IMG/VR virus record: IMGVR_UViG_3300043414_000779
Location: 1 to 33,592 of that record
Length of the DNA stretch: 33,592 nt
Reading direction: 5' to 3' (one strand)
Origin: a virus
Lineage: Duplodnaviria > Caudoviricetes
Part shown: positions 1-33,592 of the stretch, in pieces
Numbering within the stretch: the stretch's first letter is position 1
Layout of the letters: every line of letters begins with the position of its first letter
Made by a program: the position numbers and the translations under genes
The notes under the pieces: generated by a model
Databases searched by the model: none
The model's input: only the letters and a program-made list of their open reading frames with translations
Told to the model about the DNA's origin: nothing

Positions 1-252
1 TATCACCAGGGCAAGTCTGACATTCGCGAGTCGCGCGCATTTAAACGCACGCTCGACCTGTTCAATGGTGCGGCCATCGGTGCGGATATCCCAGGCGTGG
101 CGGGCAACCGCTGGGCCATGCTCAACGCAGTGACGCAGCTGGTCGACCATGAGCGCGGCCGGTCGGACAATACGCGCTTAGAGTCCGCCTGGTTTGGCAC
201 TGGCGCAGCGATTAAAAACCGCGCCCTGGAATTGCTTGCATTGCCCGCCTGA
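1..252 (+). CDS. DUF932 / TIGR03299-like phage-plasmid protein, C-terminal part (5'-truncated by window)
   Basis: Frame 1 is open from base 1 to TGA at 250-252 and is not in the ORF track. It reads YHQGKSD...GNRWAMLNAVTQLVDHERGRSDNTRLESAWFGTGAAIKNRALELLALPA. The pattern W-x-x-LNAVT-x-x-VDH...RL-x-SAWFG-x-GA-x-x-K is the typical C-terminus of this family. Confidence 0.8.
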   Translation, partial: YHQGKSDIRESRAFKRTLDLFNGAAIGADIPGVAGNRWAMLNAVTQLVDHERGRSDNTRLESAWFGTGAAIKNRALELLALPA

Positions 253-265
253 ATTGTTTTATAGT
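236..265 (+). promoter_or_regulatory. Possible sigma70-type promoter (TTGCAT-18 bp-TATAGT)
   Basis: TTGCAT at 236-241 and TATAGT at 260-265, upstream of a hairpin, the RBS motif and ORF 320. Confidence 0.35.
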
Positions 266-299
266 CCCCCTGGCCCGGCCGCGTTGGTCGGGCCCAACC

Positions 300-312
300 T
301 TAGAAAGTGAGA
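300..312 (+). promoter_or_regulatory. Repeated leader/RBS motif TTAGAAAGTGAGA, copy 1
   Basis: Identical 13-mer at 300-312 and 693-705. Each copy lies 7 nt before an ATG and follows a GC hairpin. Confidence 0.6.
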
Positions 313-319
313 GAACAGC

Positions 320-604
320 ATGGCTCAGAAAACCGTTCAAACCGTACAATTCGGTTCCAACACGTTCGCGGTTCCTTCAACCGTTAAGCTTGCGGACCTG
401 TTAGTCCTGGTCGGATTACAGGCGGTCCGCTCGACCTATAATTCGGACCCCTGGAAAGTGTTCGAATATCTGGATGACGAATCCGTCCAGCTGACCATCG
501 GGACAAAAACCGTATATCAGGATTCCGAATCGGCCGAAAACGCAAAAAAAGCTTTCGCGCGTGATCGCGAATTAGCACGGGAAGCCGAGACTTCCAGCGA
601 CTGA
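320..604 (+). CDS. Hypothetical phage protein (94 aa)
   Basis: ATG start with purine-rich leader, protein-like composition, followed by a terminator. Confidence 0.75.
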   Translation: MAQKTVQTVQFGSNTFAVPSTVKLADLLVLVGLQAVRSTYNSDPWKVFEYLDDESVQLTIGTKTVYQDSESAENAKKAFARDRELAREAETSSD

Positions 605-627
605 CGACCTGGTCGCATTGCCCACAG

Positions 628-652
628 AAAACCGGCCCCTGGCCGGTTTTTT
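628..652 (+). terminator. Rho-independent terminator (possibly bidirectional)
   Basis: AAAACCGGCC-CCT-GGCCGGTTTTTT hairpin with U-tract. An identical core is at 1769-1792. Confidence 0.7.
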
Positions 653-692
653 CGTTTATGATTCTGATTCGGGTCTATCCCGGACCCGGCCA

Positions 693-705
693 TTAGAAAG
701 TGAGA
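693..705 (+). promoter_or_regulatory. Repeated leader/RBS motif TTAGAAAGTGAGA, copy 2
   Basis: Identical to 300-312. Preceded by the CGGGTC...GACCCG hairpin and followed by ATG at 713. Confidence 0.6.
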
Positions 706-712
706 ATTGATT

Positions 713-1420
713 ATGTTACGTACCGTCGCACGCTCTTCGAATTCGAAGACAGGCCCCATTGCTGTCACCTATCGGTCCGGCCAGCATTCGACCTATGCCA
801 GCTGTCCGGCCAGCTGTCCTCTCAACCCCAGGCCGGCCGAATCGACCGCCCAGGTCGACAAGGCTTACTTGCGGGCCCTGTTAGTGGCTGTCCCGAAGGA
901 TGGCCAGGCCTGGACCTATTCGCATTACCACTGGTCGAAACTGCCAGCTGCGGGCCCTGGTTGGACCGTCATTAACTATTCGGCCGATACCATCCAGGAC
1001 GCTGTCGCAGCTGTCCGACATGGCCGGCCAGCTGTCCTGGCCGCGGCACCCGCCGAGACTCGCGACAGCTGGCCTATGACGCATGACGGGGTTCGATTCG
1101 TGGTTTGCCCAGAACAGCTGGCCCCGGCCGGCTCCGACTTCAGCTGTTCCACTTGCGGTAACGGCCGGCCGCTGTGCGCCCGGCCGGATCGGGACTACGT
1201 GATTGTGTTCCTGGCCCATGGGACAGGTCGCAAGCTTGCTGAGTCGAGCGACCAGGGCGGATGCTATGCCGCTAGCGGGCCTACTGCGATCCAGTGGCAC
1301 GGGACGCGGACAGCTGGCCAGGCGGATGACGCTGCAGCTGTCCGGCGCTTCGCTCGGTCCCTTCCGCCTGGTTCTCTACTGCGGCACCATGTAGCCGGCG
1401 ATATCGGGCGGACAGCATGA
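713..1420 (+). CDS. Cys-rich phage protein, probable metal/Fe-S binding (DUF7227 / gp88-like superfamily)
   Basis: Motifs SNSKTGPIAV, SCPASCP, WTYSH, CPEQ, CSTCG...LCAR, FLAHG, GCYA and RHHVAGD. ATG at 713 is preferred over TTG at 707 because of leader spacing. Confidence 0.65.
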   Translation: MLRTVARSSNSKTGPIAVTYRSGQHSTYASCPASCPLNPRPAESTAQVDKAYLRALLVAVPKDGQAWTYSHYHWSKLPAAGPGWTVINYSADTIQDAVAAVRHGRPAVLAAAPAETRDSWPMTHDGVRFVVCPEQLAPAGSDFSCSTCGNGRPLCARPDRDYVIVFLAHGTGRKLAESSDQGGCYAASGPTAIQWHGTRTAGQADDAAAVRRFARSLPPGSLLRHHVAGDIGRTA

Positions 1421-1512
1421 CCTGGGCAGCTGTCGCAATCATTCACTGGGCTATCACTTCAATCATTGGACCTGGGCCCAGTCGGGCCAGGCGCACTAAC
1501 AGGAGAGCTTGA
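1417..1512 (+). CDS. Small putative membrane peptide (31 aa)
   Basis: ATGA overlap with the upstream stop. MTWAAVAIIHWAITSIIGPGPSRARRTNRRA has a hydrophobic N-terminus and basic tail. Below the ORF-track cutoff. Confidence 0.45.
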   Translation: MTWAAVAIIHWAITSIIGPGPSRARRTNRRA

Positions 1513-1514
1513 AT

Positions 1515-1745
1515 ATGACTAGGGCTGTTTACATCCGCTCGCACCGGGGCTACACGCTGCGAGTAGGGCATGACCGCGATTGTGGTGACTACAACGCTGT
1601 CATCCGGGGACCGGATCCGGCCAGGCCGGCCAGGCCAGCTGTCCTGGCCAGTTATTACACGTCGGACCTGGCCGATGCCATTGCGACAGGCGAGCATGAG
1701 CTCGCAGCTGCCCTGTCCCTGGTCGAGCTCGACCTGCCCGATTAA
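1515..1745 (+). CDS. Hypothetical phage protein (76 aa)
   Basis: AGGAGA RBS at 1501-1506, ATG at 1515, followed by a terminator. Confidence 0.7.
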   Translation: MTRAVYIRSHRGYTLRVGHDRDCGDYNAVIRGPDPARPARPAVLASYYTSDLADAIATGEHELAAALSLVELDLPD

Positions 1746-1768
1746 GCCTGGCCAGCTGTCCCCGTTCT

Positions 1769-1792
1769 AACCGGCCCCTGGCCGGTTTTTTT
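1769..1792 (+). terminator. Rho-independent terminator
   Basis: AACCGGCC-CCT-GGCCGGTTTTTTT, the same sequence as the 628-652 hairpin. Confidence 0.75.
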
Positions 1793-1899
1793 ATGCCTGG
1801 TCCCAGCTGCCCTGGCCAGCTGTCGCAGCTGTCCAGGAAACCCGGCCCTGGTCCGCGGGCCCTGGACCAGTCGCAATGGCCAGCTGTACCTGGCCCGCT

Positions 1900-1957
1900 G
1901 GCCTTGTTTGTATCCACATGCAAACAATCGGGCCTTGTTTGTATCTACATGCAAACA
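1900..1957. repeat. Two 27-bp direct repeats (period 31), each an imperfect palindrome
   Basis: GGCCTTGTTTGTATC(C/T)ACATGCAAACA at 1900-1926 and 1931-1957, with internal inverted repeat TGTTTGTAT-N4-ATGCAAACA. Confidence 0.9.
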
Positions 1958-1959
1958 GG

Positions 1960-2052
1960 CCAGGTGCTCGCCCAGCTGGCCCCGGCCGGGTTGCCCAGGT
2001 GCTCGCCCAGCTGGCCCCGGCCGGGTTGCCCAGGTGCTCGCGCAGCTGGCCC
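1960..2052. repeat. 35-bp tandem repeat, about 2.7 copies
   Basis: CCAGGTGCTCGCCCAGCTGGCCCCGGCCGGGTTGC at 1960-1994 and 1995-2029, plus a partial third copy at 2030-2052. Confidence 0.9.
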
Positions 2053-2417
2053 AGGTTGACCGGGCCCAGCTGGCCCTGGCCAGGTTGACCAGGCTTGCGG
2101 GCCATGGCCCCTGGCCCGTGCTACCTGGTAAATGTTGCACTGCAGCGACCAGGTGGTGCTAGATCCAGGCGTGGCGCGGGCTCCGGGCATTGTGCACTGC
2201 ACCATGGCCCTAGGCTCCCCGGCCCCGATGCGTGGCTGGCACGGGTTATGCTTGGGCCCCGGCCCCCGGTTTTCGGCCCCCCGTCCGGGCTACGCAGGCT
2301 TTAGCCCGATTTCACACTGTCAATGACGACCGTAAACACATTTGGCAAAAGAGGCCCCCTTTGTTTACAATGCTTCTTGTTAAAAAATTTTTTGCAAATT
2401 TTTAAAGCAATTGAGAA

Positions 2418-3875
2418 ATGACCCCTGAAGAAGCAGATGCACACAGGCTAAGACTTGAATACCGGCTTGCAAAGCTTGAGGTATTGGACAAAGCAAAAGG
2501 CGACTTTCTTTCCTTTGTCCGTTATGTATGGCCCGAAGCAATCCTTGGCGCGCACCATGAAAAGATGGCCGATGCCTTTAACAGAGTTGTTAATGGCTCT
2601 TTAAAAAGGCTAATTATTAATATGCCCCCGCGGCACACGAAGTCTGAGTTTGCGTCTTATCTGCTGCCTGCTTACGTCATGGGCCATGGTCCGCGGACCA
2701 AGATCATTCAGGCGACGCACACGGGTGAGTTGGCTGTGCGGTTTGGTCGGAAGGTGAGGAATTTGATGGATTCGACGGAGTATAGGGAGGTGTTTCCGAA
2801 GGTTGTGTTGCAGGCGGATAGTAAAGCGGCGGGTAGGTGGGAGACGGACAAGGGTGGGGAGTATTTTGCTGTTGGTGTTGGTGGTGCGATGACGGGGCGT
2901 GGTGCGGATTTGTTGGTGATTGATGATCCGCATTCGGAGCAGGATGCGATGAGTGAGACGGCTTTGGACAATGCGTGGGAGTGGTATACGTCTGGTCCGC
3001 GGCAGCGGTTGCAGCCTGGTGGGTCGATTGTTGTTGTGATGACGCGGTGGGGGACGAAGGATTTGACGGCGCGGTTGGTGAAGCAGCAGACGTCGCACAA
3101 GGCGGATGTTTGGGAGGTGATTGAGTTTCCGGCGATTTTGCCGTCTGGTAATCCGTTGTGGCCGGGGTTTTGGCAGTTATCGGAGTTGCAGAGTGTGAGA
3201 GCGGCGTTGTCGGTGCAGAAGTGGCAGGCGCAGTGGCAGCAGCAGCCGACGAATGATGAGGGTGCGATTTTGAAGAGGGAGTGGTGGAAGGTGTGGCCTT
3301 CGGACAATCCGCCGGCTGTGGATTACATTATTCAGTCGTATGACACGGCGTATTCGAAGAAGGAGACGGCGGATTTTAGTGTGATCACGACGTGGGGTGT
3401 GTTCCATCCTGATCAGGACTCGGGGCCTAATATTGTGTTGATGGATGTGAAGAAGGGGAGGTGGGACTTCCCGGAGTTAAAGCGGGTGGCGAAGGCGCAG
3501 TATGATTATTGGAAGCCGGATAATGTGTTGATTGAGGCGAAGGCAACGGGTGTGACGTTGCAGCAGGAGTTGAGGAGGGTGGGGATACCTGTGACGATGT
3601 ATTCTCCTGGTGGCCGGCGGGCGGGTACGGACAAGATATCGAGGGCGAATTCTGTTGCGCCGATGTTGGAGGCGGGGATGGTGTGGGCACCGGACACGGA
3701 TTGGGCGGAGGCGTTGGTGGAGGAGTGTGCTGCGTTTCCGAATGGGGACAATGACGACATGGTGGACAGCACGACGCAGGCTTTGATGAGGTTTCGGGCG
3801 GGGAATTTTATTGCGTTGGAGACGGATGAGCCGGATGAGCCTAGTGGACAAGAGCTTGTGACGGAGTACTATTAG
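2418..3875 (+). CDS. terL: Terminase large subunit
   Basis: Walker A-like LIINMPPRHTKSE, Walker B LLVIDDP, coupling motif VVMTRW, and nuclease acidic motifs QSYDTA, IEAKATG and DDMVDS. Confidence 0.96.
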   Translation: MTPEEADAHRLRLEYRLAKLEVLDKAKGDFLSFVRYVWPEAILGAHHEKMADAFNRVVNGSLKRLIINMPPRHTKSEFASYLLPAYVMGHGPRTKIIQATHTGELAVRFGRKVRNLMDSTEYREVFPKVVLQADSKAAGRWETDKGGEYFAVGVGGAMTGRGADLLVIDDPHSEQDAMSETALDNAWEWYTSGPRQRLQPGGSIVVVMTRWGTKDLTARLVKQQTSHKADVWEVIEFPAILPSGNPLWPGFWQLSELQSVRAALSVQKWQAQWQQQPTNDEGAILKREWWKVWPSDNPPAVDYIIQSYDTAYSKKETADFSVITTWGVFHPDQDSGPNIVLMDVKKGRWDFPELKRVAKAQYDYWKPDNVLIEAKATGVTLQQELRRVGIPVTMYSPGGRRAGTDKISRANSVAPMLEAGMVWAPDTDWAEALVEECAAFPNGDNDDMVDSTTQALMRFRAGNFIALETDEPDEPSGQELVTEYY

Positions 3876-3917
3876 GGATTAAAATAGGGCAACTTTAACC
3901 TTTTGGTAGGGCACGGC

Positions 3918-6900
3918 ATGGAACTGGACATCAACGCGCTTTCTCGTCCTTATGATCCGTCGGTGGATGACGAGATGCCGGAAATGCCTGTTCAGAGTTT
4001 TGTTAGTGGTGGGGATGTTGGCGGCATTGGTTACGAGAAGGTAGATCCGCCTGTAAAGCCTTCTCCTTTTCAGTTTACCTATCCGTCTGGTGGCAGCTCT
4101 AATCTAGTTGGTGGGTCGAGTGTTCGAATCGATTCGGAGAAATATTTTGATCCGGCGGAGGCAGTCAGGCGGCAGGAAGAGTCGGATAAGTATTTTCAAA
4201 ATTCGTCTAATAATCGGTTAAGTAATAGCGCGTATATAAATAACACGCAGTCGAGTTACAACCCGTATGTTGCGACGATGCCGATAGACCCGGCGACTGG
4301 TTTGCCTAAGAGTCCGCAGAGCTATACCGTGTACGAGGCTCAAGATCCTAAAGCCGAGGGGCCTCCCGTGATTAATCAAAAGGCGACTTCGGAAAAGATG
4401 TTGGCGGATTACACGAAGGCGATGAATGCTGTCCCGGTGTCATTTGCGTTTGACCCGAATGCGCCTCGGTCGTACAACGCGCCTCAGATGCCTACGACGG
4501 CGGACTTTATTGCGCGACGCGATAAGGCCGGTGCGGGTGTTCCGATCATGGGTCAGTATAAAGATCCAAATATGTATAGCCGTGAGGCCAACCCGAATTA
4601 CATGCAGTTCAAATCTAACCCGTATGCTCCGATAACGACCATGCCCATCGAAAATCCAAACAACGGTGGCGGCACGGTAGACATACAAGTTGTTGTATAC
4701 GGTCCAGATGGGAAGATGTATAGCAGCCCTGCTGCGGCTAGGGCCGCGGGTGTAACTAATTACACGAGTATCCCACCTGGTTCAACCGTAAAGGGATCTG
4801 GAGCTGGTTCGAAGGTGGGTGGGTATGTCAATGGCGGGATGGTTCAGCATTTTGCTGAAGGCGGGTCCGCTTGGGCAGTAGATTCGCAGGGCCGTTTAGT
4901 ATCTCCCGATTGGCAAAAGTATGGCGATGCCAATTTGACTTACTCTTTCGACCCTTCCTTGTTTAAAGATCGGTACGGTGAAGTGCGCAGTGCTGATGAT
5001 TTTGCAGAACAGCTTCGGGAATATGGTGATTTACCGCCTAACCAAAGACTGGCGGCAGCAAATACCTATATGTACCATCTTACGGGTAATGAAGGGTATT
5101 TGAACAAGAAGAATGCGGGTTATGAGCATGGTCCGACGGCTTTCGGCACAAATCCTTGGACAGAGGCTACATACAATCCTGGAATTTCTACAGCTGACAT
5201 AAGCAATCCCACAACAAATCCTACGCCCACTGGTGGTGCGAAGGGAGGTGGTGCGACGGGAGGTGGTGCGACGGGAGGTGGTGCGGCCCCAATTGTTGGT
5301 TCAAAGGACATTGATGATGTAATTGGGAACAAGCCTCCCGGAACTACTGGCAAGGGGGTTTCTGTTGCGCCTGGGACAAACATCCCCTTCCAGCCGTTGC
5401 CGGGTTCGGGGCAGACCACGACTGCCAAAGCAGATTTAACATCGTTCAATCCGTCCTATGAAATTAATAAAAACCTGAATCCGTCCATTGGCCAGTTGCC
5501 TCCAGGATTTAGTTTTGACCCTAACAAGTACTTTACTCCGTCGCAGGCACAGACCAAGATTGCAGCCAACCCAAATCTGACCCCTACGGCAGTGGGTTTG
5601 TATACGCAGGACACGGATCGTTTAGGCAATGTAATTGCAATCCCGACGATTGATCCGTTGAAATTCCAGTCGTTTTACACAACCCCGGTAACGCGCGCAG
5701 CGGGAGGCTTGGTTGAGGACGATGAGGACACGGAGGCGTCTGGCGCGAAGCAGATGTTGAAGGGTTATGAGCAGTTGACCGGGCCGCGTGAGACGCGGGT
5801 CACGAAGTCTCCGAATGCGCAGTCTGTCAGGTCGCGTCAGGTTAGTCAGGTTGTGGACAAGCAGGGTCGTCCTGCTGGGATGGGCATGACGTATGAGTCG
5901 ATGACCACGGCCCAAGGACCAAGCCAGGCGTCTCCTGAGCAGTTGGCTACGGCGAAGGCGATGTTGGCGGACCTGATGCGACAGAATTTGACGAAGCGAA
6001 GGTTCGCGGAAGGGGGAGAAGCCTCAAATTTTACGAGCGGGGCATCTGATAAAAAGGGTGCCCCGGTCCACATGCAGGCGGGTGGGTTTCTTTCTGCTCT
6101 TGCCAAAGAAGTTTTAGCAAGCAAAGGTCGTTTTGGCTTAAAGCGGTTGGAACGTGCTGCGGATGAAATACCCAACCTTGACAAGTTGTACACAGAAAAA
6201 GCGTTGGAGCGTGCGTTTTTGGGGGACAACGCCAAGGCCCTAATGACTATAAATCCAAAAGACTTTGAAAAATACGCGTCTCCTTTGTGGTGGCTTGACA
6301 AATCTCCTGAAGAACTCGCGTCATATCATTTAAATAAAATTGGAAGTAAAGCAAACATTCGCGACCTTCAAAAAATAAAAACGGGATTTAACGATGTTCC
6401 TTTTTTGGAGATTGACAAAGCGGTGGAAGGATCGACTAAGGTTCTTCCAAAAATTAAAGGTCATGAAGGGCGTCACCGCAATCGTGCGATGGCGGCCAAT
6501 AATGAACAGTCAGGCCTTGTTATCTTGAGCCCTCGAAGCGGGTTGCGTGAGTCGTTTCCTCGTAAATACCCCGACGAATACCTTGATGCGCTTAAAAAAG
6601 AATTGGGTCTGACGGGCAACAAAGTGTCTCCAGAGGGCTATTACACTGGCGAAGGCGATTATGAAATGAACTTCATAAAACGGCCTCCAGTAGACTTGCC
6701 TGACCTTTATGCAGATGGAGGCTATGTAGAGCCAACAAATCCGTTTGGTGGTAAGGCGGCAACGCAGGCAAAGCGGCGTGCGGAAGCAGAGGAGCGGGCC
6801 AGGATTGCTGCAGCGCGGGAAAAAGTTGCACGGGCCCCGGTTTTAGACAAAGTTGCTGCTGAAACAACGGATGAGTTTATTAAGCGTACTTCTGGGATTG

Positions 6901-8357
6901 ACTCTAAATACGATGAAGATCGCGGTACGTTTTTGCCACGTCGAGTAAAAAAATCCGCTTTTGACCAGCCAGAGTGGGTTGCTCCAAGCATTGTGACGGG
7001 GGCCATGTTGCCGTATAACATGGTTAATCGGGCGTTGACGGGTGAACTTGATGAGGAGAAGGTGCCCGAAACGGCGTTAAATATGATGGGCGGTAACCTT
7101 CTTTTGGGTAAAACGGCTAAGACATCTGCTGCAAAGGCCTTAAAAACCCTTGAGAAAGATATTGACCGAGACAGAACTTGGATTCGGGCAAAGAAAGAGC
7201 ATGATGAGGGGGCGCCTCCTGCGGGCACGACGTTGTCGCGCCAGCCTGGGGATCGAAAGATCACCAAGAGAAATACCAGGGGTGGGGTTTGGTTAACGGA
7301 AAGCCCAGAGGTTGCTGATTCGTACATGGGAAAAACGGGATACGCCATTCCTGTTCATTCGCAAAAGCCGGATTTGGTCTTGGACGCCAAGGGAATGCTT
7401 TGGTCAGATTTCTTTGATGACGTTGGTCCTAAAGCTAAGTTTAGTAATGCTGAGTGGGAAGCGGCAAAAGCCAATCCCAAGATCAAAGCAATTGAAATTC
7501 GCAATGTCTATGACCCTGGTGGCAAGCACGGCGGGTTCCCTGCCGACATGTCAGAAGAGGAAATGCGTAAAGCGTTGACGTCGAACAACTTGTTCTTGAA
7601 AAAACCGTTTGAAGGAAGCGTGGTCGGAAAATACACGGATGAGCCGTTTGAATATAAGAGCGGAGGCGCCGTAAAACGTGCCGACGGCAGCCCTAAGAAG
7701 GGTGAGACTGCTCCTGCACCACGGCGCACGGACCTTGAGAAATTAACGGATGAGGCAAAGCAGTATTCGCAATACAATGATTTGATGGATTTCTTGGCTT
7801 CGCGGTTAGCGGTTCCTGAAATATCCCAGAAGTATTTAGGTCCTTCTACTGGCGGTCAGTTTGTTACTGGTTGGAGTGAGCCAAAGAACGGAAGGATTGA
7901 GTTAAATTGGGAATCAACCCCAAGTACGTTAGTGCATGAACTAACGCATGCGGCCGATAGGCAAATAAGCCATCAAGTTTCGGACTTAGAAGAGCGCCAT
8001 CGTAAAGAAACGCCACTCCTTGATTATCTTAGGAATAAAACGGTTCTTTCGCCAGACGAGGTACGTTTGGTGTTAGGGCATAGAAAATTAGGTTATGGCA
8101 GCGGCACAGATTTTAAAGATCCAGCTAAATATCCAAGACGACAGTTGGTAGATAAGTTGGCTCCTGAATGGTCTAAAGAAAACTCTGGTTATCGGTCCGC
8201 AAGCAACGAGCTGGCGGCCTATGGCATGGGGAGTACGGTGCCAAGACGGAACAGCCGTGCGCCGTTGCACGTGGACCCTACGATGGCTACCGAGTTTTCT
8301 ATTTTGTTAGACTTGGCGCAGCGAGCTCAGAAAGCCAAACCTCCTACTAAAGAATAG
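3918..8357 (+). CDS. Large modular (polyvalent-type) protein with ParB/Srx-like, ADP-ribosyltransferase-like and HExxH metallopeptidase modules
   Basis: Uninterrupted ORF of about 1480 aa between terL and portal (ATG 3918 preferred to TTG 3903). KIKGHEGRHR at about 6450-6479; GGVWLTESPEVADSY...AIPV...LDAKG..W...IEIRNVYD at about 7281-7515; TLVHELTHAAD at about 7926-7958 with downstream NELAAY. Confidence 0.8.
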   Translation: MELDINALSRPYDPSVDDEMPEMPVQSFVSGGDVGGIGYEKVDPPVKPSPFQFTYPSGGSSNLVGGSSVRIDSEKYFDPAEAVRRQEESDKYFQNSSNNRLSNSAYINNTQSSYNPYVATMPIDPATGLPKSPQSYTVYEAQDPKAEGPPVINQKATSEKMLADYTKAMNAVPVSFAFDPNAPRSYNAPQMPTTADFIARRDKAGAGVPIMGQYKDPNMYSREANPNYMQFKSNPYAPITTMPIENPNNGGGTVDIQVVVYGPDGKMYSSPAAARAAGVTNYTSIPPGSTVKGSGAGSKVGGYVNGGMVQHFAEGGSAWAVDSQGRLVSPDWQKYGDANLTYSFDPSLFKDRYGEVRSADDFAEQLREYGDLPPNQRLAAANTYMYHLTGNEGYLNKKNAGYEHGPTAFGTNPWTEATYNPGISTADISNPTTNPTPTGGAKGGGATGGGATGGGAAPIVGSKDIDDVIGNKPPGTTGKGVSVAPGTNIPFQPLPGSGQTTTAKADLTSFNPSYEINKNLNPSIGQLPPGFSFDPNKYFTPSQAQTKIAANPNLTPTAVGLYTQDTDRLGNVIAIPTIDPLKFQSFYTTPVTRAAGGLVEDDEDTEASGAKQMLKGYEQLTGPRETRVTKSPNAQSVRSRQVSQVVDKQGRPAGMGMTYESMTTAQGPSQASPEQLATAKAMLADLMRQNLTKRRFAEGGEASNFTSGASDKKGAPVHMQAGGFLSALAKEVLASKGRFGLKRLERAADEIPNLDKLYTEKALERAFLGDNAKALMTINPKDFEKYASPLWWLDKSPEELASYHLNKIGSKANIRDLQKIKTGFNDVPFLEIDKAVEGSTKVLPKIKGHEGRHRNRAMAANNEQSGLVILSPRSGLRESFPRKYPDEYLDALKKELGLTGNKVSPEGYYTGEGDYEMNFIKRPPVDLPDLYADGGYVEPTNPFGGKAATQAKRRAEAEERARIAAAREKVARAPVLDKVAAETTDEFIKRTSGIDSKYDEDRGTFLPRRVKKSAFDQPEWVAPSIVTGAMLPYNMVNRALTGELDEEKVPETALNMMGGNLLLGKTAKTSAAKALKTLEKDIDRDRTWIRAKKEHDEGAPPAGTTLSRQPGDRKITKRNTRGGVWLTESPEVADSYMGKTGYAIPVHSQKPDLVLDAKGMLWSDFFDDVGPKAKFSNAEWEAAKANPKIKAIEIRNVYDPGGKHGGFPADMSEEEMRKALTSNNLFLKKPFEGSVVGKYTDEPFEYKSGGAVKRADGSPKKGETAPAPRRTDLEKLTDEAKQYSQYNDLMDFLASRLAVPEISQKYLGPSTGGQFVTGWSEPKNGRIELNWESTPSTLVHELTHAADRQISHQVSDLEERHRKETPLLDYLRNKTVLSPDEVRLVLGHRKLGYGSGTDFKDPAKYPRRQLVDKLAPEWSKENSGYRSASNELAAYGMGSTVPRRNSRAPLHVDPTMATEFSILLDLAQRAQKAKPPTKE
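5232..5285 (+). repeat. 15-bp in-frame tandem repeat encoding a GGGA(T/K) linker
   Basis: A(A/C)GGGAGGTGGTGCG x3 at 5241-5285 plus a partial copy at 5232-5240. Confidence 0.85.
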
Positions 8358-8358
8358 T

Positions 8359-10722
8359 ATGCCAATCGAAAAATCCTTTTCAGAAGCGCCGAGTACGGGC
8401 ATCGCGGTCCTTGGTGAGCAGGCCCCGGACATTGAAATCATCCTGGAGGATGATGGTGGGGCGACTGTGGAGATGGGGGAAGAGGACGAAGTTGACTTTT
8501 ACGCCAACCTGGCGGAGGTCATTGACGAGCAGGACCTTGGGAAGGTTGCGATTGAGCTGATGCAGATGTATGAGGCGGACAAGGCGTCGCGCTCGGACTG
8601 GGAGCAGATGTACGCCAAGGGCCTTGATCTGTTGGGCTTGAAGCTTGAAGAGAAGACCAAGCCATTCCGGGGTGCGTCAAATGCAGCGCATCCGTTGCTG
8701 ACCGAGGCGATTGTTCAGTTCCAGGCGCAGGCGTTCAAGGAATTGATGCCCGCGGGCGGGCCTGTTCGAACGGAGATCATGGGCAAGGAGACTGCGGACA
8801 AGATCCAGCAGGCTTCGCGTGTCCAGGACTTCATGAACTACCAGATTACTCACGTGATGCGTGAGTACACGCCTGAGTTTGACCAGCTGTTGTTTTACAC
8901 CGGCTACGGTGGTTCGACGTTCAAAAAGGTCTATTACGATGCCCAGTTAGGGCGGATGGTGAGCAAGCTGGTCCTGGCCAATGACCTGTACATCCCCTAC
9001 AACGGATCAAGTGTAATTGCCAATTGCCCACGCATTACCCATCGGATTGCGATGGATGCGAACGAGTTTCGCAAGCGCGTAGTGGCGGGTGAGTACCTGG
9101 ATGTTGACTTGCAGGCGCAGCAACAGCCAACGGATTCGACGCAGATTGACAAATCGGTGAACAAAATCGTTGGAATTCGGCCAACGGATGAGGCCGAAGA
9201 GATCTTTTTGCTTGAGATGCAGGTGGATCTGGACATTCCTGGGTTTGAGGACAAGGACGAGGACGGGGAGCCGACAAAAATCAAGCTTCCGTATGTTGTT
9301 ACGTTTTCGGAAGACTCGTTGCAAGTGGTTGGCGTGCGCCGAAACTGGAAAGAAGGCGACGATCTGAATCGTCGGCGCAATTATTTTGTCCATTACGTGC
9401 TTGTCGAGGGCCTTGGTGCGTATGGCTTGGGCTTTGTTCACCTGATTGGAAGTCTTTCGAAGGGTGCGACGTCGGCTTTGCGTCAGTTATTGGATGCGGG
9501 GACGTTGGCGAACTTGCCTGCTGGGTTCAAGGCTAAGGGGGCACGGATCGCGGATAGCGATAATCCGATTCAGCCGGGTGAATGGCGGGATATGGACGCT
9601 GGTGGTGCGGAGTTGCAGGCGTCTTTGCTGCCTTTGCCGTACAAAGAGCCGAGTCAGACGCTGTTTCAGCTGCTTGGGTTCCTGGTTGATGCTGGAAAGC
9701 GGTTGGCCAGTACTGCGGACATGATGGTTGGGGATGGAAACCAGAATGCGCAGGTAGGAACAACGATGGCGCTGTTGGAACGAGGTTCCATGGTGATGAG
9801 TGCGATCCATAAGCGGTTGCACTATGCGCAGGCGATGGAGTTTGAGCTTCTGGCGGAGGGGTTTGCTGACTATTTACCGGATGATTACCCGTATGACGTT
9901 CCTGGAGCCAGTCGGTCGATCAAGCGAAAGGACTTTAATAGCCTGGTTGCGGTCCTTCCGGTATCTGACCCCAACATTTTTTCGACCACGCAGAGAATCA
10001 CTCTGGCGCAAACGCAATTGCAGTTAGCGCAGAGTGCTCCGCAGATGCACGACATGTACGAAGCGTACTATCGGGTGTATGCGGCGTTGAATGTCAGGGA
10101 CATTTCTGGGTTGTTGAAGCCCCAAAGTGCGCAGTTCCCGAAAGATCCGGCCACAGAGAACGCAAATGTCATGGATACCATGAAGGTGAAAGCGTTTGCG
10201 GGGCAGCAGCATGATGCGCATATTGCTGCGCATCTGTTATTTGCCATGTCTCAGCTTGTTCAGGCCAATGTTCCTGCTTCAACAATGCTGCAACAGCACA
10301 TTTTGGAGCATGTTCGGTTGAAAGCTGAAGAGATGGTGGAGGCGGAGCTGTTCAAATCGTATGGAAATGACCCGGATCGGATGGTTTCGGCCATTCAGAA
10401 GGAGGGCATGATTGCTTTGAAGATTGCTGAAGGCATGAAAGGGCTCAAGGATCTGGAAGAGCAGCTTAGTGGTTCGGGGGAACCACCCCCACCTGACCCG
10501 TTGATTGACCTGAAAAAGCAAGAATTGGCGCAGCGTGCAGAGAATGACAAGCAGAAGATTGCGTTGGAGAACCAGTCTTTGCAGTTGGACCAGCAAAAAG
10601 TCCAGCAAAATGCGCAAATTGCTCAAGAGCGGCTACGTTCTCAAGAGAATATTGCTCAATTCCGTGGTCAAATTGCTCGGGAAAGGACTCAAGTGACCCT
10701 AAACCAGCCTCCAGGAACCTAA
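8359..10722 (+). CDS. Portal protein (P22-like podoviral type, long C-terminal coiled coil)
   Basis: 787 aa after terL. SRSDWE, HPLLTEAIVQFQAQA, RVQDFMNYQ, GSTFKKVYYD and VGTTMALLERG motifs, with a Q/E-rich helical C-terminus. Confidence 0.88.
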   Translation: MPIEKSFSEAPSTGIAVLGEQAPDIEIILEDDGGATVEMGEEDEVDFYANLAEVIDEQDLGKVAIELMQMYEADKASRSDWEQMYAKGLDLLGLKLEEKTKPFRGASNAAHPLLTEAIVQFQAQAFKELMPAGGPVRTEIMGKETADKIQQASRVQDFMNYQITHVMREYTPEFDQLLFYTGYGGSTFKKVYYDAQLGRMVSKLVLANDLYIPYNGSSVIANCPRITHRIAMDANEFRKRVVAGEYLDVDLQAQQQPTDSTQIDKSVNKIVGIRPTDEAEEIFLLEMQVDLDIPGFEDKDEDGEPTKIKLPYVVTFSEDSLQVVGVRRNWKEGDDLNRRRNYFVHYVLVEGLGAYGLGFVHLIGSLSKGATSALRQLLDAGTLANLPAGFKAKGARIADSDNPIQPGEWRDMDAGGAELQASLLPLPYKEPSQTLFQLLGFLVDAGKRLASTADMMVGDGNQNAQVGTTMALLERGSMVMSAIHKRLHYAQAMEFELLAEGFADYLPDDYPYDVPGASRSIKRKDFNSLVAVLPVSDPNIFSTTQRITLAQTQLQLAQSAPQMHDMYEAYYRVYAALNVRDISGLLKPQSAQFPKDPATENANVMDTMKVKAFAGQQHDAHIAAHLLFAMSQLVQANVPASTMLQQHILEHVRLKAEEMVEAELFKSYGNDPDRMVSAIQKEGMIALKIAEGMKGLKDLEEQLSGSGEPPPPDPLIDLKKQELAQRAENDKQKIALENQSLQLDQQKVQQNAQIAQERLRSQENIAQFRGQIARERTQVTLNQPPGT

Positions 10723-10723
10723 A

Positions 10724-10990
10724 ATGCCGCTTAAATCGGGTAAAAGTCAGAAAACCATTAGTGCAAACATTGGTGAACTGGTAAGTTCCTTCAAAGAGAA
10801 GGGAAAAATAGGTACAAGTAAGCCAAAAAGCACTGCGGCGGCTGTAAAACAGGCTGCTGCCATTGCTTATAGCAAAGCGGGGGCCAATAACCCCAGTAAT
10901 GCGCCTAAAAAAGTGCTTAAAAAGGGCAAAAATGGGCCTTCTCAGGTGATCCGTAAACGTGACGGAAACGATCCTGTTGGTATATACTGA
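10724..10990 (+). CDS. Small basic phage protein
   Basis: MPLKSGKSQKTISANIGEL...KQAAAIAYSKAG is a recurring small Lys-rich phage protein type. Tightly coupled to the portal stop. Confidence 0.8.
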   Translation: MPLKSGKSQKTISANIGELVSSFKEKGKIGTSKPKSTAAAVKQAAAIAYSKAGANNPSNAPKKVLKKGKNGPSQVIRKRDGNDPVGIY

Positions 10991-11004
10991 TTGATGCAAG
11001 CCTA

Positions 11005-11031
11005 CAGACGGGGCTAATTCCGTCTGCTTTT
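11005..11031 (+). terminator. Intergenic hairpin, weak terminator or RNA element
   Basis: CAGACGG(GG)-CTAA-(TT)CCGTCTG followed by CTTTT, just upstream of ATG 11044. Confidence 0.45.
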
Positions 11032-11043
11032 CATGGGGTTTCC

Positions 11044-11232
11044 ATGCTTGAATTTACAGAAGCTGTGCTGAAAGAAATCAGAAAGCTTAAAGCGGACTCT
11101 GAAGCGATCATTTTGAGTGGTGGCATTTCCGACATGGAACGCTATCGCTTTATGATGGGCCGTCTGGAAGGTTTGAATCTTGTCGAAGATGTGGTTAAGG
11201 GACTTCTTAACCGCAAAGACCGTGATTTTTAA
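11044..11232 (+). CDS. Hypothetical head-module protein (62 aa)
   Basis: Helical ORF with a Y-x-x-x-x-G-x-x-x-GL pattern, in the position just upstream of the phage groES. Confidence 0.8.
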   Translation: MLEFTEAVLKEIRKLKADSEAIILSGGISDMERYRFMMGRLEGLNLVEDVVKGLLNRKDRDF

Positions 11233-11247
11233 CCTGAAGGAGAGTGC

Positions 11248-11697
11248 ATGAGTCAGGAATTGACCGCGTTAGAGCGCAAATGGCAAGAGGAAGTGGTTGT
11301 ACCTACTCTTGATGATGCTTATGTCGACGGGGTGTTTGATCCCGTTTTGATTCCGGAGCCGGTGCTCAATCGTATCCCTTCCCCAACGGGGTGGCGGATT
11401 GCGATTCTCCCCTATCGAGGGGCGGAGAAGACCAAGGGCGGAATCGTTTTGGCGGAAGAGACGCAAAAACGCACGGTCTTAAATACCGTGTGCGGGTATG
11501 TCCTGAAAATGGGCAGCCTGGCTTACTCAGACGAATCCAAGTTCCCTACCGGACCGTGGTGCCAGGAAGGTGAGTGGATTATTTTTGGCCGTTATGCCGG
11601 AGCACGTATTCCGATTGACGGAGGCGAGATCCGGTTCATCAACGACGATGAAGTTCTGGGTGTGGTTGCGAATCCCGATGACATTTTGCACATGTAA
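11248..11697 (+). CDS. groES: Phage-encoded GroES/Cpn10-like co-chaperonin
   Basis: PTGWRIAILP, mobile loop EKTKGGIVL, G-x-V-x-x-x-G, FGRYAG and INDDEVLGVV. AAGGAG RBS. Confidence 0.9.
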   Translation: MSQELTALERKWQEEVVVPTLDDAYVDGVFDPVLIPEPVLNRIPSPTGWRIAILPYRGAEKTKGGIVLAEETQKRTVLNTVCGYVLKMGSLAYSDESKFPTGPWCQEGEWIIFGRYAGARIPIDGGEIRFINDDEVLGVVANPDDILHM

Positions 11698-11707
11698 GGA
11701 GTAGACA

Positions 11708-12580
11708 ATGTCAGATCAAGAGTTAGATTACAACGTCGGAGAGAACGAGCAGCCTATGTCGGTTGCCGTGACTGAAACTGACGGTCAAAGCACTTCTGCG
11801 TCGGTTGTTTCCGACGGCAATTCAAGCGAGCTTGACGATTACAGCAGTGGCGTCAAGAAACGAATTGACAAGATGACTGCTCGTTTGCGCGAGACGGAGC
11901 GTCGCGAACAAGCGGCTATTCAGTACGCGCAAGGCATGCAGGCAAGGATGCAGCAGCTTGAGCATCGTGTGGTTCGCACCGATGAGGAGCGGTTGTATGA
12001 GGCCAGTGGCCGGGTAGAAACCCAGGTTGTTGCGCTTAAGCAGATTATTGGCAAAGCCCGTGAAGAAGGTGACATTCAAACGGAGATTGAAGCTAATACC
12101 CGTTTGACAACCTTGATCCATGAGCAGCGGCAAATTGCTGAAGCGAATGCGCAGCGCCAGGTTTATCAAGAGCAATTGGCGTATCAGCAACATCAAGCTG
12201 CACAACAGCCTATTCAACAAGCTCGCCCTGTTGTGGATGAAAAAGCCGCTAATTGGGTGGATAAAAATTCGTGGTATGGGCGAGATACCGTGCTTACATC
12301 TGCCGCTTGGGGCATTCACCGTCAACTAATTGAGGTTGAGGGGTTTGACGGCAGATCGGATGAGTATTATGATGAGCTGGATCGTAGGCTTAGATCTTCC
12401 TTCCCAGGTCGATTTAATAGAGACAGGACCACTAGAACCGTGCAAACGGTGGCCCCTGCAACCCGGTCATCCGGGGTAAATAATGCACGCCGCATTGTGA
12501 GACTGACTGCAAGTCAGGTCGCAATTGCTAAAAAACTCGGCGTTCCGATTGAGGAATATGCCAAATACGTCAAGGATTGA
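11708..12580 (+). CDS. Putative capsid scaffolding protein
   Basis: Acidic N-terminus, long coiled coil and C-terminal LTASQVAIAKKLGVPIEEYAKY, upstream of the capsid genes. AAGGAG RBS. Confidence 0.75.
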   Translation: MSDQELDYNVGENEQPMSVAVTETDGQSTSASVVSDGNSSELDDYSSGVKKRIDKMTARLRETERREQAAIQYAQGMQARMQQLEHRVVRTDEERLYEASGRVETQVVALKQIIGKAREEGDIQTEIEANTRLTTLIHEQRQIAEANAQRQVYQEQLAYQQHQAAQQPIQQARPVVDEKAANWVDKNSWYGRDTVLTSAAWGIHRQLIEVEGFDGRSDEYYDELDRRLRSSFPGRFNRDRTTRTVQTVAPATRSSGVNNARRIVRLTASQVAIAKKLGVPIEEYAKYVKD

Positions 12581-12582
12581 TC

Positions 12583-13065
12583 ATGGACAAGGTAACTACA
12601 CCCGTTAATCGTGAAGCGCGTTCGGCGGATACCCGCGAGAAGGCCGCACGCCGGAAACCTTGGGCACCACCATCACGACTTGATGCGCCTCCTGCTCCTC
12701 CGGGATACAAACACAGATGGATTCGGGCATATACGGGGAATCAAGAAGACCGTATGAATGTTGCCTCGAAAGTCCGTGAAGGTTATGAGCTCGTCCGTTC
12801 GGAAGAGTACCCAGACTTTCCTGTTCCCACCGTGGAAGATGGCCGACACGCTGGCGTGATCAGTGTGGGAGGTCTTCTGTTAGCCCGTATTCCTTTGGAA
12901 ACAGTCGAAGAGCGACAGGCACATTACCACACTCGCGCTCAAGATCAGGTTCGAGCGATTGACAACGAGCTTATGAAAAGCAATGCTCATAACAGCATGC
13001 GCATTCAAAGCCCTGATCGTCAGTCGCGGGTCACTTTTGGTAGCCCCGGTCCATCCGGGGAATAA
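12583..13065 (+). CDS. Conserved head-module hypothetical protein
   Basis: WAPPSRLDAPPAPPGYKHRWIR...GYELVR...GGLLLARIP. ATG at 12583. Confidence 0.8.
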   Translation: MDKVTTPVNREARSADTREKAARRKPWAPPSRLDAPPAPPGYKHRWIRAYTGNQEDRMNVASKVREGYELVRSEEYPDFPVPTVEDGRHAGVISVGGLLLARIPLETVEERQAHYHTRAQDQVRAIDNELMKSNAHNSMRIQSPDRQSRVTFGSPGPSGE

Positions 13066-13085
13066 TCTTTTTAAGGAATTGACAA

Positions 13086-13673
13086 ATGGCTAACGTAAAT
13101 AAGCCCTTTGGTCTGCGTCCTATGGGCAACCTGTCCGCTACTGGAGCACAGAAACAGTACGGGTATCAGATTGCCGATAACCAGTCCGGGGCAATTTTCT
13201 TGGGCGACCTCGTTGCCCTATATGATGGCTACATCGTGAAGTTCACTTCGTCCATGACGGCTGCTGTTGGCGTGTTCAACGGTTGTTCGTACATTGACCC
13301 AACGTCTGGCAAGCCCGTGTGGCGCAACTACTACCCCGGTAGTATTGACATCACTGTTGGTATTATCCAGGCCGACGTGATTGACGACCCAAGTCAGTTG
13401 TTCACTATCCAGTCGACTAGCAGCACGGCAATTACCCAGGCCAAAATGGGCTGGAATGCTCCGATCACTGCCAGCACGACGGGTAGCACGACGACGGGTC
13501 TGTCGAACATGACCATCGACTCGGCTAACGTGGCTAAAACCGCTGCATTGCCTTTGAAAGTTATTAGCCTGTACAACCAGACGGATAACGAGCTTGGCGC
13601 GTATGAGGTGCTAGTCGTAAAAATCAATCAACACCTGTACGGAAGTGCTGGCGTTGCTGGACAAGGAGCCTAA
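13086..13673 (+). CDS. Putative capsid decoration/cement protein
   Basis: MANVNKPFGLRP start, beta-rich, immediately upstream of the major capsid gene. AAGGA RBS. Confidence 0.65.
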   Translation: MANVNKPFGLRPMGNLSATGAQKQYGYQIADNQSGAIFLGDLVALYDGYIVKFTSSMTAAVGVFNGCSYIDPTSGKPVWRNYYPGSIDITVGIIQADVIDDPSQLFTIQSTSSTAITQAKMGWNAPITASTTGSTTTGLSNMTIDSANVAKTAALPLKVISLYNQTDNELGAYEVLVVKINQHLYGSAGVAGQGA

Positions 13674-13675
13674 TA

Positions 13676-14581
13676 ATGGCAATCTCACGTGCCCAACTTA
13701 CGAAAGAGCTTGAGCCAGGCCTAAATGCCTTGTTTGGTCTTGAGTACAAGAACTACGAGAACGAGCATCTCGAAATCTATGACGTCGAATCTTCGGATCG
13801 TGCGTTTGAAGAAGAGGTGATGTTGTCCGGTTTTGCAACCGCTCCGGTTAAAACGGAAGGCTCTGGCGTGTTCTACGACCAGGCGCAGGAAGTTTTCACC
13901 GCTCGTTACACCCACGAAACGATTGCGCTGGCGTTTTCGCTGACTGAAGAGGCAGTGGAAGACAACCTGTACGACCGTCTTTCGGCTCGTTACACCAAAG
14001 CCCTGGCCCGTTCCATGGCTCAGACCAAGCAGATTAAAGGTGCTGCTGTTCTGAACGGTGCATTTACGACCTCGACTGGTGGCGACGGCCAGCCTCTGTG
14101 TTCGACGGCTCACCCAACGCTGGGCGGTCCTAACGGTTCCAACCGTTTGGCCGTGGATGCCGACTTGAGCGAAACTTCGCTTGAGCAGGCTCTGATCGAC
14201 ATCGCTGCGTTCACCGACGAACGTGGTCTGAAGATCGCCATGCAGGGTGTGAAGCTGATCATCCCGAAAGAGCTGATGTTTACCGCTGACCGCATCATGA
14301 AGTCTACGCTTCGTGTTGGCACGGCGGACAACGACATCAACGCAATCAAGAACATGGGGATGATCCCCCAGGGTTACACTGTTAACCACTTCTTGACGGA
14401 CATTGATGCGTGGTTCATCAAGACCGATGCTCCTAACGGCATGAAGATGTTCGAGCGCGTTGCAATCCGCACCGGTTTCGAAGGCGACTTCGACACTGGT
14501 AACGTGCGCTACAAGGCTCGTGAGCGTTACAGCTTCGGCTTCAGCGACTGGCGCGGTATTTTTGGTTCCCCTGGGGCCTAA
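13676..14581 (+). CDS. Major capsid protein (HK97 fold, Mu gpT-like family)
   Basis: MAISRAQLTKELEPGLNALFG, EEAVEDNLY, GDGQPLCSTAHP and GDFDTGNVRYKARERYSFG. Strongly biased codon usage, strong terminator downstream. Confidence 0.92.
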   Translation: MAISRAQLTKELEPGLNALFGLEYKNYENEHLEIYDVESSDRAFEEEVMLSGFATAPVKTEGSGVFYDQAQEVFTARYTHETIALAFSLTEEAVEDNLYDRLSARYTKALARSMAQTKQIKGAAVLNGAFTTSTGGDGQPLCSTAHPTLGGPNGSNRLAVDADLSETSLEQALIDIAAFTDERGLKIAMQGVKLIIPKELMFTADRIMKSTLRVGTADNDINAIKNMGMIPQGYTVNHFLTDIDAWFIKTDAPNGMKMFERVAIRTGFEGDFDTGNVRYKARERYSFGFSDWRGIFGSPGA

Positions 14582-14594
14582 TTACCGGCAGCTT

Positions 14595-14625
14595 GAAAAG
14601 GCCCCGTTTGGGGCCTTTTCTTTTT
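14595..14625 (+). terminator. Rho-independent terminator after the major capsid gene
   Basis: GAAAAGGCCCC-GTTT-GGGGCCTTTTC followed by TTTTT. Confidence 0.9.
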
Positions 14626-14652
14626 GTAAATAGGGTGTATAGTTGTTCTATT

Positions 14653-14722
14653 CCGGGGTTTCCGGCATATCTGACAGTCCCGGCTGACGACATGCAGACA
14701 GATATGCTTACTCGCATGTGAG
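14653..14722 (+). ncRNA. Structured RNA candidate downstream of the capsid gene (possible Mu-gpT-DE motif)
   Basis: Perfect 9-bp stem GCATATCTG (14665-73)/CAGATATGC (14699-707), inner hairpin CAGT-CCCG-GCTG, and loop ACATGC (14690-95) complementary to GCATGT (14714-19). The location matches that described for Mu-gpT-DE RNAs. Confidence 0.55.
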
Positions 14723-14728
14723 AACGCA

Positions 14729-15193
14729 ATGGCGAATACTACGTTTTCCGGCCCAGTTAGGGCTGGCCCAATTTTCCAAACCACCGGCACGACTCTTGGT
14801 CAAAACGTCAAGAACGTGGGCCAGGTTGTTATGGTTCAAAGCGAAAAAATCACCCAGCTTGCTAACGGCGGCAACACGACTATCGTGATCCCCGCACATA
14901 GCCAGATCCTAAACATTTTTGTTTACGTCACCACCGTTTGGGGTGCAACGGCGACTGTTGGTGTTGGCAACACGGCACTGGCTACTGCTTACACCGCAGC
15001 GGGTGCTGTTTCTACTGCGGCGGTTGGGATTGTCCAAGTCACTCCAGGCACGGATGCTACCCGGACGGCAGCGTTTGTTGACGTTGGAGCTACGGACGTT
15101 CAGATCGTTGTGACTTCGACCACTCCTGGTGCTGGGGGTGGTGTGGGCTACATCTCGGTTGTTTACCAGCAAGCTGCAAACCTGATTCCTTAA
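14729..15193 (+). CDS. Putative virion structural protein (154 aa)
   Basis: MANTTFSGPVRAG start, T/G/V-rich beta composition, directly after the capsid gene. Confidence 0.8.
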   Translation: MANTTFSGPVRAGPIFQTTGTTLGQNVKNVGQVVMVQSEKITQLANGGNTTIVIPAHSQILNIFVYVTTVWGATATVGVGNTALATAYTAAGAVSTAAVGIVQVTPGTDATRTAAFVDVGATDVQIVVTSTTPGAGGGVGYISVVYQQAANLIP

Positions 15194-15219
15194 ACCATTT
15201 TTGATTAAGGGAAAGGGCC

Positions 15220-15519
15220 ATGAGTAATAGTAATATTTACTCGGCTTCGGCCACTACAACTGCACAGGTTGTAGATGGTCGGACCCGCTTGGTTGGTGTC
15301 TACTTTGTAGCTACAGCCACTGCTGCAACGCTGACTTTTAAGAGTGGGGGTGCCAGTGGTACTACGGGCTTGACCCTTACTTCCCCTGCAGCCGCAGGGT
15401 CTGAATACATTCCTATTAATGACATGGGGGTGCTATTTGAAGACGGGATTCATGTGACATTTAGTGGGGCCGGGGTAACTTCGGTTACGCTGTTCTTCTA
15501 CGGCGGGAAGCCGACATAA
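15220..15519 (+). CDS. Putative small virion structural protein (99 aa)
   Basis: Beta-rich, with a GVLFEDGIHV motif, in the structural operon. Confidence 0.75.
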   Translation: MSNSNIYSASATTTAQVVDGRTRLVGVYFVATATAATLTFKSGGASGTTGLTLTSPAAAGSEYIPINDMGVLFEDGIHVTFSGAGVTSVTLFFYGGKPT

Positions 15520-15755
15520 TGGGCATACCTGAACTCTGGTCTGCAGGGCTCACCCTTGTGTTTGGAATCACAGGTTTTGTTCTTAGGGAGAAGTTTGGGG
15601 AAATTAATCGCCTCAGTATTCTTTTAAATAAGACTCGTGAAGAGATGGCTCGGGACATGATCACAAGGGCAGAAGTCTCCAAAATTATGGAGCACATTGA
15701 TGCTCGGTTTAACAAGCTGGAAGAGAAGATTGACCGTCTGATCTCCGCACATTAA
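15519..15755 (+). CDS. Small membrane-anchored coiled-coil protein (holin-like architecture)
   Basis: N-terminal TM segment (LWSAGLTLVFGITGFVL) followed by a heptad coiled coil ending RFNKLEEKIDRL. TAATG coupling. Confidence 0.7.
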   Translation: MGIPELWSAGLTLVFGITGFVLREKFGEINRLSILLNKTREEMARDMITRAEVSKIMEHIDARFNKLEEKIDRLISAH

Positions 15756-15766
15756 AGGATACTGAG

Positions 15767-16003
15767 ATGGCTAAGGCTGACCTTAAAAAACTGTTTAAGA
15801 ACAAAGAGACTAAAAGCGAAGAGCTGAAAGAGGCCAAAGCTATTAAGTCGGGCAAGATTTCTCCCATGCAATATGCCATGGGTGAGAAAATGGAAGAGAA
15901 GATGAAAAAAGGAGGTGCGGTCAAAAAAGCTCCGGTTTATGGCCGCGCCATGATGCGTGTTACTGCAGACACCAAGGGTCGTGCCTTGGGCAAGGGGAAA
16001 TAA
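15767..16003 (+). CDS. Small Lys-rich protein carrying the MKKGGAV motif
   Basis: AAGGA RBS, 78 aa, highly basic. Confidence 0.8.
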   Translation: MAKADLKKLFKNKETKSEELKEAKAIKSGKISPMQYAMGEKMEEKMKKGGAVKKAPVYGRAMMRVTADTKGRALGKGK

Positions 16004-16005
16004 TC

Positions 16006-16200
16006 ATGGCTGGACGTGGAATGGGTGCCGCGGTTCGTGGTGGCGGGTGCGTGATGAGCGGTGAAACGCCCAAGGTCGATTACAACTACGACTCGATGAA
16101 AGGCGATGAAACTGTCAAGGCGGGCACGGCAAAAATGGCCAAAGGTGGCATGGTCAAAGCTGGCAAGATGAAAGCCTATAAAAAAGGCGGCAAGTGCTAA
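16006..16200 (+). CDS. Small basic Gly/Met/Lys-rich protein carrying MAKGGMV and YKKGGKC motifs
   Basis: 64 aa, tightly packed between neighbouring genes. Confidence 0.78.
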   Translation: MAGRGMGAAVRGGGCVMSGETPKVDYNYDSMKGDETVKAGTAKMAKGGMVKAGKMKAYKKGGKC

Positions 16201-16872
16201 ATGACCACTTCGGGCACGACTGACTTTGATCTGTCGATTGATGAGATAATCGAAGAATCGTTTGAGCGATGCGGCATGCGGCCGACCAGCGGGTATCACC
16301 TGACAACGGCCCGCCGCTCGCTCAATTTGGTATTTCTTGATTGGGCAAACCGCGGGTTGAACCTGTGGACAATCGAACAGCAAGAGATTCAGTTGGCCCA
16401 AGGGGATCGGGTTTTGAACCTGGCTGCGGACACGGTCAATGTGTTGGGTGCGGTCATTCGGGACATGACCCAGACCCCGTACAACGACATCATCATTCAG
16501 CGGATCAGCCGAAACGAGTACCTGGATATCCCGAATAAGGACTTCCAATCTCGCCCGGCCCAGATATACGTCCAGCGTCAGAACATTCCGCAGGTGTATT
16601 TGTACCCTGTGACGCCGAACAGCAACTACAAGTTGGTGTATTACCGGATTCGTCGCATTCAAGATGCTGGGGCGTACACCAATACGTCGGATGTCAACTG
16701 GCGTTTCTTGCCTTGCCTGGCGTCAGGGCTTGCTTATTTCTTGTCTTTGAAGTTTGCGCCTGACCGCATTGGTGCGTTGAAGAATCTTTATGAGGAAGAC
16801 TTCCAACGCGCGGCAAATGAGGACAGGGACACCGCCAGCACATACTTCGTGCCGCAGATAGCGACGATCTAA
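16201..16872 (+). CDS. Putative head-tail adaptor/connector protein
   Basis: MTTSGTTDFDL, EESFERCG, ARRSLNL...WANRGLNLW, RP-x-Q and LYPVTP motifs. Size and position fit an adaptor (tail tubular A-like). Confidence 0.7.
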   Translation: MTTSGTTDFDLSIDEIIEESFERCGMRPTSGYHLTTARRSLNLVFLDWANRGLNLWTIEQQEIQLAQGDRVLNLAADTVNVLGAVIRDMTQTPYNDIIIQRISRNEYLDIPNKDFQSRPAQIYVQRQNIPQVYLYPVTPNSNYKLVYYRIRRIQDAGAYTNTSDVNWRFLPCLASGLAYFLSLKFAPDRIGALKNLYEEDFQRAANEDRDTASTYFVPQIATI

Positions 16873-16873
16873 A

Positions 16874-17224
16874 ATGGTCTACGCGGCCGGTAAATATGCC
16901 TTAGCCCTGTGCGATTACTGTGGTCAGCGGTACAGGCTGACGCAGCTTCGCACAAATTGGCGTGGTTTTAAGGTTTGCCCGGACGATTACGAGCCAAAAG
17001 AACCGCAGATCCAGCCATTGAAGTATCATGGCGATGCGATTGCTCTTGATGGACCGCGGCCAGATCGTAGGGAGCCATTGTCCGTGTTTGTGGGTGCTCC
17101 GGGTTTTTCAGCGTTTCAAAGTTTTGGGACGGCGCGTAACACAAATGATATGCGTCCGTACATTGCGGGTCCTGCGTTGATCTCGCGGGTCGTGGTTGGT
17201 TCTGTGACGGTGACAACAACATGA
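16874..17224 (+). CDS. Zinc-ribbon-like hypothetical protein
   Basis: CDYCG...VCPDDYEPKEPQ...PRPD. Confidence 0.75.
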   Translation: MVYAAGKYALALCDYCGQRYRLTQLRTNWRGFKVCPDDYEPKEPQIQPLKYHGDAIALDGPRPDRREPLSVFVGAPGFSAFQSFGTARNTNDMRPYIAGPALISRVVVGSVTVTTT

Positions 17225-17883
17225 CCTACGACGAATTAGTTACAAACATTCGAAATTACGCGCAGGTAGGGGACAGTGAGTTCACAGCTGCGGTTATAAA
17301 CACGTTTATCACGTTTGCGGAGAACCGCATCATGCGTGAAATTGACCTGGACGTGTTTAAAAAAGAACAAACCGGCAATTTGTCGTCCAGTAACAGGTTT
17401 TTAACAGCCCCAACAGACCTGTTGACCCACAGGTACATGCTGATTAAAAACTTTACCACTTCGGTTCAAGCGTTTTTGGACTTTAGAGATACCTCTTTTA
17501 TGAAAGAGTATTGGAAAGACCAGACCGCAACGGGTACTCCAAAATATTTCTCCGTATGGGACCAAAACACCTTTTATGTAGCTCCAACGCCCAATCAGAA
17601 TTATGTGGTGGAGCTGGGGTATATTTACAGACCTGACCAGTTATCCTCAACAAATACGACGACCTGGATTAGCAACAATGCTCCAGAAGCATTGTTCTAT
17701 GCTTGCATGATCCAGGCGTACAGCTATTTGAAAGGACCGCCGGATATGCAGGCTTACTTTGAAAATAGCTACAAACAGGCAATTAGTGGTCTGGGTGTTG
17801 AGCAGCAGGGCCGCCGCCGCCGCGATGAGTACCGCGATGGCATGATGCGGATTCCGATTAAATCTGATTCGCCGGGTCCGTAA
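17221..17883 (+). CDS. Putative adaptor/tail protein
   Basis: MTYDELVTNIRNY, FITFAENRI, GTPKYF and APTP motifs. ATGA coupling. Confidence 0.72.
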   Translation: MTYDELVTNIRNYAQVGDSEFTAAVINTFITFAENRIMREIDLDVFKKEQTGNLSSSNRFLTAPTDLLTHRYMLIKNFTTSVQAFLDFRDTSFMKEYWKDQTATGTPKYFSVWDQNTFYVAPTPNQNYVVELGYIYRPDQLSSTNTTTWISNNAPEALFYACMIQAYSYLKGPPDMQAYFENSYKQAISGLGVEQQGRRRRDEYRDGMMRIPIKSDSPGP

Positions 17884-18323
17884 TGGCTTTTTCAGGAAAT
17901 TATATTTGCACAAGTTTCAAGGTGCAGTTGTTGAAGGGCGTGCATAACTTCACGCCTGTCACGGGTAACACGTTCAAGCTGGCCTTGTACAACGAGCTTG
18001 CCACGTTTAACGCCAGCACCACGACCTACACGTCCACGAATGAGATAGCTGCGTCGGGCATGTACACCACTGGCGGCGTAGCTTTGACCCCTTACGTTCC
18101 AACGTCAGCCAATACGACCGCGTATGTGGATTTTGTGGACTTGTCGTTGACGGGTGTAACCATCACGACGTATGGGGCTTTGATTTACAATAGTTCTGCT
18201 GCGGGTAATCCTGCGGTTTGCGTTTTGGATTTCGGCGGGGCGCGGACAACGACTGCTGGCGGAATCTTAAACATCGTTTTCCCAACAGACGATATTACGT
18301 CTGCAATTATTCGGGTGTATTAA
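17883..18323 (+). CDS. Tail-associated structural protein, paralog A
   Basis: CTSFK-x-x-LL-x-G-x-H, FKLALY, Y-x-x-GG, GALIYN and VLDFG motifs. Confidence 0.8.
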   Translation: MAFSGNYICTSFKVQLLKGVHNFTPVTGNTFKLALYNELATFNASTTTYTSTNEIAASGMYTTGGVALTPYVPTSANTTAYVDFVDLSLTGVTITTYGALIYNSSAAGNPAVCVLDFGGARTTTAGGILNIVFPTDDITSAIIRVY

Positions 18324-18326
18324 ATC

Positions 18327-18518
18327 ATGGTAGTCAACACAATTCACGGTGAAATGGACGATTCCTTGCTGGAAAAAAAAGAAGGTTCGTTGGATAATGA
18401 CATTGAGTTCACCACGTGGACTGAATATTGGCTAAATGAAGAGTTAGTTCATCGTTCTGTTCACGTCACATTAAAAACTTCTCCGTTTACGGCGCTCGAA
18501 GCCGCTTCGATAGGATAA
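18327..18518 (+). CDS. Hypothetical acidic protein (63 aa)
   Basis: TIHGEMDDSLLEK...WTEYWLNEELVHRSVHVTLK. Fills the gap between the two paralogs. Confidence 0.75.
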   Translation: MVVNTIHGEMDDSLLEKKEGSLDNDIEFTTWTEYWLNEELVHRSVHVTLKTSPFTALEAASIG

Positions 18519-18521
18519 ATC

Positions 18522-19013
18522 ATGGCTAATACTCAGTCTATGTGTACATCGTTCCTTGGCGAATTGATGCTGGGTCAGCATCAGCTTGGAACGTCGACTA
18601 TTGTCTCGCGTGGAAGTTTGACTTCGCCTACAACGGATACCGTTAAAGCTGCGTTATACCTTGCTTCGGCAACAATCAACGCTTCTACTACCGCGTATAC
18701 AGCTACCGGCGAAGTTACCGGTACGAACTACGTTGCCGGTGGTGTGACTGTAACAAACGCAACGGCTCCAACGTCTACTAATAGTTCGGCCACTGCGGGT
18801 GTTGGCTACTGGACGCCATCTTCCTCAATTACCTACACAACCGTCACGCTTACAACGGCGTTTGACACGGTTTTGTTGTACAACTCGACTCAAAGTAACA
18901 AGGCAATTAGTGTTCACACCTTTGGTTCACAGACTGTGACCGCGGGTACGTTTACGCTAACAATGCCGAGTAACACGACCAGTACCGCACTGATCCGTCT
19001 AGCCACTACTTAA
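18522..19013 (+). CDS. Tail-associated structural protein, paralog B
   Basis: CTSFLGELMLGQH, VKAALY, YVAGG, VLLYN and HTFG align with 17883-18323. Confidence 0.8.
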   Translation: MANTQSMCTSFLGELMLGQHQLGTSTIVSRGSLTSPTTDTVKAALYLASATINASTTAYTATGEVTGTNYVAGGVTVTNATAPTSTNSSATAGVGYWTPSSSITYTTVTLTTAFDTVLLYNSTQSNKAISVHTFGSQTVTAGTFTLTMPSNTTSTALIRLATT

Positions 19014-19032
19014 TATTGGTTGGTGAAGTACT

Positions 19033-20484
19033 GTGGCTACCGGCTGGGGAGCCAGTACTTGGAGTAGTAACACGTGGGGCGGCTCGCAATCCGCCCTAAC
19101 GGGCGTTGCCGCGTCTGGAGTTGTTAGCGCTCCTGGCGTATCGGTAACGGTAAGTATCACCGGGGTTTCTGCTTCTGGCGCAGTTGGCACAGACACAGTT
19201 GGGGCGCGTTCATTAGCAATTACTGGTGTAGCAGCCGCTGGTGCCGTTGGGACGGTAACAGCTTCAAAAACACAGGCTGAAAACGGAACCCTTGCGACTG
19301 GTTCGGTTGGTTCAGTTGGAGTTGCTCCTTCTGTTGCCCTAAGTGGCACCGTAGCTTCTGGTTTAGCAGGAACTGTTACTGGTACTAAGACTGCTGCGCT
19401 ATCTGGTGTAGTTGGTTCTGGTCTCGTTGGCGATGTTTTATTTGCCAAGTTGATTGCCATTACTGGGGTAGACGCCCGCGCAAGAGTTGGTGGGGTTGAT
19501 CCTTTCCCATTTCCTGAAATTCAAGAAGTTGAAGCTGACGCATTAGTCGGTACGCCCTCTTCATCCATAACAGTTGATATTACCGGCAACGTCGCTATTG
19601 GCGCTGTTGGCAACTCTCAGTTTGCTCAACCTGTTTTCCCAACTGGGGTGTCGGCCACAGGCTCGGTCAGTTCAGTCTCGATGGGAGAAAGAACTGTCAC
19701 ACTTAGTGGTACATCTGCCTCCGGCCAAGTTGGCGATGTTGAAGCCGCTAAAAGTGAATCATTAAGTGGAGTCACTGCGACTGGTTCGGTTGGGACGGTG
19801 GGGGTTGGTCCGCACATTTTCCCAATCACTAGTGTGCCCGCTGCTGGTGCTGTTGGAACGGTATCCGCATCTATAACGCAGTCTGTGTCTGGTGTATCTG
19901 CCACCGGGGAAGTGGGCTCTGTCGGGTTATCTGTTTCGGTTGCGTTAACTGGGTCTTCCGTTTCTGGCCTTGTTGTTTCACCCGAGGGCACAACTACTGT
20001 TGCGATAAATGGAACAAGCGCGGCGGGATTAGTTGGCACCACAGGATCTGCCTTAGAACAACCATTATTGGGGAACTCTGCATCGGGTGCAGTAGGTAGC
20101 GTAGGATTCAATAAGGTTGTTGCGCTAACTGGAACGGTAGCAACGGGTGCAGCAGGAACCGCGGTATTTGGTCGTGCATTATCTGGCGTTTCTAGCAGTG
20201 GAGCGGTACAATCACCCTCAGTTGGAGAACGGCTTGTTGCCATTACGGGGTGTCCCGCAATGGCCGTGGCAGGAAATTTTGGTTACAGGTATTGGAGCCT
20301 AATTGACGATAGTCAGACTCCAGATTGGGGTAACATAGATGACTCCAATTCTCCAGATTGGACAACCACGACCGCTTCTCAAACCGCTAATTGGATCAAT
20401 GTGACAAATGCCGGGTCAGCGGGCTGGACAAACATTTCAACGACTGAAGACCCTGCTAATTGGGTTGAGATAGAAACCGTTTAA
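19033..20484 (+). CDS. Repetitive G/S/T/V-rich tail/fibre protein
   Basis: GTG start, about 22-aa repeats of the type (L/I)TGVSATGSVG, N-terminal GWG..WS..TWG and C-terminal Trp repeats. Confidence 0.78.
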   Translation: MATGWGASTWSSNTWGGSQSALTGVAASGVVSAPGVSVTVSITGVSASGAVGTDTVGARSLAITGVAAAGAVGTVTASKTQAENGTLATGSVGSVGVAPSVALSGTVASGLAGTVTGTKTAALSGVVGSGLVGDVLFAKLIAITGVDARARVGGVDPFPFPEIQEVEADALVGTPSSSITVDITGNVAIGAVGNSQFAQPVFPTGVSATGSVSSVSMGERTVTLSGTSASGQVGDVEAAKSESLSGVTATGSVGTVGVGPHIFPITSVPAAGAVGTVSASITQSVSGVSATGEVGSVGLSVSVALTGSSVSGLVVSPEGTTTVAINGTSAAGLVGTTGSALEQPLLGNSASGAVGSVGFNKVVALTGTVATGAAGTAVFGRALSGVSSSGAVQSPSVGERLVAITGCPAMAVAGNFGYRYWSLIDDSQTPDWGNIDDSNSPDWTTTTASQTANWINVTNAGSAGWTNISTTEDPANWVEIETV

Positions 20485-20493
20485 AGGATAGAC

Positions 20494-22416
20494 ATGGCAA
20501 CCTCCTATACCTCCCTTTTGGGTCTTGCCCTTCCCGCAACCGGGGAGTTGTCAGGCACCTGGGGCGATACGGTCAATAACTATATCTCAGCGTATCTTGA
20601 CTCAGCAGTAGCTGGTACGCAGACAATTAGTGGAACTCAGACTGCAGTCACGTTGTCCGTGACCAATGGTTCTTCTTTGACCCAAGCGGGGTCGGGTGCA
20701 ACGGGTTCTTCTCAGTACACTGTTATTAATTGTACGGGTGCTCCCGCCAGTCTGTTGACAATTACGGCTCCTGCAGCCAGTAAATCGTACCTAATTATCA
20801 ACAGCACCTCTACCTCTCAGTCGGTCAAGATTGTTGGTTCGGGGCCCACGACTGGGGTGACGTTAGTTTCTAGTGAAAGGGCGATTGTTGCTTGGAATGG
20901 CTCTGACTTTGTAAAAGTTGCTTCTACCTCGGCCTCTACAATTAATTCCGGGACTTTAGCGGCTGCTTATGGCGGCACCGGAATAAACTCATTAGGGACC
21001 GGGGTCGCTACATTTTTAGGAACTCCGTCCAGTGCAAACCTGGCGGCAGCGGTTACGGATGAGACGGGCTCTGGGTCATTGGTATTTGCGACCAGCCCTA
21101 CGTTTGTTACGCCAATTTTAGGTACACCGCAATCTGGTAATTTTAGTAGTGGAACTTTTACCTGGCCAACCTTTAACCAAAACACGACGGGCACTGCGGC
21201 AGGTCTATCGGCTACGTTAGCGGTCGGCAGTGGAGGAACGGGTCAAACAACGTATGCCGATGGGCAGTTGCTGATTGGAAACAGCACAGGGAATACGTTA
21301 ACAAAAGCAACTTTGACCCCCGGTACTGGGGTGACAATCACCAACGGCAGTGGAACAATCACAATTGCCGCAACGGGCACTGGCGGTACGGTCACATCCG
21401 TAGCGCAGTCTTTTACTGGCGGCATAGTTTCAGTTGCTGGTTCGCCAATTACAACTTCGGGCACTCTTGGATTGACGGTTGCCGGAACTAGCGGTGGTAT
21501 TCCTTATTTCTCTAGCGGAACCACTTGGGCATCAAGTGCGGCGCTTGCTCAATATGGGATTGTTTACGGAGGTGGTGCGGGTGCCGCTCCGGTTGCAACT
21601 GCCGCAGGGACGACTGGTCAAAGCTTGTTGGCAACGACCAGTGCGGCCCCGTCATGGGGTCAAGTCAGTTTGACAGCAGGTGTAACAGGGACGCTTCCTG
21701 TAGCTAACGGCGGAACTGGACTTTCCACAGCCCCTGCAAACGGCGCATTGGACATTGGTAACGGCACGGGGTTTACTCGTACTACGTTAACCGCTGGTAC
21801 TGGGGTGACCATTACCAACAGTGCTGGCGGAATTTCAATTGCTGCGGCGGGATCTGGGGGTACGGTCACTTCCGTAACTGGAAGTGGAAACATTGCTTCT
21901 AGCGGCGGCACAACCCCAAACATTACTTTTACAGGGACTTTAGCTGTTGGCAACGGAGGAACTGGGGTTACTAGCTCCACAGGCTCTGGAAGTGTCGTTC
22001 TTTCAACCTCTCCTTCGCTGACGACCCCGGTTCTTGGAACTCCAACGTCTGGAACTTTAAGTAATTGTACGGTTGACGGCACAGATTCTGTTGGTTTTCG
22101 CAATATTCCACAAAACGCACAAACGGGTAGTTATACCTTAGTTATCGCAGATTCTGGCAAACACATTTACAGAGGTTCAGGTGGGGCCGCTACTTGGACG
22201 ATTCCTGCAAATAGTTCTGTTGCGTATGCAATTGGAACGGCAATTACTTTTATAAACCTTTCTGCAACAAGCGTCAGCATTGCAATTACGACTGATACCA
22301 TGTATTTATCAAGTGCTGGAACCACCGGAACTCGAACTCTGGCTCAATATGGTTCTGCAACTGCAATTAAAATCACATCAACGTCTTGGGTAATTTCTGG
22401 AAGTGGTTTGACATGA
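20494..22416 (+). CDS. Tail fibre protein
   Basis: MATSYTSLLGL-x-LP-x-TGE-x-SGTWG N-terminus, repeated L-x-V-x-x-GGTG and GTGVTITN units, VTDETGSGSLVFATSPT, and a C-terminal RTLAQYG...WVISG domain. Confidence 0.85.
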   Translation: MATSYTSLLGLALPATGELSGTWGDTVNNYISAYLDSAVAGTQTISGTQTAVTLSVTNGSSLTQAGSGATGSSQYTVINCTGAPASLLTITAPAASKSYLIINSTSTSQSVKIVGSGPTTGVTLVSSERAIVAWNGSDFVKVASTSASTINSGTLAAAYGGTGINSLGTGVATFLGTPSSANLAAAVTDETGSGSLVFATSPTFVTPILGTPQSGNFSSGTFTWPTFNQNTTGTAAGLSATLAVGSGGTGQTTYADGQLLIGNSTGNTLTKATLTPGTGVTITNGSGTITIAATGTGGTVTSVAQSFTGGIVSVAGSPITTSGTLGLTVAGTSGGIPYFSSGTTWASSAALAQYGIVYGGGAGAAPVATAAGTTGQSLLATTSAAPSWGQVSLTAGVTGTLPVANGGTGLSTAPANGALDIGNGTGFTRTTLTAGTGVTITNSAGGISIAAAGSGGTVTSVTGSGNIASSGGTTPNITFTGTLAVGNGGTGVTSSTGSGSVVLSTSPSLTTPVLGTPTSGTLSNCTVDGTDSVGFRNIPQNAQTGSYTLVIADSGKHIYRGSGGAATWTIPANSSVAYAIGTAITFINLSATSVSIAITTDTMYLSSAGTTGTRTLAQYGSATAIKITSTSWVISGSGLT

Positions 22417-23345
22417 GTGGCGTACAACAGGCGGTATTTCAAAATCAGCGTAGTTTTGCAGCGGCCCCGGGTTCGCAATGTTATACAACTGCCGGATGTT
22501 ATAGTTGGGTGGTTCCTGCTGGGGTAACTTCAGTTTCGGTTGTGGTGGTAGGTGGCGGCGGCGGTGGCGGTGGTGGTAATATTTTCCCAAGGGGTTGTCT
22601 TTGTTTCCCTTATTGGTATTACGCCGGCGGTGGTGGTGGTGGTGGTGGGCTTGCATATAAAAATAGTGCTTCGGTTACGCCGGGAACTTCTAGAACCGTA
22701 ACTGTTGGTGCCAAAGGGAACACGTCAAATGGTTTTTGTGGAACCTCTGGTGGGTTTTCTCGGATATGTTTGCCTGTTGGTTGTGTTAGAGCCACTGGAG
22801 GCATTTTTGGTAAAGGGGGCAATAATTGTCGTACAGGTGGTGCCGGTGGAACTCCAGCAAATTCTTATGATGGAGGGGGCAATGGGGGTGTCGGAGGGGT
22901 TGGTGGGCAAAACTTGTCTACCTCCGGCGTTTACGGCGGTGGCGGTGGAGGTGCTGGAGGGTATAGCAACAATGGCGGCGCAGGAGGAAGTGGTATAAAT
23001 CCGGGTTCGGCTGGGGCTGTCGGTGCCGGTGGCGGAGGAGGAGGGGGTGGCTCCGGCGGTGGTGGTGCCACTACAAAAGGTTCTGGCGGGGGTGGTGTAG
23101 GTATTCTTGGGCAAGGTAGTAATGGAACTGCCGGCCTTCTAAACGCTGGGGGTGGCGGTGGATCAGGTGGAGCTAACGGCACCACACGAGGCGTTGGAGG
23201 TGCATATGGTGGAGGTGGCCCCGGCGGTAGAGCGGCATGCCCCTCATCCTGTAGCGCTGGTGCTGATGGGAGTGTGGGCGCAGTTCGCATTATCTGGCCC
23301 GGAAACACTCGCTCGTTCCCCTCAACTAACGCAGGTGCGCCATGA
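22413..23345 (+). CDS. Glycine-rich tail fibre/receptor-binding protein, unusually Cys-rich
   Basis: ATG 22413 overlaps the fibre stop (ATGA). YTTAG-x-YSW-x-x-P-x-GVTSVSVV-x-VGGGG start and G-x-x-GAVRIIW end are typical of phage glycine-rich domains. Confidence 0.82.
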   Translation: MSGVQQAVFQNQRSFAAAPGSQCYTTAGCYSWVVPAGVTSVSVVVVGGGGGGGGGNIFPRGCLCFPYWYYAGGGGGGGGLAYKNSASVTPGTSRTVTVGAKGNTSNGFCGTSGGFSRICLPVGCVRATGGIFGKGGNNCRTGGAGGTPANSYDGGGNGGVGGVGGQNLSTSGVYGGGGGGAGGYSNNGGAGGSGINPGSAGAVGAGGGGGGGGSGGGGATTKGSGGGGVGILGQGSNGTAGLLNAGGGGGSGGANGTTRGVGGAYGGGGPGGRAACPSSCSAGADGSVGAVRIIWPGNTRSFPSTNAGAP

Positions 23346-23839
23346 AATTGTATATTAAGGTTGAAAATGGACAACCAATTGACCACCCTGCGGTTGAAGA
23401 AAACTTACTTCAAGCATTTCCAGACGGCATCCCATTTAATTGGGAACCGTTTAATCGCATTCCATTTCCAACTTTAAAGTGGTATGAATCATTCGCCAAT
23501 CCACACGTTGTTTATGAAAAAATAAATGGCGTATGGACTGATGTGTTTCAAGTAATACAACTAACTGCGGAAGAAAGAGCCGCCAAGCAACAGTCCGTTA
23601 TTACTGAATTTAACTCCCGTGAGCAAGCATCTAACTGGTCTGCATGGACTTTTGATGAGGCCACTTGCGCAATGGTTCCTCCAGTTTCGCGCCCAGAACC
23701 AGACCAAACCAAGTTAGAACAAAAGATTTTTACTTTTTGGTGTGGCGCAGACAGCAATTGGAAAGACACCCCCGCTATGCCAGATGGCAAATACAAATTT
23801 GATTTTTTTGCGTGGCAATGGGTTGAAATAACAGAATGA
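23342..23839 (+). CDS. Putative tail fibre assembly/accessory protein
   Basis: Aromatic/Pro-rich, with a WTFDEATC..VPPVSRP motif, following the Gly-rich fibre gene. Confidence 0.65.
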   Translation: MKLYIKVENGQPIDHPAVEENLLQAFPDGIPFNWEPFNRIPFPTLKWYESFANPHVVYEKINGVWTDVFQVIQLTAEERAAKQQSVITEFNSREQASNWSAWTFDEATCAMVPPVSRPEPDQTKLEQKIFTFWCGADSNWKDTPAMPDGKYKFDFFAWQWVEITE

Positions 23840-24534
23840 GCAAAGTAAAGAAAAAAGTGTGCAAAGCCGCTGAAGCAGTGGCTGAAGTTGTTCAAAACAC
23901 GCAACTGCAAGTGGCGTTTCATTTTCCGTGCCCAATTTATATTATTGAACGACCAGATTTTTTAAAATCCGTCAACCAAGTTTCGGAAGAGCATCTTGCG
24001 TTACAACGTAAAGACCGGAACTTAAACGAAATTTACCCGGTTTACATGACTGGCAGTTATTTTGCTGACCCGCGTATGGCGCAGTTCTCTGAGTTCATTG
24101 GGGCTACCGCTTGGAACATTTTGAACGAACAGGGCTACGCCATGCAGGACAAGGCGGTTCAGTTCACAGAAATGTGGACCCAAGAGCACCACAAGCATTC
24201 GGCAATGGACGCTCATGTTCACGGCTTAGGTTCGCAGATTGTTGGGTTCTATTTCCTTGAGACACCTGAAGGCTGTTCTAATGTGGTGTTTCACGATCCA
24301 CGCGCAGGTAAAGTACAGAACGACTTGCCAGAGCAAGACATGAACATAGCAACCCCGGCAAGCAGGATGATTAACTTTACGCCTAAACCCGGAATGATGC
24401 TTTTTGCAAATTCATGGTTAGCGCACTCATTTACACGTCATGCGGCAGACCTACCAATTAAGTTTGTGCATTTTAATTTGACAGTTATTTACCAACCACA
24501 AACTTGCGCCGCGCCAACAGCGGAAATCATTTGA
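23836..24534 (+). CDS. 2OG-Fe(II) oxygenase (TIGR02466 / 2OG-FeII_Oxy_5-like)
   Basis: FPCPIY N-terminus, EMW, H-x-H (AHVH), GFYFL, FHDPR, P-x-PG-x-x-L-x-x-x-SWL-x-H and FN. Confidence 0.85.
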   Translation: MSKVKKKVCKAAEAVAEVVQNTQLQVAFHFPCPIYIIERPDFLKSVNQVSEEHLALQRKDRNLNEIYPVYMTGSYFADPRMAQFSEFIGATAWNILNEQGYAMQDKAVQFTEMWTQEHHKHSAMDAHVHGLGSQIVGFYFLETPEGCSNVVFHDPRAGKVQNDLPEQDMNIATPASRMINFTPKPGMMLFANSWLAHSFTRHAADLPIKFVHFNLTVIYQPQTCAAPTAEII

Positions 24535-24803
24535 ACAAGTACCTCATTCGGTTTAACAAAAGTCGTGGCCAGGAAAACCGTGGCACGATGGACCATGTGT
24601 GGCGAGTGTTTGAGAACGACAAAGAATACTTGTTCAAGAATTTTAAGTTAGAAGTCCCATCTGAAAGTGAAATGTCACCCGGGCCAGACTGGAATATTAC
24701 TTGCCAAGGTTTTATGATGATTGACCGCGCAACCTCTACCGCAATCATCAAAGAAACCCAAGGCGATCCCGTAGGTGCCCATACCGAAAGTCTGAAGAAG
24801 TAA
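24531..24803 (+). CDS. Hypothetical phage protein
   Basis: TTG at 24531 overlaps the upstream stop. KYLIRFNKSRG...HVWRVFEN...DWNITC. Confidence 0.7.
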   Translation: MNKYLIRFNKSRGQENRGTMDHVWRVFENDKEYLFKNFKLEVPSESEMSPGPDWNITCQGFMMIDRATSTAIIKETQGDPVGAHTESLKK

Positions 24804-24865
24804 CTTTCCTGTCTTTTGTAAACTGTAGGATTTTAGAGGGGTCACCCGCCCATCGGGGTTTTAAA

Positions 24866-25306
24866 ATGCCGTCTTGCGCCGTGTGCCTTGGTCAGTTTGC
24901 CAAGGATGACTTAATAATCCACGGTCGCAAGGATTATTTCCTGTGTAGTGCGTGCAAGGCGGATGTGAACCGCCTTTCGCGTTTTGGGCTGTCCCCTACG
25001 GATTTTGAGCTTCTTTTGAAGCTTCAAGGGTATAATTGCGCTGTTTGTCAACAGCCTCTAAAGCTGAAACAGTACAAGTTTGCGGTGGATCATTGCCATG
25101 ATTCGGACGATGTCCGGGGGGTGTTGTGCAAGCGGTGCAACACAGCATTGGGTACATTTGACGATGATCCGGATCTGATGTTGCGTGCTGCGGAGTACTT
25201 AAACAATCCTCCTGCATTGGGGGTTGTTAGGCGGCATGACGGTCGAAAGAAGGTCACGTTTCTTCGAGAAGAGTACACCAGGAGGCACGGAAATGGAGAT
25301 CGTTGA
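24866..25306 (+). CDS. Endonuclease VII-family (His-Me finger) nuclease
   Basis: Q-x-x-x-CAVC...AVDHCH...VRGVLCKRCNTALG-x-x-x-DD...LRAAEYL, plus an extra N-terminal CxxC...CxxC. Confidence 0.88.
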   Translation: MPSCAVCLGQFAKDDLIIHGRKDYFLCSACKADVNRLSRFGLSPTDFELLLKLQGYNCAVCQQPLKLKQYKFAVDHCHDSDDVRGVLCKRCNTALGTFDDDPDLMLRAAEYLNNPPALGVVRRHDGRKKVTFLREEYTRRHGNGDR

Positions 25307-25454
25307 GCTGTTTTTGAAAGCGTGGCCCGTGTTGCTTGGTATTGTGACCTTGATTGTTGTGCTATCTAAGTTAGATCTTCGGGTTGCGGTGTTGGAAGAG
25401 AAGATGAAATCCGCATTTGAAATCATCAACAAGGCAAGGGATAAAAATGGCTGA
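25293..25454 (+). CDS. Small single-TM protein, putative holin/antiholin (53 aa)
   Basis: GGAGG RBS at 25281-25285, ATG 25293, TM segment WPVLLGIVTLIVVL followed by a short coiled coil, immediately upstream of the endolysin. Confidence 0.68.
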   Translation: MEIVELFLKAWPVLLGIVTLIVVLSKLDLRVAVLEEKMKSAFEIINKARDKNG

Positions 25455-25956
25455 CTTCAATCCTGCCTTTGAAAAAATGATCCATGACGAAGGTGGATAC
25501 CAACTAACTGACATTCCGGGTGACCGGGGAGGACAGACGTATGCAGGAATCGCAAGAAAGCCAAATCCAGACTGGAAAGGATGGCAGTTCATTGATCGCA
25601 GGGATTTCGGATCGGCTACTCCTTTGGTTCGTGAGTTTTACAAATCTAATTTCTGGGATCGTGTCCGAGGTGACGATCTTACGAACCAGGCTATTGCGGA
25701 AACCATCTTCAATTTCTCCGTCAACACCGGAGTCGGAGTCGCCGCCAAGCTCGCCCAACTCATCGTCGGCGTCACCCCAGACGGGGCAATCGGCGCAAAA
25801 ACCGTCGAACGCTTAAACATCTGTACGCCAGAAAAGTTCCTGCCAGCCTATGCGTTAGCAAAGATAAGCCGCTATGTGCAGATTTGTATGAAGGATCGTT
25901 CACAGTCTAAATTTTTGCTTGGGTGGTGCCGAAGAACATTGGAAGGACTCAAGTAA
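25447..25956 (+). CDS. Endolysin, glycoside hydrolase family 108 with peptidoglycan-binding domain
   Basis: Catalytic EGGY...PGDRGGQTYAGI, FY...FW, FNFSVNTG, DGAIGAKT and KFLLGW..R. Confidence 0.92.
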   Translation: MADFNPAFEKMIHDEGGYQLTDIPGDRGGQTYAGIARKPNPDWKGWQFIDRRDFGSATPLVREFYKSNFWDRVRGDDLTNQAIAETIFNFSVNTGVGVAAKLAQLIVGVTPDGAIGAKTVERLNICTPEKFLPAYALAKISRYVQICMKDRSQSKFLLGWCRRTLEGLK

Positions 25957-26393
25957 TGGATTTAATTGGGATAGGAAGCATCATTGAAGGTGTTGGCAAA
26001 GTTGCGGATTCGCTCATCACGACGGATCGGGAACGCCTCGAAATGGCGCTGGAAGAGCGTAAGCTCGACCTTGAGGAAAAGAGGATTGATCAGGCGACCG
26101 ACCTCGCCCAAGTGGATATCAACAAAATCGAAGCGGCGAGTTCTAGCGTATTTGTCAGTGGTTGGCGTCCTGCTGTGGGCTGGGTTGGGGTTGCAGGTTT
26201 GGCTTACCAATTTCTTGGCTACCCGCTGATGCAGTGGTGTTGGGCTTTTGGTCAAGGAGTGGATATAATTCCAAAAGGGTTAGCTCCTCCCCCAGATCTT
26301 CAGGTTGAACAACTTATGACGCTCCTTGCTGGTCTACTTGGTTTTGGCGGGATGCGTAGTTTTGAAAAGCACAAGGGCGTTGCGAGCAAGTAA
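25956..26393 (+). CDS. Holin of the 3TM (GTA holin-like) family
   Basis: N-x-x-EA...FVSGWRPAVGW...LLGFGGMRSFEK. TAATG coupling to the endolysin. Confidence 0.85.
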   Translation: MDLIGIGSIIEGVGKVADSLITTDRERLEMALEERKLDLEEKRIDQATDLAQVDINKIEAASSSVFVSGWRPAVGWVGVAGLAYQFLGYPLMQWCWAFGQGVDIIPKGLAPPPDLQVEQLMTLLAGLLGFGGMRSFEKHKGVASK

Positions 26394-28492
26394 TGCTTCA
26401 GAAGATTCTGTTCAAACCCGGAGTGAATCGCGAAAACACGCGATACACCAACGAAGGCGGCTGGTTTGAGTCGGACAAAGTTCGATTTCGCCAGGGGACG
26501 CCAGAGAAAATAGGTGGTTGGCAGCCCCTTTCCAGTAACACTTTTCTTGGAACTTGCCGTTCTCTCTGGAACTGGGTGACCTTGCTGGGCCAAAACTTAA
26601 TTGGCGTAGGTACAAACCTTAAATTTTATCTTCAAAATGGGGGAGCGTATTACGACATCACCCCTATTCGAAAAACAAGCACTTTAAACAATCCGTTTAC
26701 AACTGATACAGCCACAAACTCAGGTGGAACAACGGTTGTTACCGTCACTGATGTCGCAAACGGTGCAGTAAACAACGACTATGTGACTTTTTATGGTGCA
26801 TCAACATTTAATGGAATAACTGTTAGCGGTGAGTACCAGGTTACTTATATAAGTGTTAATTCCTACTCAATTGTTGTAACCGGGACTGCTTCAGCAAGCT
26901 CATCTGGGGGTGGAAGCCCTGTTTATGCGGTTTACCAGATCAATACTGGCCCCGCTTACGTTGTTCCTTTGTCCGGCTGGGGGTCGGGACCCTGGAGTTC
27001 TGGGACGTGGGGAGATTCAGCCACTTCTGGAAACTCTTTGCGCCTGTGGAACCAGATGAATTCCGGTCAAGACCTGATTTTTGGTCCCAAAGGCAAAGCT
27101 CTATATTACTGGACAGCCACAATTGGGTATCGGAATATTACGGTCGCCATTAGTAATGCCTCTCCAGCACTCGTTACGAGTAGTGTTTCACTTTTTGAAA
27201 CTTACCCGATTACATTTACAACAACAGGCACGCTGCCTTCCCCTTTAATCCCAGGTCAAACCTATTATGTACGGAACTTATCTGGGGTAACCTTTAACTT
27301 GTCCAGTACGCCGACGGGGGCGTTAATCAACACCACCACAAATGGCACTGGGATACAGGCCATTTCTCCGCGAGGGGTTTTGGTATCTTCCCTTCCTGGC
27401 GCGAACTATGTGCCTTTGTACCAAAACCTTTTTACCTTGTCCGACGCCAGTGGGTTTACTATCCTGTTTGGAACAAATAGTAGGGTTGATACGACATCTC
27501 CGCCTACATTAGATCCGTTGTTGATTCGGTGGTCTGACAAAGAGTCTTTTACGGAATGGGACCCAACCGCTACAACGCAGTCGGGGGAAACTAGACTATC
27601 TCACGGATCTAAAATAGTTTCATATGTCCAAACCAGGCAAGAGATTGTCGTTTTTACCGACTCTTCCTTATATTCCCTGCAGTTTTTAGGCCCTCCATAT
27701 ATTTGGGGCACTCAACTTCTGGGCGACAACATTTCTATTGTAGGGCCTAATTGCTCTGTTATTGCATCCGGGGTTGTCTATTGGATGGGTACGGACAAGT
27801 TTTATGCCTACAATGGACGGGTAGAAACGCTTAATTGCGACCTGCGAAAGTACGTTTTTAACGATATTGATTTGAATCAGGCTGAACAGATTTTTGCAGG
27901 AACAAACGAAGGGTTTAACGAAGTTTGGTGGTTTTATTGCTCTAAGGGCAGCTACACAATTAATAAGTACGTGGTCTACAACTACCTAGAAAACATCTGG
28001 TATTACGGAACCATGGCCCGTACAGCGTGGTTGGATAGCGGTCTGCAGAAGTTCCCAGTTGCTGCGGCTTATAGCCAGCGGCTCTTGAACCATGAATCGG
28101 GGGTCGATGACAACGTCGATGGAACTGCACTTCCAATAGATGCGTCAATTGCCTCGTGTGAGTTTGACATTGGGGATGGGGATAGCGTTGGTTTTATCTG
28201 GCGGATGCTGCCAGATATCTCTTTCCAGGGGTCGTCCGACAATCCTCCCGTTACGCCGCAGGTCGAAATGACGCTGTACCCGATGCAAAACTCGGGGTCT
28301 GGGACACAGAATTCGTCCACGCAATCGGTGCTTTCTGGGTCGACTTACGTGGTCCCTGAGACGTTTACCGGGCAGATTTACACCCGTGTTCGGGGTCGGC
28401 AGCTAATTTTCAAAGTGCGCTCGAATACGTTGGGAACCGCTTGGCAGTTGGGTGCGCCTCGGATTGACATTCGCCCGGATGGCCTGCGATGA
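26393..28492 (+). CDS. Tail/head-stabilisation protein (P22 gp10 / tail tubular B-like) with inserted beta modules
   Basis: 699 aa. KPGVNRE, VRFRQG-x-PEKIGGW, LLIRWSD-x-E, EVWWFY, YVVYNY...WYYG-x-x-ARTAW-x-D and RGRQ...W-x-LG-x-x-RID-x-x-PDG. Confidence 0.78.
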   Translation: MLQKILFKPGVNRENTRYTNEGGWFESDKVRFRQGTPEKIGGWQPLSSNTFLGTCRSLWNWVTLLGQNLIGVGTNLKFYLQNGGAYYDITPIRKTSTLNNPFTTDTATNSGGTTVVTVTDVANGAVNNDYVTFYGASTFNGITVSGEYQVTYISVNSYSIVVTGTASASSSGGGSPVYAVYQINTGPAYVVPLSGWGSGPWSSGTWGDSATSGNSLRLWNQMNSGQDLIFGPKGKALYYWTATIGYRNITVAISNASPALVTSSVSLFETYPITFTTTGTLPSPLIPGQTYYVRNLSGVTFNLSSTPTGALINTTTNGTGIQAISPRGVLVSSLPGANYVPLYQNLFTLSDASGFTILFGTNSRVDTTSPPTLDPLLIRWSDKESFTEWDPTATTQSGETRLSHGSKIVSYVQTRQEIVVFTDSSLYSLQFLGPPYIWGTQLLGDNISIVGPNCSVIASGVVYWMGTDKFYAYNGRVETLNCDLRKYVFNDIDLNQAEQIFAGTNEGFNEVWWFYCSKGSYTINKYVVYNYLENIWYYGTMARTAWLDSGLQKFPVAAAYSQRLLNHESGVDDNVDGTALPIDASIASCEFDIGDGDSVGFIWRMLPDISFQGSSDNPPVTPQVEMTLYPMQNSGSGTQNSSTQSVLSGSTYVVPETFTGQIYTRVRGRQLIFKVRSNTLGTAWQLGAPRIDIRPDGLR

Positions 28493-29871
28493 CGTTGATT
28501 GTCACTACGGATTTTGACCTTAATCGGGTTGCTCCGCCGAACCTGCCTAATGCTCCAAGGGGGTATGACCCGCAGTTCCAGGAGCAGTTTAATAACGTAT
28601 TGAGGCTGTATTTCAATCAGCTAAGTAACATTTTGGGGCAGCTTGTGGCAAGTACTTCTTCGTTGCCGATTACGTTTCCTCCGACTGCTTTAGATGCGTT
28701 TGGGCGGCAGAGGGTCAGTCAGCCGTACACGCTTTTCGATAGCCAAAGTCGCTATGCTGCGGACAATCAGTTTGACAGTTCTACAAGCGGTACGGGGTCA
28801 ACCACATTCAATACAGACCAATCCAGCGTTAGTCTGAGTGTGACTGCTGGGGGTGTTGGTTCGGTTGTTCGACAGACGTATAGAAACTTCCCGTATCAGC
28901 CGGGAAAGGGCTTGTTGGTCCTTGCTACGTTCCAAATGGATAACGGAACATCTGCCAATCTGAACCAAAAAGTTGGCTATTTCAACACTCAAAACGGGGT
29001 GTTTTTTCAGCGCACAGCAGGAGCTAATTCGTTTGTTTTGAGGTCTTACACCAGTGGTTCAGTGGACGACACCCGGACAATTGCCCAATCAAGCTGGAAT
29101 GGAGACAAGTTAGACGGAACCGGGGCGTCGGGATTGACGCTTGACCTCACTCACCCGCAAATTCTTTGGATGGACTTCGAGTGGCTGGGGGTTGGTTCAG
29201 TGCGTTGCGGGTTTGTTATCAACGGTCAGTACATCACATGCCACACGTTCAACAATGCAAACGTGTATGGCACTACCGTCTACATGACTACGGCTATTTT
29301 GCCGGTGCGATATGAGATCGTTTCAACTTCGGCGGTTGCGGCTACCCTGACACAAATTTGTTCTTCTGTAATGTCAGAAGGAGGCTTTGAAGCAACTTCG
29401 GTTGAGCATGTCGCTTCAATGACAAATCTTACTGCTTCTTCCTATTTAACAACTTCATATAAGCCTTTGATCTCCATAAGATTGGCCTCCGGAAGAACTG
29501 GGTCGGTTGTATTACCCACCACACTTAACTTTTTGCCTTCCACCGCAGATAACTTTCAAATTGCGTTTGTAAAAAACGCAACTCTTTCTACCCCATCTTG
29601 GTCTGCGGTGGCATCAGATTCCAGTGTCGAGTATGACATCAACTCTACTTCATATACCGGCGGAACTTTAGTTTATTCTGAGTTTGCTACTGGCAAAACG
29701 GGTCGGAGTATTTTATCGGTTGGCGCAGGGTACAACTGGGACATGCAATTAGGCGCATCTATTGCAGGGGTCAGCGATATTTTAACTTTGGTGGCAAGAA
29801 CTGTAACCACAGGCGGTGCCACCACAGGCGGTGGTATTGGGGCAATTTCCTTTTACGACTTAACCCAATAA
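28489..29871 (+). CDS. Virion structural protein: short tail-type N-terminus fused to a beta-sandwich domain
   Basis: N-terminal PNLP-x-AP-x-x-Y...NVLRLYF, then DAFGRQRVSQPYTLFDS, YQPGK, WNGDKLDGTG-x-SG and EWLGVGSVRCG. Confidence 0.75.
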   Translation: MTLIVTTDFDLNRVAPPNLPNAPRGYDPQFQEQFNNVLRLYFNQLSNILGQLVASTSSLPITFPPTALDAFGRQRVSQPYTLFDSQSRYAADNQFDSSTSGTGSTTFNTDQSSVSLSVTAGGVGSVVRQTYRNFPYQPGKGLLVLATFQMDNGTSANLNQKVGYFNTQNGVFFQRTAGANSFVLRSYTSGSVDDTRTIAQSSWNGDKLDGTGASGLTLDLTHPQILWMDFEWLGVGSVRCGFVINGQYITCHTFNNANVYGTTVYMTTAILPVRYEIVSTSAVAATLTQICSSVMSEGGFEATSVEHVASMTNLTASSYLTTSYKPLISIRLASGRTGSVVLPTTLNFLPSTADNFQIAFVKNATLSTPSWSAVASDSSVEYDINSTSYTGGTLVYSEFATGKTGRSILSVGAGYNWDMQLGASIAGVSDILTLVARTVTTGGATTGGGIGAISFYDLTQ

Positions 29872-29875
29872 AATC

Positions 29876-30025
29876 ATGGCTAAACCCGGACTTTACGCAA
29901 ACATTCACGCCAAGCAAGAGCGCATCAAGGCTGGCAGCAAGGAAAAGATGCGCAAGCCCGGTGCCCCTGGCGCGCCAACGGCCAAAGACTTCAAAGAGTC
30001 GGCCAAAACGGCGAAAAAGAAATGA
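29876..30025 (+). CDS. Small basic conserved phage protein (49 aa)
   Basis: Not in the ORF track. MAKPGLYANIHAKQERIKAGSKEKMRKPGAPGAPTAKDFKESAKTAKKK, with ATGA overlap into the next gene. Confidence 0.8.
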   Translation: MAKPGLYANIHAKQERIKAGSKEKMRKPGAPGAPTAKDFKESAKTAKKK

Positions 30026-30279
30026 AAAAGGGCGTATCCCTGGCCGTGGGCCGTGGTGAAAAACTCTCTGTAAAAGAGGGTGCGGGGCTTACAGCGAAGG
30101 GCAGAGCGAAGTACAATGCGGCTACAGGCAGCAATCTGAAGGCTCCTGCTCCAAATCCAAAGACTGACGCGGACAAGGGCAGAAAAGCCAGCTTTTGTGC
30201 CCGCATGTCAGGTGTAGTGAAACATGCCAAAGGCGATGCGGAACGCGCAAAAGCGTCCTTAAAACGGTGGAAATGCTGA
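30022..30279 (+). CDS. Small basic conserved phage protein (DUF6321-like)
   Basis: GLTAKGRAKYN-x-x-TGSNLKAP...RKASFCARM-x-G...RW-x-C. Confidence 0.78.
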   Translation: MKKGVSLAVGRGEKLSVKEGAGLTAKGRAKYNAATGSNLKAPAPNPKTDADKGRKASFCARMSGVVKHAKGDAERAKASLKRWKC

Positions 30280-32393
30280 TGAATCCTGAACTTGAAACCC
30301 AAGGTATTGGCCCGCTGCCCAAGGACCAAGGGGCAAAAATGCCTAAGATTCCTAGCCGGGATCTGTATGACGCCACGCTAGAGGCGATTGGCCAGGCAGC
30401 TCCGGAAGCGGTCAATCAGTATCGCGGGGCGATGCGATCCGCCATGGCGGACGTTGAGATCCCGCCGCAAGTGGTCGACATCCTGATTGCGATGTTTGAG
30501 TACTTGATGGATCACCAAGAGGAGTACCCGCAGATTGTATCGACGCTGGTTGAGCAGGGAATTGTTCCCCCGTCGATGTTGCCTGACCAGTTTGACCAGA
30601 CGTACATTGGTACTCGTCTGGCTGCTTTGCATGAGCTAAAGCAAGACACCGCGGAACGGGCAACGCCTATGGAAGGCATGCCCATGGCCCATGGCGGATT
30701 GGCCGATGTCACCAAGTATTTGCAGTCGCAGGGTCGCGGTGGCGACACGATGTTGGCGCACATTAATCCTGAAGAAGCTGCGCTTTTGAAGGCTTTTGGT
30801 GGGTCTGGAACCATTAATCCAAATACCGGGTTGCGGGAATACAAAAACGTCTTTGAAAGAGCGTTTGATGTAAATACATACAGTGGTGCTGTACGAAGCG
30901 TCTCAAACGCGCTTGCTAAGGTTGATGATGCGGTTCACAAGGTAGTTGCTAGCCCTATTGGTCGGCTGATTGCCACGATTGGCTTGACCATGATAGGCGT
31001 GCCACCGTGGTTGGCCAGTGCTGGGTTGACCGCGTATTCGGGTGGAAACCTGAAAGACGTGCTGATTTCAGGTGCCATGGGCTACCTGGGCAGTGGTGGC
31101 ACGGTCATGGGCGTAAGCCCGTTGACGGAGATCGCCAAGTTCATGCCTGGCGCAACGGGGTCATTGCTCAATAGTGGATTTTCGTCCGCAGCTTTGAGCA
31201 CGGGGGCAGGCCTGTTGCAAGGGCAATCCCTTGGTCAAGCGTTGCAATCAGGTGCCATGGCTGGCGCAACAACGGCAGGGTTGCAGGGCATGGGTCTGGC
31301 GGCTCCTAATAAGGATGCTGCGCCTTCTCAATATGAAACATTTAGTCAGGCCAGTCCGGCTGGTCCAAACCCTAATGTGTCCCAGTTTATGCAAGGGGTG
31401 CAAACTTCTGGACCAGTTTCCGAAGTTGGAGGAATTCCATCCGCGGACCAACTTGGAGTGGGTTTAGATCCCCAATTAAACTATTTACAAGCCGTTAATC
31501 TGGCAAAAGATTACGGTTTAGATCCTTCAGTTGCTGAAGCTTATCGAGGTGCTTCTGGTTCAGCCGCAGGCCCTGCGGAACCAGGGCCTTACACTTCTCC
31601 TGTCAGGGGAAGTGACACTTCCACCGCCTCTGCAAAAGGCTTCTATCTGGGGGACAACGAAGGCTTAAACCCAGCAACAGCAGGCGCCAAGCCAGGCGGG
31701 GCTGGTTCTGCAAAAGGTTTTTATTTGGGGGACAACGAAGGCTTAAACCCAGCAACAGCCGGAGCCGGAGCGAAAGCTGGAGCCACTGAGAGTTCGCTGA
31801 TCAGCCGGGCGCAGGACTTCTATAAAACCCCCTCTTTTGACAACTTTGGCAAGATCTTCAGCGATCCAAACGCCACAACGATGCTCGGCAAGTATGGCCC
31901 TGGTGCGGCGGCCGTTTTGGGCGCAACTGCCTTGGCGGGCGGTTTTAAATCTCAGCCTGCAGAAACAAAACCTGCTTTTGACTACAAGTACACTGGAAGA
32001 GATTACATCAAGGATCATCCTGAGTTATTCGGTGGCGATTTGAGGGCGGGGCAGTTCTCGTCGCGCATGCCGACTGGCGTTCCAACCGGGAATATGTATT
32101 TTGGTGGAATTCCAGCCCCTCAAGTAAATGCTCCAATGTTGCCCACGTATAACTCAGGTCCAGTCATGGGTCGAGCACGGGGCGGGAATGTTGATTTTCC
32201 ACGTAAAATTGGTCAAATTGATGGTCCGGGCACCGAGACATCTGATTCAATTCCAGCAATGTTGTCTGACGGTGAGTTCGTCTTTACAGCCAGAGCAGTA
32301 CGCAATGCGGGCGGCGGAAGCCGGCGTAAAGGCGCAGCAAAGATGTACAAACTCATGAAATCGCTGGAAAACGGCCCTCTTGGGAGCAAATAA
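30279..32393 (+). CDS. Putative internal virion (ejection) protein
   Basis: ATG 30279 (TGATG coupling). GRGGDTMLAHINPEEA...GSGTINPNTGLREY domain, Gly/Ala hydrophobic helices and C-terminal GPGTETSDSIPAMLSDGEFV. Confidence 0.75.
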   Translation: MNPELETQGIGPLPKDQGAKMPKIPSRDLYDATLEAIGQAAPEAVNQYRGAMRSAMADVEIPPQVVDILIAMFEYLMDHQEEYPQIVSTLVEQGIVPPSMLPDQFDQTYIGTRLAALHELKQDTAERATPMEGMPMAHGGLADVTKYLQSQGRGGDTMLAHINPEEAALLKAFGGSGTINPNTGLREYKNVFERAFDVNTYSGAVRSVSNALAKVDDAVHKVVASPIGRLIATIGLTMIGVPPWLASAGLTAYSGGNLKDVLISGAMGYLGSGGTVMGVSPLTEIAKFMPGATGSLLNSGFSSAALSTGAGLLQGQSLGQALQSGAMAGATTAGLQGMGLAAPNKDAAPSQYETFSQASPAGPNPNVSQFMQGVQTSGPVSEVGGIPSADQLGVGLDPQLNYLQAVNLAKDYGLDPSVAEAYRGASGSAAGPAEPGPYTSPVRGSDTSTASAKGFYLGDNEGLNPATAGAKPGGAGSAKGFYLGDNEGLNPATAGAGAKAGATESSLISRAQDFYKTPSFDNFGKIFSDPNATTMLGKYGPGAAAVLGATALAGGFKSQPAETKPAFDYKYTGRDYIKDHPELFGGDLRAGQFSSRMPTGVPTGNMYFGGIPAPQVNAPMLPTYNSGPVMGRARGGNVDFPRKIGQIDGPGTETSDSIPAMLSDGEFVFTARAVRNAGGGSRRKGAAKMYKLMKSLENGPLGSK
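31629..31766 (+). repeat. 60-bp in-frame direct repeat (SAKGFYLGDNEGLNPATAGA x2, period 78)
   Basis: Copies at 31629-31688 and 31707-31766 differ at five positions, all synonymous. Confidence 0.9.
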
Positions 32394-33592
32394 ATGGCTA
32401 TTGAAACTACCCAGCAGATAGTCCGGGAAGCCCCGGACGTAGAAGCCTATAAGCTAGATCTACTGCAAAACGCCAGGAATCTGGCGTTTAACCTTGATGC
32501 AAGTGGAAAGCCGTTACCGGCGGGCCAGTCGCTTGCCGCACAGCTACCTGCTTATCAAGTAGCCGGGTTTTCTCCTTCCCAGCAGGCGGCTCTAAATGCT
32601 GCTCAAACCACCGGGATTGGGGCGTTTAGCCCATACTTGAACTCGGCCAACGCGGCCCTGGCTACTGGATATCAAAACACCCAGGAAGCGGCGGACATTC
32701 TCCGCGGTGCGGACACTCGTGGGCAGTTCTACAACGCCCAGCAAGATATTAACTCCGGCATCAATGCGCTGGCAGGCATGCAAAACCTGGCTGCGCAGTC
32801 CTCGCAAGCCAACCTTACACCGGCCACTTCTGCAATTTCTCAAGGCCTAGGAGGGCTCGGTGAAGCGCAGGGCCTGACTCTGCAATCACGGGCCGCGGAC
32901 CTTCAGCCTTCAACCTCATTGCTTGCTGCTGCAGCGCAGCAAACTGCCAATACTGGGCAGCCAAATTACGCCACCGCACAGGGTCTGATTGGTGGTGGGC
33001 TGGAGCAGAGCCGCGCTGGCATGCAGGCGGGGATTGGGGCTCTGGCCAACTCGACGCAAGGGTACAACCCAGCGTCTGCTCAGAACTTCATGAATCCGTA
33101 TCAGCAGCAGGTCATTGACCGCACGATGGCCGAAATGGATCGGCAAGCGAAGATTGCTGACCAGTCTTCGTTTGCTAATGCGGTTCGGGCTGGGGCGGTT
33201 GGCGGGACTCGTGACGCTGTCCAAAGAGCGGAGATGCAGCGCAATCTGATGGACCAAAAAGCCAACACGATTGCAAATCTGTTGAGTCAGGGCTACACCC
33301 AGTCGCAAGCTCAGGCGCAACAGGCGTTTGAGCAGCAACAGCAGCGTGGGTTGCAGGCTGGTACGGGTATTGGCGCGTTGGCCGGGCAGCAAGGACAACT
33401 TGGTCTGCAAGCAGGTCAAGCAGTGGGCAACATGGAAACCACCGGCTCACAGGTTGGTCTGCAAGGGGCAGGTCAGCTGGCCAACATTGGTCAGACTTTT
33501 GGTCAGCAGGCAATCCAGCAGGCCCAGCTTGGTCAGGGTGCTGCAGCGCAATATGGCAACCTTGCCAGCCAGCAGATTGGTGCTGGTCAAGG
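32394..33592 (+). CDS. Putative internal virion/DNA-transfer protein (3'-truncated by window)
   Basis: Not in the ORF track because it has no stop in the window. Starts MAIETTQQIVREAPDVEAYKLDLL, is Q/A/G-rich and helical, and contains FMNPYQQQVID and AGAVGGTR. Confidence 0.78.
   Translation, partial: MAIETTQQIVREAPDVEAYKLDLLQNARNLAFNLDASGKPLPAGQSLAAQLPAYQVAGFSPSQQAALNAAQTTGIGAFSPYLNSANAALATGYQNTQEAADILRGADTRGQFYNAQQDINSGINALAGMQNLAAQSSQANLTPATSAISQGLGGLGEAQGLTLQSRAADLQPSTSLLAAAAQQTANTGQPNYATAQGLIGGGLEQSRAGMQAGIGALANSTQGYNPASAQNFMNPYQQQVIDRTMAEMDRQAKIADQSSFANAVRAGAVGGTRDAVQRAEMQRNLMDQKANTIANLLSQGYTQSQAQAQQAFEQQQQRGLQAGTGIGALAGQQGQLGLQAGQAVGNMETTGSQVGLQGAGQLANIGQTFGQQAIQQAQLGQGAAAQYGNLASQQIGAGQ

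Follow-up and report, generated by a model that had tools for sequence, protein, structure and literature searches.

The DNA analysed here, referred to as the window, is a 33.6-kb fragment (33,592 nucleotides; virus record IMGVR_UViG_3300043414_000779) of a freshwater phage of the HTVC023P type. Its large terminase subunit (TerL) is 76% identical to that of DSL-LC04, 59% to that of HTVC027P and 54% to that of HTVC023P, and the top TerL matches in GenBank are DSL-LC04, psg01, 027P and 023P. The gene order runs from the end of a DUF932 gene through DUF7227, terL (at 2418), portal, capsid and tail genes to the lysis genes; core replication genes lie outside the 33.6-kb fragment (helicases and a primase were found in a relative, G001), and a tRNA search found none. 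The left end of the window, in which short palindromic words are crowded, contains the following features.

1..252, + strand: 3' end of the DUF932 gene
136..2072, no strand: CAGCTG tract with 24 sites, the inner part of a ramp that begins at terS, upstream of the window
320..604, + strand: 94-aa ORF belonging to no family, with AGAAAG upstream at 302
626..652, + strand: intrinsic-terminator-like hairpin, with a second copy at 1769-1791
707..1420, + strand: DUF7227 gene (GP88-like, Cys-rich) with 10 CAGCTG sites, in all three frames
1509..1745, + strand: 78-aa ORF with CAGCTG at 2 of 2 opportunities
1746..2170, no strand: non-coding peak tract, mostly 3' of the terminator; last CCWGG at 2165
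1900..1957, no strand: small hairpin unit in two 31-bp copies
1960..2094, no strand: 35-bp tandem repeat (2.7 copies) with 15/29-bp repeats, made of CCAGG, CAGCTG and GGCC
2294..2403, + strand: family-conserved non-coding element in three blocks (2294, 2353, 2382), at which the ramp stops; a candidate packaging signal, terminus signal or late promoter
2418..3875, + strand: terL, with word density at background

The full DUF932 gene, as found in the near-identical record L081/L176, carries 7 CAGCTG and 14 CCWGG sites. Considered as a possible DNA-modifying enzyme, the DUF7227 product resembles GP88 by its features; its confidently predicted structure (pLDDT 92.8) had a best Z of 3.5, to barrel enzymes, with no match for the model in Foldseek or for the sequence in the PDB. 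PADLOC returned weak Cas3b scores alone, for one upstream ORF family. The AGAAAG ahead of early genes we take to be a weak hint of a Betaproteobacteria-like 16S tail; a scan of genome contigs for the host yielded eight loci in mixed MAGs, likely mis-binned, and thus no usable host.

In relatives, including some whose TerL is 95% identical, a cassette of small genes separates terS from terL, which follows 4-7 kb downstream, and HTVC023P is arranged likewise. The word tract is the inner end of this terS-terL cassette and starts some 3-4 kb upstream of the window, at terS. DUF7227 has homologues at the left end of P-SSP7 and, in S-SRP01, ahead of the RNA polymerase gene, and in T7-like phages the DNA at the left end, or upstream of the RNA polymerase gene, enters the cell first. 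Because of these homologue positions, the cassette is likely to be early and first-entering.

The window contains 29 CAGCTG sites, 24 of which lie in 136-2072, where about one would be expected, with only five in the other 31.5 kb (at 5191, 8884, 9667, 17285 and 33474). All 24 coordinates listed in an earlier, sequence-only reading are exact, and its impression of a handful of sites in the remaining 31 kb corresponds to these five. Dinucleotide shuffles of positions 1-2120 gave 0.9 CAGCTG (at most 6 in 1000 shuffles) against the 24 observed, 8.1 CCWGG (at most 19) against 44 and 22.7 GGCC (at most 38) against 62. The signal discriminates a W from an S at the centre, CCSGG being ordinary with 13 vs 11.3, and GCGC is not enriched. 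Combined counts of CCWGG, GGCC and AGCT per 200 bp climb unevenly (7, 6, 5, 8, 16, 15, 10, 7, 22, 22 and 21) and then fall to 6, 3, 1 and 0. If CAGCTG, CCWGG and GGCC were all marked, there would be a methyl-C about every 8 bp, amounting to some 272 putative methyl-C in 1-2120 vs 40 per equal length elsewhere, and 37% of the 6-mer positions in 1-2120 would overlap one.

Fourteen of the CAGCTG sites lie within the four ORFs and ten outside, nine of the latter in 1746-2120 together with 16 CCWGG. Under synonymous-codon permutation the four ORFs would hold 2.3 CAGCTG (at most 8 in 2000) rather than 14, so the excess persists under the codon-controlled null that the sequence-only reading had named as decisive. 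The DUF7227 gene and the ORF at 1509 carry this signal, the DUF932 fragment and the ORF at 320 each not being significant alone. In the DUF7227 gene, CAGCTG is present at 10 of 17 codon opportunities, with use of rare codons, vs 4 of 135 in late genes, where CAGCTG stands at 4 vs 8.9. Since the excess survives shuffles as well as codon permutation, and since nine sites are non-coding and mostly past a terminator-like hairpin, our data support a DNA-level signal laid over coding and non-coding DNA alike, as had been proposed. That it arises incidentally from host-like codon pairs, from GC content or from selection for single-strand folding could draw on a GC3 of about 0.72 in DUF932 and on the strong folding of the tip tract (1746..2170; single-strand folding z -7.45); this reading is, however, largely refuted and very improbable, given the outcome of codon permutation, the rare codons and three frames used, the peak in non-coding DNA after a terminator and the ordinary counts of GCGC and CCSGG.

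The most frequent extension of CAGCTG, CAGCTGTC, occurs 10 times on the + and twice on the - strand. Reading the words as Chi sites was rejected: the core is palindromic (CCAG 38 vs CTGG 40, GCTGG 10 vs CCAGC 15), and only the TC flank is biased. As a separate observation, 1-2120 is poor in CCTC/GAGG (1) and CTCC/GGAG (2 vs about 21 for either), a depletion that in relatives is modest under codon control and not universal, so that we give it no weight.

How far the pattern extends was surveyed in 322 loci, 138 of which have terS and terL in order; dereplication left 103, and 97 were scored, six with very short spacers being left unscored. The survey covers palindromic words only and draws on best-80 lists, in which close relatives are over-sampled. 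Within it, a word reaches z>=6 in 39 of 82 long cassettes, in none of 15 short ones and in one of 72 terL control stretches; 43 of the long cassettes stay below 6. Arrays thus stand at the syntenic place in relatives, often built of a different word, an outcome on which the sequence-only reading had made its proposal depend. In the 23 relatives with z>=8, scaled density is 0.10 before terS, 0.14 in terS, 0.20-0.45 across the cassette and 0.92 in its last eighth, and drops to 0.07 in terL. Among the profiles listed (whole records and DSL-LC04), the word peak is found solely in the terS-terL cassette. Enriched words, by number of relatives, are CCWGG (15), GGCC (12), CAGCTG (10), AGCT (9), GGSCC (8), CGGCCG (5), GAGCTC (4), CCSGG (4), CCGCGG (3) and others, also including CTCGAG (L162 type) and CGATCG; we take them to be classical methyltransferase or restriction-modification targets. 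In DSL-LC04 the ramp is made up of CCWGG, GGCC and AGCT. SAR11 isolates of the HTVC023P type show no strong ramp (z 3.8; maximum 4.9), stretches of the cultured Pag-Yong1, HTVC027P and S-SRP01 have no segment that reaches z 6 and no such peak, and AT-rich members reach z 6 in 0 of 6 cases vs 17 of 38 for the others. The ramp is real, family-wide and strongly maintained. A full-text search of main texts, covering few subscription papers, returned no account of such a ramp, and ramp and termini go unmentioned in the accessible portions of three papers that deal with these phages (PMC9599517, PMC10611076, 10.1101/2019.12.14.876532).

The words themselves are exchanged between sister phages. Twelve phages with terS 88-100% identical carry three word sets, namely CAGCTG with CCWGG and GGCC (that of the window), GGCC with CGGCCG and CCWGG nearly absent, and GGCC with CGATCG. 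Orthologous DUF932 genes, with proteins 89-95% identical to that of the window, fall into two groups: those of five phages contain 8-14 CCWGG, those of another five contain 1-3, and these differences are silent changes at the same codons. Three phages (L106, L103 and L105) share the DNA-binding region of terS and yet have 34, 3 and 4 CCWGG downstream of it, although L106 is a mosaic and recent recombination could blur this comparison. By these comparisons terS is not what determines the word, which changes more quickly than the proteins do.

These data bear on an array of binding sites for a phage or host protein (the small terminase, an ejection or translocation helper, or a T5-like injection-stop zone) that ramps toward a packaging signal. 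The limits of the ramp, terS and the conserved element before terL, would suit such an array. Searched for with a strict pattern, the conserved element (window 2294-2403) was recovered from 50 out of 103 sequences, the window included, and the 370 bp before it in these 50 loci have a 7-bp period, with excess matches of 0.067, 0.061, 0.048 and 0.034 at lags 7, 14, 21 and 28 vs -0.020 to 0.001 in terL; the commonest 7-bp tip unit is GCCGTGG. In the window itself the period is weak (0.014 at lag 7, 0.073 at lag 14). This heptamer-like tract suggests that a genome end or packaging signal may lie here, and the 7-bp-period tract may be another cause for part of the density peak. The strand bias of GCTGTC (14:3) also fits a binding array, as does the repeat-rich non-coding border described for T5/BF23 in the part of PMC10644984 available. 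Yet helical phasing is not clear (the 10.5-bp statistic of CAGCTG is 3.3 and not the top period), the words resemble restriction-modification targets and extend over 5-7 kb, and one terS DNA-binding region goes with 34, 3 and 4 CCWGG, the mosaic nature of L106 granted. We consider a binding array distinctly unlikely.

The sites are also constrained as DNA. Among four close phages, 10% of four-fold sites differ inside CAGCTG vs 32% outside, and silent A/T positions (those of the window) are invariant in 11 of 14 cases inside CAGCTG vs 24 of 72 outside (p=0.002). CAGCTG sites even displace residues conserved in 109 distant homologues (T30S, where T is found in 96%; E135Q, E in 88%; T144S, T in 87%). 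Neighbours one transition away from a word are depleted relative to the outside for CAACTG (0.22), CCAAG (0.31) and AGCC (0.46), but not for GACC (1.29). Enrichment by very-short-patch (Vsr) repair was rejected, as silent A/T positions are conserved and several neighbour classes are depleted; since silent A/T positions inside CAGCTG are conserved, a repair bias acting on C only cannot explain the sites. A strong conversion bias would account just as well for the conserved sites and the amino-acid cost.

Such a bias could work as a neutral ratchet, in which the cassette is a terminal redundancy that recombines in each cycle, with methyl-directed repair by the host preferring whichever strand has the methylated site, so that sites pile up near the end; a methyl-directed ratchet has been proposed for HIP1 (PMC4390886, in section 3.4, the portion drawn on here). 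The shape of the ramp, the raised GC of the cassette (0.60 vs 0.52) and the depletion of the CAACTG, CCAAG and AGCC neighbours agree with it, and it would track host methylases. The undepleted GACC neighbour does not, and the version based on Vsr and C only cannot hold the conserved A/T positions. Nor does a ratchet alone explain the tandem duplication of word-rich non-coding units: the 31-, 35-, 29- and 15-bp duplications in the non-coding stretch reiterate CAGCTG, CCWGG and GGCC, and a related contig has insertions in the repeat tract matching window 1960..2094. Finally, a doubling of contig depth at the boundary was not seen in Logan contigs, two runs of one sample giving opposite directions (45.5 vs 34.8, or 1.3x, and 16.3 vs 23.5, or 0.7x). 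On balance, the ratchet is unlikely, though it retains an appreciable share of our belief.

Outside the cassette, the enriched words have a median observed/expected of 1.05 vs 0.89 for like palindromes, and 28 of 37 word-genome pairs, which are non-independent, are at or above the class median. Other palindromes are purged: ten 6-mer palindromes are absent from 2418-33592, and 33 of 63 relatives have no CCWGG at all outside the cassette. Unlike purged palindromes, then, the enriched words are for the most part left in place over the rest of the genome. The exceptions would suit a decoy, in which live restriction targets are crowded on an expendable leading end and occupy the nuclease: enriched CCWGG is depleted outside in L088 (0.33) and L312 (0.23), and G001 has no CGATCG outside, where 10 are expected, and 6 inside the cassette. 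In L096, with few sites, CAGCTG stands at 0.3 outside. Only three of the 37 pairs fall below 0.5, however, the majority of sites lie inside conserved genes, and T5-like phages become more sensitive with sites near the first-injected end, according to the part of PMC10644984 seen; a decoy is therefore quite improbable.

If the words are methylation targets, it matters who would methylate them. A methyltransferase elsewhere in the genome, which the sequence-only reading had suggested looking for, did not turn up in relatives: PF00145 (C5), PF01555 (N4/N6) and PF02086 (D12) had no member in the 27, 14 and 14 virus records scanned, respectively, nine of the records searched being at least 90% complete, and there was no methylase among 52 non-structural ORFs chosen from three of the relatives. 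As no phage DNA methyltransferase was recognisable, any marks would be host-made. HTVC027P has an annotated putative methyltransferase.

Among the functions suggested by the sequence-only reading, methylation marks fit best, whereas a decoy suits three of 37 pairs and a small-terminase code agrees poorly with the terS alleles. The explanation we prefer, at somewhat under an even chance, is that dense host-installed methyl marks are selected on the cassette as the DNA that likely enters first. The terS-terL cassette would enter the cell first, with a genome end near 2294-2403; methyltransferases of the previous host would have covered its words with methyl-cytosine, and the leading DNA would thereby look like self. 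This could silence defences that, in the manner of DISARM, respond to DNA lacking the marks, or it could hide overlapping restriction sites until the early genes have acted. We infer both a role of the words as targets of host methylation and a protective benefit. In class I DISARM, methylated cognate sites raised plasmid entry 82- to 134-fold, but a plasmid without added motifs was also up 21-fold, and the number of sites was no guide to the degree of phage protection, as far as the portion of 10.1101/2021.12.28.474362 available to us reports. More tentatively still, the cassette may exemplify a gene-free form of anti-defence in a large aquatic phage family, a methyl passport in which the words of the host become denser toward the entering tip and are rewritten when the host changes, so that the cassette would read out the host methylome.

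If its entry is indeed first, the cassette reverses the usual stripping of restriction-type words from first-entering DNA, and does so strongly enough to alter conserved amino acids. Should the words be host methyl targets, the cassette would predict host methylomes for uncultured phages and would offer a clean test of defences responding to missing self marks. Should the ratchet be true, it would amount to a gradient of sequence-specific gene conversion from which phage termini could be mapped.

Packaging signals with short repeats next to them are familiar from the T7 heptamer arrays next to terminal repeats, lambda cosB and the GATC cluster of P1 pac. The T7 arrays share a 7-bp period with the tip tract of this family; all three, however, span about 100-200 bp, whereas the words described here extend for 4-7 kb through coding genes and do not follow terS alleles. 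Self-marking in class 2 DISARM shares with the cassette the commonest word, CCWGG, and methylation as an off switch, but DISARM is a host system, and the parts of the DISARM preprints consulted describe no phage counter-strategy by site density. HIP1 and the alternative HIPs of cyanobacteria are likewise over-represented methyltransferase-target palindromes that switch between lineages (PMC4390886, in part). Unlike HIP1, the words here are confined to roughly one tenth of the phage genome, at about 11 rather than about 1 per kb, genome-wide over-representation is absent (5 CAGCTG in 31.5 kb) and no matching methyltransferase was found in nine near-complete phage records. In the first-step-transfer region of T5/BF23, as here, one terminal block of genes has a word content of its own, set apart from the rest of the genome, and a repeat-rich non-coding border (PMC10644984, in part). 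T5 and BF23, however, purge sites from that region, whereas the cassette described here, which probably enters first as well, shows the opposite sign, with a 2- to 25-fold enrichment that forms a ramp and uses lineage-specific words.

Upstream of terL lies a conserved non-coding element, which is listed here with the other features of the window (and one of a relative):

2294-2403: three-block conserved non-coding element upstream of terL
707-1420: gene for a DUF7227/GP88-like protein
1900-1957: duplicated 31-bp hairpin
3903-8357: 1484-aa protein in the terL-portal interval
23836-24534: 2OG-Fe(II) oxygenase gene, amid tail and lysis genes
24866-25306: endonuclease VII gene, amid tail and lysis genes
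L328:18659-19093 (relative genome G002): dATP/dGTP diphosphohydrolase N-terminal domain (PF18909)

The three-block element, which is also carried by relatives with a short terS-terL distance, may mark a terminus, act as a packaging signal or serve as a late promoter. About 60-430 bp 5' of the corresponding element, relatives (e.g. at loci L167, L020 and L026) have a degenerate array with a 7-bp period and GCCGTGG as its most frequent unit, which occurs in many family members irrespective of the word enriched in each.

With seven invariant cysteines and several invariant histidines, the DUF7227/GP88-like protein is possibly a metal-binding enzyme; its predicted model is confident, yet structure comparison gave no clear match. 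The 1484-aa protein had no matches in Pfam or PHROG, and the content of its slot differs from relative to relative.

In window 1-2120, CCTC/GAGG and CTCC/GGAG are almost missing on both strands (1 and 2 versus ~21 expected). The hairpin, similar to hairpins at relatives' loci L001 and L148, has a loop region resembling, with one mismatch, a DnaA box.

In the cassette of relative L106 (964-5724), CCWGG-rich segments alternate with CGGCCG-rich ones, and this mosaic of two word types therefore reflects recombination between sister phages with different words. Relative genome G008 (L356 region) shows a genome-wide CCWGG excess (212 versus 111 expected) and completely avoids numerous 6-bp palindromes. 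G002 is a CCWGG-type relative; the PF18909 family is frequently associated with phage base modification.
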